Below the pieces are notes generated by a model. The model did no database searches, was not told the origin of the DNA, and worked only from the letters and a program-made list of their open reading frames with translations. This document shows positions 1 through 64,000 of a DNA stretch of 64,000 bases, in pieces. The DNA comes from an uncultured Parabacteroides sp. (GTDB lineage Bacteria > Bacteroidota > Bacteroidia > Bacteroidales > Tannerellaceae). The translations under genes and the position numbers were made by a program. Each line of letters begins with the position of its first letter. Within the stretch, counting starts at the first letter, position 1. The stretch lies in the NCBI GenBank assembly GCA_944325355.1, contig CALUZS010000015.1:12758-76757 (forward strand), in the 5' to 3' direction.

Positions 1-978
1 TTAAGCGAGTTGGAACAAGATGCTCATGAATATCGTCCGGATACGTTGGATGTGTTGTCGGTGGTTTCTCCTACATATATGTTAGATGGAAATATAGAAT
101 TTGACCCACTGGGGCATACTTGCAACCGTTTGGAAGCAATTTACAAATTAGTAGTCGGACGTCCTTCTTTGAGACTTAACTTAATGAAAGCTATCGAAGA
201 GAAGTGTAAGATTAAGATTGCAGGGATGTTTATTTCCCCTTTGGTCCAAGCCGATGTCCTTCTTAGTGGTGAGGATAAAAAGTTGGGATGTGCGTTAGTG
301 TGTTTTGGAGCAGGCGTTACATCTTTGGCTGTATATAAGAATGGCAAGTTGATAAACCTTATTGTTATCCCGTTGGGCTGCAATCTGATTACTCGGGATA
401 TAATGTCACTTGAGTTGAATGATTCAGAAGCGGAGCGGATAAAACGGAACTATGCAAGTGCCCGTGCGGATAAAAAAAATAAAACATCCATTCAAGTTAA
501 TTTTTTGAATGGGGAAGGCAAATTGAGTTTGTCGAAATTGGATATTGTTGTTGAAGCCCGGATGAAAGAAATCCTGGAAAACGTATATGCCCGTTTGAAA
601 GATGTTGCAGTAGCTGATTCATTGGAAGCCGGTATCATTATTTGTGGTGGTGGCGCGTATCTGAAGTATCTTCCGGAGGTAATGCAGAACCGGTTTGGAA
701 TGAATGTACGTTATGCTGAAATCTGTAACGGAATAGTGGAGGAGGAGAGTCTCTCTTTTGTCCGTAATCCGGAAAATACAGTTGTCATAGGTTTATTGAA
801 CAGCGGAACGGAGAATTGTGCGTTTGAAGAAAAAGAGCCGGAAGAGGAAAAGAAAGAACCGGTAAAAGTAGTGAATACTCCGGTTAACGAGAATCCACAA
901 ATTACAAAAGATAAAAAGAAAGGCATTATTCGTCGTGGATTTGATTCTATAATGAATAACATATTTGAAGATGAATAG
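1..978 (+). CDS. ftsA: Cell division protein FtsA (5'-truncated by window edge)
   Basis: Frame open from base 1; FtsA motifs VCFGAGVT, IPLGCNLITRDI, AERIK and IIICGGGA; directly upstream of ftsZ. Confidence 0.93.
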   Translation, partial: LSELEQDAHEYRPDTLDVLSVVSPTYMLDGNIEFDPLGHTCNRLEAIYKLVVGRPSLRLNLMKAIEEKCKIKIAGMFISPLVQADVLLSGEDKKLGCALVCFGAGVTSLAVYKNGKLINLIVIPLGCNLITRDIMSLELNDSEAERIKRNYASARADKKNKTSIQVNFLNGEGKLSLSKLDIVVEARMKEILENVYARLKDVAVADSLEAGIIICGGGAYLKYLPEVMQNRFGMNVRYAEICNGIVEEESLSFVRNPENTVVIGLLNSGTENCAFEEKEPEEEKKEPVKVVNTPVNENPQITKDKKKGIIRRGFDSIMNNIFEDE

Positions 979-990
979 AAAGGAAAGCTT

Positions 991-2310
991 ATGGATAATT
1001 CTATATTAGATTTTCATGTGCCGACGACGGATTCTCCGAAAATCATAAAAGTTATTGGAGTCGGAGGTGGTGGTGGAAATGCCGTTAGCAATATGTATAG
1101 GGAAGGTATACAAGATGTCACCTTCTTATTATGTAACACCGATAATCAAGCATTGCAAAAATCGGAGGTGCCGAATAAATTATTAATTGGGCGGAATACA
1201 ACTCATGGACTTGGTTCAGGGAATGTCCCGGAAGTAGGTGAAAAGGCTGCTGTCGAAAGTGAAGAGGATATCCGTAGAATGTTGCAGGACGGCACGCGTA
1301 TGACATTCATCACGGCTGGAATGGGCGGAGGAACCGGAACGGGGGCAGCTCCTATTATTGCAAAAATCTCAAAAGAGATGGGCATCTTGACAGTTGGTAT
1401 TGTGACGATTCCATATCTTTTTGAAGGACGTCCTAAGATTGTCAGAGCATTGAAAGGTGTAAAAAAGCTGGCGGAAAATGTAGACTCTTTGTTGGTTATT
1501 AATAATGAACGCTTACGCGGTTTCGATGATGACATGCCGATTCCGCAAGCAAACCGGAAAGCAGACGAGACACTGACAATTGCAGCCAGGAGTATTGCAG
1601 AAATTGTTACAACTAATTTGGATCAAAATGTCGATTTCGCAGATGTAGATACCACGATGCGAGATAGCGGTGTCGCTTTAATCAGTGTTGGTTACGGGGA
1701 AGGTAAGGATCGATTGCAACAGGCGATTAATGATGCGTTGGAAAGTACGTTAATTAATGATGTTCATAATATCTTTAACGCGCAGCGTGTGGCATTCGTG
1801 ATTTATTATAGTTCGGAGAATGAGTTACGGGTGCGGGAAATGACAGACATTCATAATTTCATGGCTCGGTTTAAGACGGAGTATGAAGTAAAATGGGGAT
1901 ATGGATATGATGAAAGTCTGGGCGATAAAATTAAAATCACGATACTTGTGACGGGTTTCGGTTTGAACAGCATAGTGTTGTCTCCAGAACAGCTGCAAGA
2001 GCTTTCGGCAGAACGGTCGGCAGAACGGGAACAGGAAAATAAAGAGATAAAGGATATTTATGGCGCTTATATGGACTTTGATGGGGAACTTTCAGGTTTT
2101 TCAAAAGCAGAACCGGTTGTTCTCTCATTGGATGAATTGGATGATAATGCTCTGATAGTTCTATTGGAAGATAATCCGGCGTATAATCGTAAACCGGAAG
2201 TCGTAGACCGATTCCGTCAGGGAAAAAGTAAAAAGGAAAAAACTTATTCGGAAGAGAATATTTCGGATAAGACAGACTCCGGGAGAAGACAGGTAATAAA
2301 ATTTGAATGA
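991..2310 (+). CDS. ftsZ: Cell division GTPase FtsZ
   Basis: IKVIGVGGGGGNAV and tubulin signature AGMGGGTGTGAAP; NQDFAD-like NVDFAD. Confidence 0.98.
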   Translation: MDNSILDFHVPTTDSPKIIKVIGVGGGGGNAVSNMYREGIQDVTFLLCNTDNQALQKSEVPNKLLIGRNTTHGLGSGNVPEVGEKAAVESEEDIRRMLQDGTRMTFITAGMGGGTGTGAAPIIAKISKEMGILTVGIVTIPYLFEGRPKIVRALKGVKKLAENVDSLLVINNERLRGFDDDMPIPQANRKADETLTIAARSIAEIVTTNLDQNVDFADVDTTMRDSGVALISVGYGEGKDRLQQAINDALESTLINDVHNIFNAQRVAFVIYYSSENELRVREMTDIHNFMARFKTEYEVKWGYGYDESLGDKIKITILVTGFGLNSIVLSPEQLQELSAERSAEREQENKEIKDIYGAYMDFDGELSGFSKAEPVVLSLDELDDNALIVLLEDNPAYNRKPEVVDRFRQGKSKKEKTYSEENISDKTDSGRRQVIKFE

Positions 2311-2335
2311 TTAATGATTAAAATATAAAACGATT

Positions 2336-2785
2336 ATGGGGTTATTTGAAAAAGTCAGTGAAGACATAAAAAACGCAATGAAAGCCAAAGACAAGGTTGC
2401 TTTGGAGACTTTGAGAAATGTCAAGAAAGTATTTTTGGAAGCTAAAACAGCACCGGGTGCAGATGATACACTGTCTGATGCAGATGCATTGAAATTGATT
2501 CAGAAATTGGTTAAGCAGGGAAAAGATTCCGCAACTATTTATGAACAGCAAGGCAGGAAAGATTTGGCGGAAAATGAATTGTTGCAGGTAGCTGTTTTGG
2601 AGAAATACATGCCGGCTCAAATGTCGGCAGAAGAATTGGAAGCCGCATTGAAAGATATTATTGCGCAAGTAGGAGCCGCCGGTCCGAAAGATATGGGTAA
2701 AGTAATGGGGGTTGCTTCCAAAGCATTGGCAGGAAAAGCAGAAGGACGAGTAATATCGGAAACGGTAAAGCGTTTATTGGCTTAG
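2336..2785 (+). CDS. GatB/YqeY domain protein
   Basis: 149 aa with YqeY pattern (AMKAKDK, KDMGKVMG, AEGRVIS); typical position after ftsZ in Bacteroidetes. Confidence 0.9.
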   Translation: MGLFEKVSEDIKNAMKAKDKVALETLRNVKKVFLEAKTAPGADDTLSDADALKLIQKLVKQGKDSATIYEQQGRKDLAENELLQVAVLEKYMPAQMSAEELEAALKDIIAQVGAAGPKDMGKVMGVASKALAGKAEGRVISETVKRLLA

Positions 2786-2800
2786 ATTAATAGATAGAAG

Positions 2801-2840
2801 AGGAGAAGAAGTTGATGTGAAACTTTTTCTCCTTGTTTTT
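2801..2840 (+). terminator. Rho-independent terminator after the ftsA-ftsZ-yqeY unit
   Basis: AGGAGAAGAAGTT (2801-2813) pairs with AACTTTTTCTCCT (2821-2833, G-U allowed), followed by TGTTTTT. Confidence 0.6.
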
Positions 2841-2874
2841 AAAGTTGTATTATTAAATTAAAGATGAATTTGCC

Positions 2875-4317
2875 ATGATTACATTCACTTGTTGTTTTAT
2901 CGCTTTGGTTGTCGGATATTTTGTATACGGTAAATTTGCAGAGCGAATTATAGGCGTGAATCCACAGTTGAAGACTCCGGCTTATACGATGCAGGACGGA
3001 GTCGATTATATCCCGATGCCGACATGGAAAGTATTTATGATTCAGTTTTTGAATATCGCGGGATTGGGTCCGATATTTGGTGCGATTTTAGGGGCGAAGT
3101 TTGGAACTTCTTCTTTTTTATGGATTGTGCTGGGTAGCATATTTGCAGGAGGAGTACATGATTTCTTTTCAGCGATGCTTTCTTTGCGCCACGGGGGAGA
3201 AAGCCTTCCTGAATTAATTGGCCGTTATCTTGGAAACTCGGCGAAATTGTTTATGCGCGGATTTACGGTTGTTTTGATGGTTCTTGTTGGAGCTGTCTTT
3301 GTTGCCGGTCCGGCTGGTTTGTTGGCCAGTTTAACACCCGAAGTATTGGATACATCTTTTTGGATAATTGTTGTTTTTATATATTATCTGCTTGCAACGT
3401 TGTTGCCGATAGATAAAATCATAGGTAAGATTTATCCGTTGTTTGCTGTCGCCCTGCTGTTTATGGCAGTAGGTATTTTTGTTATGTTATATGTAAATCA
3501 TCCGGAACTTCCGGAATTGACAGATGGTTTGGCAAATACACATCCTGAAGGATTACCCATTTTCCCGATAATGTTTGTAAGTATTGCCTGTGGTGCAATT
3601 TCCGGTTTTCATGGAACACAAAGTCCGTTGATGGCCCGCTGCCTGAAAAATGAAAAATATGCTTGCCCTGTTTTTTACGGTTCGATGATAACAGAAGGTA
3701 TCGTTGCGTTGATTTGGGCAGCAGCTGCAACTTATTTCTTCCATGAACATGGAATGGATGAGAATAATGCCGCAGTTGTGGTAGACAGCATTACAAAAGA
3801 GTGGTTGGGGACGGTAGGTGGTATTTTAGCAGTGCTGGGAGTTATTGCTGCTCCTATCACATCCGGTGATACGGCTTTCCGTTCGGCGCGGTTGATTATT
3901 GCGGATTTCTTGCATTTGGAGCAAAAAACAATTTTCAAACGTCTGCTGATTAGTGTACCTCTCTTTATTGTTGGTGCCGGATTGTTGCTGTATAGCCAAA
4001 AAGATAAGGATGGTTTTGATATGATATGGCGTTATTTTGCGTGGACAAACCAGACTTTGGCAATGTTTACCCTCTGGGCTTTGACGGTATATTTGGTTCG
4101 TGCCCGGAAATTGTATATCATGACATTGATTCCTGCAGTATTCATGACGGCTGTTTGTTCTACCTATATATTTGTTGCGCCTGAAGGTTTATCGATGGCT
4201 GTTGGTATTTCTCAGACCATAGGGCTTTGTATAACAGCAGTAATTTTGGTATGGTTCGTTTTCTGGTTGCTTCGTTATAAGAAAGAGACGCCAAATGCCG
4301 GTAAAGATACCCTATAA
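2875..4317 (+). CDS. cstA: Carbon starvation protein A family transporter
   Basis: Polytopic membrane protein with QFLNIAGLGPIFG, IACGAISGFHGTQSP and APITSGDTAFRSAR motifs. Confidence 0.92.
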   Translation: MITFTCCFIALVVGYFVYGKFAERIIGVNPQLKTPAYTMQDGVDYIPMPTWKVFMIQFLNIAGLGPIFGAILGAKFGTSSFLWIVLGSIFAGGVHDFFSAMLSLRHGGESLPELIGRYLGNSAKLFMRGFTVVLMVLVGAVFVAGPAGLLASLTPEVLDTSFWIIVVFIYYLLATLLPIDKIIGKIYPLFAVALLFMAVGIFVMLYVNHPELPELTDGLANTHPEGLPIFPIMFVSIACGAISGFHGTQSPLMARCLKNEKYACPVFYGSMITEGIVALIWAAAATYFFHEHGMDENNAAVVVDSITKEWLGTVGGILAVLGVIAAPITSGDTAFRSARLIIADFLHLEQKTIFKRLLISVPLFIVGAGLLLYSQKDKDGFDMIWRYFAWTNQTLAMFTLWALTVYLVRARKLYIMTLIPAVFMTAVCSTYIFVAPEGLSMAVGISQTIGLCITAVILVWFVFWLLRYKKETPNAGKDTL

Positions 4318-4417
4318 GTGGAAGTCTCCGGCGTGTTATATTATTCGGATATGAATAGTGCTTTTCATTATTGGGCAGCCGTAGTTTAAAAAGAAGGTTT
4401 TATACATTAATAAATAT

Positions 4418-5695
4418 ATGAATAGAAAACAAAAGTTATCGACAATTTGCGTACAGGGTGGCTGGAAGCCGAAAAACGGCGAGCCGCGTGTTTTGCCAAT
4501 TTACCAAAGTACGACATTTAAATATGAGACAAGCGAACAAATGGCTCGCTTGTTTGATTTGGAGGAAAGCGGGTATTTTTATACACGTTTGCAGAATCCG
4601 ACAAACGATGCAGTGGCTTCAAAGATCGCTGAACTGGAAGGTGGAGTAGCTGCTATGTTGACATCTTCCGGTCAGGCGGCTAATTTTTATGCATGTTTCA
4701 ATATTTGTGAAGCCGGTGACCATATTGTCAGTGCAACGAGTATTTATGGAGGAACCTATAATTTACTTTCCGTTACATTTAAGAAATTCGGTATAGAATG
4801 TACCTTCGTTGACCAAGAAGCCAGCGAGGAGGAGATAAGTAAAGCATTTCGTCCGAATACAAAACTCTTGTTTGGTGAAATGTTATCGAACCCGGGGGTG
4901 ATGGTATTGGATGTGGAGAAATTTGCCCGCATTGCCCATAACCATGGTGTGCCTTTGATTGTAGATAATACGTTTGCTACACCTATCAATTGCCGTCCCT
5001 TTGAGTGGGGTGCCGATATTGTCACACATTCAACGACGAAATATATGGATGGTCATGCGACATGTGTGGGCGGTTGTATTGTTGATAGTGGAAATTTTGA
5101 CTGGGAAGCGTATGCCGATAAATACCCTGGTCTTTGTTTGCCGGATGAATCCTATCATGGATTGGTATATACGAAAGCATTTGGTAAGATGGCATATATA
5201 ACAAAGGCAACGAGCCAATTGATGCGTGACCTTGGGGCTATACAGTCTCCGGAGAATGCTTTTTTATTGAATCTGGGATTGGAGACGTTACATTTACGGA
5301 TGCCTCGCCATTGTCAGAATGCTCTCCGAGTAGCAGAGTGGCTGGAGAGTAATGAGAAAGTGGCTTGGGTCTCTTATCCGGGACTGAAAAATGATAAGTG
5401 TCATGAGTTGGCAGAGAAATATCTTCCGAACGGTTCCTGCGGCGTCTTGTCGTTTGGTCTGAAAGGGGGACGGGATGTTGCTATCCGTTTCATGGACAAA
5501 TTGAAACTTGTAGCAATAGTTACCCATGTGGCGGATGCACGAACTTCCATATTGCATCCGGCAAGCCATACACATCGCCAATTGTCCGATGAACAATTGA
5601 AAGAGGCTGGGATTGCTCCTGACTTGATGCGGTTGTCTGTCGGTATTGAAGATATTGATGATATTATTGCAGATATAAAGCAGGCTTTGGAATAA
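4418..5695 (+). CDS. metY: O-acetylhomoserine aminocarboxypropyltransferase (PLP, Cys/Met metabolism)
   Basis: YTRLQNPT, VDNTFATP, PLP-lysine motif HSTTKYMDGH, HPASHTHRQL. Confidence 0.9.
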   Translation: MNRKQKLSTICVQGGWKPKNGEPRVLPIYQSTTFKYETSEQMARLFDLEESGYFYTRLQNPTNDAVASKIAELEGGVAAMLTSSGQAANFYACFNICEAGDHIVSATSIYGGTYNLLSVTFKKFGIECTFVDQEASEEEISKAFRPNTKLLFGEMLSNPGVMVLDVEKFARIAHNHGVPLIVDNTFATPINCRPFEWGADIVTHSTTKYMDGHATCVGGCIVDSGNFDWEAYADKYPGLCLPDESYHGLVYTKAFGKMAYITKATSQLMRDLGAIQSPENAFLLNLGLETLHLRMPRHCQNALRVAEWLESNEKVAWVSYPGLKNDKCHELAEKYLPNGSCGVLSFGLKGGRDVAIRFMDKLKLVAIVTHVADARTSILHPASHTHRQLSDEQLKEAGIAPDLMRLSVGIEDIDDIIADIKQALE

Positions 5696-5712
5696 CAGAC
5701 CTTAACATAAAA

Positions 5713-5758
5713 ACCCAGGGACATGTAAGTTTAACTACATGCCCTGGGTCGTTTTTAT
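5713..5758. terminator. Probable bidirectional terminator between convergent metY and DUF4251 genes
   Basis: ACCCAGGG-a-CATGTA ... TACATG-CCCTGGGT with an A run before and a T run after. Confidence 0.75.
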
Positions 5759-5778
5759 TTATTAATGCCGTCTGTTTT

Positions 5779-6351
5779 TTATAAAGCGCGTCCTTTATAA
5801 ATATCGGATTTGTCGAATGGATATAAATATCCGGTGAAATTCATCCGGTTGCCGTTAAAGTTCGGGCTAACCATCGCAGTACAGAAGTTTGACCCTTTGC
5901 TCATACGGATTGTTACGGTTGCCGAAACTCCGACTCCCTGGACCATCATGTTGTAGGTGATATTCCCTTTACGGTCTTGTTTCAGACTGATGTTTGAAAC
6001 ATTTCCATCAACAGTAATACCCCCGATTCCGTTGGGACCGCTGAATGCTGCCCCGGTAGAGTTCAGTTGGATGGTCGCTTTTTCGTCCACCATTGAGATA
6101 AAATTGGTATTGGGTGATACATATACGTTTGTCCCTCTACGAAATTCTACCCTGTCGGCTTCTAATACAAAATATCCATCGTTTAAAGCTTTAAAAGCTT
6201 CTGCAAATAGAGCCATTTCTTCGGCTTCTTTCTTTGCCTTTTCTGCTTCTTTTCGGGCTTTTCTTGTCTCTTTGTCTGATTCGTTTTGTGCGAATGATGT
6301 TGTAGCACCCATCAATACAACGATTAGTAGTAGGCATAATTTTTTTAACAT
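5779..6351 (-). CDS. DUF4251-like exported protein
   Basis: Signal peptide, Lys/Glu helix, then FVLEADRV...NTNF...NGIGGITVDG pattern of Bacteroidetes DUF4251. Confidence 0.75.
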   Translation of the reverse strand: MLKKLCLLLIVVLMGATTSFAQNESDKETRKARKEAEKAKKEAEEMALFAEAFKALNDGYFVLEADRVEFRRGTNVYVSPNTNFISMVDEKATIQLNSTGAAFSGPNGIGGITVDGNVSNISLKQDRKGNITYNMMVQGVGVSATVTIRMSKGSNFCTAMVSPNFNGNRMNFTGYLYPFDKSDIYKGRAL

Positions 6352-6463
6352 AATCTTAGTCTCCTTTCTTGCTTTTATAATTTATATAATAGCGGAAAAG
6401 ATAAAGAAAAAGGGTATTCTCCGTTTTTCTTCCGTTATCTATATTATAGACGCATAAACTGTC

Positions 6464-7813
6464 TCAATTGTTGCTCTTTTTATGACTTTTAACATGGAAA
6501 TATAAGAATATCCAAGCCGTCATTGCTGCAAGAATATCTGAAAATGGTCCGGAAAGCCATACTCCGTCTAAACCGAAGAACAAAGGTAGGATTAATATTG
6601 ATGGTATCAGGAACAGCACTTGCCGGCTCAAACTTAACAACATGGCTTTCCATGCAATACCAATACTTTGGAAATATTGACATATAACGATTTGAGAACC
6701 TACTACGAGGAATCCTGCCAAGTTCAGGCGCAGACCGTTGGATGCAATCTCTATCAGTTCTTTATCGTTGGTAAAAATGGACGTGATTGCTGCCGGAAAC
6801 AGTTCGCAACAAAGGAATCCGCTGCCCGTTATGATGGTTGCTATTATTAATACGGTGTGTAAGGTAGAATATACACGGTCTGATAGTCCGGCACCATAGT
6901 TGAAACCAATAATGGGTTGCATTCCTTGTGATATGCCAATGATGAGCATTACCAGTAACATACCTACGCTGGTGATGATTCCGGCAGCGCCAACAGCCAA
7001 ATCTCCTCCCTCTTTTATGAGTGCTTGATTCAGTATCACGTTCACCAGACTACCAGCAAGTTGCATGGCAAAAGGAGAGATCCCGATACTTAATATTGCC
7101 CATACGATAGACTGGTGTAGCTTTAAATAAGGACGACGGATGTGTATGATGGTACTTTTTGAACGGAAATGAGCTAAGACAAAATAGGCACTGATTGCCA
7201 TCGAAATTACGGTTGCGATGGCGGCCCCTTGTATTCCCATGTCAAATAAGAAGATGAAAACCGGGTCTAAGATGATATTGGAAACGGCTCCGATAAGCAT
7301 ATAAATCATCGCTTTTTTCGGATATCCGGAAGCTCTCATGGCTGCGTTATAGCCAAAACTGAACGAAGCCAACAGGTTTCCGGGGATGGCGATGTATAAA
7401 TAATCCATAGCATAGGGCAATGTTTGTTCGCTTCCTCCGAACCATAGTAGTATATCTTCCAGGAAAATCATCGAAGGTATGATGCTTGCTAATCCAAATA
7501 GGAGACTTAGTGTAAACATATTTCCTAAGACTTGTTCGGCAAGTGCGTATTCTTTCCGTCCTAAATAGATAGAGATGCGGGGGGCGGCTCCAAGCCCTAT
7601 TAACATTCCGAAAGCCTGAAGGAAGAGCATGATGGGAAACGTCAGTGTTAGACCCGACATAGCCAAGGCTCCTACTCCGTTCCCGATGAAAATACGGTCA
7701 ACGATATTGTATAGGGCGTTGACCATTGTTCCAATGATAGCCGGGATCGCGAAATGTATCAACAGCCGACTGGTTTTTTCATGTTCCAGCTTCCAAGTAA
7801 TCTCATTTGTCAT
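6464..7813 (-). CDS. MATE family efflux transporter
   Basis: FAIPAIIGTMVNALYNIVDRIFIG, MGIQGAAIATVIS, QPIIGFNYGA; start trimmed to MTNEIT (ORF track start 7852). Confidence 0.92.
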   Translation of the reverse strand: MTNEITWKLEHEKTSRLLIHFAIPAIIGTMVNALYNIVDRIFIGNGVGALAMSGLTLTFPIMLFLQAFGMLIGLGAAPRISIYLGRKEYALAEQVLGNMFTLSLLFGLASIIPSMIFLEDILLWFGGSEQTLPYAMDYLYIAIPGNLLASFSFGYNAAMRASGYPKKAMIYMLIGAVSNIILDPVFIFLFDMGIQGAAIATVISMAISAYFVLAHFRSKSTIIHIRRPYLKLHQSIVWAILSIGISPFAMQLAGSLVNVILNQALIKEGGDLAVGAAGIITSVGMLLVMLIIGISQGMQPIIGFNYGAGLSDRVYSTLHTVLIIATIITGSGFLCCELFPAAITSIFTNDKELIEIASNGLRLNLAGFLVVGSQIVICQYFQSIGIAWKAMLLSLSRQVLFLIPSILILPLFFGLDGVWLSGPFSDILAAMTAWIFLYFHVKSHKKSNN

Positions 7814-7823
7814 AGTTTTCTGT

Positions 7824-8831
7824 TTAAAAAAGATTTTGAATGAGTTCTGCAACGGTGTGTGAAACCTTCCACAGATTGCCTTGCCGATAAATCTTTAAAT
7901 TTTCGGCATTTTCGCATACAACTGACAGGTAGTTGTCGCTTTTAGGGGATGGCAAAAATCCGTTTCTAATCAAGGCATTTCCAACCCAATAGGAGACTTT
8001 GAAATCGCCTTCGATGCCGATAGGCACGGTGGGGGTCGTCATACTGATTTTTCCTGTGGATTCATCAAATGAAATGTCATCTTTATTGAAAAAAACGCCA
8101 AAGCGATGTTGTAAAATCAAATCTTCCGGGCTGCCTACTGCCATCGGGAGTTCTTTGCCTTGAAGCCATAAACAGTCTCCCATCTGAATAGCCAAATCCA
8201 AATCGTGTGTGGATAGCAATATCGCCTTGTCTTGTTCCCGAGCCAGTTTATGCAGTAGTGTCATTATTTCAATCCGGCTGGTTACGTCCAAAAATGCGGT
8301 AGGCTCGTCCAATATGATAATGGGGCATTGTTGTGCCAATGCTTTGGCAATCATTGCTTTTTGTCGTTCTCCATCGCTTAGCTCCGCAACATTGCAGTCG
8401 GTTTTGTGGGAAATCCCTACGGCTTCGATAGACTGTTCAATAACAGACAAGTCATTGGCTTTCAATTGCCCGAAAAAGCCGGAATAGGGATATCGTCCCA
8501 ACGAAACCAATTCATGGACGGTGAGGTTGCCAACATTCGTCTTTTCGGTTAATACGACACCGACCATTTGGGAAAGTTTCCGTTGTGGATAGCTATCCAA
8601 TGGCTTCCCTTGTAAATAGATTGTCCCGGATAATGGAGGTTGAAATCCGCAGAGGGTACGTAGCAAGGTGGATTTACCAGCACCGTTTAGCCCTAACAGG
8701 CAGGTGACTTCCCCGTTACGAAGCTTCAGGTTCAACTGTTCATGCACGATTTTTTTTCTGCCTTTCTTCAGGTGGTAACCGATGCCCAAATTTTTTGTTT
8801 CGATTGCTGCTGTATGGATAATCGTCTTCAT
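7824..8831 (-). CDS. ABC transporter ATP-binding protein (iron-siderophore/cobalamin type)
   Basis: Walker A GLNGAGKST, signature LSDGERQ, Walker B IIILDEPT, H-loop STHDL; start MKTIIH shares base 8831 with the permease stop (TGATG). Confidence 0.9.
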   Translation of the reverse strand: MKTIIHTAAIETKNLGIGYHLKKGRKKIVHEQLNLKLRNGEVTCLLGLNGAGKSTLLRTLCGFQPPLSGTIYLQGKPLDSYPQRKLSQMVGVVLTEKTNVGNLTVHELVSLGRYPYSGFFGQLKANDLSVIEQSIEAVGISHKTDCNVAELSDGERQKAMIAKALAQQCPIIILDEPTAFLDVTSRIEIMTLLHKLAREQDKAILLSTHDLDLAIQMGDCLWLQGKELPMAVGSPEDLILQHRFGVFFNKDDISFDESTGKISMTTPTVPIGIEGDFKVSYWVGNALIRNGFLPSPKSDNYLSVVCENAENLKIYRQGNLWKVSHTVAELIQNLF

Positions 8832-9877
8832 CAGTTGAAATATTGGATATTTTTCCGGTTCATGATTACATAGATGATGATAGGTGCCCCTAATAGTGGA
8901 GTTACGGCATTCAGCGGGAGAATCGTGTTCGAACCGGGTATAATCATCAGGATATTGCATAATAGTGCGATGATTGCTCCTGCGAAAATTGTTACGGGAA
9001 GCAGCATCTTATGGTTGGATGTACCCAATATCAGTCGGGCAACATGCGGGACGGCAAGTCCAATAAAGGAAATGGGACCGCAGAAAGCTGTCGTTGTCGC
9101 TGTAAGCAAACCTGTGCAGAAAAGGATACAGATGCGTGTCCGTTTGATTTTCACACCCAGATTGGCAGCGTATAACTCACCCAGGAGAAGGGCATTCAGC
9201 GGTTTTATCATCAACAGAGAGAGGAGTAGCCCTATGCTTGAGAACATGACAAAGTATGGGATATGTCCCAATGATACACCGGAGAAATTACCGAGTCCCC
9301 ACATGACATACGCATGAATCCTGTCGGCCGATGCATAATAGTTGAGGATGGAAATCAACGACGAGGTGAGATATCCTATCATGATGCCAATGATTAGTAG
9401 TATTACGTTGCTCTTTACTTTCGTAGAAAAGTATATGATAACTCCCAATATGATGCAGGCTCCTACGAATGCTGCCAATATAACGGTGATGTATCCGCTG
9501 ATGGGATAATCGGTGATATTGCTGAGTGAGCCCCCGAAATAGAGCATTATGGCGGCAACACCCAAGTTTGCCCCATCGCTGATTCCTAAGATGGAAGGGC
9601 CGGCTAAGGGATTCCGGAAAAGTGTCTGGAGTAACAGTCCGCTGACTGCCAGCGATGCTCCTGCCATGATGGCGGTTATTGCTTGGGGAATGCGTGATTG
9701 CAGTACAATCTGCTCCCAGGCGTTGTTACCGGTCTCTTTCCCGGATAAAATGTCTAAGATGGTGGATAAAGGAATCGATACTGAGCCATAGACCAATGAA
9801 ACGATAAACAGTAAGAGAAGGATACTGCTTAACGAGGTATAGAAGATAGCAGATTTTTTTTCTCCCTTCATTCGCAT
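8831..9877 (-). CDS. FecCD/BtuC-family ABC transporter permease
   Basis: RIPQAITA, LQTLFRNPLAGPSILGIS, GPISFIGLAVPH motifs. Confidence 0.9.
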   Translation of the reverse strand: MRMKGEKKSAIFYTSLSSILLLLFIVSLVYGSVSIPLSTILDILSGKETGNNAWEQIVLQSRIPQAITAIMAGASLAVSGLLLQTLFRNPLAGPSILGISDGANLGVAAIMLYFGGSLSNITDYPISGYITVILAAFVGACIILGVIIYFSTKVKSNVILLIIGIMIGYLTSSLISILNYYASADRIHAYVMWGLGNFSGVSLGHIPYFVMFSSIGLLLSLLMIKPLNALLLGELYAANLGVKIKRTRICILFCTGLLTATTTAFCGPISFIGLAVPHVARLILGTSNHKMLLPVTIFAGAIIALLCNILMIIPGSNTILPLNAVTPLLGAPIIIYVIMNRKNIQYFN

Positions 9878-9879
9878 CT

Positions 9880-11874
9880 CTATTCCCTTTCAGATTCTTT
9901 TATGTATCCGTTGCGATAGGCGTATAGCAATCTCATCAGGTCGGTTATTTGCTGTTGCAATTCTTTCCCTTTATCGGTATCTTTTACCATTTGCCGATGG
10001 GAGTTTAATTCGACGACAATGGTGGTCGATTTGATGTCCAGCCCTTCTTTGATCGCTTTTGCTGTCGATTCAAAAGGTTCGTGCTGAACCAATTGGAATC
10101 CTCGGGAGTGGTAGACAAGCGTATATCCGGCGATGCCTGTTTCCAAGTGGTACGGACGGGAGAAGCCGCCGTCAATAACCAGCATTTTACCGTTGGCTTT
10201 GATTGGATTCTCTCCGTTGATGGAGCGGACGGGAACATGCCCGTTGATAATATGGCGGTGTTCTCCTTCTACCTCAAATTCATCCAATATCATGTCGCAG
10301 ATACGTTCTTCATTTCGGAGTGTATAATAAGCTCCTTTTTGTTCCACATGGGTTTCTTGCTCTTCAATGAAACAGCGTTCGAAGGTTGCCATTTTACTTT
10401 TGTCGAAGAGTGGAGAGTCTTTCCCGCACCAGAGATACCATATATAGTCTAATGCAAAATCAACTTCCTCTTGTATTCCAGCCTTGAAATAAGCTGTCCG
10501 TATCAAATGGTCCACCCTGTCCAACAAATTTTTCCCTTTGTAGGTTTTTCCCATGATTGTTACGGTTTTCAGTGTGCCGTCGCTGTTCATCGGGATGGAA
10601 GCGTGATACAATAAGTTGGAATTGCATACCAGATACATGCTGCCGTGCAAGAAGAGACAGCGCATGTGTTCTTTTAGCTTTTCGCTGCCTTCAAACGACT
10701 GCTTGAGACGGTTCATCAATGCTTCCTCCTCGATGGAGAGGTCGTATGGGTCATGCGTGTCCAACGTGGGAAAGTTCTTGTCCCGCAATGGATATGTTTT
10801 CCCCTTAATGGTTATTGTTCCTTTGGGTTTGTCAATAAGGTGCAGTAGCATGCGGTCGTCCATCTCAAACTCCGGTCGCCGGCGGATAGTTTTTCCTTCC
10901 AGCTTGTACTGGATAATAGAGATGGCTTTGTGCATTTTTGCAATCAAGCGAATCGTTTTCTCGTCATATTTCCGGTCGGAGAACTTTGTCTTCGGGATAA
11001 ATAGTTCGCATTCATCGTTGTCGTATGTCTCCATCGCGAAAGTAGCTAAAGGCAATAAGTTGATACCATAGCCGTCTTCCAAGGTCGCAAGGTTACCGAA
11101 GCGTAGGCTCATCCGTATAACGTTGGCAATACAGACCAAGTTGCCTGATGCCGCTCCTATCCATAAGACATCGTGGTTTCCCCATTGGATGTCGAAGTTG
11201 TGGTATGAACTGAGCAAATCCATGATTTTGTGGGCGCCCGGTCCTCTGTCGTAGATATCTCCGATGATGTGCAACGAGTCGATGGTAAGACGTTGAATCA
11301 GATTGCACATGGCAATGATAAAATCATCAGCTCTTCCCGTGGAGATGATTGTCGAGATGATTCGGTCTACATACGCATGCTTGTTGGGTTCAACCGATGA
11401 TTCATGTAGCAATTCCTGAATTATATAGGAAAATTCCTGTGGAAGTGATTTTCTGACTTTGGAACGGGTGTATTTGGAAGAAACGTTTCTGCAAACTTTC
11501 ACCAATTGGTTCAATGTTATCTGATACCAATCGTCTATCTCTTTTTCCTGGCTTTTTACCAGTTCCAGTTTCTCTTCCGGATAGTAAATCAGCGTGCAGA
11601 GTTCTTTCCTTTCCTGTTCCCGCAAGCTGTTGTTGAAAATCTCGTTCACTTTTCTCTTTACTGCACCGGAACCATTCCTTAACACATGGCTGAATGCCTG
11701 GTATTCCCCATGGATATCGGTTAGGAAATGTTCGGTTCCTTTGGGAAGATTCAATATTGCTTCTAAATTGATTATTTCGGTACTTGCTGCTGCAATGGTG
11801 GGAAAATTGCGGGATAGTAATTGTAGGTAACGCAAGTCTGCAATGACATCTTTTGAGACAACTTCTTTTTTCAT
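9880..11874 (-). CDS. fbp: Fructose-1,6-bisphosphatase class 3
   Basis: LNLPKGTEHFLTDIHGE, IGDIYDRGP, WGNHD, NGHVP, VIDGGFS. Confidence 0.95.
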   Translation of the reverse strand: MKKEVVSKDVIADLRYLQLLSRNFPTIAAASTEIINLEAILNLPKGTEHFLTDIHGEYQAFSHVLRNGSGAVKRKVNEIFNNSLREQERKELCTLIYYPEEKLELVKSQEKEIDDWYQITLNQLVKVCRNVSSKYTRSKVRKSLPQEFSYIIQELLHESSVEPNKHAYVDRIISTIISTGRADDFIIAMCNLIQRLTIDSLHIIGDIYDRGPGAHKIMDLLSSYHNFDIQWGNHDVLWIGAASGNLVCIANVIRMSLRFGNLATLEDGYGINLLPLATFAMETYDNDECELFIPKTKFSDRKYDEKTIRLIAKMHKAISIIQYKLEGKTIRRRPEFEMDDRMLLHLIDKPKGTITIKGKTYPLRDKNFPTLDTHDPYDLSIEEEALMNRLKQSFEGSEKLKEHMRCLFLHGSMYLVCNSNLLYHASIPMNSDGTLKTVTIMGKTYKGKNLLDRVDHLIRTAYFKAGIQEEVDFALDYIWYLWCGKDSPLFDKSKMATFERCFIEEQETHVEQKGAYYTLRNEERICDMILDEFEVEGEHRHIINGHVPVRSINGENPIKANGKMLVIDGGFSRPYHLETGIAGYTLVYHSRGFQLVQHEPFESTAKAIKEGLDIKSTTIVVELNSHRQMVKDTDKGKELQQQITDLMRLLYAYRNGYIKESERE

Positions 11875-11894
11875 ATAAAGCAGATAGTTTTTTG

Positions 11895-11902
11895 CAAAAG
11901 TA
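11895..11902 (-). promoter_or_regulatory. Bacteroidetes sigma-A -7 box for the fbp operon
   Basis: TACTTTTG on minus strand with TTTG (-33) 19 nt upstream at 11922-11925. Confidence 0.65.
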
Positions 11903-11928
11903 CGAAAAGAGTACAGGTTGACAAAATC

Positions 11929-13179
11929 TCAAATCCCTGCGCAATTCCGGAAAATAATGTCCAATATTTTTTCGGTTGCCCCGGCATTGTTTTTTACAAA
12001 TATTCCGGCTTTTTCCCCGGCTGCCAATCTTTTTCCCTTGTCATTGACCAATGTGTCCATCGTCTCAGAGAAACTTGTGCTGTTATTAATAGGGAATCCC
12101 CCGCCAATAGCTATCAGTTCCTTGATTTCTTTGAATTTGTAGTAATTAGGACCGAATATTACCGGTAATCCGTAAACGGCGGCTTCCAACGTGTTGTGTA
12201 CTCCGGCGCCAAATCCTCCTCCTACATAGGTTATGTCTGCATATCGGTAAATAGACGAAAGCAGTCCGAAGCCGTCGATTATCAGACAATCTTTTTTCGA
12301 GATGCTGTTTGTTGCTATTTCCGACAGGCGGATTGCCGGACGCGACAGCCTTGATTGTATATACATCAGGTGTTCGCGATGTATTTCATGGGGAGCAATA
12401 ATCAGCTTTATGTTTGGATGTGTATTGATATAATCCAGCAAAATCTCTTCATCTTGTGGCCATGAACTGCCAGCTACAACAACAATGTCGTTTTCTTTCC
12501 TGTTTTCTTTTAAAAAGTTTTCTACGATTTCGATTGGGTGGGATAGATGGAAAACGTCTAGCACCCGGTCGAAACGAGTGTCTCCGGTAACTGTCACGTT
12601 TTTGATACCAAAATGCGACAAAAGTTCCATGGAATTTTTATCCTGTACGAAAAGCTGTGTGAACAGGTGCAATAATTTCCGGTAACTGTACCCATACCAT
12701 TTGAAAAATAACTGTTCCGGTCGGAATATTGCGGAAACAACATAAACGGGAATCCCTCTTTTTTTCAATTCTTTCAAATAGTTTCCCCAAAACTCGTATT
12801 TTATGAATATGGCGATGGCGGGATTGGAAAGGTTTAAGAATTTTTTTACCCGATAAGGCGTATCGAACGGCAGATAACAGATGACATCTGCCCCGCTGTA
12901 ATTCTTCCGCACTTCATAACCTGAAGGAGAAAAGAATGTTAATAGGATTTTGTACTCCGGATGTCGCTGTTTTATCTTTTCCATTAAAGGACGTCCTTGC
13001 TCAAACTCTCCTAAAGAGGATGCATGGAACCAGATATATCGGGCGTTCCTGTCTATTTTTTCCCGTAAAGTGGAATTTGTTTTCCATTGTCCAAGACGCA
13101 TCATCCTCGCTTTCCGGTGGAACGGGGCGATTAACTCGATGATTAGCGAATAGATATGTATGATAAATGTATATATCAT
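11929..13179 (-). CDS. kdtA: 3-deoxy-D-manno-octulosonic acid transferase
   Basis: IWFHASSLGEFEQ, LLTFFSPSG, YLPFD, TGDTRFD, HNTLEAAVYG. Confidence 0.93.
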   Translation of the reverse strand: MIYTFIIHIYSLIIELIAPFHRKARMMRLGQWKTNSTLREKIDRNARYIWFHASSLGEFEQGRPLMEKIKQRHPEYKILLTFFSPSGYEVRKNYSGADVICYLPFDTPYRVKKFLNLSNPAIAIFIKYEFWGNYLKELKKRGIPVYVVSAIFRPEQLFFKWYGYSYRKLLHLFTQLFVQDKNSMELLSHFGIKNVTVTGDTRFDRVLDVFHLSHPIEIVENFLKENRKENDIVVVAGSSWPQDEEILLDYINTHPNIKLIIAPHEIHREHLMYIQSRLSRPAIRLSEIATNSISKKDCLIIDGFGLLSSIYRYADITYVGGGFGAGVHNTLEAAVYGLPVIFGPNYYKFKEIKELIAIGGGFPINNSTSFSETMDTLVNDKGKRLAAGEKAGIFVKNNAGATEKILDIIFRNCAGI

Positions 13180-13236
13180 AGGTGTAATTATGCGAAAGAG
13201 CCGATAAATCGGAAATTATCGGCTCAAGATTATTTT

Positions 13237-14757
13237 TTATTTGAGGACATCGATAGCACGTTGGATTCGGCGGATAGATTCCTCTTTTCCCAAGGCTTCT
13301 GTAATATCGAAGATGTGCGGTCCTTTTCCTTCGCCTACCAAAGCCAACCGGGTTGCGTTCATGATGTTGCCCAAGTGGTATCCTTTCTGTTCAATCCATG
13401 CTTTTACTTCGTTTTCGGTTCCTTCAATATCGAACGGTTCCCGTTGTTTCAATATCTCAATCATTTCGCTTAACTGAACGGCGCTGTCCTCTTTCCAGCG
13501 TTTTTTCCGTGTTTTTTCATCGTATTCTGTCGGAGCGATGAAGAAGAATGAGCAAGTTTCCCATAATTCTTTAATGAAGCTGACGCGTCCTTTCATCATT
13601 CCTACAACTTTTTCAACATATTCCATCGAAGTGTTTATGCCGTGTTCCTTCAGAATAGGCATGAAAAGGGAAGCAATCTCTTTATTGTCTTTCCGTTGGA
13701 TGTATTGATGGTTGAACCATTTTCCTTTTTCGTAGTCGAATTTCGCACCGCTTTTGCTGCAATGTGACAAATCGAACGCACGTATCAGTTCATCCATCGT
13801 CATAATCTCTTGGTCATTGCCTGGATTCCATCCCAGCAGTGCCAGGAAGTTGACAACAGCTTCCGGGAGATAGCCGCTTTCCCGGTATCCTGAAGATATA
13901 TCTCCTGTTTTGGGGTCGTGCCATTCCAATGGGAAAACAGGGAATCCCAACCGGTCTCCGTCGCGTTTGCTTAATTTTCCGTTACCTTCCGGCTTTAGAA
14001 GAAGTGACAGGTGGGCAAATTCCGGCATGGTCTCTTCCCATCCGAAATAGCGGTAAAGAAGTACGTGCAACGGTGCGCTTGGAAGCCATTCTTCTCCGCG
14101 AATGACGTGCGAAATCTCCATCAGATGGTCATCTACAATATTCGCGAGATGATAAGTAGGCAGTTGGTCTGCCGATTTGTATAAGACTTTGTCATCCAAA
14201 ATGGAAGAGTTTATGACAACTTCTCCACGGATTAAGTCGTGTACGTGTATATCTTCGTTCGGTTCAATCTTTACGCGTACTACGTATTGGTTGCCTTCGT
14301 TGATGCGTTTTTGGGTTTCCTCAGCCGATAGGGTCAAAGAATTGCACATCTGCATCCGCGTTGATGCGTCGTATTGGAAATTCGGTGTGATTTTTCGTTT
14401 CGCTTCCAGTTCTTGGGGGGTATCGAATGCAATGTAGGCATGCCCGTTTTGTAACAATTGGTCGACATATTTTTTGTATATTTCGCGCCGTTCGCTTTGG
14501 CGGTAAGGGCCATATTTTCCTCCAATACCCACTCCTTCGTCAAACTTAATTCCTAACCAGGTGAGCGCTTCAATTATATATTCTTCCGCTCCGGGAACAA
14601 AGCGTTGGGAATCGGTATCTTCTATCCGAAGGAGTAAATCCCCTCCGTGTTGTTTCGCAAATAGATAATTATATAATGCGGTTCGTACGCCACCGATGTG
14701 CAAAGCTCCGGTCGGACTTGGAGCAAAACGTACTCTAACTCGTCTGTTTGTTGTCAT
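13237..14757 (-). CDS. gltX: Glutamate--tRNA ligase
   Basis: [14 protein letters not shown] (HIGH), LRIEDTD, KLSKR. Confidence 0.97.
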
Positions 14758-14784
14758 TTCAATCCTTTTTTGTTACAATGGGGA

Positions 14785-14792
14785 CAAAATTA
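14785..14792 (-). promoter_or_regulatory. -7 promoter box for gltX
   Basis: TAATTTTG on minus strand 28 nt upstream of the start codon. Confidence 0.55.
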
Positions 14793-14981
14793 AGCTTTTT
14801 TTCTCTGATAGTATATAAAATTTGCTTACTTTTCGCCCAAGAAAGCGTTCATCGTTTTCTCTCCTTTTGATGGAATGGATAGGAAATTTCATGAAGGAGC
14901 TTGGAATAGTGTAAGGATAATAAAGTCGAATGGCTGGGGAATGATGTGCAATTCTCTGGAAATATTATTGATACTGATATG

Positions 14982-17015
14982 AATATTAAAAGATTGAATA
15001 TCCCGAATGTTGTTTATTTTGTGGCAACAGCGCTGCTCATAGCCTACTTTTTCCCGCGCGAAGGTAAATTCCGTTATCAGTTCCATGAAGGAAAACCTTG
15101 GAGATATGGGTTGCTTACAGCTACAAGCGATTTCCCGATTTATAAAACTCAAGAGGAGATTAAGCAGGAGCAGGACAGCGCTTTGAAAAAGTTTTCTCCA
15201 TATTTTAAGATTGATTTGTCTGTCTCATCGACACAGACGGATAAATTGGGGAATGATTTCAATAATAACCGGAAAGGTTCTGAGATTCCACGTGAATATG
15301 TGCGGTATATCTCGGAACAACTCAGCTATATTTATCAATCCGGAATCCTTTCGTCCGACGAGTTGATAAAGTTGAAAGAAAATAAGTATGAGCAGATTTT
15401 TATATTGGAAAATGCAGTGGCGAAGTCTGTACCTATATCGAATCTTTTCACGACGAAGACAGCTTATGAATATATCTTGAATAATGCGCCGTTGCATTTC
15501 GATAAAAACAAACTGCAATCGTGCAATATCAATAATTACCTTACTTATAATCTGAGCTATGATAAGGATATGTCGGATAAGGTAAAGGATGACATTCTCC
15601 GCAGCGTGTCTATCTCTTCCGGAATGGTGCAAGCTGGCGAGCGGATTGTCGACCGGGGAGAGATTGTTGATACTCATACATATAATGTTTTACGCTCGTT
15701 AAAGACCGTCTACGAGTCGAAAACCGGAGGCGATCGTCGGCACAGTATCATGTTGGCAGGGCAATTCGTTTTGGTTTGCGGGATTATATTTTGCTTTTGG
15801 TTCTATCTATGGTTTTTCCGTCCGAAGATATTCCATAAACGTAAGAATGTATTCTTCTTGTTGTGCTGCATATTCATGTGTTGCTTCCTGACGGAGTTTT
15901 GCGTCGCGTACGGGCTGTTTAATATCTACATACTCCCGTATGCTATCGTTCCGATTGTGGTTAGGACTTTTTTCGACTCGCGGACAGCTTTGTTTACCCA
16001 CCTGATTACTGTGTTGATTTGTTCGGTGATGGCGCCGTTTCCTCATGAATTTATCCTGATGCAGACGATTGCGGGCATGGTTGTCATCTTTAGTCTGAAA
16101 GATTTGTCTCAACGTTCGGAACTGATTCGCTGTGCCTTTTTTATATTCCTTTCGTATGTGCTGACATATATCTCCCTCGTGCTTTATCAAGAGGGAGATT
16201 TCCTGAAAATAAATTGGATGATGTTCCTCTATTTGGGAATTAATTTCATTTTGTTGATGTTTGCCTACGTATTGGTGTACATGTTGGAGAAGACGTTCGG
16301 TTATATTTCGAACATCACACTGGTAGAGTTGTCGAATATCAATATGCCGTTGTTGAAAAAATTGAGCGAAACTTGTCCGGGAACGTTCCAACATTCGTTG
16401 CAAGTCTCCATCTTGGCAGCGGAAGCTGCCGGAAAAATCAATGCGAATGCGCAACTCGTGAGGACCGGCGCGCTTTATCACGATGTGGGGAAAATGACGA
16501 ATCCTGTTTTCTTTACGGAGAACCAGAATAACGTGAACCCCCATAACCAACTAAGCTTCGACGAGAGCGCACGGATTGTAATCAGCCATGTGAGCGAAGG
16601 CGTTAAGATTGCCGAGAAATACAACTTGCCGGAAGCTATCATTGATTTTATCCGGACGCATCACGGGAAAGGGAAAGCCAAATATTTCTATAATTCTTTC
16701 AAAAATCAATATCCGGATAGGAAAATTGATGAAAGTGTGTTCACTTATCCTGGACCGAACCCGTTTTCAAAGGAGACTGCCGTGCTGATGATGGCTGATT
16801 CGGTTGAAGCAGCGTCCAGAAGCTTGAAAGAACATTCGGAAGAGGAGATACAGGCATTGGTCAATAAGATTATCGATGGGCAAATGGCTGACGGGCTTTT
16901 AAAGAATGCTCCGTTAACCTATAAAGATGTGGAGACCGTCAAGCAGGTGTTTATCGATAAACTGAAGATGATGTACCACACCCGTATCAGTTATCCGGAT
17001 TTGAAAAAGGATTAG
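14982..17015 (+). CDS. 7TM-HD family phosphohydrolase (HDIG; PgpH-like)
   Basis: Extracellular 7TMR-HD domain, 7 TM helices, PGTFQHS, YHDVGK, RTHHG, MMADSVEAASR; alternative start 14946. Confidence 0.88.
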   Translation, partial: NIKRLNIPNVVYFVATALLIAYFFPREGKFRYQFHEGKPWRYGLLTATSDFPIYKTQEEIKQEQDSALKKFSPYFKIDLSVSSTQTDKLGNDFNNNRKGSEIPREYVRYISEQLSYIYQSGILSSDELIKLKENKYEQIFILENAVAKSVPISNLFTTKTAYEYILNNAPLHFDKNKLQSCNINNYLTYNLSYDKDMSDKVKDDILRSVSISSGMVQAGERIVDRGEIVDTHTYNVLRSLKTVYESKTGGDRRHSIMLAGQFVLVCGIIFCFWFYLWFFRPKIFHKRKNVFFLLCCIFMCCFLTEFCVAYGLFNIYILPYAIVPIVVRTFFDSRTALFTHLITVLICSVMAPFPHEFILMQTIAGMVVIFSLKDLSQRSELIRCAFFIFLSYVLTYISLVLYQEGDFLKINWMMFLYLGINFILLMFAYVLVYMLEKTFGYISNITLVELSNINMPLLKKLSETCPGTFQHSLQVSILAAEAAGKINANAQLVRTGALYHDVGKMTNPVFFTENQNNVNPHNQLSFDESARIVISHVSEGVKIAEKYNLPEAIIDFIRTHHGKGKAKYFYNSFKNQYPDRKIDESVFTYPGPNPFSKETAVLMMADSVEAASRSLKEHSEEEIQALVNKIIDGQMADGLLKNAPLTYKDVETVKQVFIDKLKMMYHTRISYPDLKKD

Positions 17016-17527
17016 GATGATAACAGTCTGTTGAGCAGCCCCTGGCAGCAATCTTCCAGCAAATCGAGTACAAGTTCAAACCCGGACGCTCCGGAATAAT
17101 AGGGATCGGGGATATAATCGTAGAGTTTGTTGGTGGCGTATTCCGTCATTTGATGGATTTTTGCCAACGATTCCAAGTCGGGAGCCTTCGCTTTCAGGTC
17201 GTCTATGTTGCGATCGTCCATGCCGATGATGAAGTCGAAGGTGTAGAAATCCGCGCCTGTTATGGGGCGCGATATGGATTCGAGCACGTAGCCCCGGCGG
17301 ATTGCGTGCGCTTTCATCCGTGGATCTGCCGGTTCCCCTTCGTGGTAGGCAATAATTCCGGCCGAGTCGATGAAAAAGGAGCTGTCTGCTCCGGCATCCT
17401 TTACCAGTTTTTTCATGATAGCTTCTGCCGATGGTGAGCGGCAGATATTGCCCAGGCATACGAAGAGTATCTTGTATTCTTTCTGTTTTGTTTCTGCGGG
17501 AAAGTCGTTGTTCATAATATGTATCAT
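17012..17527 (-). CDS. Low molecular weight protein-tyrosine phosphatase
   Basis: Active-site CLGNICRS, IDSAG, IPDPYY; alternative start 17515. Confidence 0.93.
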   Translation of the reverse strand: MIHIMNNDFPAETKQKEYKILFVCLGNICRSPSAEAIMKKLVKDAGADSSFFIDSAGIIAYHEGEPADPRMKAHAIRRGYVLESISRPITGADFYTFDFIIGMDDRNIDDLKAKAPDLESLAKIHQMTEYATNKLYDYIPDPYYSGASGFELVLDLLEDCCQGLLNRLLSS

Positions 17528-17578
17528 GTTGTTCCTTGTTCGATAATTATATGGTTTTTATATATTGCTTGGAATACA

Positions 17579-17634
17579 TTACAGCGGGTCTACGTCGTAG
17601 TGGATAATGACTCCCGGATTTCCGGGAAGTCATT
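17579..17634 (-). repeat. Direct-repeat remnant of the priA 3' end (copy of 19351-19407)
   Basis: 17579-17604 identical to 19351-19376 (26 bp); extended diverged match encodes NDFPEIR-(1-nt deletion)-VIIHYDVDPL* versus priA NLFPDSRQVIVHYDVDPL*. Confidence 0.9.
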
Positions 17635-17703
17635 ATCTTTTTATATTCTTATCCAGCAACAAGTATCTCAGAATTAATTACCATTGTATATCATAGCATT
17701 AAA

Positions 17704-18216
17704 CTAATAAATCTCTCGAATCCACCTTTCTTTATCAGACATACCCCATTGCACATGCCATTTACGACCATCCGTTTTATCAATTAAGATGAACTGATAC
17801 ATGTTTTTCGTTGGATATAATTCGAATGAACTAGGAACATCGCTCAAGAAGTCATGGGACAAAACTTCATCGTTTATAGTAACCGAACCTTCATTGTCAG
17901 CATCCAAAGACCATTGCACTTGTTCTATCCGTCCTGTCTGTGTATCCAGTTGTAATAGGGTATAGATATTTTCCGTTGGATATAACTTGTAACGTTCATT
18001 AAGAAGAGATGTATTTTCATCTATGAGATCTGTATTTATTTCAAGATAAGTTAATAGTTCGTTGTTAATAGCCATGAGTGTATCAATCTTTGCAAGGAGG
18101 GCTACAATCTTTTCTTCTTGATTTCTAACTGTCTCCGAAGGAGGATTCTCGGCTGTTTGCGCTATTCCAGCAAACGGCAATAATATCAGGATTAAAAATA
18201 AAAATGTATGTTTCAT
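17704..18216 (-). CDS. Hypothetical secreted protein with an internal duplicated motif
   Basis: Signal peptide MKHTFLFLILILLPFAGIA; two copies of LYPT.N.Y....D...GR...VQW. Confidence 0.8.
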   Translation of the reverse strand: MKHTFLFLILILLPFAGIAQTAENPPSETVRNQEEKIVALLAKIDTLMAINNELLTYLEINTDLIDENTSLLNERYKLYPTENIYTLLQLDTQTGRIEQVQWSLDADNEGSVTINDEVLSHDFLSDVPSSFELYPTKNMYQFILIDKTDGRKWHVQWGMSDKERWIREIY

Positions 18217-18243
18217 TAGTCTTAAGCCTTTAAAGTTCCTAAT

Positions 18244-18507
18244 TTATAGATACCAATTATCCAATATCTCTTGCAGCAGAGATTGCGCATACTTTATAGC
18301 TTCTTCTTCTGGAATTTCTGTACGTTCGTCATATTCCCAGTCAGTTTCAAATTCCATGTCTACTAAAACTTGGGCTTCTTCCCGTTCAAAAGTCTTTGCC
18401 CACTTATTAAAATCATCCGAGTCTTCGACTTTAAGATTATGAATAGTATTAGTAAGATATTCTACTAACCATTCATTTAACTCGTTCTTAATGTTAATTG
18501 ATTTCAT
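18244..18507 (-). CDS. Small, highly acidic hypothetical protein (87 aa)
   Basis: ATG ORF co-oriented between HU-like gene and secreted protein with 27-37 bp gaps; 23 D/E versus 8 K/R. Confidence 0.65.
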   Translation of the reverse strand: MKSINIKNELNEWLVEYLTNTIHNLKVEDSDDFNKWAKTFEREEAQVLVDMEFETDWEYDERTEIPEEEAIKYAQSLLQEILDNWYL

Positions 18508-18544
18508 AATTAGTCTGTATTTAATTAATATGTAGGAAAGCTAT

Positions 18545-19021
18545 TTATTCGCCGGAGGGCTCTTCGTCAGGCGGTGTGACAAGTCCCTTTGCCTTGCGGT
18601 AGGATGCCATTGAGCCGTACTTGATGCCATCTTCCACTACGCCTTCGGCTTCGAAGGTTGCCGATGCAAGGGCGGCTTTCAGCTCCTTCGACGGCGTGAA
18701 GATGAACTTCGCGTTCTTAATCATCGTCTGTGCATCGAATTCTTCGATGTTTGTCACGCCTTTCGACCCGAACGACAGGCGCAGCTTGCCTAAACCTCCG
18801 ATAGTCACACTCACGCCGCGCAGGATGGCAGGCGTGAGCTTCTCGCTCGACACTTCCATCACGTGTTTGAACTCGCCTTTCGAGAGCGTTGTGTCTGCCA
18901 CAGCCAGTGCCGCAGTCTCGTCCGCATCGAGCGAGCCTTTCGATGCCGGGGCTGCGTACCACAGTTGTTCGTCTTTTCTGATGGGATTCACCCGTTTCAC
19001 TAAGTTGTAATTCGCTTTCAT
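18545..19021 (-). CDS. HU/IHF-like (histone-like, HU-HIG type) DNA-binding protein
   Basis: N-terminal KRVNP...WYA, VSVTIGGLGKLRLSFGSKG, FIFTPSKELK typical of Bacteroidetes HU-related proteins; start trimmed to MKANY (ORF track 19057). Confidence 0.85.
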   Translation of the reverse strand: MKANYNLVKRVNPIRKDEQLWYAAPASKGSLDADETAALAVADTTLSKGEFKHVMEVSSEKLTPAILRGVSVTIGGLGKLRLSFGSKGVTNIEEFDAQTMIKNAKFIFTPSKELKAALASATFEAEGVVEDGIKYGSMASYRKAKGLVTPPDEEPSGE

Positions 19022-19070
19022 TTCAACCTCCTCTTTTAAATTGTTTATGTTAGGCAATCGGTTATTTCCG

Positions 19071-19232
19071 GTTCCTTAGGCGGGCAGCTCAAGCCACCCG
19101 CCTGGCTAGTTTAGGCTATCCAGTTGGGTAAGTTTAGCTATCCGCCTGGATAGCTCTGGCTACCCATGTGGATAAGTTTGGCTATCTACCTGGGCAAGTT
19201 TTGCTATCCAGTTAAGGAGTTTGACTTACCCT
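19071..19232. repeat. Tandem array of ~7 palindromic 22-bp units (consensus GCTATCC-N4-GGRTAAG-TTTR)
   Basis: Unit starts at 19093, 19115, 19137, 19159, 19181, 19203, degenerate 19225 and 19071; unit at 19137 is a perfect GCTATCC-gcct-GGATAGC. Confidence 0.85.
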
Positions 19233-19235
19233 GCT

Positions 19236-19243
19236 TAAATATA
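19236..19243 (-). promoter_or_regulatory. Possible variant -7 box (TATATTTA) for the HU-like gene
   Basis: One mismatch to TAnnTTTG, immediately upstream of the 22-bp array. Confidence 0.35.
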
Positions 19244-19350
19244 CGGCGTATCTGCCGGATTGCCAAATAAAGAAGCAATAAAATGCGATATTTTCTATAT
19301 GGCGCGTCTTGTTTGCCTGCCTGCGGTGAAAGGTTGCGGCTCGGGGCGGT

Positions 19351-21816
19351 TTACAGCGGGTCTACGTCGTAGTGGACGATGACCTGCCGGGAGTCGGGGA
19401 AGAGATTCATCTCCTTTTGCGCCTTGTCGAGCAGCTCGCGCACAAGGTTCACCGAGCTGTTCACCTCCAGCTTCAGCAAAATGGTTTTGATGTACAGCGT
19501 CTGTACGCGGCTCACCGGCGGAGTGACCGGTCCCAGCACCCGGCTGCCGAAGCTTTGCCGGAGCTTCCCGGCGTAGGTCGCGGCGAAGCGGTTGAGCAGT
19601 GCTTCGCTGCGGCTGCGCAACACCAGCGAGATTAGCCGGAAATAGGGCGGATAGCGGAACGCCTTCCGTTCCGTCATCTCCTCCCGTACCATGGAGGTGT
19701 AATCCATAGCCAGCACCTTTTGGATGAGCGGGTGTTCGGTCTGCCGGCTCTGTAACACGACCGTGCCGCGTTTGTCGCCGCGCCCTGCGCGTCCGCTGAC
19801 CTGCACCATGAGCTGGAAAGCCCGTTCGTGGGCGCGGAAATCGGGGTAGTTCATCAGGCTGTCGGCATTCAGGATTCCGACCACGTGCACGTTGCGGAAG
19901 TCGAGCCCCTTGGAAATCATTTGCGTCCCGATGAGGATGCGGATTTCGCCGCTCCCGAAGGCTGCCAAAATCCGTTCGTAGGCGTTTTTCGTCCTTGTGG
20001 TGTCGGTGTCCAGCCGTGCGGCAGGGGCGCCGGGGAAAAGCTCCTTCACGGCTTCCTCCACCTTCTCGGTCCCGAAGCCCAGCATTTGCAGCTCTCCGCC
20101 GCAATCCGGGCAGGCGCGGGGCATCGGTTCCGTGTATCCGCAGTAGTGGCACGCCAGCGCGTCGTGGCGTTTGTGGTAGGAAAGGCTCACATCGCAGTTG
20201 AGGCATTTGGGCACCCAGCCGCAATTCTTGCATTCGATGATAGGGGCGAATCCGCGCCGGTTCTGGAACAGTAGGACTTGCCCCGTCTCGGTGGAGAGCG
20301 TTTCCCGTATCTTTTCGATGAGGACGGGCGAGAACAGCGGATGTTTCATCAGCCGTTTCCGTCTTAGCTCCTTGACGTCTGCCGCGATTATCTCGGGCAG
20401 CAGCGTGCTGCCGTACCGTTTTTTCAGCTCCACCAGCCCGTATTTCCCGCAATGCGCATTGTAGTACGACTCGATGGACGGCGTGGCGGAGCCCAACAGC
20501 GTTTTGGCTCCGTGCATGCAGCCCAGCACGATGGCGGCGTTCCTTGCGTGGTAGCGCGGAGCCGGGTCGTGCTGTTTGTACGACGGGTCGTGCTCCTCGT
20601 CTACGATAACCAGCCCCAGGTTGCTGAAAGGCAGGAAGAGCGACGAGCGTATTCCTAAGACTACAGCCGGCTCTTCCCGGTGCAGCAGCTTGTTCCAAAT
20701 CTCGACCCGTTCGTTGTTGGAGAAGCGGGAATGGTAAACAACCAGCTTGTCCCCGAAGTGGCAGGCAAGGCGTTCGGTCATCTGGGTGGTTATGGCTATC
20801 TCCGGGAGCAGGTAGAGCACCTGTTTCCCTTCCGAGAGCATTTCCTCAATCAGGCGGATGTATATCTCCGTCTTGCCGCTGGAGGTGATGCCGTCCAGCA
20901 GGCAGACCTCTTTCTCCTCGAAGGCTTTCTTTATGGAGCGGAGCGCATCCTCCTGCTCGTCCGACAGTGTGGCAGCCGCCCGGCATGGGGCGGCGTTGTA
21001 GTTTTGCAGCCTGCTGACCTCCTTTTCGTAATACTCCATGATGCCGCGCTTCACCAGGCTGTCGAGGATGGCAGCAGCATGTCCGCTATGTTCCAGCAGC
21101 TCTTTTTTGGAGCACTCATTGGGCGTCCCTTGGTTTGCAGCCCCGCTTAGGTCGAGGTAGACGGTCAGCAAATCCGCCTGTTTTCTGGCTCTTTTCAGCT
21201 GGTCGAGCGCGAGGTGCAGTTGTTCCTCGGAGCGGTATGCTTCCGAAAGGCGGACATACTGCACGGTTTTGGGCGTGAATCCCTTCGCCAGGTCCTCGTT
21301 CAGCACGATTGCCCCGTCCGACATGAGCCGGCTCAACAGGGGGAGGATGTTTTTAATGCCGGTGCACCGTCCCAGTTCGGAGACGGTCATCCGTTTGCCT
21401 TCCCCAAGGCTGTCTAATAAGAGTTGCTCGTTTTGCCGGAGCGGCTTCGCTGCCTCGTAGTGGCTGTTTAGCGTTACAGCCGTTTCGCTTTCCAGCTTCA
21501 GCCCGGTAGGGAGGGCAGCTTTATAGACATCGCCCAGCTTGCAGAGGTAGTAAGATGCCAGCCATTGCCAGAAGCGCAGTTGCGTCTCCCTGATGATGGG
21601 CGCGGCGTCCAGCAGGGCAAATATCTCCTTCAGTTCATAGTCCGTCTGCGGAGTTTCGTCGGTTACATGGAGGACAATCGCCGTGTAGTAGTGCTTTTTG
21701 CCGAAATGGACAACGACACGGCATCCCGGATGGACGCTTTCCTCCAGGTCTGCGGGAATGCGGTAGGTATAACTGTTCTCCAGCGGCAGGGGCAGGATTA
21801 CTTCGGCATATCTCAT
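19351..21816 (-). CDS. priA: Primosomal protein N' (replication restart helicase)
   Basis: MRYAEVILPL start, GITSSGKTE, DEEHD, Cys-rich CKNC/CLNC/CHYC/CPDC, GTQMISKGLDF, QVSGRAGR, ends YDVDPL; start trimmed from 21846. Confidence 0.96.
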   Translation of the reverse strand: MRYAEVILPLPLENSYTYRIPADLEESVHPGCRVVVHFGKKHYYTAIVLHVTDETPQTDYELKEIFALLDAAPIIRETQLRFWQWLASYYLCKLGDVYKAALPTGLKLESETAVTLNSHYEAAKPLRQNEQLLLDSLGEGKRMTVSELGRCTGIKNILPLLSRLMSDGAIVLNEDLAKGFTPKTVQYVRLSEAYRSEEQLHLALDQLKRARKQADLLTVYLDLSGAANQGTPNECSKKELLEHSGHAAAILDSLVKRGIMEYYEKEVSRLQNYNAAPCRAAATLSDEQEDALRSIKKAFEEKEVCLLDGITSSGKTEIYIRLIEEMLSEGKQVLYLLPEIAITTQMTERLACHFGDKLVVYHSRFSNNERVEIWNKLLHREEPAVVLGIRSSLFLPFSNLGLVIVDEEHDPSYKQHDPAPRYHARNAAIVLGCMHGAKTLLGSATPSIESYYNAHCGKYGLVELKKRYGSTLLPEIIAADVKELRRKRLMKHPLFSPVLIEKIRETLSTETGQVLLFQNRRGFAPIIECKNCGWVPKCLNCDVSLSYHKRHDALACHYCGYTEPMPRACPDCGGELQMLGFGTEKVEEAVKELFPGAPAARLDTDTTRTKNAYERILAAFGSGEIRILIGTQMISKGLDFRNVHVVGILNADSLMNYPDFRAHERAFQLMVQVSGRAGRGDKRGTVVLQSRQTEHPLIQKVLAMDYTSMVREEMTERKAFRYPPYFRLISLVLRSRSEALLNRFAATYAGKLRQSFGSRVLGPVTPPVSRVQTLYIKTILLKLEVNSSVNLVRELLDKAQKEMNLFPDSRQVIVHYDVDPL

Positions 21817-21842
21817 ACGTCTCTTCGGGTAAAGCCTGCCGG

Positions 21843-22601
21843 TCAATAGATGTTTTCAAGTTTCCCCATTCCCGTTTTCATCCACTCTTCTGCCTGGGCA
21901 AGTGTCTCCGGCTTCCCGATGTCGAGCAGGTGCAGGTCCTCGGCAACGTATGCCCGGATGTTTGTCTTAGCGCAAACCGACAGGTAGAAATTGATGATGG
22001 AGAAACGTCCGGTCCATTCTTGCAACCAGTCGAATATTTGTGGCGAGAGTACATGTATCCCTCCAAAGGCATATTCCTGATAGTGTGATGGGTCGAAATA
22101 GGGATAGAACGACTTAATCTCTCCCGTCTCCCGGTTTCTCCAGCCGCAGAGTTTGTTGCTCTTGTCGAAAAGGAGATAACGCGAAGTTTCTCTTTGGCTG
22201 ACAAGCAACGTAGCCAGAGGGTTGTTCTCCAAATGGGAATCGTATAGTTTTTTCAGGTCTATGTCTGATATGATGTCTGCATTATGGATTAAGAAAGGCT
22301 CGTCCCCTTGCAGGAATTGCTGTGCCTTTTTAAGTCCGCCGCCGGTATCCAGCAAGTAGTCTTTTTCATCGGATATGAAGATTTGTATTCCGAAGTTGTT
22401 GTTTGCTTTCAGGAAATCTATAATCTGTTCACCCAAATGGTGTATGTTGATGACTATCTGGTCGAATCCGAATGCTTTCAGTTTTAAGATAACGTGTTCA
22501 AGCATCGGTTTCCCGTTTACAGGAATCAACGCTTTAGGCATGTTGTCCGTCAACGGTTTTAGCCGGGAACCAATGCCTGCCGCAAATATCATTGCTTTCA
22601 T
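21843..22601 (-). CDS. Nucleotidyltransferase (MurU-like, NTP_transferase family)
   Basis: MKAMIFAAGIGSRLKPLT, PKALIPV, LLDTGGG, HNADI; ATGA-coupled to the upstream kinase gene. Confidence 0.88.
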   Translation of the reverse strand: MKAMIFAAGIGSRLKPLTDNMPKALIPVNGKPMLEHVILKLKAFGFDQIVINIHHLGEQIIDFLKANNNFGIQIFISDEKDYLLDTGGGLKKAQQFLQGDEPFLIHNADIISDIDLKKLYDSHLENNPLATLLVSQRETSRYLLFDKSNKLCGWRNRETGEIKSFYPYFDPSHYQEYAFGGIHVLSPQIFDWLQEWTGRFSIINFYLSVCAKTNIRAYVAEDLHLLDIGKPETLAQAEEWMKTGMGKLENIY

Positions 22602-24028
22602 AGTTTTGCGTTTAATGTTTGTTCTATATTCTGTTCTCTGTGCGTAAGTATTACCTTCACTCCATATTTCTGGTTCAGGTGTTCTGCCAGGTGCTGTGCG
22701 GAATAGACGGAGCGGTGTTGTCCTCCGGTGCAGCCGAAACAAACCATCAGGTTGGTGAACCCCCTGTCGATATATCTCTTTACCGATTTGTCTACAATCT
22801 GGTAGACATGCTCCAAGAATTGGGTGATTTCTCCGTCATTTTCAAGAAATTGTATTACAGGTTCGTCGAGTCCTGTGAAATGGTTGTACCGCTCATATTT
22901 GCCGGGATTGTTGATTGCCCTGCAATCAAAAACGAAACCTCCCCCGTTACCGCTCGGGTCGTTTGGAATCCCTTTCTTATAGGCGAAGCTTATGATGCGA
23001 ACTTCAAGCGTGCGTTTCGGTATCTCGTTAGTGAACTGTTTCAGGGTAGTCAGTTCTTTCAATATCTTATAAAGGTAAGGATATTCCGGGTAATCTTCTT
23101 GGAGTAATTGCCGGAGGTTGTCGATTGCGAAAGGAACGCTTTGCATGAAGTGGGGTTTCTTTTCGAAATATCCCCGGAATCCGTAAGCCCCTAAGACTTG
23201 CAAGGTCCGGAATAGAACGAAATGCCGCAGCTGGCTCATGAAATAGCTTTCGTCCACCGGCATGTATTTCCGCAGGTTGCAGATGTAGGTCTGTAATAGT
23301 TCCTGGCGGAGCGTGTCGGGGTATTTGGCTTTCGCTTGCCATAAGAACGATGCCACGTCATAATATACCGGGCCTTTTCTCCCTCCCTGGAAATCGATGA
23401 ACCATGGCTGCCCGTCTTTTATCATCACATTGCGCGACTGGAAGTCTCGATACATGAACGTTGCCGAAGAACTACGCAACAGGACATCTGACATCTTCTG
23501 AAAGTCATCTTCAAGGATGTTCTCTTGGAAATCCAAACCTGTGGCTTTTAAAAAGCAATATTTGAAATAGTTCAAATCCCACAAGATAGAACGTTGGTTG
23601 AATTCCGGTTGCGGGTAACAGATGTTGAAGTCGAAACCGTCGGCTCCGGCAAATTGGATGTCAGGAAGCAAAGCGATGGTCTGATGCAGCAGCTCCCTTT
23701 CTTCTTGTGAGAACAGCCCGGTGGAGCGCCCTTTCTCGATGGCATCGAATAGTAAGGTGTCCCCTAAATCTTCTTGAAGATACATGCTCCGGTCGTCTGA
23801 AACGCTGTATACTTCCGGAACGGGTAGCCCTTTCTGCCGGAAGTGTTCCGACATATAGATGAACGCTTCGTTTTCCTCTTTCGAAGTACCGCTTACTCCA
23901 ATGAGAACCTTTTTGCCATTTAATCTGAAGTAACGGCGGTTTGAACCGGATGAGGGCAGTTCTGTTATCCCTTCTGCGTTGTATCCGGTATATTGGTTGT
24001 ATAGATTTTTGAGATTTTCAGTAACCAT
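22598..24028 (-). CDS. APH-family phosphotransferase (AmgK-like) fused to a RapZ C-terminal-like domain
   Basis: SSGSNRRYFR, LQEDLGD, YRDFQSRN, IDFQG kinase motifs; C-terminal ISFAYKKGIP...FVFDCR...FGCTGGQHRSV. Confidence 0.85.
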   Translation of the reverse strand: MVTENLKNLYNQYTGYNAEGITELPSSGSNRRYFRLNGKKVLIGVSGTSKEENEAFIYMSEHFRQKGLPVPEVYSVSDDRSMYLQEDLGDTLLFDAIEKGRSTGLFSQEERELLHQTIALLPDIQFAGADGFDFNICYPQPEFNQRSILWDLNYFKYCFLKATGLDFQENILEDDFQKMSDVLLRSSSATFMYRDFQSRNVMIKDGQPWFIDFQGGRKGPVYYDVASFLWQAKAKYPDTLRQELLQTYICNLRKYMPVDESYFMSQLRHFVLFRTLQVLGAYGFRGYFEKKPHFMQSVPFAIDNLRQLLQEDYPEYPYLYKILKELTTLKQFTNEIPKRTLEVRIISFAYKKGIPNDPSGNGGGFVFDCRAINNPGKYERYNHFTGLDEPVIQFLENDGEITQFLEHVYQIVDKSVKRYIDRGFTNLMVCFGCTGGQHRSVYSAQHLAEHLNQKYGVKVILTHREQNIEQTLNAKL

Positions 24029-24097
24029 ATTATCCGATTTGTAGCACTAAGGTACGACTTAATTTGTAAACTTCCAATGGAGAGGGGATGTTATCGG

Positions 24098-24151
24098 AAA
24101 AAAGCAGGCGGAGATATTCAAAAATATTCCGGATTTTTGAATAAATCCGCC
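24098..24151 (-). terminator. Terminator after serS
   Basis: GGCGGA...ATTCAAAAAT / ATTTTTGAAT...TCCGCC stem; minus strand continues with TGCTTTTTT. Confidence 0.65.
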
Positions 24152-24214
24152 GAGAAAAAATGGAATATATTACATTCGATTTGTGAATGCCTTATTGTTC
24201 TTGTGTGAAACAAA

Positions 24215-25489
24215 CTATTTGATTATGTCGAAGCCAGTATAGGGTACCAATGCTTTCGGTATGCGTATGCCTTCTGGAGTCTGGTTGTTTTCAAGCAACG
24301 CGGCAACGATACGCGGCAATGCCAATGCACTTCCGTTCAAGGTATGGCACAGCTGTATTTTCTTGTTGGCATCGCGGTAACGGCATTTCAAACGGTTTGC
24401 CTGGTAGGTCTCGAAATTGGAGACGGAACTTACTTCCAACCATCGCTTCTGGGCTTCGGAGTATACTTCAAAATCGAAGCAAAGTGCAGCTGTGAAGCTG
24501 ATGTCTCCTCCGCACAGACGGAGAATCCGGTATGGAAGTTCCAGCTTTTTCAGCAAACCTTCTACGTGGTCGAGCATCTCTTGCAAGGAGATATAAGAAT
24601 GTTCCGGTTTATCGATACGTACCAGTTCCACTTTTGAAAATTCGTGCAGGCGGTTCAATCCCCGTACATCTTTCCCGTAGGAACCGGCTTCCCGGCGGAA
24701 ACATTCCGTGTATGCACAATTCTTTATGGGAAGTTGTTTTTCATCGAGAATCACATCGCGGTAAATATTGGTTACGGGAACCTCTGCCGTAGGAATCAAA
24801 TAAAGGTCATCTAAATTACAGTGGTACATCTGACCTTCTTTATCGGGCAACTGGCCTGTTCCGTATCCGGATGCGGCATTGACTACGGTTGGGGGCATGA
24901 CCTCCAAATAGCCTGACGCACGGGCTTCGTCCAAAAAGAAATTAATCAAGGCGCGTTGCAAACGGGCTCCTTGTCCGATGTAGACGGGGAAACCTGCTCC
25001 GGTGATTTTCACGCCGAGGTCGAAGTCAATCAGGTTATATTTTTTTGCCAGTTCCCAATGCGGCAAGGCGTTTTGAGGAAGTTCTGTCTCCATGCCGCCC
25101 ATTTTTTCAACGACGTTGTCTTCAGCCCCGTTACCTTCCGGAACACTTTCGTGGGGAACATTCGGAATGGTGTACAGCAAGTTTCTGACATCTTCCGCTG
25201 CTTTATCCATATCCGCTTGTAGCGTTTTGTTGCTCTCTTTCAGTTCTGCTACCCGTTTCTTGGCGGCTTCTGCATCCTCTTTCTTTCCCTCTTTCATGAA
25301 TGCTCCGATTGATTTGGAAAGCGAGTTGACTTCTGAAAGGTTTTTATCTAATATGTTTTGGATACTACGTCTTTTACTATCTAATTCGAGCACTTTGTCG
25401 ATAGCCTCTTTGGCATTCTTAAAATGCTTTTTCTCCAACCCGGCAATTACTTTGTCGGTCTGCTCAATAATCATTTTCAGAGTCAGCAT
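24215..25489 (-). CDS. serS: Serine--tRNA ligase
   Basis: N-terminal coiled coil, LIPTAEVP, FRREAGSYG, RLHEFSKVE, EVSSVSN, TLNGSALA. Confidence 0.97.
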   Translation of the reverse strand: MLTLKMIIEQTDKVIAGLEKKHFKNAKEAIDKVLELDSKRRSIQNILDKNLSEVNSLSKSIGAFMKEGKKEDAEAAKKRVAELKESNKTLQADMDKAAEDVRNLLYTIPNVPHESVPEGNGAEDNVVEKMGGMETELPQNALPHWELAKKYNLIDFDLGVKITGAGFPVYIGQGARLQRALINFFLDEARASGYLEVMPPTVVNAASGYGTGQLPDKEGQMYHCNLDDLYLIPTAEVPVTNIYRDVILDEKQLPIKNCAYTECFRREAGSYGKDVRGLNRLHEFSKVELVRIDKPEHSYISLQEMLDHVEGLLKKLELPYRILRLCGGDISFTAALCFDFEVYSEAQKRWLEVSSVSNFETYQANRLKCRYRDANKKIQLCHTLNGSALALPRIVAALLENNQTPEGIRIPKALVPYTGFDIIK

Positions 25490-25523
25490 AATCCTATAAC
25501 TTTTGTTTTAAATATTTTGTCGG

Positions 25524-25531
25524 CAAAAATA
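25524..25531 (-). promoter_or_regulatory. -7 promoter box for serS
   Basis: TATTTTTG on minus strand 34 nt upstream of the start. Confidence 0.55.
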
Positions 25532-25583
25532 ATCATTTATCACGAGACCATGAATTGGATTATGGCAAATTCGCACGACTTTT

Positions 25584-26117
25584 TTACTTTACCCGTCCGC
25601 CGCATACCCATGTCCGCAGGTAATATGGCTCATTTAAGTTGCTGACGATAACACCTTTCGAAGAACTGGCATGTAGGAACCGTCCGTTTTTCAGATAAAT
25701 GCCTACGTGGTTTGGCGTTTTCTTCCGTCCGCGTCCGGTGTAAAAAAATACGAGGTCCCCTTCTTGCAATTTTCTTTTGGCAATTTTCCGGCAGTTTTTC
25801 TGTAACTGGTTGCTGACTGTCCGTTGCAATCGTTTCCCATAAATTTCCCGGTAGATGTTCATGACAAGCGCAGAGCAGTCTACTCCTGCCTTGGTTAATC
25901 CTCCCGAGCGATAGCGCGTACCCAACCAATGAGCACCTTCGTTATACAGGAAAATATTGTCGTTCGGAGTGATTCTTACCCCGTATAGGCGGGACAGTTC
26001 TTTTGGCCCTTTGAAGTCTGCCGGAAGGATAATTTGTGCCTGCCTTGTCCCGCAAGCGGTAAAAAGCAGGGATAAAGTGAGAATCAAGATTTTTATCGAG
26101 ACGTTTTTTCGTTTCAT
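25584..26117 (-). CDS. NlpC/P60 (C40) peptidase lipoprotein
   Basis: Lipobox LFTAC, GVDCS, GDLVFF, HVGIY, FLHAS. Confidence 0.92.
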   Translation of the reverse strand: MKRKNVSIKILILTLSLLFTACGTRQAQIILPADFKGPKELSRLYGVRITPNDNIFLYNEGAHWLGTRYRSGGLTKAGVDCSALVMNIYREIYGKRLQRTVSNQLQKNCRKIAKRKLQEGDLVFFYTGRGRKKTPNHVGIYLKNGRFLHASSSKGVIVSNLNEPYYLRTWVCGGRVK

Positions 26118-26134
26118 ACGGCTGAATTTGAAAA

Positions 26135-26142
26135 CAAATGTA
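26135..26142 (-). promoter_or_regulatory. -7 promoter box for the NlpC/P60 gene
   Basis: TACATTTG on minus strand. Confidence 0.55.
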
Positions 26143-26284
26143 AGGAAAATCGGTCGATTTGCTTTTAAGGATGCTGAAAATATTCGGCTGTGTTGTGTTT
26201 TGGCTATTAGGACTGCCGGAATATCAATTTGGAAATTTTAAAAGTGAAAATATATTAAAATACTATTTATCTGACGAAAAGCGT

Positions 26285-26292
26285 TACTTTTG
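26285..26292 (+). promoter_or_regulatory. -7 promoter box for the FKBP pair
   Basis: TACTTTTG 27 nt upstream of ATG 26320. Confidence 0.55.
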
Positions 26293-26319
26293 CATTCCGA
26301 ATAAGGAAAAGAATGTAAA

Positions 26320-26907
26320 ATGGATAAAGTAAGTTATGCTTTAGGCTTAAGTATCGGTAATAATTTCCAGAATTCGGGAATCAACAATTTGGTGGTGGAA
26401 GATTTTATCGACGGATTAAAAGCCGTGTTGTCGGGAGGAAAACCGGCTATCAGTTACGATGAAGCAAAGCAGGTAATTGATGAGTTTTTCGTGAAACTGC
26501 AGAAAGAAAAATTGGAACTTAATAAGAAAGCCGGTGAGGAATTTTTGAATATCAACCGCCATAAAGCAGGGGTTGTGGAACTTCCGAGCGGATTGCAATA
26601 TGAAGTTTTGAAGAAAGGAGAAGGAAAACGTCCGTCTGCGACGGACAAGGTAAAGTGCCATTATCATGGTACTTTAATTAACGGTACGGTTTTCGACAGT
26701 TCGATACAGCGGGGCGAGCCGGCTGTGTTTGGCGTTTCGCAAGTGATTCCCGGATGGGTGGAAGCACTTCAGCTGATGGAGGTCGGTTCAAAATGGCGTC
26801 TGTTTATTCCGTCTGATTTGGCTTATGGCGAACATGGGGCGGGGAACTTGATAGAACCGAACAGTACTTTAATATTTGATGTGGAATTATTGGATATAGT
26901 AAAATAA
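26320..26907 (+). CDS. FKBP-type peptidyl-prolyl isomerase
   Basis: FKBP_N (SYALG) plus HYHGTLINGTVFDSS, VIPGWVEAL, LAYG. Confidence 0.95.
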   Translation: MDKVSYALGLSIGNNFQNSGINNLVVEDFIDGLKAVLSGGKPAISYDEAKQVIDEFFVKLQKEKLELNKKAGEEFLNINRHKAGVVELPSGLQYEVLKKGEGKRPSATDKVKCHYHGTLINGTVFDSSIQRGEPAVFGVSQVIPGWVEALQLMEVGSKWRLFIPSDLAYGEHGAGNLIEPNSTLIFDVELLDIVK

Positions 26908-26927
26908 AAACAATTAGAAAAACTAAG

Positions 26928-27656
26928 ATGAAAAAGTTTGTAGTATTAGCTTTTACGGCAACGATTGCATTAGGGGTCTCTTTGACTTCTTGCAATACTA
27001 AAGGGGGTAATGTACGTTTGAGCTCTCCGGTAGATACCGCTGCGTATGCAATTGGTGTAGCAAATGGAGAAGGTTTCCGGATGATGCTGGAATCTTTCCC
27101 GGGAGAGGAACTTGATGTCGACAAATTATTGGCTGGTTTGGAAGCAGCCTTAAAAGGGGACTCGTCATCTATGAAAATGACAAGTGCAGAAGCCCGCGAC
27201 TTCTTGAATGAATACGTTATGTTGGCGCAGATAAAGGAAGCTGAAAAGAACCAGAAGGCAAGTGAAGCTTTCCTTGAGAAGAATAAAAAAGAGGCAGGAG
27301 TGATAACAACTGAAAGCGGATTGCAGTATAAAGTTGTAAAAGAGGGAACAGGGGCAAAACCAACTCTCGAGGACCGTGTGAAAGTTCATTATACCGGTAC
27401 TACGATGGAAGGCAAGGTTTTCGATTCGACTTCCGGTCGTAAGGAACCTGCTGAGCTGGGTTTGAAACAGGTAATAAAAGGATGGCAGGAAGGTATTCAG
27501 ATGATGTCGGTAGGTTCTAAATATATTTTCTGGATTCCTTCTAACTTGGCTTATGGAGCACAAGGCGCCGGACGTGATATCAAACCGAATAGTGCGTTGA
27601 AATTTGAAGTTGAGCTGGTTGATATTGTTAAGCCGGATGCAAATAAAAAGAAGTAA
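26928..27656 (+). CDS. FKBP-type peptidyl-prolyl isomerase (lipoprotein)
   Basis: Lipobox LTSC, HYTGT, VFDS, VIKGWQEG, LAYG. Confidence 0.93.
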   Translation: MKKFVVLAFTATIALGVSLTSCNTKGGNVRLSSPVDTAAYAIGVANGEGFRMMLESFPGEELDVDKLLAGLEAALKGDSSSMKMTSAEARDFLNEYVMLAQIKEAEKNQKASEAFLEKNKKEAGVITTESGLQYKVVKEGTGAKPTLEDRVKVHYTGTTMEGKVFDSTSGRKEPAELGLKQVIKGWQEGIQMMSVGSKYIFWIPSNLAYGAQGAGRDIKPNSALKFEVELVDIVKPDANKKK

Positions 27657-27690
27657 AGCGATAAGGTAATATATAATACAGCAGTAAGAA

Positions 27691-27727
27691 ACGGGGGCTG
27701 TCTCAATTTTTCTTGGGACAGCCCCGT
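27691..27727. terminator. Hairpin between convergent FKBP and ABC-F genes
   Basis: ACGGGG-GCTGTCTCAA ... TTGGGACAGC-CCCGT stem. Confidence 0.6.
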
Positions 27728-27801
27728 CCGTATCCGGGATATTATATCCTGTTTCTGCAAATCGCCATTTGTCCGGATGTGACAAGCTCTCTTGTCAATG
27801 G

Positions 27802-29682
27802 TTACAGGTATTCGCTTAGTTCGAGCCAGCGCATGCTCTTTTCGTCCAGTTCTTTTATCAACTGACTGACTCGTTCGGATTTGGCAAGGAGCTCTTCCGT
27901 GTTCAGTGAGCCACTGCTCATCGCCGCTTCTATATCGGCTTTTTCCGCTTCCAGTTTTGGAATCTCAGCATCGAGCTCTTCAAATTCTTTCTGTTCCTTG
28001 AAAGTCAGTTTTTTCTTTTCATCGGTTTTCCGAGTGCTCCTTTTGGCCGCCGGGAGAGTCTGGTTCGGTTTCTCCTGTTTCTCTTTCTGAATATTTTTTT
28101 GTTCGTTTTTCCATTCACGGTACCGGGTATAGTTCCCCGGAAAATCCTGGATTGCTGCATTCCCGTGAAAGACCAATAGATGATCGACTACCTTGTCCAT
28201 GAAGTAGCGGTCGTGGGAGACAATGATGACACAGCCCTTGAAATTCTGAAGATATTCCTCCAATATGTTCAGAGTCATGATATCCAAGTCGTTCGTTGGT
28301 TCGTCCAGGACCAAAAAGTTTGGGCTTTTCATCAAAATAGTACAGAGATAGAGCCGCCGCTTTTCCCCGCCGCTTAGTTTGTAGACATAGCTGTGCTGTT
28401 TTTCGGGAGGAAACAAAAAGTAATTCAGGAATTGGGAGACGCTTAATCTTTTCCCGTTGCCAAGATCCACGTATTCGGCGATATCTCTGACGGCATCGAT
28501 AATCTTCATGCTTTCGTTGAACGAAATGCCATCTTGGCTGTAATAACCGAAGCGCACCGTTTCCCCGATGTCGAATGTTCCCTTGTCCGGTTCAACTTCT
28601 CCTAACAGCATTTTTATGAAAGTAGATTTACCGGTTCCGTTGTTGCCGACAATGCCTAATTTCTCATACCGTGTGAAAATGTAATTGAAATCATTCGTGA
28701 TTTTCAAGTCGCCGAAGCTTTTGCTTACATGCTTGGCTTCAAAAATTTTTGAGCCGATATAAGACGCTTTTATATCCAGGTTCAGGTTACGGGATTCCTG
28801 CTGCTGTTGTGCCCTTTCTTTCAAATCGTAAAAGGCGTCTATGCGGTATTTCGCTTTTGTTCCTCGAGCTTGCGGTTGCCGGCGCATCCATTCGAGTTCT
28901 TTTCTTAGCAGGTTGTTGGCTCGTTCTATATCGGCATTTGATGCGTTTATGCGCTCTTCCCGTTTTTCGAGATAGTAATTGTAATTGCCTTTATAGTCAT
29001 AAACCTGTTTGTTGTCGATTTCAATAATTCGGTTACATACCCGGTCGAGGAAATAGCGGTCGTGGGTGACCATCAGCAAACTGGTATTTGTTCGTCCGAG
29101 GTACTCTTCCAGCCATTCAGTCATTTCTAAGTCGAGATGGTTTGTCGGTTCGTCGAGTATGATTAATTCAGGTTCTGTGATAAGGACGTTAGCCAATGCG
29201 ACACGTTTGAGCTGTCCTCCGGAGAGTTGTCCCACTTTCTGGTCCAAGTTGTGGATTTTTAACTGACCAAGAATTTGTTTTGCTTTCTGTTCGTACTCCC
29301 AGGCTTTTGAAGCGTCCATACGGTTCAAAATGTCGTCAAGCAGTTTTCCGCTGATTCCTTTCTTTATTGTTTCCTCATATTCCGCGATTAGGCGGACCGT
29401 TTCGTTTTCTGAGTGGAAACATGCCTGCAAAACCGAAAGATCTTTCGGATAGGAGGGCGTTTGCTCCAGATATCCGACACGCAAATCGTTTCTAAAGACA
29501 ATATTCCCTGTGTCGTAGTCTTCTTTCCCGGCTAAGATATTTAGCAAGGTACTTTTCCCTGAACCGTTTTTTGCAATCAAGGCTACTTTTTCACCCTGAT
29601 TGAGCCCGAATGTTATATCTTGAAAGAGAATTAAATCCCCAAAGCTTTTTGTTAATCCGTTTATTTGTAAATAACTTATCAT
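27802..29682 (-). CDS. ABC-F family ATP-binding protein (Uup-like)
   Basis: Two ABC cassettes (NGSGKST/LSGGQ/LDEPTNHLD; NGTGKST/LSGGE/LDEPTNDLD) with C-terminal coiled coil; start trimmed to MISYL, supported by the promoter at 29707. Confidence 0.93.
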   Translation of the reverse strand: MISYLQINGLTKSFGDLILFQDITFGLNQGEKVALIAKNGSGKSTLLNILAGKEDYDTGNIVFRNDLRVGYLEQTPSYPKDLSVLQACFHSENETVRLIAEYEETIKKGISGKLLDDILNRMDASKAWEYEQKAKQILGQLKIHNLDQKVGQLSGGQLKRVALANVLITEPELIILDEPTNHLDLEMTEWLEEYLGRTNTSLLMVTHDRYFLDRVCNRIIEIDNKQVYDYKGNYNYYLEKREERINASNADIERANNLLRKELEWMRRQPQARGTKAKYRIDAFYDLKERAQQQQESRNLNLDIKASYIGSKIFEAKHVSKSFGDLKITNDFNYIFTRYEKLGIVGNNGTGKSTFIKMLLGEVEPDKGTFDIGETVRFGYYSQDGISFNESMKIIDAVRDIAEYVDLGNGKRLSVSQFLNYFLFPPEKQHSYVYKLSGGEKRRLYLCTILMKSPNFLVLDEPTNDLDIMTLNILEEYLQNFKGCVIIVSHDRYFMDKVVDHLLVFHGNAAIQDFPGNYTRYREWKNEQKNIQKEKQEKPNQTLPAAKRSTRKTDEKKKLTFKEQKEFEELDAEIPKLEAEKADIEAAMSSGSLNTEELLAKSERVSQLIKELDEKSMRWLELSEYL

Positions 29683-29706
29683 TTCGGTTATTCTTTTCTT
29701 TTGCTG

Positions 29707-29714
29707 CAAACTTA
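29707..29714 (-). promoter_or_regulatory. -7 promoter box for the ABC-F gene
   Basis: TAAGTTTG on minus strand 24 nt upstream of the trimmed start. Confidence 0.55.
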
Positions 29715-29856
29715 CAACAAAAAAGGGAATCGGCAACAGATGCGGTGTCGGCTGTGGAATACAAAGATATAGGATGAATAATTTGGACATTTTAGTATGG
29801 GGCAAAGAATCTGGAGATAAAAGTGATTAAATCGGAAACTTTTTAAAAATAATGTT

Positions 29857-29864
29857 TACATTTG
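29857..29864 (+). promoter_or_regulatory. -7 promoter box for the M16 peptidase
   Basis: TACATTTG; supports start at 29889 or 29895. Confidence 0.55.
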
Positions 29865-29888
29865 CCGCTAAAATGGTTAAATCGTAAA

Positions 29889-32783
29889 ATGATAATGAAA
29901 AAGTTTTTTTACTTAGGAGTGTGCTTTTTTCTGACAGCTTATTTTTTCTCTTTGCAGGCGCAAGGGCTGAAAGGTTTCAAGCTGCAGAATGGATTGACTG
30001 TGTATGTTTGGGAAGATGAAACAAAACCCGATGTGTTTGGAATGGTCGGCGTTAAGGTTGGTTCGGTCGATGACCCCGAAGACTTGACAGGATTGGCCCA
30101 TTATTTGGAGCATATGATGTTTAAGGGGACCCAGAAGATTAGCGCGCTGGATTGGGAAAAGGAGCAGCCGCTTTACGAACAAATTATTGCCAAGTACGAT
30201 GAAAAAGCAAACACTCAAGATCCGGAGAAGAAGAAATCTTTAGATTTGGAGATAAATAAGCTGACGGTTGAAGCTGCGCAGTATACCGCTCCTAACGAAT
30301 TTGCCGGTTTGACGGAGAATATGGGAGGGAAAAGCCTGAATGCGGCAACCAGCTATGATATGACAATGTATTTCAGCTCCTTTCCTCCATCGCAATTATA
30401 CCGGTGGCTGGAATTGAACTCCGAACGTTTTATTAATCCGGTTTTCCGCGCTTTTCAACCGGAATTGGAGACGGTCTATGAAGAGTTCAACCGTTCACAG
30501 GATAGTCACGGACGTTTGCAGCAAGAGTATCTTTTGGAACATATATTCCCCGGGCATCCTTACTCGCGTTCTGTATTGGGATTGCAGGATCATTTGAAGA
30601 ACCCTCGTTTGAGCGGTCTTGTTAAGTTCTATAACGACTGGTATGTTCCTGAAAATATGGTGTTGATTCTGGTGGGTAACGTGAAGATGCGTGAAGTGAC
30701 CGGTTTAGTCAATAACTTGTTTGGTCGCCTGCCAGCCAAACCGAGTCCGGAACGTGTAAACTATCCGGAAGCGGATTTTAAAGGGCGTGTAGAATATTCT
30801 GCCAAAATAGCTGATTATCCAACGTTGACGTTGGCGTATAAAGGCGTTCCGAGCGGTAGCGAAGATGAGCTGGCATTGGAAGTTTGTACGAATCTGTTGT
30901 CGAACCGTAACCGTACCGGTCTGTTGGATAAACTCTCGTTGGATGGGAATATCATGGGCGCATCAGCGTCGTTGTTGGATTTTAAAGATCAGGGACGTAT
31001 TGTTATTTACGGAATACCTTCGTATGACGTAAACCAACGCCGGTTTGAGTCGTTGAAATCGTTGGAGAAAACATTGTTGGCTGAAATAGAGAAGATGCAG
31101 AAAGGCGAAATCGAGGATTGGAGGTTTAATTCCGTGAAGACTGCCATGATGCGAGATTACGACTTGGCTTTCGAATCTTCTGAATCCAAAGCTCAGATGA
31201 TTCTCCAGACGTTCGTCAATAATGAAGACATCTCAAATGTTTTGACATATAAAGACCGTTTGGCAGCCATTTCTCTTGATAAAGTGAAAGAGATTGCCAA
31301 GAAATATTTCACAGACAACTATATCGCGTTCAATTTCCAGCAGGGAAAGCCACAAAAAGCTGAAAAACTGGCAAAACCACAATATGAGCCGATTAATCCT
31401 CCGCGCAATGCTGTTTCCGAATATGCGAAGAACTTCAGCAAGTTGCCGGTTAAACAGGTGGAACCTTCTTATGCAGACTTTAACGAAGTACAAATAAAGC
31501 CGATTAACAAACGGTCAAAATTGTTCTATACTCCGAATAAAGAGAACAATGTGTTTACGTTGACGTTGAAATATGGCGTAGGTACTCGTGAAATGCCGAA
31601 ATTGGATTATGCGACAGCCTTGATGGAGAATGCGGGAATTATGGGTTCCTTTGATCCGCAACAGCTGAAACAGGAATTTAGTGCGTTGGGGGCGGTTTGC
31701 AATTTCTCGGTGAGCGAGAACTATCTGACGATTACCATGTCGGGATATGAGGAGAATCTGGCGGCAGCTTGTCAGTTGCTTTCCCGGCAGATATTGATGC
31801 CGCAGCTGGATGAGCAGCAGTTGAATCAATTGAAGGGAAGTGCTTACCAAATGCGTGCGATAGAAACTGACAATCCCAGCTCATTGGAGTCGGCGATGTA
31901 CGAATATATGCTTTATCAAGACAAATCCAGTTACATAAATCGGATGCCTTTGAATGAAATTCTCGAATTATCCATCAGTAATCTGACCGGAGAGTTCAAC
32001 CGGGCTACCGATTACGAAGCGGAAGTGCATTATGTAGGTTCGCTTCCTTTTGAATCGGCTTACGATATATTGAGTAAAAACCTCCCTTTGAAAGCCGAAG
32101 AGAAAGAGACAGCTTCCCCACAGGTGAAGGATCGTGTTCCATACAGTGAAAATACGATTTACTTTATTTCCGACAAGGATGCTGCCCAAAGCCGGATCTA
32201 TTTCTATATTGAAGGTAATCCGTATAAAGCGGAGGATGACGTATATTACAGCGCTTTTAATAAATATTTCGGCAATGGCTTTGGCGGTTTGGTCATGCAG
32301 GAAGTGCGTGAGTACCGTTCGATGGCTTATACGGCAGAAGGTACTTATGTTACGCCGTTCTTGAAAGACAAGAACGCTTATTTCATGGGATATATCGGGA
32401 CACAGGGAGACAAAACCGTCGATGCAATGGATATTTTCATGGGATTAATCAATAATATGCCCCAGTATGCTGACCGAATCGGGAATATAAAGGATTATCT
32501 CCGTGAAGGATTGCAGACGGCAAAACCGGGCTTCCGTGAAGCGAGCCAGGTTTATGAGGCATGGAAGCGTTTGGGATATACGGAAGATCCTGCGAAATCG
32601 GAATTGCCGAAGATAAACGGGTTGACATTCGAAGATGTTCTTAAGTTCTATGAGCAGAATGTCAAGGGGCGCCCGGTTGTAATCGGTATTATCGGGAATC
32701 CGAAACAGGTAGATTTTACAGCATTGGAAAAATACGGCAAAGTAGTACGGTTGAATAAATCAAAACTGTTCTCAGCCGATTAA
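29889..32783 (+). CDS. M16 family zinc metallopeptidase (insulinase/PqqL-like), exported
   Basis: Signal peptide; inverted zinc motif GLAHYLEHMMFKG; NAATS; WYVPENM. Confidence 0.92.
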   Translation: MIMKKFFYLGVCFFLTAYFFSLQAQGLKGFKLQNGLTVYVWEDETKPDVFGMVGVKVGSVDDPEDLTGLAHYLEHMMFKGTQKISALDWEKEQPLYEQIIAKYDEKANTQDPEKKKSLDLEINKLTVEAAQYTAPNEFAGLTENMGGKSLNAATSYDMTMYFSSFPPSQLYRWLELNSERFINPVFRAFQPELETVYEEFNRSQDSHGRLQQEYLLEHIFPGHPYSRSVLGLQDHLKNPRLSGLVKFYNDWYVPENMVLILVGNVKMREVTGLVNNLFGRLPAKPSPERVNYPEADFKGRVEYSAKIADYPTLTLAYKGVPSGSEDELALEVCTNLLSNRNRTGLLDKLSLDGNIMGASASLLDFKDQGRIVIYGIPSYDVNQRRFESLKSLEKTLLAEIEKMQKGEIEDWRFNSVKTAMMRDYDLAFESSESKAQMILQTFVNNEDISNVLTYKDRLAAISLDKVKEIAKKYFTDNYIAFNFQQGKPQKAEKLAKPQYEPINPPRNAVSEYAKNFSKLPVKQVEPSYADFNEVQIKPINKRSKLFYTPNKENNVFTLTLKYGVGTREMPKLDYATALMENAGIMGSFDPQQLKQEFSALGAVCNFSVSENYLTITMSGYEENLAAACQLLSRQILMPQLDEQQLNQLKGSAYQMRAIETDNPSSLESAMYEYMLYQDKSSYINRMPLNEILELSISNLTGEFNRATDYEAEVHYVGSLPFESAYDILSKNLPLKAEEKETASPQVKDRVPYSENTIYFISDKDAAQSRIYFYIEGNPYKAEDDVYYSAFNKYFGNGFGGLVMQEVREYRSMAYTAEGTYVTPFLKDKNAYFMGYIGTQGDKTVDAMDIFMGLINNMPQYADRIGNIKDYLREGLQTAKPGFREASQVYEAWKRLGYTEDPAKSELPKINGLTFEDVLKFYEQNVKGRPVVIGIIGNPKQVDFTALEKYGKVVRLNKSKLFSAD

Positions 32784-32804
32784 GCAAGGATTTCCCTTTT
32801 TAAG

Positions 32805-32843
32805 AGACACAAAAAAAGCCCGTAACGGGCTTTTTTTGTGTCT
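32805..32843. terminator. Bidirectional terminator
   Basis: Perfect 18-bp inverted repeat AGACACAAAAAAAGCCCG-taa-CGGGCTTTTTTTGTGTCT between convergent genes. Confidence 0.85.
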
Positions 32844-32900
32844 TGTTCTTAACAGGCATGAAAGTAATGCGGAGAGAATCTTTTTTCTTTCGGCAGGTTT

Positions 32901-34301
32901 TTACCGAAAATTGGAAAGCGTTTTTGTTTGTTCAGGGCAGAAACTACTTCGGATTCGCCATTCTTGTGGGTAAAGGTTGTTTGCCCTGTTTCCGATATTT
33001 TTCATGAACCCGAGGGGAATGTTTTCGTAAGTAACTAAAATGTACCCTTTTTCTGTGTCCCCAGGCAAAGGAAATGCCTCTTTCTTTAGGTAACGGATGG
33101 CATCAGCATACGACAGTTTGGTTTCTTGAAACGCCGTCCGGTTTAATGCGGTACTCAATGCCAGTTCTTCTGACGGGATGAAGTCTTTACCTTTTTGCTC
33201 ACCGACATATATCCCGGCATCAACAACCGTCAGTTGAGATTTCAGTAACTGGTATTTTTCCCGGAATGTTGCCGGGATTGCCCGTAAACAGAAGTTGTCC
33301 CATTCGGCAATATAACTGTCCGCATCGGATAAATATCTTTGCCAATCGTTGGAAGCCGGTGTTTGAGCCCGCTCTTTCTGTCTATTTTTTTTGTTGTTTT
33401 TTAGATGGAACGTTTGATTTTCCGAATCCGCTTTCCGGAAAGCTGCCAAAAAGAAACCTTCTCCTTTTGTTTTGTGTGGAAAGAAATGATATGCCGGATA
33501 GTTGTATTTTAGGGCGGGTATAATCTTCCATTCCTGGTTTACAGGGATTTCTATCGGAGAAGCGCCCAGCTCTTCGATGGCATATTTCACGTTTTCTTCG
33601 TTCTCTTCCGTATTGAATGTGCAGGTGCTGAGGATGAACACACCTCCAGGTTTGAGAGCGTTCCAGATATCATTCAGGATTCTTCGGCAGCGGGCAGCAC
33701 AGAGCATTACATTTTCCGTTGTCCATTCGTTGATGCTCTCATTGTCTTTTCGGAACATTCCTTCTCCGGAGCAGGGAACATCGGCAACGATGACGTCAAA
33801 AAAATGGGTCAGTTTTCCTATCTCTTTCGGGTCGTTGTTGGTTACTATATGGTTGGGATTTCCCCATTTGGCAATGTTTTCGGCAAGGATGTTGCACCGG
33901 GAACGGATGACCTCGTTGCTGACAAGCAGGCTTCCTTTGGGCATTGCTGAGAGCAGATGGGTAGATTTACCGCCTGGAGCCGCACATAAATCCAATATAA
34001 CGGACGGTTCTTGTACAAAATGGCGGACTACATGTCCTAAGAACATGGATGATGCTTCTTGTACATAGTAAGTGCCCGCATGAAATAGCGGATCGAATGT
34101 GAACGGAATCCTTTCGGGCAGGTAATATCCCTCTTCGCACCATTGGACTGTTGCCGTGTTTGGTGAAAAGTCCGATTTGTCCCGATTCATACGGATGCTT
34201 ATAGGCGCATCTGCTGAAAGCGATGCTTCAAATTGTAAATATTCGTCTGTTCCTAAAAGTATTTTGGTCCGTTCTATAAAGTCCTTGGGGAGTTCCATCA
34301 C
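32901..34301 (-). CDS. RsmB/NOP family RNA m5C methyltransferase (RsmF-like)
   Basis: YYVQEASSM, LDLCAAPGGKST, DVPCSGEG, STCTFNTEENE. Confidence 0.92.
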   Translation of the reverse strand: MMELPKDFIERTKILLGTDEYLQFEASLSADAPISIRMNRDKSDFSPNTATVQWCEEGYYLPERIPFTFDPLFHAGTYYVQEASSMFLGHVVRHFVQEPSVILDLCAAPGGKSTHLLSAMPKGSLLVSNEVIRSRCNILAENIAKWGNPNHIVTNNDPKEIGKLTHFFDVIVADVPCSGEGMFRKDNESINEWTTENVMLCAARCRRILNDIWNALKPGGVFILSTCTFNTEENEENVKYAIEELGASPIEIPVNQEWKIIPALKYNYPAYHFFPHKTKGEGFFLAAFRKADSENQTFHLKNNKKNRQKERAQTPASNDWQRYLSDADSYIAEWDNFCLRAIPATFREKYQLLKSQLTVVDAGIYVGEQKGKDFIPSEELALSTALNRTAFQETKLSYADAIRYLKKEAFPLPGDTEKGYILVTYENIPLGFMKNIGNRANNLYPQEWRIRSSFCPEQTKTLSNFR

Positions 34302-34321
34302 ATTTAATTTAGTTCGAATTG

Positions 34322-34329
34322 CAAAATTA
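34322..34329 (-). promoter_or_regulatory. -7 promoter box for the RNA methyltransferase
   Basis: TAATTTTG on minus strand. Confidence 0.55.
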
Positions 34330-34552
34330 GGGAATATTGCCGGAATAATCGAATGGAACCAGTAGATTAGTGTGACGGAAAGTGATAATTAAGCAGTTGG
34401 ATAAAAATGCGAAAGCCGGGAGTCTGGTTGAGAACGGCTTCAAGGCAGATTGAAACCGAATTTGAATAGTTTGTTTTGTTTTAAGAATTTCGGACATTTT
34501 ATTGCTGAGACAAGAGTAATATTGTATTTTCGCACAAGGAATCATTGTGGAT

Positions 34553-34612
34553 ATGAAAACAATACTTGTTCATTCATCATTTCTCCGGAGAAGTGAACGA
34601 CGTCAATTATGA
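34553..34612 (+). other. Candidate 19-codon leader uORF (MKTILVHSSFLRRSERRQL) upstream of the GNAT gene
   Basis: Follows variant promoter TATTTTCG (34525-34532); GGAGAAGT (34587-34594) pairs with ACTTCTCC (34613-34620) across its stop. Confidence 0.35.
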
Positions 34613-34692
34613 ACTTCTCCATTTCATTGGAACGGAAGTAACCTTTTGGATAAATGGCGGATTTTCTTACTTAAACATTTAAACATTAAACA

Positions 34693-35262
34693 ATGATTAA
34701 AGAAATAGTTACAGAACGGCTTATATTGCGTCCTTGGCAAGAATCGGATGCCGAGTCCCTATATAAGTATGCCCAAGACCCGGCTATTGGACCCATTGCC
34801 GGTTGGCCACCTCATACTTCCGTGGAAGATAGCTTAAATGTCATACGCACTGTCTTTGCCGTTCCAGAAACGTACGCAGTAGTCTTGAAAGAAAGCAATG
34901 AACCGGTCGGAAGTATCGGTATCATGTTCGGGGATGCTTTGCACAGTGCCGAGATGCAGGCAAACGAGTCTGAAATAGGTTATTGGATAGGTAAACCGTA
35001 TTGGGGACAGGGATTGATACCAGAAGCCGTTCGCCGTCTGTTGCAACGATGTTTCGAGGAGTTGGAAATGGTAGCCGTCTGGTGTGGGTATTATGACGGT
35101 AATAGGAAATCTCGTCGGGTGATGGAGAAATGTGGCTTCCGTTTTCATCATACGGAAGAAGGTAATATTTCTCCGCTGGGTGATGTCCGCACAGAGCATT
35201 TTATGAGGATAACAAAAGAGGAATGGGAAGAAGGTAAAACAAGGGCTACACCAGAGATGTGA
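34693..35262 (+). CDS. GNAT family N-acetyltransferase (RimJ/RimL-like)
   Basis: TERLILRPW, EIGYWIGKPYWGQG, N.KSRRVMEKCGF. Confidence 0.92.
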   Translation: MIKEIVTERLILRPWQESDAESLYKYAQDPAIGPIAGWPPHTSVEDSLNVIRTVFAVPETYAVVLKESNEPVGSIGIMFGDALHSAEMQANESEIGYWIGKPYWGQGLIPEAVRRLLQRCFEELEMVAVWCGYYDGNRKSRRVMEKCGFRFHHTEEGNISPLGDVRTEHFMRITKEEWEEGKTRATPEM

Positions 35263-35470
35263 GAAAGTAGGCTTTATGTAAAAAACTTTCCGTCTTGAAT
35301 GATGAGGTCGCTATAATGAGAGAGGAATAATCGTGAAACAATGACGCCTATGTCATGGATAACAGAGGTATCTGTGGCTTGTTCTGTATTATATATAAAA
35401 AGTGAAGGAGGTTAGAATCTTCAAATGCAAAATCAGGGCATAATGTTGGATGGATTGCCGACTTTTACTG

Positions 35471-35478
35471 TATATTTG
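35471..35478 (+). promoter_or_regulatory. -7 promoter box for the 720-aa exported protein
   Basis: TATATTTG 26 nt upstream of ATG. Confidence 0.55.
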
Positions 35479-35504
35479 TTTTATGAATATATAATTGATT
35501 ACGA

Positions 35505-37667
35505 ATGAAAGCTATTATCAAATTTTCTGCATTGTTATTGGCTGTTTTTTGTGTGAGCGTTCCGCTCTTGTCGCAAAATGAGAAAACTGTTTTCCAGACC
35601 GGCACCTATTGGCGGCCGCAATTAAATGTCGATGCCCAGGCTGCCATTGTTTATGGAACTCATCCGTTGGAGAATTGTACGTTTGAGGAACGTGTCGCTT
35701 CTTGGCGGGAGAGAGGGTATACTACCTATTTCATGACAGGAATCGCTTGGGGAGAATATCAGGAGTATTTTACCGGTAAGTGGGACGGCCAACGCCATGA
35801 CGATGAAGGACAGATGAGGAGGAACGGCGAGGTGATATGGCATGGAAAAGACGTGCCTTATGTTGTGCCGACAATGAATTTCCTGGCTTACATGAAAGAG
35901 CGTCAGATAAAACGGGCAATAGATGCCGGAATCGATTATATTTTTCTGGAGGAACCGGAGTTTTGGGCTTTTGCCGGATATAGCGAAGCTTTTAAACGGG
36001 AGTGGAAAGCGTTCTACGGTTTCGATTGGAGACCGCAGGATGCGTCTGCCGAAAACCTTTATCTTTCCAATAAGTTGAAATATCATCTTTATTACCGAGC
36101 CTTGAGGGAGTGTTTTACCTATGCCAAAGAGTATGGCAAAAGCTTAGGACGGACAATTTATTGTTTCGTTCCGACACACTCGCTGGTGAATTATTCCCAA
36201 TGGCGGATTGTTAGTCCGGAAGCAAGTCTTGCCTTGATGGATTGCATGGATGGGTATATCGCGCAGGTTTGGACCGGAACATCCCGCGAGCCTAATTATT
36301 ATCAGGGAAATTATCGTGAGCGTGTGTTTGAAACAGCATTTCTCGAATACGGATCGATGCACTCGATGACGGCGCCGACAAACCGGAAAGTCTTTTTCCT
36401 GACCGACCCGATAGAAGACCGTCCGAGGGATTGGGATGATTATATCCGTAATTACCGGGCAACGTATATCGCTCAAATGCTCTATCCTCGGAACAATAAT
36501 TATGAGATAATGCCGTGGCCGGAACGGATATATGAAGGATTATACCAGGTTAGCAGCAGGGATGAAACGAAGATACGTATTCCCCGTTCTTTCTCAACGC
36601 AGATGCATATCATGATCAATGCTTCCAATCGGATGCCATGTACTGAAAACCAACTCTCCGGAACAAAAGGTATTGGTGTCCTGATGGCGAACACATTGAT
36701 GTTCCAGCGGAACGACCAACCGGTAGACGGATACGACGACCCGCAATTGTCGAATTTTTACGGATTGGCAATGCCTTTTGTGAAGCGTGGCGTTCCGGTA
36801 GAATTGGTACAGATAGAGAATACCGCTGAAAAGAATACTTGGAAGGATGTCAAAGTCTTGTTAATGACTTATTCGAACATGAAACCGATGGACGAGGATA
36901 TGAACCGGAATATTGCTGCATGGGTGAAATCCGGTGGTTGCCTGGTCTATGTTTCCCGTGATACGGATCCTTTCCAATCGGTGCAGGAGTGGTGGAACCA
37001 AGACGGGGAAAAATTCAATGCACCATCCGAACATTTGTTTGATTTGTTGGGGATGCCGCGTGTTGCAGGCGAAGGACTTTATACTTGCGGCAAAGGTAGT
37101 GTATATGTTTTTCGCAAGGATCCGAAAGAATTTGTGATGCAGCCGGAAGGTGAAAGTGCATTGGTTGACGTTGTCTCCGGGCTGTATAAAGACAAAACCG
37201 GCGGTGCACCGGACTTCAGGAACTATTTCTTCTTGGAACGCGGTCCGTATACAATCGTTTCGGTAATGGACGAGAGCGTATCTTCCGAGACATTGCGTTT
37301 GAATGGCTTTTATATCGACTTGTTCGACAAGGAGCTTCCTGTCGTTAGAGAAAAAGTGGTTTCTCCGGGTGAACAGGCGTTTTTGTACGATTTAAAGAAA
37401 ATGGAAAAGAAGAGGAGCGAACCGCAAATATTGGTATCGGCAGGAAAAGTGACGGAAGAAAAGGTGACGGCGGACAAATATTCTTTTACGGTAAAGGCAC
37501 CGGAGGAAACGACTAACGTGATGCGTATATTGTTGACTGCTAAGCCGGAGCGTGTCGTAGTAGATACAAATTCGGATGTTTCCCAATCGTGGGATGAGGA
37601 GAGCAAGACATTGTTCCTCTCTTTCGAGAACAAGGCGGATGGCGTTTCTGTTCGTATTATCCGTTAA
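35505..37667 (+). CDS. Exported hypothetical protein, probable glycoside hydrolase-like TIM barrel plus GATase-like trimerisation domain
   Basis: Signal peptide; aromatic/acidic-rich N half (YIFLEEPEFW); C half resembles a GH42 trimerisation segment (KVLLMTYSNMK...AWVKSGGCLV). Confidence 0.6.
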   Translation: MKAIIKFSALLLAVFCVSVPLLSQNEKTVFQTGTYWRPQLNVDAQAAIVYGTHPLENCTFEERVASWRERGYTTYFMTGIAWGEYQEYFTGKWDGQRHDDEGQMRRNGEVIWHGKDVPYVVPTMNFLAYMKERQIKRAIDAGIDYIFLEEPEFWAFAGYSEAFKREWKAFYGFDWRPQDASAENLYLSNKLKYHLYYRALRECFTYAKEYGKSLGRTIYCFVPTHSLVNYSQWRIVSPEASLALMDCMDGYIAQVWTGTSREPNYYQGNYRERVFETAFLEYGSMHSMTAPTNRKVFFLTDPIEDRPRDWDDYIRNYRATYIAQMLYPRNNNYEIMPWPERIYEGLYQVSSRDETKIRIPRSFSTQMHIMINASNRMPCTENQLSGTKGIGVLMANTLMFQRNDQPVDGYDDPQLSNFYGLAMPFVKRGVPVELVQIENTAEKNTWKDVKVLLMTYSNMKPMDEDMNRNIAAWVKSGGCLVYVSRDTDPFQSVQEWWNQDGEKFNAPSEHLFDLLGMPRVAGEGLYTCGKGSVYVFRKDPKEFVMQPEGESALVDVVSGLYKDKTGGAPDFRNYFFLERGPYTIVSVMDESVSSETLRLNGFYIDLFDKELPVVREKVVSPGEQAFLYDLKKMEKKRSEPQILVSAGKVTEEKVTADKYSFTVKAPEETTNVMRILLTAKPERVVVDTNSDVSQSWDEESKTLFLSFENKADGVSVRIIR

Positions 37668-37733
37668 ATAGGAATCGAACGCATTATCGGAAAGGGAATC
37701 TCTATAACTATCCGGAAAAATAGAATAAATTTG

Positions 37734-37741
37734 TACCTTTG
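37734..37741 (+). promoter_or_regulatory. -7 promoter box
   Basis: TACCTTTG 14 nt upstream of ATG 37756. Confidence 0.5.
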
Positions 37742-37755
37742 TCAAAAAGAAAAGT

Positions 37756-38460
37756 ATGGAGACGGCTCTTTATTTGATACCGGTAACGTTGGGGGATACG
37801 GAATATGCACGGGTCTTTCCTGCATACAATAGGAATATTGTTGTACAGATAAGGCATTTTATCGTAGAAAATGTCAGAAGCGCCCGCCGTTTTCTGAAGA
37901 AAATGGAGCCGATGATATCTATTGATGATTTGACATTCTATGAACTGAATAAGCATACCGCGCCGGAACAGGTAAGCGGTTACTTGAAACCATTGGAACA
38001 AGGCTGTTCTGTTGGAGTTATTTCTGAAGCCGGCTGCCCGGCGGTAGCCGATCCTGGAGCAGATGTTGTGGCTATAGCCCAACGGAAGCATTATAAGGTC
38101 GTACCTTTGGTCGGACCCTCTTCCATTTTGTTGTCTGTAATGGCGTCAGGATTTAATGGGCAAAGCTTTGCTTTTCATGGTTATCTCCCGATTGACCAAC
38201 AAGAACGGGCAAATACCATCAAGCGGTTGGAGGGACGGATTTATACGGAATGCCAAACACAGCTGTTTATAGAGACTCCTTACCGGAATAACCGGCTTGT
38301 AGAGGAACTGATACGGATTTGTCGTCCTTCCACGAAGCTATGTATTGCTTCGAATATCACTTGTGAAGATGAATATATCTGTACGCGCCCGATAAAAGAG
38401 TGGAGCGGTTGTCTTCCTGATTTGAATAAAAAACCGACAATATTTCTTATATATAAATAA
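37756..38460 (+). CDS. Tetrapyrrole-methylase family SAM methyltransferase (RsmI-like)
   Basis: LYLIPVTLG, SEAGCPAVADPG, LVGPSS, SGFNGQ, FIETPYRN. Confidence 0.88.
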   Translation: METALYLIPVTLGDTEYARVFPAYNRNIVVQIRHFIVENVRSARRFLKKMEPMISIDDLTFYELNKHTAPEQVSGYLKPLEQGCSVGVISEAGCPAVADPGADVVAIAQRKHYKVVPLVGPSSILLSVMASGFNGQSFAFHGYLPIDQQERANTIKRLEGRIYTECQTQLFIETPYRNNRLVEELIRICRPSTKLCIASNITCEDEYICTRPIKEWSGCLPDLNKKPTIFLIYK

Positions 38461-38472
38461 ATAGTTCTCGGG

Positions 38473-39048
38473 ATGGCATATCAGGCACATGCGACAGCAG
38501 TAATAGATGACGGTGCACAAATTGGTGACGGGACGAAGATCTGGCATTTTTCTCATATCATGGATGGATGCAAAATTGGAAGTAATTGCATTATCGGTCA
38601 GAATGTATTTATAGCGGAGGGGGCAGTTTTGGGCAACCGGGTGAAGGTACAGAATAATGTGTCGGTATATTCCGGTGTCGTTTGTGAAGATGATGTCTTT
38701 CTCGGACCGAGTTGTGTCTTTACAAACGTGATTAACCCTCGCAGTTTTGTGGAGCGGAAAGATAAATACTTGGCTACCTTAGTCGGTCAAGGAGCTACGG
38801 TGGGTGCGAATGCGACGGTGGTTTGTGGGCATACCATCGGCAGGTATTCCATGATTGGCGCAGGATCTGTCGTTACCAAAGATGTTCCGCCTTATGCATT
38901 GGTGGTAGGAAATCCTGCCCGGCAGGTGGGATGGGTAAGTGAATATGGCTGTCGTCTCTCTTTCGATAAGGCAGGATTTGCGGTCTGTCCGGAGAGCGGT
39001 ATGCGCTATCGGCTGGCTGTTTCGGGAACGGTTGAGCGGATTGTATGA
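38473..39048 (+). CDS. Hexapeptide-repeat N-acetyltransferase (WbpD/WlbB-like)
   Basis: Left-handed beta-helix repeats; [37 protein letters not shown]. Confidence 0.88.
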
Positions 39049-39130
39049 AAATTGTTTTACAGATTTAATATTGATGTTATCATTTTGTAATACGCAAGTG
39101 TTTGTTTTGCAGTATAAAAATGAAATAATT

Positions 39131-39928
39131 ATGGAATTACAAACGTATTATCCTACGGTCGTTTTGTCAGACATCCATTTGGCATCAGAATATTCTAAAA
39201 CAGAAGAGGTAACGAATTTTCTTCGCCATATCCGTTGCGATTTGCTTATATTGAATGGAGATATTATTGACGGATGGCAGTTGCAGAAATCAAGGAGGAG
39301 CTGGAAGAAACAACATACCGACTTTTTCAAAGAACTGATGCGGATGATGGAAAAAGATAATACGAAGATTGTATATGTGAGGGGAAATCATGATGATTTT
39401 CTCGACAGTTTGGTTCCATTCAGATTCTCAAATATATCGATAGTTAAAGACTATTTGCTGACAAGTTTCGGCAAGACATATTGGGTAACGCATGGAGATG
39501 TGTTCGATACGATAACGGAAAATATGCGTTGGCTGGCGAAACTGGGGGATGTTGGCTATACTTTCCTGCTTTGGCTGAATAAACTTTACAACCGTTACCG
39601 GGAAAGAAAAGGAAAACCCTATTACTCATTGTCGCAAAAAGTGAAGCATAAAGTCAAAAGTGCCGTTTCTTATATCTCTGATTTTGAGAAAGAGCTGGTG
39701 AAGCTGGCAGAGTCGAAAAAAGTTGACGGCGTTATTTGCGGGCATATCCATCAGGCAGCCGATATGTATTACGGGAATGTGCATTATTTGAATTCGGGCG
39801 ATTGGGTGGAAAGTCTTACTGCCTTGGTTCAGAATGAACAAGGGGTTTGGTCTATTCTTGAATATTGCCAGATTACGAAGCAGGAGGATATCGAAATTTA
39901 TAAGCCGTTTTATCCGGAGGCTATATGA
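39131..39928 (+). CDS. Calcineurin-like metallophosphoesterase (LpxH/YbbF/PlcP-like)
   Basis: SDIHL, NGDIIDGW, RGNHDD, HGDVFD, CGHIH, LNSGDWVE; start trimmed to MELQT. Confidence 0.85.
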   Translation: MELQTYYPTVVLSDIHLASEYSKTEEVTNFLRHIRCDLLILNGDIIDGWQLQKSRRSWKKQHTDFFKELMRMMEKDNTKIVYVRGNHDDFLDSLVPFRFSNISIVKDYLLTSFGKTYWVTHGDVFDTITENMRWLAKLGDVGYTFLLWLNKLYNRYRERKGKPYYSLSQKVKHKVKSAVSYISDFEKELVKLAESKKVDGVICGHIHQAADMYYGNVHYLNSGDWVESLTALVQNEQGVWSILEYCQITKQEDIEIYKPFYPEAI

Positions 39929-41079
39929 AATACTTATTTATTATACAGGGTGAAGGACGAGGGCATTTGACACAGGCTCTCTCTTTACGGCAGAAACTAA
40001 TTGCCGAGGGTAACCAGGTTGTAGGAGTGTTGGTAGGAAAAAGCCCTGCACGCCGGTTACCTTCTTTTTTTGTAGAAAAGATAAAGGCTCCGATATATAC
40101 ATTTGAAAGCCCGAATTTCCTGCCCTCTCCTAAAAATAAAAAAGTGGGATTGGGGAAAAGCATCGGATATAATTTGTTCCGTTTGCATAAATATGTTCAT
40201 AGTATCCGTTATATCAACCATATTATAAAAGAGAGCTCTGCCGATGTTGTCGTAAACTTTTACGAACTATTGACGGGACTGACGTATTTGTTCTGCCGTC
40301 CGAATGCACGGATGATTTGTATCGCTCATCAATATCTGTTCTTGCATCCGGATTTCTGCTTCCCGGAATGCAACCGGTTGTCATTGTTCATGTTGAAACT
40401 GTTCACTCGTATGACGGCTATCGGAGCATCGAAAAAACTGGCATTGTCGTTTCGTAAAATGCGTGAGGTGATATCCGACAATTTAATAGTGGTTCCGCCA
40501 TTAATCCGTAAGGAGGTTTTGGATGCTACTCCAGAGAATGGTAACTACCTGTTAGGTTATCTTCTGAACAGTGGATTTTCTGAGGAGGTGCAAGCATGGC
40601 ATGAGCAGCATAGTCAAGTTCCATTGCACATTTTCTGGGATAAAAAGGATGCAGAAAAGGAATTTCAGGTTGATTCCATGCTCTCTTTTCATACGTTGGA
40701 CGACTCTCTTTTCATAAAATATATGTCTGGAGCAAAAGCGTATGCAACAACCGCAGGTTTTGAGTCGGTATGCGAAGCGATGTATTTGGGCAAGCCGGTT
40801 TTGATGATACCGGTACATATCGAACAGGCATGCAATGCTTATGATGCCTCTATTGCCGGTGCCGGGATAAAATCTGATTATTTTGATTTGGACTTGTTGC
40901 AAAGTTTGTCGGAAACATATAAAGTGAATCAGACATTCCGGGAATGGGTTCGGCAGGCGGATTGGTTGATCTTAAGAGAATTCAACCAAGATTTGTTATA
41001 TGGAATATATCATACTTCAAGAATAAACAGGTTGCTGACCAATCAAATAGGAAAGTTAGGCAAGTATCTGCCGCTTTGA
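39925..41079 (+). CDS. GT-B glycosyltransferase (MJ1255/GT28-like)
   Basis: IQGEGRGH, VVNFYE, TTAGFESVCEAMYLGKP, HIEQACNA; ATGA overlap with the phosphoesterase. Confidence 0.85.
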   Translation: MKYLFIIQGEGRGHLTQALSLRQKLIAEGNQVVGVLVGKSPARRLPSFFVEKIKAPIYTFESPNFLPSPKNKKVGLGKSIGYNLFRLHKYVHSIRYINHIIKESSADVVVNFYELLTGLTYLFCRPNARMICIAHQYLFLHPDFCFPECNRLSLFMLKLFTRMTAIGASKKLALSFRKMREVISDNLIVVPPLIRKEVLDATPENGNYLLGYLLNSGFSEEVQAWHEQHSQVPLHIFWDKKDAEKEFQVDSMLSFHTLDDSLFIKYMSGAKAYATTAGFESVCEAMYLGKPVLMIPVHIEQACNAYDASIAGAGIKSDYFDLDLLQSLSETYKVNQTFREWVRQADWLILREFNQDLLYGIYHTSRINRLLTNQIGKLGKYLPL

Positions 41080-41098
41080 AATCACACAACGGTTATAA

Positions 41099-41146
41099 AG
41101 AGAGAGAGGGTGTCCGTTTCTTTAACGCATCCTCTTTTTGTTTTTT
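41099..41146 (+). terminator. Probable terminator after the glycosyltransferase
   Basis: AGAGGGTG..CGTT / AACGCATCCTCT imperfect stem followed by TTTTGTTTTTT. Confidence 0.5.
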
Positions 41147-41257
41147 AGATGTCTACTTGGATTTCCTTTTCATTAGCTCTGATTCCCTTTGTTGATATGT
41201 ATGTAAAGATTCACACTATTTGCTTGGCGAATGTTTGTTAAGTGGAAATGATTGCCT

Positions 41258-41265
41258 TATTTTTG
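41258..41265 (+). promoter_or_regulatory. -7 promoter box for the ECF sigma gene
   Basis: TATTTTTG upstream of 41313. Confidence 0.5.
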
Positions 41266-41312
41266 CAGGGTGAAAAGGTGGCAGTTGGGAATTGCGCATT
41301 TTTTAAGGAGAG

Positions 41313-41855
41313 ATGACAGAACAACAAATCAGGCGTTATTTAAGACAAATTGGGCAAGAGCATTCACAAACGGCATTACGGAATTTTTTTGAGATGTGCT
41401 ATGACCGTTTTTTCCGTATTGCATATTTCTTCCTGCACCGGGAAGATTGGGCGCAGGAAGTTGTTATTGATGTCTTTTTTAAGGTATGGGAACGGCGATT
41501 GACCTTGTCCCATATCCAGAATCTGGAAGATTATTTTTTTATTATGCTGAAAAACGCTTCACTTGATTTCTTATCCCGGGAAGAGAAATATGGGGAAGGA
41601 GGAAATGCTGAGATGCGTTCTTTGGAACAATCCCCGGAAGAAAAGATGATTTCGGAAGAACTTTTTTCTGCTTATGTAAAGGCTCTCGACCGTTTGCCCG
41701 ACCGTTGCCGAGCCGTATTTATCCTTGTCAGGGAAGAAAAGAAGAGTTATTCGGAAGTTGCCGGACAATTAGGAATTAGTGTAAAGACAGTGGATGCACA
41801 ATTGCAGAAAGCCCAAAACCGCCTTAAGGAAATGCTGTTCCCCGAAAACGATTAG
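41313..41855 (+). CDS. ECF RNA polymerase sigma-70 factor (FecI/Bacteroides expansion type)
   Basis: Region 2 (AQEVVIDVFFKVW, KNASLD) and region 4 (LDRLPDRCRAVF...SYSEVA..LGISVKTV). Confidence 0.92.
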   Translation: MTEQQIRRYLRQIGQEHSQTALRNFFEMCYDRFFRIAYFFLHREDWAQEVVIDVFFKVWERRLTLSHIQNLEDYFFIMLKNASLDFLSREEKYGEGGNAEMRSLEQSPEEKMISEELFSAYVKALDRLPDRCRAVFILVREEKKSYSEVAGQLGISVKTVDAQLQKAQNRLKEMLFPEND

Positions 41856-41895
41856 ACCGTTATTCTTTTTTCTCAATATTTTTTTGAATTGCCGA

Positions 41896-41923
41896 TAGGG
41901 AATTTCCCCGATTTCCCAGTCTT
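41896..41923 (+). promoter_or_regulatory. Possible ECF-sigma-dependent promoter (TAGGG-N18-GTCTT) for fecR and the receptor
   Basis: Lies between sigma and anti-sigma genes where such promoters are expected; motif identity recalled from other Bacteroidetes ECF loci, not verified. Confidence 0.3.
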
Positions 41924-41946
41924 ATAAGTGAAACTAAAGTGAAAAG

Positions 41947-42816
41947 ATGGAAATGGAGTCGGATAATATGAAGGAAATAATAGACCGATTGGCAACATCT
42001 ACCCGTTCGCCACGAGGAAAATATGCGGCGAAAGAGAGTTGGAAGTTGTTGGAACAGCGGATACATCCTCATGTAGCAAAACGGAGAATGCGGATTCGTA
42101 TGGCATTGTCGGTAGCAGCTTCTTTGTTGCTGTTGTTTGTCGGGTATTCTGTGGCACGTTATATGTATGATACTTCGGTTCAGACGGTATCAACGCAGGC
42201 CGGTGTATTGGAAATAACGCTTCCCGATAGCAGTAAAGTTATGTTGAACCGTTATTCTTCTCTTTCTTATCCCCGCCGCTTCCGAAAAAAGCAACGGAAT
42301 GTTTCTTTGTCCGGTGAAGCTTACTTTGAAGTTGAAAAAAATCCGGAATATCCTTTTGTATTAAATGCAGGTTCTGTCTCGGTTAAAGTATTGGGTACGC
42401 ATTTTAACGTAGAGTCTTACCCGGGAGACGGAATCGTCCGGACGACGTTGCTGGAAGGTTCTGTGTCGGTGGAGAGCCCGAGTGGCAATTTGCTGCTTGT
42501 TCCAAACGAGAGTGCCGTTTTTAATAACCAGACCGGAGCGTTTCGTCGGGAGACGGTCGAGCCAGAGGAAGAAGTAATGGCTTGGCGTACCGGGAAGCTG
42601 GTCTTTAATAATCTGCCATTGGGGGAGATTGCCCGCCGCCTCGGCAATGCTTTTCATGTAAAGATTGAAGTTAAAAGCGAAGCATTGGAAGAGTTCCGTA
42701 TCCGGGCTGAGTTTTCCAGAGGAGAGAGTTTAACGGAAATTCTCAGGATGCTTTCAAAATCGGGTAATTTCTACTGTACACAGGAAAAGGGAGTAATAGT
42801 AATTTGGGAAAAATAG
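41947..42816 (+). CDS. FecR family anti-sigma factor
   Basis: One TM helix, then LPDSSKVMLN, LSGEAYFEV, VLGTHFNV, LLEGSV, AWRTGKLVF. Confidence 0.92.
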   Translation: MEMESDNMKEIIDRLATSTRSPRGKYAAKESWKLLEQRIHPHVAKRRMRIRMALSVAASLLLLFVGYSVARYMYDTSVQTVSTQAGVLEITLPDSSKVMLNRYSSLSYPRRFRKKQRNVSLSGEAYFEVEKNPEYPFVLNAGSVSVKVLGTHFNVESYPGDGIVRTTLLEGSVSVESPSGNLLLVPNESAVFNNQTGAFRRETVEPEEEVMAWRTGKLVFNNLPLGEIARRLGNAFHVKIEVKSEALEEFRIRAEFSRGESLTEILRMLSKSGNFYCTQEKGVIVIWEK

Positions 42817-42825
42817 GATTAGAAA

Positions 42826-45510
42826 ATGGAGAGTAATCGCGTTGAGTTGTGTTTCCTTGCGAGGATGGTTGTATTTTATTGCCTGCTTATGACTGTTTCT
42901 CCGGTGAAAGCACAAAATGAGAAGTTGATAGAAGTTCATGTCCGGAATGCTTCGCTGGAAGAGTTTGTGAAGTACATGGAGTCGGTCTCTGAATATTCAT
43001 TTATATATGGGGAGGATGTTCGGCTTAGGCATCCTGTTTCTTTGGATATGAAAAGCAATATATCCGGAATCCTTCGGAAAGCGTTTGCCTTGGATGCGGT
43101 AAATTTTTCTTTATCAGGGAAACATATCATACTGTCGAAAGGAAAAGAGAAATATACGATAAGCGGATACATCACGGACAGTCTCTCTTTGGAAACGTTG
43201 ATTGGAGCCAATATCATTGAATCTTCGCGGCATGTGGGGACGTCCACCAATTCTTTCGGCTACTATTCGTTGACATTACCGGCAGGTGAAACGGAACTTG
43301 TGTTTTCTTATATGGGGTATGGCAGCCGTCGTTGCCGGTTCACATTAGATAAAGATACGCTGATGAACTTGCGGCTGGGAGTTTCTTCCGATAATAGCCT
43401 GGAAGAGATTGTCGTGTTGTCGGATAAGAAACCTGCAGGAATATATGCTACTGAAATGGGAACTTTGGAGATTCCGATGACCCAAATCCGGAATACTCCG
43501 GCTCTTTTGGGAGAAGCGGATATTTTGAAGACAATCCAGTTGATGCCGGGAGTGCAGGCTGGAACGGAAGGTTTCAGCGGTATGTATGTACGTGGTGGAG
43601 GTCCGGACCAGAACCTGATTTTGCTCGACGGTATTCCGGTATATAATGCCGACCACATGCTGGGGGTCTTTTCGGTATTTACCCCTGAGGCAGTAAAGAA
43701 TGTAACACTGTTCAAAAGTTCATTCCCGGCACGTTTCGGCGGACGTCTTTCGTCTGTCATAGATATCAGGACCAATGATGGAGATATGCAGTCTTACCAC
43801 GGGACGGTGAGCATTGGTCTGCTGACCAGCAAAGTTCATTTGGAAGGACCTGTGATAAAAGGGAAAACATCTTTCTGCCTGACAGCAAGGCGTACCTATT
43901 TTGATTTTTTCACTAAGCCGTTTTTAAAGGATAACCAGGATTTGGGATATTATTTTTACGACATCAATGCAAAGGTGAATCACAAGTTTTCCGACAGGAG
44001 CCGGTTGTTTTTTAGTTTTTATAAGGGAAAAGACCATTATGACTACTCACAGGATGCCCAATATGACGGTTATGAAGAACATGCGCCGGTTGTCCGGATG
44101 TATAACGATAAGTTAAACTTGAATTGGGGTAATACGATAGCCGCACTCCGATGGAATTATGTGTATAACAATAAGCTGTTTAGCAAAACGACTGTCGCTT
44201 ATAATCATTACAATATGCAGATGGATGGAAGTTTTCGTAAGGATGTGCAAGGTGAAGAATCCGGGAACTTTTACCGATATAATTCAGATTACCATTCAGG
44301 AATTACGGATTGGAGTGTACAGTCGGATTTTGAATACATCCCTGTTCCGGCGCATCAAATCAAGTTCGGCATCGGTTATCTGTTTCATTCGTTCCGTCCG
44401 GAGGTGATGGCTTCCCGTATTACGGAATCTTCCGGAGATGAGTTTGCCCAAGACACAACTTTCAATACCAATCCGGATAATCATTTGTTGGGGCATGAGT
44501 TGTCGGTTTATCTGGAGGATAATTTTAATATCGGGAAGCGGTTCAGCATGAATGCGGGTGTCCATCTTTCGTTGTTTTATACGCAAGGGAGGGGCTATTT
44601 TTCGGCACAGCCGCGATTGTCTCTCCGTTATCTGATAGGAAAAGATTTCGCAGTCAAGACGGCGTTTTCGCGGATGTCGCAATATGTACACCTGTTAACC
44701 TCGTCTCAAATTATGCTTCCTACGGATTTGTGGGTTCCCGTGACAAAAAGAATCCGGCCGATGGACGCTTACCAGTATTCGTTGGGAGGATATTATACAG
44801 GTTTGAAGGGATGGGAGTTCTCTTTGGAAGGATATATCAAAAGGATGAACAATGTGCTGGAATATCAGGACGGGGCATCTTTCTTTGCTTCTTCTACCGG
44901 TTGGGAAGAAAAGGTGGAAATGGGTCAGGGACGTTCGATGGGAATGGAGTTGCTGATACAGAAGACACAGGGAAAGACAACAGGTTGGTTAGGGTATACG
45001 TTGGCAAAGAGCGACCGACAGTTTAAGGACGGGACAATCAATAACGGGAAACGTTTCCCTTATAAATATGACCGCCGTCATAGCATTAGCCTTTGCGTCA
45101 ACCATAAATTCAGCGATAAGGTAGATCTTGGTATCTCTTGGATATTTAACACCGGCGGAACCGCCAGCGTAGGTGAGTTCCGTACTTCCATCATTATTCC
45201 CGGTGGCGGAATTACGGAAATTGACTATATCCCTGAGCGGAACAATTACCGCCTGCCTTCGAGCCACCGCCTGAATATCGGGGTGAATTTCCATAAAAAG
45301 GTGCGTCGTGGTGAACACATATACAATGTGTCCGTATATAATATTTATAATGCGATGAATCCGACATTCGTGAATTTGGAAGAAAATTACATTTATCATG
45401 AGGGAGGTGATGATACAGGAGGAGAAGTTTGGCCGGAATACAGGCCTAAGTTGAAGAAACTGACACTTCTTCCTTGTGTGCCCTCCTTTACTTATACCTT
45501 TAAATTTTAG
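42826..45510 (+). CDS. TonB-dependent transducer (STN + CarboxypepD_reg-like + plug + barrel), non-SusC type
   Basis: N-terminal STN-like segment, plug DILKTIQLMPGV/YVRGGGPDQN, FPARFGGRLSSVID, C-terminal YTFKF. Confidence 0.9.
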   Translation: MESNRVELCFLARMVVFYCLLMTVSPVKAQNEKLIEVHVRNASLEEFVKYMESVSEYSFIYGEDVRLRHPVSLDMKSNISGILRKAFALDAVNFSLSGKHIILSKGKEKYTISGYITDSLSLETLIGANIIESSRHVGTSTNSFGYYSLTLPAGETELVFSYMGYGSRRCRFTLDKDTLMNLRLGVSSDNSLEEIVVLSDKKPAGIYATEMGTLEIPMTQIRNTPALLGEADILKTIQLMPGVQAGTEGFSGMYVRGGGPDQNLILLDGIPVYNADHMLGVFSVFTPEAVKNVTLFKSSFPARFGGRLSSVIDIRTNDGDMQSYHGTVSIGLLTSKVHLEGPVIKGKTSFCLTARRTYFDFFTKPFLKDNQDLGYYFYDINAKVNHKFSDRSRLFFSFYKGKDHYDYSQDAQYDGYEEHAPVVRMYNDKLNLNWGNTIAALRWNYVYNNKLFSKTTVAYNHYNMQMDGSFRKDVQGEESGNFYRYNSDYHSGITDWSVQSDFEYIPVPAHQIKFGIGYLFHSFRPEVMASRITESSGDEFAQDTTFNTNPDNHLLGHELSVYLEDNFNIGKRFSMNAGVHLSLFYTQGRGYFSAQPRLSLRYLIGKDFAVKTAFSRMSQYVHLLTSSQIMLPTDLWVPVTKRIRPMDAYQYSLGGYYTGLKGWEFSLEGYIKRMNNVLEYQDGASFFASSTGWEEKVEMGQGRSMGMELLIQKTQGKTTGWLGYTLAKSDRQFKDGTINNGKRFPYKYDRRHSISLCVNHKFSDKVDLGISWIFNTGGTASVGEFRTSIIIPGGGITEIDYIPERNNYRLPSSHRLNIGVNFHKKVRRGEHIYNVSVYNIYNAMNPTFVNLEENYIYHEGGDDTGGEVWPEYRPKLKKLTLLPCVPSFTYTFKF

Positions 45511-45515
45511 AAAAG

Positions 45516-46514
45516 ATGAAAAAGTCCGCTTATTTATTTCTGTTGTTGCTGTTTGTCCTGTCAGCGTGCGAAAATGAAATACCGTACCGCATGGACACTG
45601 TGGAGCCGAAATTGATTATGAACGCGCTTTTGGAAGCAGATGCTAATCAGAATATCGTTTATTTGAATTTGAGTGGTAGCACAGGCGTTAAGAATATTAC
45701 AGAGGGGTCGGTTACTTTGTATGTGAATGGCGAAGAAAAGGAAGTGGTGGTTGCAGAGAGCGAAGCGTGGTGGGATGAAGATTACAGGAAAATCTGTATC
45801 TTGAAGACCCGGTTTCATCCCGGGGATGTCCTAAGGTTGGAAGCAGTTGCCGAACATGGAAAATATTATTCATGGGCAGAAGTGACGGTACCCTATCCGG
45901 TGGAAAGCATAAAGACGGATACTTTGTTTACGGAAATGAAGATAAATAATTTTATCCAATCCTGTTTGCAGTATAAAATAACCTTTGACGATATACCGGG
46001 ACAGCACAATTATTACCGTTTGCAGATGAAATCGGGAGAGAGCAGGGGGGATCTTCCGATTCCACCCGATTATCTTCCCGATAGATATTATTACATTGAC
46101 AACATCATAAATTGGGAGGATGTCGTATTGACGGACGGTCATATTATGACGGATGACGATAATAATTACAACATATTTGACCTTTCGATACAAAACAAGT
46201 ATAATGTTTTTACGGACCGGCTGTTTGAGGATGCTTCATATACGTTGAAAGTTTATGTCCCTCATGGCTTCTTCAACGATAATTGGAGTGAGTTTTATAG
46301 GGCTACATGGACTGTTATTTGTTTGATGAGCATCAATGAGGCGGATTACCGGTATTATAGGGCGATGAACTGCCTTGAGTCGGACAATTACGATGAAATG
46401 TTTATGGAACCGGTTATCGTTCCGAACAATGTGGAGGAAGGCTATGGATTCGTCGGTGCGTCATCTGCTTGTACAGACACGATGCGTGTTTTTTATGCCC
46501 CTCCATCCTGGTAA
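45516..46514 (+). CDS. DUF4249-like lipoprotein
   Basis: Lipobox LSAC, PKLIMNALL, EPVIVPNNVEEGYGFVGA; typical partner of this receptor type. Confidence 0.8.
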   Translation: MKKSAYLFLLLLFVLSACENEIPYRMDTVEPKLIMNALLEADANQNIVYLNLSGSTGVKNITEGSVTLYVNGEEKEVVVAESEAWWDEDYRKICILKTRFHPGDVLRLEAVAEHGKYYSWAEVTVPYPVESIKTDTLFTEMKINNFIQSCLQYKITFDDIPGQHNYYRLQMKSGESRGDLPIPPDYLPDRYYYIDNIINWEDVVLTDGHIMTDDDNNYNIFDLSIQNKYNVFTDRLFEDASYTLKVYVPHGFFNDNWSEFYRATWTVICLMSINEADYRYYRAMNCLESDNYDEMFMEPVIVPNNVEEGYGFVGASSACTDTMRVFYAPPSW

Positions 46515-46558
46515 GGAAACAATTTCGGCGAATATCGGGATTGCCGGTATGATATGTG

Positions 46559-48181
46559 TTAAAAATCCGCTTTTTTTAGTATAGTTACCGGTTCGTCCGT
46601 GACAGGATGCAGGAATGTGATTTCTTCGGCGTGCAGGTAGAGACGTTTATCCGGTTTCCCATATAGGTAATCTCCCAGTATAGGGCAATCAAGCCCTTGG
46701 GAATGTGCTGCATGGATGCGCAACTGGTGTGTCCTCCCTGTGACCGGGTAAAAACAGACCCGGGTGCGTTCCCCTTCGATGGCAAGGATCTCATAATGGG
46801 TTGTGGCAGCCTTTCCCTGCAGGATGTCGACTGCTTGGCGTGGGCGGTCTGCAGGATTTGCACAGATCGGCAGGGATATTGTACCATTTCCGGGAGCAAG
46901 AACTCCGTCCAATAAAGCGATGTATTTTTTCTTGATGCTATGTTTACTGAATTGTACCTGTAAGCGTTTATAAATGTCCCTGTTTTTTGCAACCAAAAGA
47001 AGCCCGGATGTATCCATGTCAAGCCGGTGTACGACAAATAACTCTGCTTCGTGCGGATACATCTTGCAAAGAAGTGAGTAGATCGATTCTTTTTTGGCTT
47101 TTCCCGGGACAGATAACATGCCGGCCGGTTTGTTGATTGCCATCAGAAAGGTGTCTTCATATACGATTTCCAATATGCCGCTTCCGTTTGTCCCGGATAA
47201 CGACGGCTCTTTTTCGACTTGTAGACCCTTAAGCATGAAAGAAAGCAATGCCCTGCATTTGCTTTCGCATGCAGGATAAAAGAATCCGTTCCTGCGAATC
47301 TCGTTGTCTGGTGCTCCGCCATACCAAAATTCTGCCATAGCGATGGGATGGAGTTGGTTGAGATAGGCGTATTGGAGCATTTTGGGTGCAGCACATTCGC
47401 CTGTTCCGGCGGGCGGAACGGTGTGGTTGTATTCGGAGAAAATTTGTCGGATGCTTCGGCTTTGTCCCAATGCATTGGACACGATATAGTGTTCGAACAG
47501 TTTTTCCTGTAACAGAGCGGAGCGTTGTTTGCGCTCGTTCCTGAGTTGCTCTGTTGCAGACTCGAACTGTTCAACTGCCGCCTGTTTGGCATGGATAATC
47601 TCTTTCCAATGTTTTTCCATCCGTCGGATTTCTGCTTTTTGGAATTGGCTCTCTTTTATCATTGCGGCTTCCTCTTCTTCAGAGAGAGGGTGGTTTTGCC
47701 GTTTCATATCACGTGCAGCTTTCGCTTGTTTGTATGCTTCTTTTTCCTTGGAAATTTCCAGATACGCCTGTTTTCGGTCCTTCTCCAGTTCAGTTAATGC
47801 GTTTTGATAGGAAGTGTTGTTTTGGAGTCCTTCTATTTTTTTGTTGATTTTTGAAATTTCTGTCTCTTCTTTCTTGAAAAAACTGCAGGGATTGCTTAAA
47901 TCATATATAGGAGGAACGAAAAAAGGTTGCCGACATTTTCCGGAAAGGTTGCCGGAAAATGCAGAAAGATATCCCAAGTTTCCGGAAGGGTCTTTGACAA
48001 CCATTACACCGAACATTTTCCCATTCTGCAATTCCTGCTCCCATGCCTTTTGTGCGCCGATATATTGCTGTACTTCTTTGGCGGCAATAAGGCAAAGAGG
48101 ATGGGGTGTATATCGGAAAGGGTACGTAAATTCTTCCGGCAATGGGATATGTGCAACGGGTTGTTTGAATCGGTGAAACAT
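46559..48181 (-). CDS. RluA family pseudouridine synthase with Bacteroidetes N-terminal extension
   Basis: INKPAGMLSVPG, catalytic VHRLDMDTSG, TGRTHQLRIH, ILGDYLYG. Confidence 0.92.
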   Translation of the reverse strand: MFHRFKQPVAHIPLPEEFTYPFRYTPHPLCLIAAKEVQQYIGAQKAWEQELQNGKMFGVMVVKDPSGNLGYLSAFSGNLSGKCRQPFFVPPIYDLSNPCSFFKKEETEISKINKKIEGLQNNTSYQNALTELEKDRKQAYLEISKEKEAYKQAKAARDMKRQNHPLSEEEEAAMIKESQFQKAEIRRMEKHWKEIIHAKQAAVEQFESATEQLRNERKQRSALLQEKLFEHYIVSNALGQSRSIRQIFSEYNHTVPPAGTGECAAPKMLQYAYLNQLHPIAMAEFWYGGAPDNEIRRNGFFYPACESKCRALLSFMLKGLQVEKEPSLSGTNGSGILEIVYEDTFLMAINKPAGMLSVPGKAKKESIYSLLCKMYPHEAELFVVHRLDMDTSGLLLVAKNRDIYKRLQVQFSKHSIKKKYIALLDGVLAPGNGTISLPICANPADRPRQAVDILQGKAATTHYEILAIEGERTRVCFYPVTGRTHQLRIHAAHSQGLDCPILGDYLYGKPDKRLYLHAEEITFLHPVTDEPVTILKKADF

Positions 48182-48203
48182 GCTGTCCTGATTTTTCGGG
48201 GTT

Positions 48204-48211
48204 CAAATGTA
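48204..48211 (-). promoter_or_regulatory. -7 promoter box for the RluA gene
   Basis: TACATTTG on minus strand. Confidence 0.5.
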
Positions 48212-48402
48212 ATAAAATTTGCAATATTCAGGTATTTGTTGGAATCTGATTTGGAAAACAGATCTGATGGAAAGTGTATGCTTTTGTCTTTTTTATAGCA
48301 TTTAAAAAAATAATTTTATCGGAGTTTTCAGCTAATTATAAATTTGTTTCACTAATCGGCGTTTTTTTTAAAACAATTGTTGGCTTTTAGAAAATAATAC
48401 TA

Positions 48403-48410
48403 TACATTTG
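48403..48410 (+). promoter_or_regulatory. -7 promoter box for the DUF1080 gene
   Basis: TACATTTG 34 nt upstream of ATG. Confidence 0.55.
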
Positions 48411-48444
48411 TTTCAAATTAAGTTTTACCTAAAAAGCACTAAAA

Positions 48445-49740
48445 ATGAATCTTGTATTAAAATCGAAAGTGGCAACCGGAATTTTGGCTGCTACGTGCGC
48501 AGTTTCGTTTTCATTGTTCACATCTTGTACGACTGCGGAACCGAACACATTGACCGAACAAGAAAAGGCTGATGGCTGGAAACTTTTGTTCGACGGAAAA
48601 ACATTGAACGGATGGAGAGATTACAATGGCACAGAGTTGACTGTACCTTGGCATGTAGTCGACGGCTGTATTCAGGCAAAAGGTTCCGGTAGCGATGCAA
48701 GCGGGTATATTGTTACTGACAAGGAATATGAAAACTTTATTCTTTCTTGGGATTGGAAACTTTCAAAGGGTGGCAACAGCGGTATGCTTTATCACGTTGT
48801 TGAGAACCCTGCATTTAAAGTTCCTTACGTTACCGGTCCGGAGTATCAGCTAATAGATGAACCTAATTTCCCGGAACCTTTGGAAGAGTGGCAGAAACTG
48901 GGTGTGGATTATGCAATGCATTTGCCTGATAAATCAAAAATGAAGGTCAATCCGCAAGGAGAATGGAATAATTCAAAAATAGTTTTTGACAACGGTCATG
49001 TTGAACATTGGCTGAATGGTGAAAAAATATTGGAATTTGAAGCTTGGACAGACGATTGGTTTGCAAAGAAGAATAGCGGCAAATGGGCTGGCGCCAGCGA
49101 ATACGGTTTGGCAAAGAAAGGTGTAATATGTCTGCAAGACCATGGTTATCCTGCATCTTTCCGCAATATAAAGATAAAAGAACTCCCTCGTAAGGCAGGG
49201 AAAGAAGTTGTTTTGTTCAACGGTAAGGATTTGTCGAATTGGGAACAATATGGAACCGAGAAGTGGTACGTACAGGATGGCCTATTAATCTGCGAAAGCG
49301 GTCCGGATAAAGAATATGGCTATTTGGCTACCCGCGAATATTATGATGATTATGATTTGACTGTTGAGTTCAAACAGGAAAAAGACGGCAATAGCGGCGT
49401 ATTTATCCGTTCGTGGGTGGAACCTGTTGCAAAAGTTAACGGCTGGCAGGTTGAAGTTGCTCCTAAAGGTTGCGATACCGGTGGTATTTATGAATCGTAC
49501 GGACGCGGTTGGATTGTGCAGATTCCGGATGAAAAAGAGAATATCTTGAAGTATGGAGATTGGAATACGTTGCGTGTAAAAGTGCAAGGTAACAATGTGC
49601 AAACTTGGTTGAACGGTCAGGAAATGGTAAACTTGGATGACGAGAAAATCGGAGCTGGCAAAGGTCGTATCGCTCTTCAAATACATTCAGGTGGTGGTAT
49701 CAAGGTTGCTTGGCGTAATCTGAAATTGAAAACGTTGTAA
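48445..49740 (+). CDS. Tandem DUF1080 (3-keto-disaccharide hydrolase-like) lipoprotein
   Basis: Lipobox FTSC; two domains each with LLFDGK/LFNGK, NSG, GxIxLQ(D/I)H. Confidence 0.88.
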   Translation: MNLVLKSKVATGILAATCAVSFSLFTSCTTAEPNTLTEQEKADGWKLLFDGKTLNGWRDYNGTELTVPWHVVDGCIQAKGSGSDASGYIVTDKEYENFILSWDWKLSKGGNSGMLYHVVENPAFKVPYVTGPEYQLIDEPNFPEPLEEWQKLGVDYAMHLPDKSKMKVNPQGEWNNSKIVFDNGHVEHWLNGEKILEFEAWTDDWFAKKNSGKWAGASEYGLAKKGVICLQDHGYPASFRNIKIKELPRKAGKEVVLFNGKDLSNWEQYGTEKWYVQDGLLICESGPDKEYGYLATREYYDDYDLTVEFKQEKDGNSGVFIRSWVEPVAKVNGWQVEVAPKGCDTGGIYESYGRGWIVQIPDEKENILKYGDWNTLRVKVQGNNVQTWLNGQEMVNLDDEKIGAGKGRIALQIHSGGGIKVAWRNLKLKTL

Positions 49741-49767
49741 TTGATATCAATTCAATCTATAAATAAG

Positions 49768-49806
49768 AAATCCTCCAGTAACGAATGCCGGAGGATTTTT
49801 TATTTT
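49768..49806 (+). terminator. Terminator after the DUF1080 gene
   Basis: AAATCCTCC / GGAGGATTT stem followed by T tract. Confidence 0.7.
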
Positions 49807-49892
49807 ATGGAAAAGGCACGTGATTCACATCACATGCCTTTTCCCGTTTTCATAAAATTAGTCGTAAAACTCTATGAAACATTTATTCAACT

Positions 49893-49900
49893 TAACTTTG
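49893..49900 (+). promoter_or_regulatory. -7 promoter box, 240 nt upstream of the beta-barrel gene
   Basis: TAACTTTG. Confidence 0.45.
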
Positions 49901-50140
49901 TAAATGAGTTATGAATATTTCTTTTGTATGAATGATTCATATATAGGACACAATAAAAACTGAAATGTGCACTGCACAAGGTGGATTTCTTCTTGCATTT
50001 AGATTTAGTTAACTTAATGACAGGTTCGATTGGAGGAAAAGTTAATAAGGGTAAATATTAAAAGATAAGTTAAACTTATTTGGATTTGTAAAGTCTACAT
50101 TACAGAAGTTGATAAAATGTAAAACAAGCAGACTTATTAT

Positions 50141-52954
50141 ATGAAATGGAATAACCTACTCTTTGTGTTGTGCCTGACATTTATTTTTTCATCTGTTGCG
50201 ATGTCCCAAACGAACAAAACAAATATTACCGGGACAATCCTTGAAGAAGGAACCAATTCGCCGATTGAACAAGCAACCGTGAGACTACTGCAACAGAAGG
50301 ACAGTGCTTTCATTTCCGGTTGTGTTAGCAGCACTTCGGGAAACTTTACAATTAAAAATGTATCAAACGGGAAATATATCGTCCATATCTCGTATGTGGG
50401 CTTTGAAGATATTTATAAAAACGTAACAGTTACGGGGAAGAATAATCCGGTTTCTCTCGGAAAGCTGTTGCTAAAGGATGCTGCCGTGGTGCTGGGTGTA
50501 GCAGTTGTCACAGGAAAAGCTCCGGAAGTGGTGCTTCGTAATGACACACTTGAGTTTAATGCCGATTCGTATAAAGTTCAAGAAGGCGCCGTGCTTGAAG
50601 ATGTCTTAAAGAAAATGCCAGGAGTGGAGGTTTCGTCGGACGGGCAAATTACGGTTAATGGGAAAACTATTTCAAAAATCATGGTCGATGGGGAAGAATT
50701 CTTTTCTAATGATCCGAAGATTGCGTCAAAGAATTTACCAAGTAAAATGATTGACAAGATTCAGGTTTTGGATAAAAAGAGCGATATGGCGCAAATGACC
50801 GGATTTGATGATGGAGAAGAGGAGACTATTATTAATTTGACGGTCAAGCCCGATATGAAGAAAGGATTATTTGGTCAACTGTTCGGAGGTTATGGAAATA
50901 AGGACAGGTACGAAGGCCAAGGCATGATAAATCGTTTTGTAGGAAATGACCGGTACACCATCATGGGTGGGGCAAATAATACCAATAACATGGGGTCAAC
51001 CGATTTGGGCGCTTCAATGATTCCGGGAATGGGCGGAATGCGTCGAGGTGCAAGAGGCGGTGGTGCCGGGAATGGTATAACCAAGTCTGGTTTCGGCGCG
51101 GCAAATATAAATAAGAAGTTCAATGATGCGCTGAAACTGAATGGCGGTGTTTCATATAACCATTCCAACAATACGGCAACAAGTAAGAGTAATCAAACGA
51201 ATACTTTGACAGACGGGACATCTTATTACAGGGAAGAGAACAGTAATGTGTCAAAAAGCGACGGATTCTCGGCTAATTTGCGGCTGGAGTGGACACCCGA
51301 CACGCTGACTCGGTTGATTTTCCGTCCAAGTTATAGTTTTAGTAAAAATAGTCAGAACGAAATCGGGGAGTTTAGTACCTTCAATGAAGATATGGATACC
51401 GTAAATATTGGTAATTCTGCTTATTCAACAAATGGACGGGCCCATAATATCAATGCGTCTCTGGAATTTAGCCGGAAGTTGAATAGCAGGGGGCGTGTAT
51501 TGAGCGTTTCTTTGTCTGGAGGAACCAGCAATTCATTTAATAAAGGTGTGAATTATTCGAATACGGAATATTTCATGAGAGATCCGTCTGCTGAATCCAA
51601 TGATTTGGTGGATCAACAATTCCGGTTGGATAATAGCGGATTTAATTATCGGGCATATGTCTCTTGGGTAGAGCCTATCGGTCATAATAATTTTATTCAG
51701 GCGTCGTATAGTTTTTCTCAGAATAAGCAGGAGTCTTTAAAGAATTCATATGTCCCGGATGAAAGCGGAGCATATACGGTGCTTGATACGGCTTATAGTC
51801 AAAGTTATCGGAATAATTTCATTAATCAACGAATTAGTATTGCTTTCAAATCGCAGCGGAAGAAATTTAATTATACGATAGGTTTTAATGTCGACCCATC
51901 GTATTCTAAAAGTGAGAATTTTGTAGGAGATACGACGCTTACATCTTTGTCGAGGAGTGTTGTAAATCTTTCTCCAATGGCGCAGTTCCGTTACCGTTTC
52001 AGTCGTGAAAGCAGCTTGCGGATAGATTATAACGGCTCAACAAACCAGCCTTCGATGGAACAGCTTCAGCCTGTTGCCGATGTGTCGGATCCGTTGAATG
52101 TAACAATTGGTAATCCCAGTTTGAAACCTACCTATGTCAATAACGTAAGGGTAGAGTATAACCGATTTAACCGGGAGAAGCAACAGGCAATGATTTTCTT
52201 TGCCAATGGGCAATATACAATTAATGACATCGTTCGGAAATCTACTTATGACCAAGAGACCGGGCGTCAGACTTCGACTTATGAGAACGTTGATGGTAAT
52301 TACAACGTCAGTTTACGGGGAATGCTAAATACTCCTTTAAAGAATAAGCGTTTTTCAATAAATACGAGTACTTCGCTGTCGTTGAATAATCAGAACACGT
52401 TCATTGATGGGGCAAAGAATACGAATAAGAACTTTGTTGTAAATGAGAACGCCGGCATTCGTTTCCAGTCGGATATTATTGATTTGGGAGTGAACGGAAG
52501 ATTTTCGTATAACCTTTCCAAGAACTCGTTGCAGTCGACCCAGAATCAGTCGGTATATAACTATGGAGTGGGAGGAAATACGACAATTTATCTTCCGTGG
52601 AACATGCAAATAGATAGCGATATCAATTGGTCAGCCAACGCGGGTTATTCTGCCGGTTTCGATCAGAAGCAGATTCTATGGAATGCTTCGTTCTCCAAAT
52701 CGTTCTTGAAAGGGAATCAAGCTACACTTCGGTTTAAAATATATGATATATTGCAGCAACGCAGCAATATATCCCGGACAATTGCAGGTAATATGACAAC
52801 GGATTATGAATATAATACGTTAACAAGTTACTTTATCGTCCATTTTGTGTACAGATTCAGCATATTCTCCGGAGGCGGAAGCGCAGGAGGACCCGGACCA
52901 GGAGGTGGTCCTCGCTTCGGTGGCCCCGGAGGTCCGCCACCTCCTCGTTTTTAA
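50141..52954 (+). CDS. Outer-membrane beta-barrel family protein (TonB-receptor-like, CarboxypepD_reg N-domain)
   Basis: Signal peptide, DTLEFNADSY, LEDVLKKMPGVEV, IMVDGEEFF, NPSLKP, terminal strand YFIVHFVYRF plus Gly/Pro tail. Confidence 0.85.
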   Translation: MKWNNLLFVLCLTFIFSSVAMSQTNKTNITGTILEEGTNSPIEQATVRLLQQKDSAFISGCVSSTSGNFTIKNVSNGKYIVHISYVGFEDIYKNVTVTGKNNPVSLGKLLLKDAAVVLGVAVVTGKAPEVVLRNDTLEFNADSYKVQEGAVLEDVLKKMPGVEVSSDGQITVNGKTISKIMVDGEEFFSNDPKIASKNLPSKMIDKIQVLDKKSDMAQMTGFDDGEEETIINLTVKPDMKKGLFGQLFGGYGNKDRYEGQGMINRFVGNDRYTIMGGANNTNNMGSTDLGASMIPGMGGMRRGARGGGAGNGITKSGFGAANINKKFNDALKLNGGVSYNHSNNTATSKSNQTNTLTDGTSYYREENSNVSKSDGFSANLRLEWTPDTLTRLIFRPSYSFSKNSQNEIGEFSTFNEDMDTVNIGNSAYSTNGRAHNINASLEFSRKLNSRGRVLSVSLSGGTSNSFNKGVNYSNTEYFMRDPSAESNDLVDQQFRLDNSGFNYRAYVSWVEPIGHNNFIQASYSFSQNKQESLKNSYVPDESGAYTVLDTAYSQSYRNNFINQRISIAFKSQRKKFNYTIGFNVDPSYSKSENFVGDTTLTSLSRSVVNLSPMAQFRYRFSRESSLRIDYNGSTNQPSMEQLQPVADVSDPLNVTIGNPSLKPTYVNNVRVEYNRFNREKQQAMIFFANGQYTINDIVRKSTYDQETGRQTSTYENVDGNYNVSLRGMLNTPLKNKRFSINTSTSLSLNNQNTFIDGAKNTNKNFVVNENAGIRFQSDIIDLGVNGRFSYNLSKNSLQSTQNQSVYNYGVGGNTTIYLPWNMQIDSDINWSANAGYSAGFDQKQILWNASFSKSFLKGNQATLRFKIYDILQQRSNISRTIAGNMTTDYEYNTLTSYFIVHFVYRFSIFSGGGSAGGPGPGGGPRFGGPGGPPPPRF

Positions 52955-52989
52955 CTAACGCCAATAGTTGTGATTCTCTGCCGGGCAGT

Positions 52990-53589
52990 TTACCAATTAA
53001 AGGATAACTGTTCCGGCAGGAGCGTAAATGTTTTACGATGAAAAGGGGTGATTCCTTTCTCCCTGATGGCATTTCTGTGGGCTTTTGTAGGATACCCTTT
53101 GTTTTTGTCCCATCCGTATTCCGGATATTTTTCAGAAATCATGTTCATGTAATCGTCCCGATAGGTTTTAGCCAAAATGGAAGCAGCAGCGATGCTCATA
53201 TATTTCCCGTCTCCTTTTACAACAACAGTATGTGGTATTCCGGGATAGGCATTAAAACGGTTGCCGTCTATCAGTAAATGTTCAGGCTTTAGGCGCAATT
53301 GTTCTATTGCCCGGTGCATTGCCAGAAAGGAAGCGTTTAAAATGTTTATTTTGTCGATTTCTTCCGGAGAAACAATTCCTACGGCCCATGCTAAGGCTTG
53401 CTTTTCAATGATAGGGCGTAATTCGTATCGTTTTTTTTCGCTTAGCTGTTTGCTGTCGTTTAAGATTTCATTCTTAAAATCGGAAGGCAGTATGACTGCC
53501 GCAGCAAAGACAGCTCCGGCTAAGCATCCACGTCCTGCTTCGTCACAGCCCGCTTCAATTTTATTTTCCAACATGTAAGGTAATAACAT
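52990..53589 (-). CDS. rnhB: Ribonuclease HII
   Basis: [39 protein letters not shown]. Confidence 0.96.
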
Positions 53590-53653
53590 CGTAATCTCTT
53601 ATTTGGGTTTATCCGGTTGTTATGGATAGAGAGTTCTATATTTTTGAAAACAG

Positions 53654-53686
53654 AAAAGCCGTTTATTATCAAAATAAACGGCTTTT
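53654..53686 (-). terminator. Terminator after tRNA-Gln
   Basis: 14-bp inverted repeat AAAAGCCGTTTATT / AATAAACGGCTTTT. Confidence 0.8.
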
Positions 53687-53692
53687 TGTGAG

Positions 53693-53763
53693 TTGTCTCA
53701 CGAGGATTCGAACCTCGACAGACAGAACCAAAAACTGTAGTGCTACCATTACACCATGAGACA
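53693..53763 (-). tRNA. tRNA-Gln (anticodon TTG), CCA not encoded
   Basis: TGTCTCA acceptor stem, GGTGTAATGGTAGCAC D-arm, TT-TTG-GT anticodon loop, GGTTCGAATCC T-arm. Confidence 0.95.
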
Positions 53764-53788
53764 ATTCGCTGCTTCTTTAAAAGCGTTG

Positions 53789-53820
53789 CAAAGATAAGAA
53801 TTAAATTTTGTTGTTGCAAA
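53789..53820 (-). promoter_or_regulatory. tRNA promoter (-7 TATCTTTG, -33 TTTG)
   Basis: -7 at 53789-53796, TTTG at 53817-53820, 20-nt spacing. Confidence 0.7.
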
Positions 53821-54115
53821 TATTTTCTCTTCTTTTTATCGTTGTTTTGATTATTTCCCTGATATATGGAGCTTATCCGCTGTTTTTGCACATGCTGGAA
53901 GAGCGGAAGAAGATGCTTTTATTGGAAAAACTTGGATGCAGTGTGGCTCGTTTTTTGAATCTCATGGATTGTTGGTTCTTGTGCGGCCTTTGCTTTGTAT
54001 GTAAATGTTATTTTTATAAATGATTCGTTTGAAAAATGAAATATTTTTTATTTCTTTGTTGGCAGAGAGAAAAAAAAAGAACGAATTGTTTGATAAAATG
54101 TAAGAATCTATAGAT

Positions 54116-55477
54116 ATGGGTGCGAAAAAGTTTTTATTACAGGAACAAGATATACCGAAGGCTTGGTATAATATTGTGGCGGATATGAAGAATAAGCCGA
54201 TGCCGCCATTGAATCCGAAGACAAAGGAACCTATGAAAGAGGAGGATTTTTATCCACTGTTTGCAAAGGAATTGTCGAAACAGGAAATGAATCAGACCGA
54301 TGCATGGATTGAAATTCCGGAGGAGGTGCGTGAGATGTATAAAATCTGGCGGCCTACGCCATTAGTACGTGCAACTGGCTTGGAAAAGATGCTGGATACA
54401 CCGGCACATATCTATTTTAAGAACGAAAGCGTGAGTCCGGTCGGCTCACATAAGCTGAATTCCGCTTTGGCACAGGCTTATTATTGCAAAAAAGAGGGAG
54501 TTACAAATGTAACGACCGAGACCGGCGCCGGGCAATGGGGGGCTTCGATGGCTCTGGCTGCCAAACATTTCGGATTGGAGCTGGCAGTATATATGGTAAA
54601 AGTAAGTTATAACCAGAAACCATACCGGCGTTCAATCATGCAGACTTACGGGGCAGAGGTAATTGCTTCTCCGAGTATGAGTACGCGTGCAGGGAGGGAT
54701 ATTATTACCCGAAATCCGAATTATCAGGGAAGCCTTGGAACGGCAATCTCAGAAGCAGTGGAATTGGCAATGCAGACGCCGAATTGTAAATATGTTTTGG
54801 GAAGTGTGCTGAATCATGTCATGTTGCATCAGACGGTTATCGGACTTGAAGCGGAGAAACAGATGGAGATGGCAGGAGAATATCCGGATGTTGTAATTGC
54901 ATGTTTCGGAGGTGGTTCCAATTTCTCGGGAATTGCGTTTCCGTTCCTGCGTCATAAATTGAAAGAAGGGAAAGATATTCGTGTCGTTGCGGCAGAGCCG
55001 GCATCGTGTCCGAAACTTACCCGAGGAAAGTTCCACTACGATTTTGGAGATGAAGCCGGATATACGCCATTGCTTCCGATGTTTACTTTGGGGCATAATT
55101 TTTCGCCTGCGAATATTCATGCCGGAGGTTTGCGTTATCATGGGGCGGGTTCGATTGTCAGTCAGCTGAAGAAAGATGGTTTTATGGAAGCCGTAGATGT
55201 GCAACAGTTGGAGACATTCAAGGCGGCAACGATGTTTGCCCAGGCTGAAGGTATAATCCCGGCTCCGGAATCCTCGCATGCGATTGCGGCTGCAATCCGT
55301 GAAGCCGAACAAGCCAAATTGGAGGGGAAACCCCGTACGATTTTGTTTAATTTATCCGGACACGGTCTGATAGATATGGCGGCTTATGACATGTATTTGG
55401 CGGGTGACTTGACTAATTATGAGGTTTCGGATGCGGAAGTTGCCAAGAATTTGGAGAACATAGATAAGATTGTTTGA
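54116..55477 (+). CDS. trpB2: TrpB2-type PLP enzyme (stand-alone tryptophan synthase beta)
   Basis: WRPTPL, KNESVSPVGSHKLNSA, TETGAGQWG, GSLGTAISEA, GGLRYHG, PAPESSHA. Confidence 0.92.
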   Translation: MGAKKFLLQEQDIPKAWYNIVADMKNKPMPPLNPKTKEPMKEEDFYPLFAKELSKQEMNQTDAWIEIPEEVREMYKIWRPTPLVRATGLEKMLDTPAHIYFKNESVSPVGSHKLNSALAQAYYCKKEGVTNVTTETGAGQWGASMALAAKHFGLELAVYMVKVSYNQKPYRRSIMQTYGAEVIASPSMSTRAGRDIITRNPNYQGSLGTAISEAVELAMQTPNCKYVLGSVLNHVMLHQTVIGLEAEKQMEMAGEYPDVVIACFGGGSNFSGIAFPFLRHKLKEGKDIRVVAAEPASCPKLTRGKFHYDFGDEAGYTPLLPMFTLGHNFSPANIHAGGLRYHGAGSIVSQLKKDGFMEAVDVQQLETFKAATMFAQAEGIIPAPESSHAIAAAIREAEQAKLEGKPRTILFNLSGHGLIDMAAYDMYLAGDLTNYEVSDAEVAKNLENIDKIV

Positions 55478-55503
55478 TAGAGTTCGGACGGTTTGTCCGT
55501 AGG

Positions 55504-55553
55504 ATTACAATAAAAAAGGATTGATGCAAACATCAATCCTTTTTTATTGTAAT
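55504..55553. terminator. Bidirectional terminator between trpB2 and trpS
   Basis: Perfect 23-bp inverted repeat ATTACAATAAAAAAGGATTGATG-caaa-CATCAATCCTTTTTTATTGTAAT. Confidence 0.85.
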
Positions 55554-55561
55554 TTAGCTTA

Positions 55562-56620
55562 TTAATTCCGGAAGCCGATGATTTCCCGGACTTCCCGAAG
55601 TGTTTTCGCAGCGCTCTGCCGAGCTTTTTCTGCACCGGCGCGCGCTACTTTTGCCATGTATTCCTCGTTGGCTGCAATGTCGAGGATTCGTTCCCTTATG
55701 GGAGCGCAAAAAGCATTGATATCTTCGGCCAACTGTTTTTTCATATCGCCGTAGCGGATTTCGCAGTTGTTATATTTTTCGTTGAAATAATCATAAGTTT
55801 CTTTGGATGAAACGATTTCCATCATAGTGAAAAGGTTTGCGATAGGTTCAGGCTTGGTACTGTTGGGTACTGTTGGTCCGGAATCGGTAACGGCTTTCAT
55901 CACTTTTTTGCGGATAGTTTTTTCATCATCGACCAAATAGATGGCGTTCCCTTCGCTTTTCCCCATTTTCCCGGAACCATCCAATCCCGGTACTTTTAGT
56001 GCCTTGTTCCCGAAAGAGAACGATGCCGGCTCCGGAAAGAAATCTACTCCATACGTTGCATTGAAGCGGCGTGCAAAACGGCGTGCCATCTCCATATTTT
56101 GTTCTTGGTCTTTTCCAACCGGTACTTTTACCGCTTTATGGATGATAATGTCGGCCGCCATCAATGTTGGATAGGTCAGCAGACCGGCACTAACACTATG
56201 CTTGTTGTCTTCTTTGAAAATTTCTTTTTGCATTTCGTCCGTATCGTTTTCTCCGGATTCTTGTCCTATGTGGAGTTGTTTCCGTGCTTTTTCCTTGAAA
56301 GAAGCAGTACGCATCAGCTCTCCGATGCCGGCATTCATGTTCAAATAGAGGTAAAGTTCTGCTACTTCACGTACATCGCTTTGTATGTAGATGGTTGCCT
56401 TTTCCGGATCAATCCCGCAAGCCAGGTATTCAGCCAAGATAGTCCTGACGCTTTTCCGAATATTTTCAGGATGCGGATGAGTAGTCAGCGAGTGCCAATC
56501 TGCAATGAAGAATAAGCAATTGTACTCATTTTGCATTTGCAAAAAACTTTTCACTGCGCCGAAATAATTTCCGAGGTGTAAATTCCCTGTCGGTCTGATA
56601 CCGCTTACTACTGTTTCCAT
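55562..56620 (-). CDS. trpS: Tryptophan--tRNA ligase
   Basis: SGIRPTGNLHLGNY, YPTLMAADI, VPVGKDQ, KMGKS; start trimmed to METVV. Confidence 0.96.
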   Translation of the reverse strand: METVVSGIRPTGNLHLGNYFGAVKSFLQMQNEYNCLFFIADWHSLTTHPHPENIRKSVRTILAEYLACGIDPEKATIYIQSDVREVAELYLYLNMNAGIGELMRTASFKEKARKQLHIGQESGENDTDEMQKEIFKEDNKHSVSAGLLTYPTLMAADIIIHKAVKVPVGKDQEQNMEMARRFARRFNATYGVDFFPEPASFSFGNKALKVPGLDGSGKMGKSEGNAIYLVDDEKTIRKKVMKAVTDSGPTVPNSTKPEPIANLFTMMEIVSSKETYDYFNEKYNNCEIRYGDMKKQLAEDINAFCAPIRERILDIAANEEYMAKVARAGAEKARQSAAKTLREVREIIGFRN

Positions 56621-56655
56621 ACTGATTTGTCTTTTTATGTAATTTTTCAAACGCA

Positions 56656-56663
56656 CAAAAATA
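56656..56663 (-). promoter_or_regulatory. -7 promoter box for trpS
   Basis: TATTTTTG on minus strand; supports the 56620 start. Confidence 0.55.
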
Positions 56664-56679
56664 CAAAAGAAAGTGGATG

Positions 56680-57321
56680 CTATAAATAAATTTCCCCGAA
56701 ATATTCTGGGCGGTGGAAATCAGGAGAGGGGACATCTATCGGATTCCAACTGATAAAGCGGGGATAATCCGTCTCATCTGCACAGTGGTAGAAGTTTGCA
56801 AGAAGCTTTTGGGGCAGGTGCTCTTCATCTATCCCCATCAGTCGGAACGGGATAGCTACCGTCAGTTCCCAGGAATGGATTCCTTTCCGTTCCTCGAATG
56901 GCTGTGTCCCTGCTGTTGCGTAGTGGCGTATCTGGGCATACTCTTCGGCAGTGAACGGTGTTTTGATTTCCCTTGATTCCCGATGGGCGGCATCGCAGGT
57001 TCCAATGCAGTTAAATTCAAAATTTATGTATTGTTTGTCCTCAGGCTTTTTGCAGAAGAACTCCACGCAGCTGTCCTTATGGACGTTTGATCCGTTTTCA
57101 TTATAGACTGCTTTTAGTGAATAGCCTTTTATGAAATAGCGCAAATAAAGGCAGGTTTTGCTTCTGGCTATGTCGAAAACGGCAATCGGGCAATAAGGAT
57201 ATTCTTTCCAATTAACGGAATGTATATATTCTCTTACAGCTTCGGTTTCAAGGATTGGTCCTATTTCCGACAGCCCCATATCGTCCAAACATTCCAAATA
57301 AGGTACTTTCAGTTGTTTCAT
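56680..57321 (-). CDS. Carbohydrate-binding family 9-like (DOMON-like) protein
   Basis: VHKDSCVEFF, YINFEFNCIG, WELTVAIP, ANFYHC, PDFHRPEYFG. Confidence 0.78.
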   Translation of the reverse strand: MKQLKVPYLECLDDMGLSEIGPILETEAVREYIHSVNWKEYPYCPIAVFDIARSKTCLYLRYFIKGYSLKAVYNENGSNVHKDSCVEFFCKKPEDKQYINFEFNCIGTCDAAHRESREIKTPFTAEEYAQIRHYATAGTQPFEERKGIHSWELTVAIPFRLMGIDEEHLPQKLLANFYHCADETDYPRFISWNPIDVPSPDFHRPEYFGEIYL

Positions 57322-57360
57322 AAGCAGTTAAATTTATTTGCTGTTAATATAATAGTCAAG

Positions 57361-57397
57361 CAAACAGGCAACGACTTCAGATACCGTTGCCTGTTTG
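57361..57397. terminator. 13-bp hairpin downstream of sufS
   Basis: CAAACAGGCAACG / CGTTGCCTGTTTG; weak U tract. Confidence 0.5.
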
Positions 57398-57432
57398 TGT
57401 GTAGGAATAACTCTATGGCATATTGTTGTTCC

Positions 57433-58647
57433 TTAAAGCATTTGTATGACACGCTTTAATCCGTCAATGAAAACATCTACTTCATCGTGCGTGTTATAGA
57501 AAGAAAACGATGCTCGTATCGCGCCTTCTATTCCCAGCCGTTGCATCAGTGGTTGAGCGCAATGGTGGCCGGTACGGACGGCTATCCCCAATCGGTCGAG
57601 CAACATCCCCATGTCGTAATGGTGGATATTGCCTACGAGGAAAGAGAGGACAGCCCCTTTGTTGGGCGCTTTGCCGAATATCCGTACACCGTCGATGGTT
57701 TCCAGGCGCCTGGTCGCATAGTCCAGCAAGTCGTTTTCGTAGGCAGCGATATTATCCATCCCGATGTTTTCGACATAACGTAACGCTTCGGCAAGGGCGG
57801 TGCTTCCTATGAAGTCTGGCGTACCGGCTTCAAACTTGAACGGTAATTCATTGAATACGGTCTTTTCAAAAGAGACCGATGAAATCATCTCCCCGCCACC
57901 TTGGTAAGGCGGAAGTTTTTCCAGCCATTCTTCTTTGCCATATAATACGCCGATGCCTGTGGGTCCGTAAATCTTGTGCCCGGAGAAAGCATAAAACTCT
58001 GCATCCAAATCTTGTACGTCGACTTTCATGTGCGGGACTGCCTGTGCCCCGTCTACCATGACCGGAACGTCGTGTTCGTGTGCGATACGGATAATTTCTT
58101 TTATGGGATTGATGGTTCCCAGCACGTTCGAGACATGTGCTACGGAAACCAGCTTCGTTTTGTTGGAGAATAACTTTTCGTATTCGTCAAGTAACAGTTC
58201 GCCATTGTCATTCATTGGAATGACTTTGATGGATATGTCTTTTTTTGCCGCTTCGATTTGCCAAGGAACGATGTTCGAATGGTGCTCCATGACGGATACA
58301 ATAATTTCATCGCCAGGCGAAACGCATTCATCGGTGAAACTGGAAGCAATCAGGTTGATGGATTCAGTAGTTCCTCTTGTAAATATGATTTCGTTGGAAG
58401 AACGTGCGTTAAGGAATTGTTGAATCGCTTGGCGTGCCTCTTCGTGCGCTTCGGTAGCAGCCTGACTTAGAAAATGGACGCCGCGGTGAATGTTCGCATT
58501 TACGTTGTAATAACTGTTTTCGATTTTCTCAATGACACAACGAGGTTTTTGGGTGGTTGCACTGTTATCAAAATAGATAAGTGGTTTTCCGTAAACTTGG
58601 TGGCTCAAAATCGGAAAATCTTTCCGTAAGGTTTGTGCATCTAACAT
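57433..58647 (-). CDS. sufS: Cysteine desulfurase (SufS type)
   Basis: YFDNSATTQKP, NIHRGVH, EHHSN, DGAQ, FSGHKIYGP, RTGHHCAQP. Confidence 0.95.
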   Translation of the reverse strand: MLDAQTLRKDFPILSHQVYGKPLIYFDNSATTQKPRCVIEKIENSYYNVNANIHRGVHFLSQAATEAHEEARQAIQQFLNARSSNEIIFTRGTTESINLIASSFTDECVSPGDEIIVSVMEHHSNIVPWQIEAAKKDISIKVIPMNDNGELLLDEYEKLFSNKTKLVSVAHVSNVLGTINPIKEIIRIAHEHDVPVMVDGAQAVPHMKVDVQDLDAEFYAFSGHKIYGPTGIGVLYGKEEWLEKLPPYQGGGEMISSVSFEKTVFNELPFKFEAGTPDFIGSTALAEALRYVENIGMDNIAAYENDLLDYATRRLETIDGVRIFGKAPNKGAVLSFLVGNIHHYDMGMLLDRLGIAVRTGHHCAQPLMQRLGIEGAIRASFSFYNTHDEVDVFIDGLKRVIQML

Positions 58648-58691
58648 GATAGTTTTTTTATCTGTTTTTGGTTATTAATACTAAATGGTGC

Positions 58692-58699
58692 CAAAGATA
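58692..58699 (-). promoter_or_regulatory. -7 promoter box for sufS
   Basis: TATCTTTG on minus strand. Confidence 0.55.
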
Positions 58700-58741
58700 A
58701 TACGTTTCTTACGGAAATAAAAATATCCGGGCCTTTAAGTT

Positions 58742-59833
58742 TTAGAATAGTATGCGGAAATGGTGTAATTTATTGTAGTATATATATTTGATTTCCCATT
58801 GATGATATTCGCAGATTGCCTTTACGATGGCAAGCCCTAAGCCATATCCTTTAATATTTTCTGAAGTCCGGTAAAAACGGTTGAAGATGAGCCTGACATC
58901 CAATGCCGATTCGTTTGGAGACGTGTTTGATACGGTGAGAGAGCCTTCGTTGATGGAGATAATAATCTCTCCATTGGGGTAATTATGCCGGATAGCATTT
59001 ACTATAAGGTTATTCATAAGGCTTTCTAATAGCGTGCGGTTCCCTTTTACGGCAAGGCTGGGTGTTTGGAAGTCTGTCTGCAAGGAGAGGTTTTCTGTCA
59101 GGCTCTCTATTTGTGGCAGAAGCTTCCGGATGAAAGCCACCAAGTCGATTTCTTCCGTCTGCTCGTATTGGTTGTTCTCGATTTTGGCGAGCAGCAGCAG
59201 ACTGCGGTTCAGGTGCGTCAACCGGTTTGTCGTCTGGTATAGGCTCTGGATGATGTCCGCCTGCTGCTTGCTCAGTTCCGGTTGTTGGAGGAACATGTCG
59301 AGTTTGCTTTGGATGATGGCGAGGGGTGTCTGCAATTCATGGGAAGCGTTCTCGGTGAACTCTTTTTGGACGCGGTAGCTGTTCAGGTTATTCTGCATTA
59401 GCGACAGTAAGGTGTGGTTCAGCTGCTCAAATTCTTTCACGTCGCTGTCGGGTAGATCGGGAAGTTGCCCATTTTCCAGCCGGAACTGTTCTGCTTTCTG
59501 CAAGGTGGCATCGAAAGGTTTCCACAAGCGGCTGGTGATGAACCGCATGGTGAGCGTGATGGCAATACCCAATATGCCGCTGATTAATAGGTATTGCAGC
59601 ATGATGCCTTGCAGGATGTCCTCTTCCAAGTCGAGGGAAGGGATGGGTTCTCCCTGCTTGACCGCTTCGATGATGTCTATCATGTCTTCCGCATAGAAAT
59701 GCTTGGTCAGCAGATAGAACAACGGGGTGGCAACCAACAATAATATAACGGTACATATCACGAACTGCACCAGTGCTTTGTCAAGCAAACTTCTCTTTGT
59801 GCTTCTTTTTTTTGCTCTTGGTTTCATATTCAT
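58742..59833 (-). CDS. Sensor histidine kinase (HisKA + HATPase), no adjacent response regulator
   Basis: Two TM helices, H-box FTENASHELQTPL, N-box NLIVNAIRHN, RFYR, GLGLAIV. Confidence 0.9.
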   Translation of the reverse strand: MNMKPRAKKRSTKRSLLDKALVQFVICTVILLLVATPLFYLLTKHFYAEDMIDIIEAVKQGEPIPSLDLEEDILQGIMLQYLLISGILGIAITLTMRFITSRLWKPFDATLQKAEQFRLENGQLPDLPDSDVKEFEQLNHTLLSLMQNNLNSYRVQKEFTENASHELQTPLAIIQSKLDMFLQQPELSKQQADIIQSLYQTTNRLTHLNRSLLLLAKIENNQYEQTEEIDLVAFIRKLLPQIESLTENLSLQTDFQTPSLAVKGNRTLLESLMNNLIVNAIRHNYPNGEIIISINEGSLTVSNTSPNESALDVRLIFNRFYRTSENIKGYGLGLAIVKAICEYHQWEIKYIYYNKLHHFRILF

Positions 59834-59839
59834 GCCAGT

Positions 59840-60256
59840 TTATTTGAACAACATGATGATGCTTCCGCTTGTAATCAGCAGCGCACCGATTATCACCCGG
59901 GGAGTGACCGGCTCTTTCAGGAAGAGGAAAGAAAGGCAGATGGTAATCACCACGCTCAGCTTGTCGATGGGGGCTACCCGCGACACGTCGCCGGTCTGTA
60001 ACGCCTTGAAGTAGAACAACCACGACAGACCTGTCGCCGCACCGCTCAACACGAGGAACACCCAGGCATGGCGCGGGATATCCTTTATCCCTTCTGCTGC
60101 CGAGCTGAACAGTACGATACCCCAGGTAATGAACAGGATGACGGTAGTACGGATGGCGGTTGCCAAGTCCGAGTTGATGTCCTTCACGCCTATTTTGGCG
60201 AAGATGGCAGTAAGGGCGGCGAAGAACGCCGACAGCAAAGCATAATATTTCCACAT
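59840..60256 (-). CDS. EamA/DMT family small transporter
   Basis: SAFFAALTAIFAKIG, GLSWLFYFKAL, VAPIDKLSVV. Confidence 0.9.
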   Translation of the reverse strand: MWKYYALLSAFFAALTAIFAKIGVKDINSDLATAIRTTVILFITWGIVLFSSAAEGIKDIPRHAWVFLVLSGAATGLSWLFYFKALQTGDVSRVAPIDKLSVVITICLSFLFLKEPVTPRVIIGALLITSGSIIMLFK

Positions 60257-60506
60257 AATTGTTCCTGTTTAGTCGTTTCAATAGTATTAGGAACCGTCTA
60301 TGCATGTGCCCAAGGGGAAGAGCCCGAAGGCTTTCGCTCTATGGTTGGCAGATGATGGGCATTTCCCCTGCGAAAATATATATAAGGTATAAACCGCACA
60401 AGCGATTTGCCGGATTTCTGTGCCGCCGTTGTTGACAAATTACGGTTTATGTTATACATATTCCGGATTAAGGACCGGGCAACGTACCATTCCACGGTGA
60501 ATGGCG

Positions 60507-60514
60507 TACCTTTG
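60507..60514 (+). promoter_or_regulatory. -7 promoter box for the RibD-C gene
   Basis: TACCTTTG 14 nt upstream of ATG. Confidence 0.5.
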
Positions 60515-60528
60515 GCAGGTAAAAGGAT

Positions 60529-61215
60529 TTGCGTATGAAACCATTTATTATTTCACACATGATGATGTCTGTCGACGGGCGCATAGACTGTGCCATGACA
60601 GAGAAGATTGAGGAGCCGTCGGTTTATTACGATGCGCTCGATTCGCTTGCCTGCCCCTCGCAACTGATGGGGCGCGTGACGATGCAGCTGCACTATGCCG
60701 CAGGGCTATGGACTGTCGGCGGCAACACTGCTCCGGTGGGGCATGAATGCTTCCATGTGGCTTCCGGGAGCGAGGGATACACCATCGCGCTCGACACCCA
60801 CGGGTCGCTGGCGTACAGCGGTAATACTGCCGACGGCAAACCGTTGCTAGTCGTAGTGGCAGAGTGTTGCCCGAAGGCTTACTTGGATTACCTCGCCGGG
60901 AAGGGTATCTCCTGGGTGGCTGCCGGGAAGGAGCATATCGACCTGCGCCGGGCTATGGAACTGGTTGCCTGCCATTTCGGAGTGCGGCGTATCTCGCTCG
61001 TGGGCGGCGGGCATGTCAACGGAGCGTTCCTTGCTGCCGGCTTGCTCGATGAGGTGAGCGTGATGGTAGGACCGGGCATCGACGGACGGAGGGGGATGAC
61101 CGCGATATTCGACGGCATTGCCGACCCGCAGGCAGAACCTGTACTGCTCGACCTTCGCGATGTGCAACGCGTAGGCAACGGCACCGTATGGCTGCGCTAC
61201 ACCGTAAGGCAGTAG
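60529..61215 (+). CDS. RibD C-terminal / dihydrofolate reductase family protein
   Basis: HMMMSVDGRID, LVGGGHVNGAFLAAGLLDEVSVMVGPGIDG. Confidence 0.88.
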   Translation: MRMKPFIISHMMMSVDGRIDCAMTEKIEEPSVYYDALDSLACPSQLMGRVTMQLHYAAGLWTVGGNTAPVGHECFHVASGSEGYTIALDTHGSLAYSGNTADGKPLLVVVAECCPKAYLDYLAGKGISWVAAGKEHIDLRRAMELVACHFGVRRISLVGGGHVNGAFLAAGLLDEVSVMVGPGIDGRRGMTAIFDGIADPQAEPVLLDLRDVQRVGNGTVWLRYTVRQ

Positions 61216-61222
61216 TTTTTTG

Positions 61223-61400
61223 CCCCTTGCAAGGGGTGTTTTTAACGGTCACGCAAGGGGTGGAAAATACCCCTCTGAGGGGTGCCGGAAATACCTACTG
61301 AGACCTCCTTTCACGACCCACTGTGGGGTATTAACGTCACCACAGTAGGTAATAAAAGCCCCTCACAGTGCCCTCATGAAGTACCCATACAATGATCCCC
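61223..61400. repeat. Degenerate 23-24-bp array of CCCC..GGGG palindromic units
   Basis: CCCCTTGCAAGGGG (61223), GCAAGGGG (61253), CCCCTCTGAGGGG (61270), CCCACTGTGGGG (61317), with weaker units at 61294, 61340, 61359. Confidence 0.5.
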
Positions 61401-61463
61401 TCCCGGGCAGGCATTGCTGCTGCGGAAGGGGACGCTTTATGGAATTACGGTGAATCTTGGTTC

Positions 61464-62402
61464 TTACTTTGTGCGGGTCACCGTGTGGAGCACTTGCCCT
61501 TGCTTGTCAATCATGCGAAGTTCCAGCGTTTTGGGAGTGGCAGAGATGATGGAGAATCCCGGTTCGCTGCTGCAATACACCGTCCCTTTGATTGACTTCA
61601 CCTTGCGGCTGAGCGAACCGGCGGAGTTCGTAACATAGTCTATGTCGCTGCTCGGCACGCGGATATGCTGGAAATTGTGTATGTGTCCGTTCAGATACAT
61701 GTCTACATGATGCTTGCGCAGGATGCTATCTACGCGGCGCTGCATGTCTTGGCGCTCGCTCTCCTCTTTCGGTGTCTCGGCATAGATGGGATGATGCCCC
61801 ACCACAATCACCCAGTCCTCCTTGGCGGCAGCCAGCGTAGCGTCTAACCAGCCCAGCTGTGTGTCGATATCTTGCAGGCAGGCATCGGGATACTTGTCGT
61901 TCTCCTGGCGGTACTTGTCGATGAGCGGTGTGGTGTCTATCCATACGATGCGCACCGTTGTGCCCTCCTCCTCAAAGCTCTTGGTATAATAACGGGCAGG
62001 CATTTCCCACCGGCGGCTCACGCGGCTGTAGTCGATAACGGCTTGTGTGTTGCCACGGTACTCATGGTTTCCGCAGATAGGATACCAGGCAATCATCAGT
62101 TCCGGATGGCTGTAGATAAGTTCGTAGTTGGTCATCCACAGGGGGTCATCGACAGACTGCACGCCATCGAAGTGATGCACATCGCCGGCAGCTATGATAA
62201 ACTCAGGACCAACCTCTTCTGCCATCTGCCCCATCAGCTCAGCGATGGGCTTCTGGTCATAGTATCCGTTGCGTCCCAGGTCGTTTGCCATGTATATGTT
62301 GAATTTGTCTTCGTAGACGCTGTAGTCTATCGTTTGTTGGGCCATTGCCCATGTGCCCATGAGGGCAACCATCAGTAAAAGGAATAGTTTCTTTGTATTC
62401 AT
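61464..62402 (-). CDS. Exported metallophosphoesterase (acid phosphatase, PAP/TRAP-like)
   Basis: Signal peptide; NDLG, AGDVHH, GNHEY, VGHHP, GHIH; start trimmed to MNTKK. Confidence 0.88.
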   Translation of the reverse strand: MNTKKLFLLLMVALMGTWAMAQQTIDYSVYEDKFNIYMANDLGRNGYYDQKPIAELMGQMAEEVGPEFIIAAGDVHHFDGVQSVDDPLWMTNYELIYSHPELMIAWYPICGNHEYRGNTQAVIDYSRVSRRWEMPARYYTKSFEEEGTTVRIVWIDTTPLIDKYRQENDKYPDACLQDIDTQLGWLDATLAAAKEDWVIVVGHHPIYAETPKEESERQDMQRRVDSILRKHHVDMYLNGHIHNFQHIRVPSSDIDYVTNSAGSLSRKVKSIKGTVYCSSEPGFSIISATPKTLELRMIDKQGQVLHTVTRTK

Positions 62403-62515
62403 TATATATATATTATTTATATGATTCAATATTCTATTTCTAAGTGACATTCCCTTAACTTTTACCGGGTACATCTCCAATGGAACTGCCGGCAGGATAA
62501 GGAGGTGCTGCACGG

Positions 62516-64000
62516 TTAGAAGCTTACCTTCACTCCGGCATTGATACGTACACCATAATACTCGGCTTGCATGGAACGGTCAGACGTACCCTGGTAGTAA
62601 CGAAGGGGCTGGTTCAGCAGGTTGGTGGCTTCGGCATAGAAAGTTGTCTTGAATGCCTTGCCGAACGTGTAGCTGGCGTTTACGTCCATGTAGTTCACCT
62701 TGTCATAGTAACGGTCGTAGAAGGCCTCCTCACCAACCTCGTCGATGAAGTCGGAAGCGAAGTTATAGCTCCAACGGAGGTTGAACCCTGCCTTCTCGAA
62801 GTAGAGCGAGAGATTGGCTGTATGCTCGGGCGACCCCGGCAGGCGCAAGTCCTCGTTCTCGCGACCCTCGAAGTTGAAGTTCTTCACCTTGCTGTAAGTG
62901 TATGTGTAGTTCCCATAGAGACCAATGCATTTCAGAGCGGGGTGGATAAACCCGAAATCGCGCTGGTAGGCAACTTCTACACCGAAGAGGTTGGCGTCGC
63001 CGGCATTGATGGGTTGGCTCATTTCGTCGTAGGTGATACCTTGGTAGTCGAAGTTCTGCTGACGGTAGTCTACGATGAAGTCGTTAATCTTTTTGTAAAA
63101 TATCCCTCCGCTAATCAGACCAATGGACTTGAAGTAGTATTCGGCACTAAGGTCGAAGTTGTAGGAGAGTGTCGGTTTCAGGTTAGGGTTACCGAAAGCG
63201 ATGTCCTTCTGGTCGATAATGACATTGGGTACAAGGTCCGAGTATTTGGGGCGCGACAGGGTGTTGGTGAAGGCGGTGCGCAGCTTCAGGTTATCGTTTA
63301 CGTCCCATTTCAGCAATACGCTTGGCAACACGTTGATGTAACTTTTCGATTGCTCGCCTGTGGGGTTAAGGCTCTCCTCGCCACCGCTCAGGTCACCGTC
63401 GTCGTAGACGTATCCGCTGTATGTCACGTGGGTGTTCTCTAACCGCAAGCCAACCATCAGGTTCCACCGTTTGCCCAGTTGCTGGTCGAAGCGGAGATAC
63501 CCGGCAGTGACGGTCTCGTGTGCTTCGAAGTTCTCTGCCATCTCGTCATACTTAATCTCTTCCTCGAACAAGGAAGCGTCATTTACATCGATGTCACCGA
63601 TATACCCTTTGTCAACGAAGTTACCCACCTTATAGCGGTTGCCAGCCATGTAGCCATCGCGATCTTGGTTGACGAGCACCCCGAGGGCATTGTTGACGAA
63701 GGCATCTTCGTTTATTGGCATGTATTGGTAGAAGTCAATCCATTTGTCTTTATCCTTATCTACCACCTTGGCACCGAACTTCAGTTTGTTGGCAAAACGG
63801 CCTTGCACGATGGGCAACTCGAAGTTGGCACTGAACTTCATGTCCCTCTCCTTGATGTCCTCGAACTGTTCGGTTAGTTCATCCAGTTCGAAGCCTGCGC
63901 TGTTCGTAGCGTCCAGCAGGTAGTCGTTGCCATCTACGGGGCTCATAAAGGGGCGGCGGATGTCGCTGAAGTCGGTCTCCATTGCTACGCCCTCACGTTT
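62516..64000 (-). CDS. TonB-dependent receptor, C-terminal barrel (5' part beyond window)
   Basis: Frame open to window edge; GNPNLKPT, LSAEYY, LPGSPEH, TNLLNQPLRYYQG, terminal GVKVSF. Confidence 0.88.
   Translation of the reverse strand, partial: KREGVAMETDFSDIRRPFMSPVDGNDYLLDATNSAGFELDELTEQFEDIKERDMKFSANFELPIVQGRFANKLKFGAKVVDKDKDKWIDFYQYMPINEDAFVNNALGVLVNQDRDGYMAGNRYKVGNFVDKGYIGDIDVNDASLFEEEIKYDEMAENFEAHETVTAGYLRFDQQLGKRWNLMVGLRLENTHVTYSGYVYDDGDLSGGEESLNPTGEQSKSYINVLPSVLLKWDVNDNLKLRTAFTNTLSRPKYSDLVPNVIIDQKDIAFGNPNLKPTLSYNFDLSAEYYFKSIGLISGGIFYKKINDFIVDYRQQNFDYQGITYDEMSQPINAGDANLFGVEVAYQRDFGFIHPALKCIGLYGNYTYTYSKVKNFNFEGRENEDLRLPGSPEHTANLSLYFEKAGFNLRWSYNFASDFIDEVGEEAFYDRYYDKVNYMDVNASYTFGKAFKTTFYAEATNLLNQPLRYYQGTSDRSMQAEYYGVRINAGVKVSF

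What the first reader, a model, noticed from the sequence alone, without database searches (positions are those of the whole stretch)
19071..19243. Strict 22-bp-period array of palindromic units in the leader of the HU-like gene
Seen: units at 19093 GCCACCCgcctGGCTAGTTTAG, 19115 GCTATCCagttGGGTAAGTTTA, 19137 GCTATCCgcctGGATAGCTCTG, 19159 GCTACCCatgtGGATAAGTTTG, 19181 GCTATCTacctGGGCAAGTTTT, 19203 GCTATCCagttAAGGAGTTTGA, with degenerate flanking units. The period is exactly 22 (about two helical turns), arms are conserved and the central 4 nt vary. The array lies between a possible -7 box (19236) and the ATG (19021). It has no unique spacers, so it is not CRISPR. Inference: phased binding sites (iteron- or centromere-like) for the HU-like protein, or a string of RNA hairpins controlling its expression.
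Basis: partly seen in the sequence, partly recalled or inferred. Interest (0 to 1): 0.65.

Follow-up and report, generated by a model that had tools for sequence, protein, structure and literature searches.

The report
Phased palindrome array before HU-HIG gene
A run of about seven short symmetric DNA sites, spaced exactly two helical turns apart, sits between the promoter and the start of an HU-like (HU-HIG) DNA-binding protein gene; most relatives of this gene carry a similar array with their own site sequence, so the array is probably the protein's own docking site, a pairing not found in the literature searched.

Summary
Window 19071-19233 holds 6 clear and 1-2 degenerate 22-bp units, GCTAYCC-N4-GGRTARN-N4. 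Centres alternate, giving a 44-bp super-period. A Bacteroides-type promoter lies 13 nt upstream, so the array lies in the leader DNA of an HU-HIG (PF18291) gene.

The array is one case of a class. Of 64 HU-HIG loci examined in five Bacteroidales lineages, 39 have a 21-24-bp-period array of palindromes within 300 nt upstream, each with its own palindrome. The whole 2.62-Mb genome has only four non-coding arrays at the same threshold, and two lie in front of HU-HIG genes.

Palindrome mismatches show no RNA-strand bias, and both strands fold equally well. This favours DNA sites over RNA hairpins.

Best reading (about 0.55): phased, same-face binding sites for the HU-HIG dimer, autoregulating its gene.

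Caveats: the same unit family also occurs as orphan arrays at three other loci here and at many loci in other genomes. Seven of ten array-bearing genomes tested lack this protein's orthologue. A mobile, BrickBuilt-like minisatellite reading therefore remains open and can be combined with the binding-site reading. Promoter, array and gene lie on a 1.77-kb insertion bounded by a 26-bp duplication of the priA 3' end. No binding or transcript data were available.

The parts
19071..19233 (.). Array of 22-bp units. Each unit is a 7-nt arm GCTAYCC, a 4-nt centre, a 7-nt arm GGRTARN and a 4-nt T-rich linker. Clear units start at 19093, 19115, 19137, 19159, 19181 and 19203. There is a degenerate unit at 19071 and a terminal half-site at 19226-19232.
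19236..19243 (-). Candidate Bacteroides -7 box TATATTTA (consensus TAnnTTTG). The inferred transcription start is near 19230, so the array occupies about +5 to +160 of the leader DNA.
   Evidence: sequence; motif scan; no transcript data
19264..19267 (-). Candidate -33 element TTTG, 20 nt upstream of the -7 box. It lies inside the right-hand inverted-repeat arm.
18545..19021 (-). HU-HIG family gene (158 aa): an HU/IHF fold with an extra N-terminal beta-hairpin and an acidic C-terminal tail.
   Evidence: Pfam PF18291 E=3.6e-18; TIGR01201; AF2 model pLDDT 90; best fold match 4FMR
19050..19061 (+). Left arm of a TIR-like inverted repeat (TTAGGCAATCGG) flanking the array.
   Evidence: (pair I7)
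19255..19267 (+). Right arm of the TIR-like inverted repeat (CCGGATTGCCAAA). GATTGCC or GGCAATC also lies next to two of the three orphan arrays of this genome.
   Evidence: (pair I7)
17579..17604 (.). Left copy of a 26-bp direct repeat identical to the last 26 bp of priA. It marks the left border of a 1.77-kb inserted islet.
   Evidence: priA and the LMW-PTP gene are adjacent in 8 relatives
19351..19376 (.). Right copy of the 26-bp direct repeat, which is the 3' end of priA including its stop codon. It marks the right border of the islet.
18244..18507 (-). 87-aa very acidic ORF, 37 nt downstream of the HU-HIG gene on the same strand. It is cargo of the islet and matches no family.
17704..18216 (-). 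170-aa ORF with an N-terminal hydrophobic segment. It is cargo of the islet and matches no family.

Best explanation
The array is a set of about seven dyad-symmetric DNA sites. Each has the half-site CTRYCC, a 4-bp centre that is probably not read, and a 22-bp centre-to-centre distance of two helical turns. It is the cis partner of the adjacent HU-HIG gene.

Inferred mechanism: one HU-HIG homodimer binds each palindrome. The two-turn phasing puts all dimers on one face of the helix, so they bind cooperatively and build a higher-order nucleoprotein stretch. The array begins about 5 nt after the inferred transcription start and ends about 50 nt before the ATG. Occupancy would therefore block or stall RNA polymerase, giving negative autoregulation. 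Arrays with the same half-sites at three other loci would be further docking platforms, or dispersed copies, for the same protein.

Shown: the anatomy, the linkage of such arrays to HU-HIG genes, paralogue-specific palindromes, the lack of an RNA-strand signature, the HU fold of the protein, and the joint mobility of promoter, array and gene.

Inferred: that the HU-HIG protein is the binder, the stoichiometry, the cooperativity, the start site and the sign of regulation.
For: (1) Of 64 HU-HIG loci, 39 have a 21-24-bp-period array within 300 nt upstream. The sample is G000 2 of 3, Parabacteroides relatives 15 of 16, G017 6 more of 9, two unrelated Bacteroidales genomes 14 of 34, and two orthologues from MAGs 2 of 2. 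Periods are 21 (8 arrays), 22 (19), 23 (11) and 24 (1).

(2) Background is very low. The whole G000 genome has 8 loci at the same threshold, 4 of them coding low-complexity. Two of the remaining four lie directly upstream of HU-HIG genes, against about 0.004 expected.

(3) Each paralogue has its own palindrome. Examples are TACCC-N6-GGGTA at C6, GACACTTACGTATGTGTC, AACTCTTAAGAGTT and TTCACCATGGTGAA. Close orthologues keep related half-sites.

(4) In G011 both half-sites switched (CC/GG to AC/GT) in all of its dispersed arrays. Arm pair 6/13 covaries: C-G 61, A-T 21, mismatched 9.

(5) DNA homology between the window and the 89% orthologue covers only the gene, leader and array, 18585-19193. 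The cassette lies on an insertion bounded by a 26-bp duplication.

(6) The DNA-level reading is favoured. Arm mismatches are G.U-type 32 against A.C-type 45. Fold z-scores are -4.8 for the sense strand and -5.8 for the antisense strand. There is no Rfam match.

(7) The protein has the HU/IHF fold: Pfam and TIGRFAM matches, profile hits to HU and IHF chains at about 1e-9, and 4FMR as the top fold match.
Against: Most arrays of this unit family are orphans: 23 of 26 loci found in public genomes have no HU-HIG gene within the 8-kb locus. Seven of ten array-bearing genomes have no orthologue of this protein at E<=1e-30. G017 has at least five such arrays, but none is beside any of its 10 HU-HIG genes.

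The modelled beta-arm tip is acidic (NIEEFD). It lacks the Arg-Asn-Pro motif and the intercalating proline of HU and IHF, so the binding mode cannot be copied from IHF. The whole protein has pI 6.6.

Candidate promoter boxes fall upstream of the array in some loci and between array and ATG in others, so a single regulatory geometry is not established. Co-divergence of gene and upstream array is also expected from shared descent alone.
Confidence: 0.55

Rival explanations
1. The array is a copy of a mobile, self-expanding minisatellite or MITE-like intergenic repeat family, comparable to BrickBuilt of Porphyromonas gingivalis or to REP/BIME clusters. It spreads to many intergenic sites and may carry a promoter. 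Its position in front of this HU-HIG gene would reflect insertion or promoter donation, not recognition by the protein. This can also be combined with the best explanation: mobile arrays that are also HU-HIG sites.
For: The same units occur at C17:16270-16380, C17:19227-19275 and C23:85-175, next to unrelated genes (tail-sheath-like, AlkZ-related, 5S rRNA, P-type ATPase). Many orphan arrays occur in other genomes, at positions that are not orthologous. Seven of ten array-bearing genomes lack the orthologue. Centres are homogenised within an array, as in minisatellites. A 12-bp TIR-like inverted repeat flanks the window's array, and its right arm contains the -33 TTTG. In a Tannerellaceae MAG the arrays sit inside a larger repeated element with a shared head and tail.
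Against: This does not explain why arrays with different, private palindromes sit upstream of 39 of 64 HU-HIG genes while the rest of a 2.6-Mb genome has almost none. The C6 palindrome is unique to its array. No RAYT (PF01797) is present in G000, G011 or G017. Both TIR arms are seen only at the window's copy.
Confidence: 0.27
2. The array acts as RNA. The roughly 200-nt leader would fold into a series of hairpins that control stability, termination or translation of the HU-HIG mRNA.
For: The array lies downstream of the best promoter candidate, so it is probably transcribed. The sense leader folds better than shuffles, z = -4.8. Within this one array G.U-type mismatches (5) outnumber A.C-type (2).
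Against: Over 33 arrays, G.U-type (32) does not exceed A.C-type (45). The antisense strand folds even better, z = -5.8. Sister arrays are uninterrupted palindromes with 0-2-nt centres that cannot form hairpin loops. Orphan copies occur in both orientations relative to neighbouring genes. No Rfam family is matched.
Confidence: 0.08
3. The sites are bound by some other factor. One option is a different transcription factor. Another is that they act as replication iterons or a partition centromere, with the HU-HIG gene merely nearby.
For: The 22-bp period equals that of classical plasmid iterons. Arrays exist in genomes without this orthologue.
Against: No Rep, ParA or ParM-type gene lies in the islet. 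The site is chromosomal, between priA and a phosphatase gene. Dozens of private palindromes would need dozens of other matching factors, whereas the diversified HU-HIG paralogues are always in cis.
Confidence: 0.07

Closest known systems
BrickBuilt minisatellite/MITE of Porphyromonas gingivalis (Klein et al. 2015, PMC4596501)
   Same: It occurs in Bacteroidales. It is a tandem 23-nt unit without spacers and is always intergenic. It has 19 dispersed copies with variable unit number. It carries promoter activity and small inverted-repeat ends. One copy (BrickBuilt_14) lies beside an HU-family gene, PGN_0872.
   Different: BrickBuilt has long conserved leader and tail segments. No dyad symmetry and no link to HU-like proteins was described for it. 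Here the unit is 22 bp and palindromic, only short TIR-like flanks are seen, and the link to HU-HIG genes is general. Sequence relatedness could not be tested because the repeat sequence is not in the text held.
Plasmid iterons (R6K gamma origin, pPS10, RK2, P1, F: 17-22-bp units at about 22-bp spacing bound by the adjacent Rep gene's product, which also autoregulates)
   Same: Tandem units repeat every two helical turns, next to the gene of the presumed binder. Both are expected to combine binding with autoregulation.
   Different: Iterons are direct repeats bound by winged-helix Rep monomers at an origin with DnaA boxes and an AT-rich region. Here the units are palindromes, the neighbouring protein has an HU fold, there is no Rep gene and no origin features, and the location is chromosomal.
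Centromere/operator arrays of small partition and repressor proteins (ParR-parC of R1 and pSK41, omega of pSM19035, ParG)
   Same: An array of short phased repeats lies upstream of the binder's own gene. Cooperative same-face binding builds a higher-order complex and represses the promoter.
   Different: Those binders are ribbon-helix-helix proteins that work with a partition NTPase. No such partner is encoded here.
REP/BIME elements of enterobacteria, including the IHF-binding RIB/RIP type, and REPIN-RAYT systems
   Same: Both are dispersed intergenic palindromic units in clusters, with species-specific consensus sequences. Some are bound by an HU-family protein (IHF). A GTAG motif is present.
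   Different: REPs are 35-40 nt and irregularly spaced, with hundreds of copies, and are tied to a RAYT transposase. Here the phasing is a strict 22 bp, there are few loci, and no RAYT is found.
HU-HIG proteins as described by Burroughs et al. 2017 (PMC5499826)
   Same: The protein belongs to this lineage-expanded, fast-evolving Bacteroidota clade. Its fold matches 4FMR.
   Different: [quoted passage not shown] It noted no conserved gene linkage and did not mention upstream arrays. The arrays point to sequence-specific binding.

Membership tests
HU-HIG-linked phased palindrome arrays (class defined here from 64 loci; not found in the literature searched) | Tandem units with a 21-24-bp period, at least 3-4 units | tested here: met
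   Period 22, with 6 clear units plus 1-2 degenerate ones
HU-HIG-linked phased palindrome arrays (class defined here from 64 loci; not found in the literature searched) | Each unit is dyad-symmetric | tested here: met
   Arms GCTAYCC / GGRTAGC. Across 33 arrays the arm cells are 646 Watson-Crick against 116 other. This array is among the less perfect: 16 Watson-Crick of 24 cells.
HU-HIG-linked phased palindrome arrays (class defined here from 64 loci; not found in the literature searched) | Lies within about 300 nt upstream of a PF18291 gene, on the promoter side | tested here: met
   The array ends 50 nt before the ATG at 19021
HU-HIG-linked phased palindrome arrays (class defined here from 64 loci; not found in the literature searched) | The palindrome is specific to the paralogue and conserved among orthologues | tested here: met
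   The C6 paralogue has TACCC-N6-GGGTA at 24 bp. Orthologues L064, L080, L024, L091 and L092 keep related half-sites.
HU-HIG-linked phased palindrome arrays (class defined here from 64 loci; not found in the literature searched) | Bound by the adjacent HU-HIG protein | not testable with these tools
   Needs EMSA, footprinting or ChIP
HU-HIG protein family (PF18291 / TIGR01201) | Sequence match to the family model above its cut-off | tested here: met
   PF18291 scores 66.3 bits against a cut-off of 26.2, over residues 1-124. TIGR01201 scores 56 bits, below its 68.6-bit subfamily cut-off.
HU-HIG protein family (PF18291 / TIGR01201) | [quoted passage not shown] | tested here: met
   The AF2 model has pLDDT 90, with strands 2-11 and 19-25 before the two HU helices and strands 122-135 after the core. 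The top fold match is 4FMR.
Plasmid iterons | Adjacent Rep initiator gene and origin features (DnaA boxes, AT-rich unwinding region) on a replicon | tested here: not met
   The neighbours are HU-HIG, two ORFs without family, priA and an LMW phosphatase gene. The site is a chromosomal insertion.
REP/BIME with RAYT | A RAYT (Y1 transposase, PF01797) gene in the genome | tested here: not met
   No match in G000, G011, G017 or 10 other genomes; one match in G057
BrickBuilt-type MITE | Tandem units of about 23 nt flanked by conserved leader and tail with terminal inverted repeats, in many intergenic copies | tested here: inconclusive
   There are four loci in the genome. A 12-bp TIR-like pair is seen at the window's copy only, and single arms at two orphans. 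No long shared leader or tail is seen in G000.
CRISPR | Identical repeats separated by unique spacers | tested here: not met
   Units abut one another, and only 4-nt centres and linkers vary
Described cis-regulatory RNA (Rfam 15) | Match to a covariance model at its gathering score | tested here: not met
   Only chance-level miRNA-model hits of 21-22 bits, against gathering scores of 70-88

The most novel reading that the evidence does not exclude
HU-HIG proteins, the large and fast-evolving HU-like family of Bacteroidota with no known function, are sequence-specific array binders. Each paralogue co-evolves with a private block of 4-7 palindromes set two helical turns apart. Promoter, array and gene move together as a small cassette; here it lies on a 1.77-kb integrase-less insertion at the 3' end of priA. 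For some paralogues the arrays also spread as orphan copies, which give the protein extra chromosomal docking sites.
Probability: 0.4. Interest if true: 0.8.

Novelty: new variant of a known kind. Interest (0 to 1): 0.66.

Why it matters
HU-family proteins are the textbook non-specific nucleoid proteins. The Bacteroidota expansion of HU-HIG paralogues, up to 22 per genome, has no assigned function, and the one published analysis argued against sequence-specific binding.

A private, helically phased palindrome array in front of most of these genes gives each paralogue a concrete candidate DNA target. The question then becomes testable with simple binding and reporter assays. If confirmed, the result would be a new class of sequence-specific HU-fold regulators or chromosome organisers in the dominant gut bacterial order. 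It would also supply a set of naturally orthogonal protein-operator pairs.

This locus adds three points: evidence that promoter, array and gene move as one unit, orphan arrays sharing the same half-sites, and counter-examples (arrays without the orthologue) that any model must explain.

Tried and rejected
**Tests that came back negative**
- Rfam scan of 17500-20500 at E<=10 gave only chance miRNA/snoRNA hits.
- RAYT/REP idea: PF01797 is absent from G000, G011 and G017.
- Singleton regulon idea: single CTAYCC-N4-GGRTAG sites outside the four arrays are at background, 31 hits with 11 in arrays, against 27 for the reversed control.
- RNA-hairpin idea: no strand bias in mismatches, and both strands fold equally.
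- Orthologous orphan positions: neighbours of the G000 orphan arrays are not found beside arrays of other genomes.
- A close orthologue in every array-bearing genome: rejected, 7 of 10 lack one. No G017 HU-HIG gene has a GCTACCC-type array.
- Phage origin: no tblastn hit for the protein in 50,697 phage records.
- Fixed promoter position relative to arrays: not supported by motif scans, and 11 of 33 loci gave no box at my thresholds.

**Tools or searches that gave nothing usable**
- The first AF2 run with a 4-sequence alignment was poor (pLDDT 61) and was replaced by an 18-sequence run.
- A single-sequence search of PDB sequences found nothing; the profile search did.
- Literature searches for REP-like repeats in Bacteroides or Parabacteroides, for family accessions, and for HU-like tandem palindromes found nothing relevant.

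Full report
**1. The observation**

The + strand between 19071 and 19233 reads as abutting 22-bp units. Tandem Repeats Finder reports period 22 (5.0 copies, 19101-19210). It also reports period 44 (2.2 copies, 78% matches). The repeat finder gives start-to-start spacing of 22, 22, 22. In register the units are:
- GCCACCC gcct GGCTAGT ttag
- GCTATCC agtt GGGTAAG ttta
- GCTATCC gcct GGATAGC tctg
- GCTACCC atgt GGATAAG tttg
- GCTATCT acct GGGCAAG tttt
- GCTATCC agtt AAGGAGT ttga

A degenerate unit lies at 19071, and a last half-site (GGGTAAG on the minus strand) lies at 19226-19232. The centres alternate between a gcct type and an agtt type, which explains the 44-bp super-period. The linkers are T-rich on the + strand.

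**2. Setting**

The gene below the array (19021..18545, minus strand) encodes a 158-aa HU-HIG protein. PF18291 matches at E=3.6e-18 over residues 1-124. TIGR01201 matches at 56 bits, below its subfamily cut-off.

A profile built from 18 homologues matches solved HU and IHF chains end to end at E about 1e-9. An AlphaFold2 model made with that alignment has mean pLDDT 90. Its best fold match in the PDB is 4FMR, the HU-HIG protein BVU_2165, followed by HU and IHF.

The model shows the extra N-terminal beta-hairpin typical of the clade. The tip of the beta-arm is acidic (NIEEFD) and lacks the Arg-Asn-Pro motif of HU and IHF.

On the minus strand, TTTG (19267-19264), 20 nt, then TATATTTA (19243-19236) fits the Bacteroides -33/-7 promoter layout (TTTG, 19-21 nt, TAnnTTTG; established knowledge). 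The array starts 13 nt after the box. It therefore probably occupies about +5 to +160 of a roughly 205-nt leader.

**3. The array is one case of a class tied to HU-HIG genes**

I wrote an autocorrelation scan: same base at +p, 66-nt window, p = 19-25, score >= 41. In the whole 2.62-Mb assembly it finds 8 loci.
- Four are coding low-complexity repeats with periods of 21 or 24.
- The other four are this array, a 24-bp-period array at C6:131056-131165, a perfect 22-bp repeat at the start of contig C18, and a weak one at C5:155492.

The C6 array has four units of TACCC-ATRYAW-GGGTA. It lies 30 nt upstream of a second HU-HIG gene, C6:131027..130660. The genome has three HU-HIG genes, and the third (C11:38019) has no array. 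Two of four non-coding arrays therefore fall in the 3 x 412 nt upstream of HU-HIG genes, against about 0.004 expected.

In Parabacteroides relatives, 15 of 16 HU-HIG homologues examined have an upstream array with a 22-23-bp period, and each has its own palindrome. Examples are CTACAC-N4-GTGTAG, AAACCTG-GG-CAGGTTT, GACACTTACGTATGTGTC, AACATATATATGYT, ACTCTATAGAGT, AACTCTTAAGAGTT, TTCACCATGGTGAA and CTACATTATAATGTAG.

Six more of nine further HU-HIG genes of genome G017 also have private arrays. In two unrelated Bacteroidales genomes (G098, G109), 14 of 34 HU-HIG loci have them. They are confined to the roughly 200-aa subclades and absent from a roughly 140-aa subclade.

In all, 39 of 64 loci carry an array. 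The periods are 21 (8 arrays), 22 (19), 23 (11) and 24 (1).

**4. Orthologues**

Close relatives of the window's protein all carry a 22-bp array of related half-sites upstream:

| Source | Identity |
|---|---|
| 'Candidatus Bacteroides intestinipullorum' MAG | 89% |
| 'Ca. B. intestinavium' MAG | 76% |
| G011 / 'Ca. Parabacteroides intestinigallinarum' | 68% |
| G092 | 65% |
| G057 | 64% |
| G077 | 62% |

Two further 67% homologues (G077:C97, G057:C8) have AAACCTG-GG-CAGGTTT instead.

DNA similarity between the window and the 89% orthologue covers only 18585-19193, that is gene, leader and array. The flanks are unrelated.

**5. DNA sites or RNA hairpins**

I oriented 33 arrays with their genes and tallied the palindrome-arm cells:

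| Cell type | Count |
|---|---|
| Watson-Crick | 646 |
| G.U-type on the sense strand | 32 |
| A.C-type (G.U on the antisense strand) | 45 |
| Other | 39 |

Selection on a sense-strand RNA helix would favour G.U over A.C, and it does not. The leader folds with z = -4.8 as sense RNA and z = -5.8 as antisense RNA. The fold is therefore a by-product of DNA dyad symmetry.

Many sister arrays are uninterrupted palindromes that could not form a hairpin loop. Rfam has no match.

**6. Half-site logic**

I took 91 units of this family from seven genomes and counted arm pairs.
- Pair 6/13 is C-G in 61, A-T in 21 and mismatched in 9. It therefore changes on both sides together. The A-T form dominates every array of G011.
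- Pairs 5/14 and 4/15 vary independently, so those positions are degenerate (Y and R).

The half-site is therefore CTRY[C/A]C. The centres are array-specific and are probably not read.

**7. Orphan arrays, and the limits of the simple model**

The same units occur in this genome at three other places:
- C17:16270-16380, between a tail-sheath-like gene and a convergent AlkZ-related gene;
- C17:19227-19275, two units before a truncated HxlR-like ORF;
- C23:85-175, just after the 5S rRNA terminator.

Single sites outside arrays are at background level.

In the genus, about 10 of 79 species genomes carry the family at several loci each. A scan of 185,579 species genomes found it in Parabacteroides, Tannerellaceae and Bacteroides MAGs, mostly from bird and other animal guts.

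Several results argue against a strict one-protein-one-array rule:
- Of 26 loci from that scan, only 3 have an HU-HIG gene within the 8-kb locus.
- Seven of ten array-bearing genomes have no orthologue at E<=1e-30.
- G017 has at least five such arrays, but none of its ten HU-HIG genes lies beside one.
- Orphan positions are not orthologous between species.

No RAYT transposase is present.

In this genome the arrays are flanked by GGCAATC / GATTGCC. Both arms are present at the window's copy (19050-19061 and 19255-19267), and the right arm contains the -33 TTTG. In a Tannerellaceae MAG the arrays sit inside a larger repeated element.

All this resembles BrickBuilt of P. gingivalis. BrickBuilt is a 23-nt minisatellite/MITE with promoter activity at 19 intergenic loci, one of them beside an HU-family gene (PMC4596501).

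**8. Mobility of the cassette**

Following an earlier first-reader note, I confirmed that 17579-17604 is identical to the last 26 bp of priA (19351-19376). Diverged similarity continues for about 60 nt further.

In eight related genomes, including G011, priA is directly followed by the LMW phosphatase gene. Here 1.77 kb lies between them, carrying the promoter, array, HU-HIG gene, an 87-aa acidic ORF and a 170-aa ORF. So the promoter, array and gene lie on an insertion that has no integrase of its own.

**9. Reading**

The best-supported explanation is that the array is a set of phased, same-face binding sites for the HU-HIG dimer. By its position just after the start site it would autoregulate the gene. 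The orphan arrays would be extra docking sites or dispersed copies.

The rival, that the arrays are simply mobile minisatellites, explains the orphans. It does not explain why private arrays sit in front of most HU-HIG genes. The two readings can both be true.

The published analysis of HU-HIG proteins argued they are unlikely to be sequence-specific and mentions no arrays (PMC5499826). A later preprint on HU/IHF specificity does not treat them. Other searches found nothing.

Earlier AI notes of this scan describe the same class in other genomes. I treated them as leads only, and the counts above are my own.

**10. Verdict**

- The binding-site interpretation is partly supported, by comparative evidence only.
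- The RNA interpretation is disfavoured.
- The strict iteron and centromere readings are not met.

I rate it a new variant of a known kind: an operator or iteron-like array paired with its binder's gene, but with an HU-fold protein and palindromic units.

Noticed in passing
window 17579-19376: A 1.77-kb islet is bounded by a 26-bp perfect direct repeat of the priA 3' end, with about 60 nt more of diverged similarity. It has no integrase. In 8 related genomes priA is directly followed by the LMW phosphatase gene. The insertion mechanism is unknown.
   Followed up: yes
window 18244-18507 (minus strand): An 87-aa very acidic, Trp-rich ORF lies 37 nt after the HU-HIG gene and matches no Pfam or NCBIfam family. 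An earlier first-reader note suggested a DNA mimic. It is not part of the cassette shared with the 89% orthologue.
   Followed up: partly
own genome C6:131056-131165 (outside the window): Four units of TACCC-ATRYAW-GGGTA at a 24-bp period lie 30 nt upstream of a second HU-HIG gene (C6:131027..130660). This palindrome occurs nowhere else in the genome.
   Followed up: yes
own genome C18:1-110 (outside the window): Five perfect copies of the 22-bp unit GCTCTGTGACATGGTCGTCAAG lie at the very start of a contig. The unit is only weakly palindromic. What lies beyond the contig end is unknown.
   Followed up: no
own genome C5:155492-155584 (outside the window): A weak 22-bp-period repeat (about four units around CCTATCGAT) with no HU-HIG gene nearby.
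   Followed up: no
L001 9780-11230 (own genome C17:17780-19230): A 1.4-kb AT-rich non-coding stretch holds three modules of about 420 bp. Each ends, on the minus strand, in a GC-rich hairpin followed by a T run (for example GAGAGGTCGCTGCAAGCGACCTCTTTTTTT). They could be small RNA or small peptide genes. It lies directly beside the two-unit orphan array.
   Followed up: no
L001 11308-11571 (own genome C17:19307-19570): An HxlR-like reading frame stops after 87 aa and has no Pfam match. It is probably a broken regulator gene, and it lies just downstream of the two-unit orphan array.
   Followed up: no
L057 56-402, L071, L076, L078 (Tannerellaceae MAG Kf353_bin89): The 22-bp arrays there are preceded by three or four copies of a second repeat (GGACGGGAGCTATTT). 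In two loci they are followed by a shared tail (CATTGCGAGTACCCAATAAACTGCGTTTA). This suggests a composite repeated element.
   Followed up: no
L073 76-300 (Taibaiella soli, Chitinophagaceae): About ten copies of a 22-bp unit GCTAYCCCTAAGTGTAGGTCYA occur outside Bacteroidales. The unit is only weakly palindromic.
   Followed up: no
window 19050-19061 and 19255-19267: A 12-bp inverted repeat (TTAGGCAATCGG / CCGGATTGCCAAA) brackets the array. The right arm includes the -33 TTTG. GATTGCC or GGCAATC also lies within 40 nt of two of the three orphan arrays, against a genome-wide expectation of about 0.1 per kb.
   Followed up: partly
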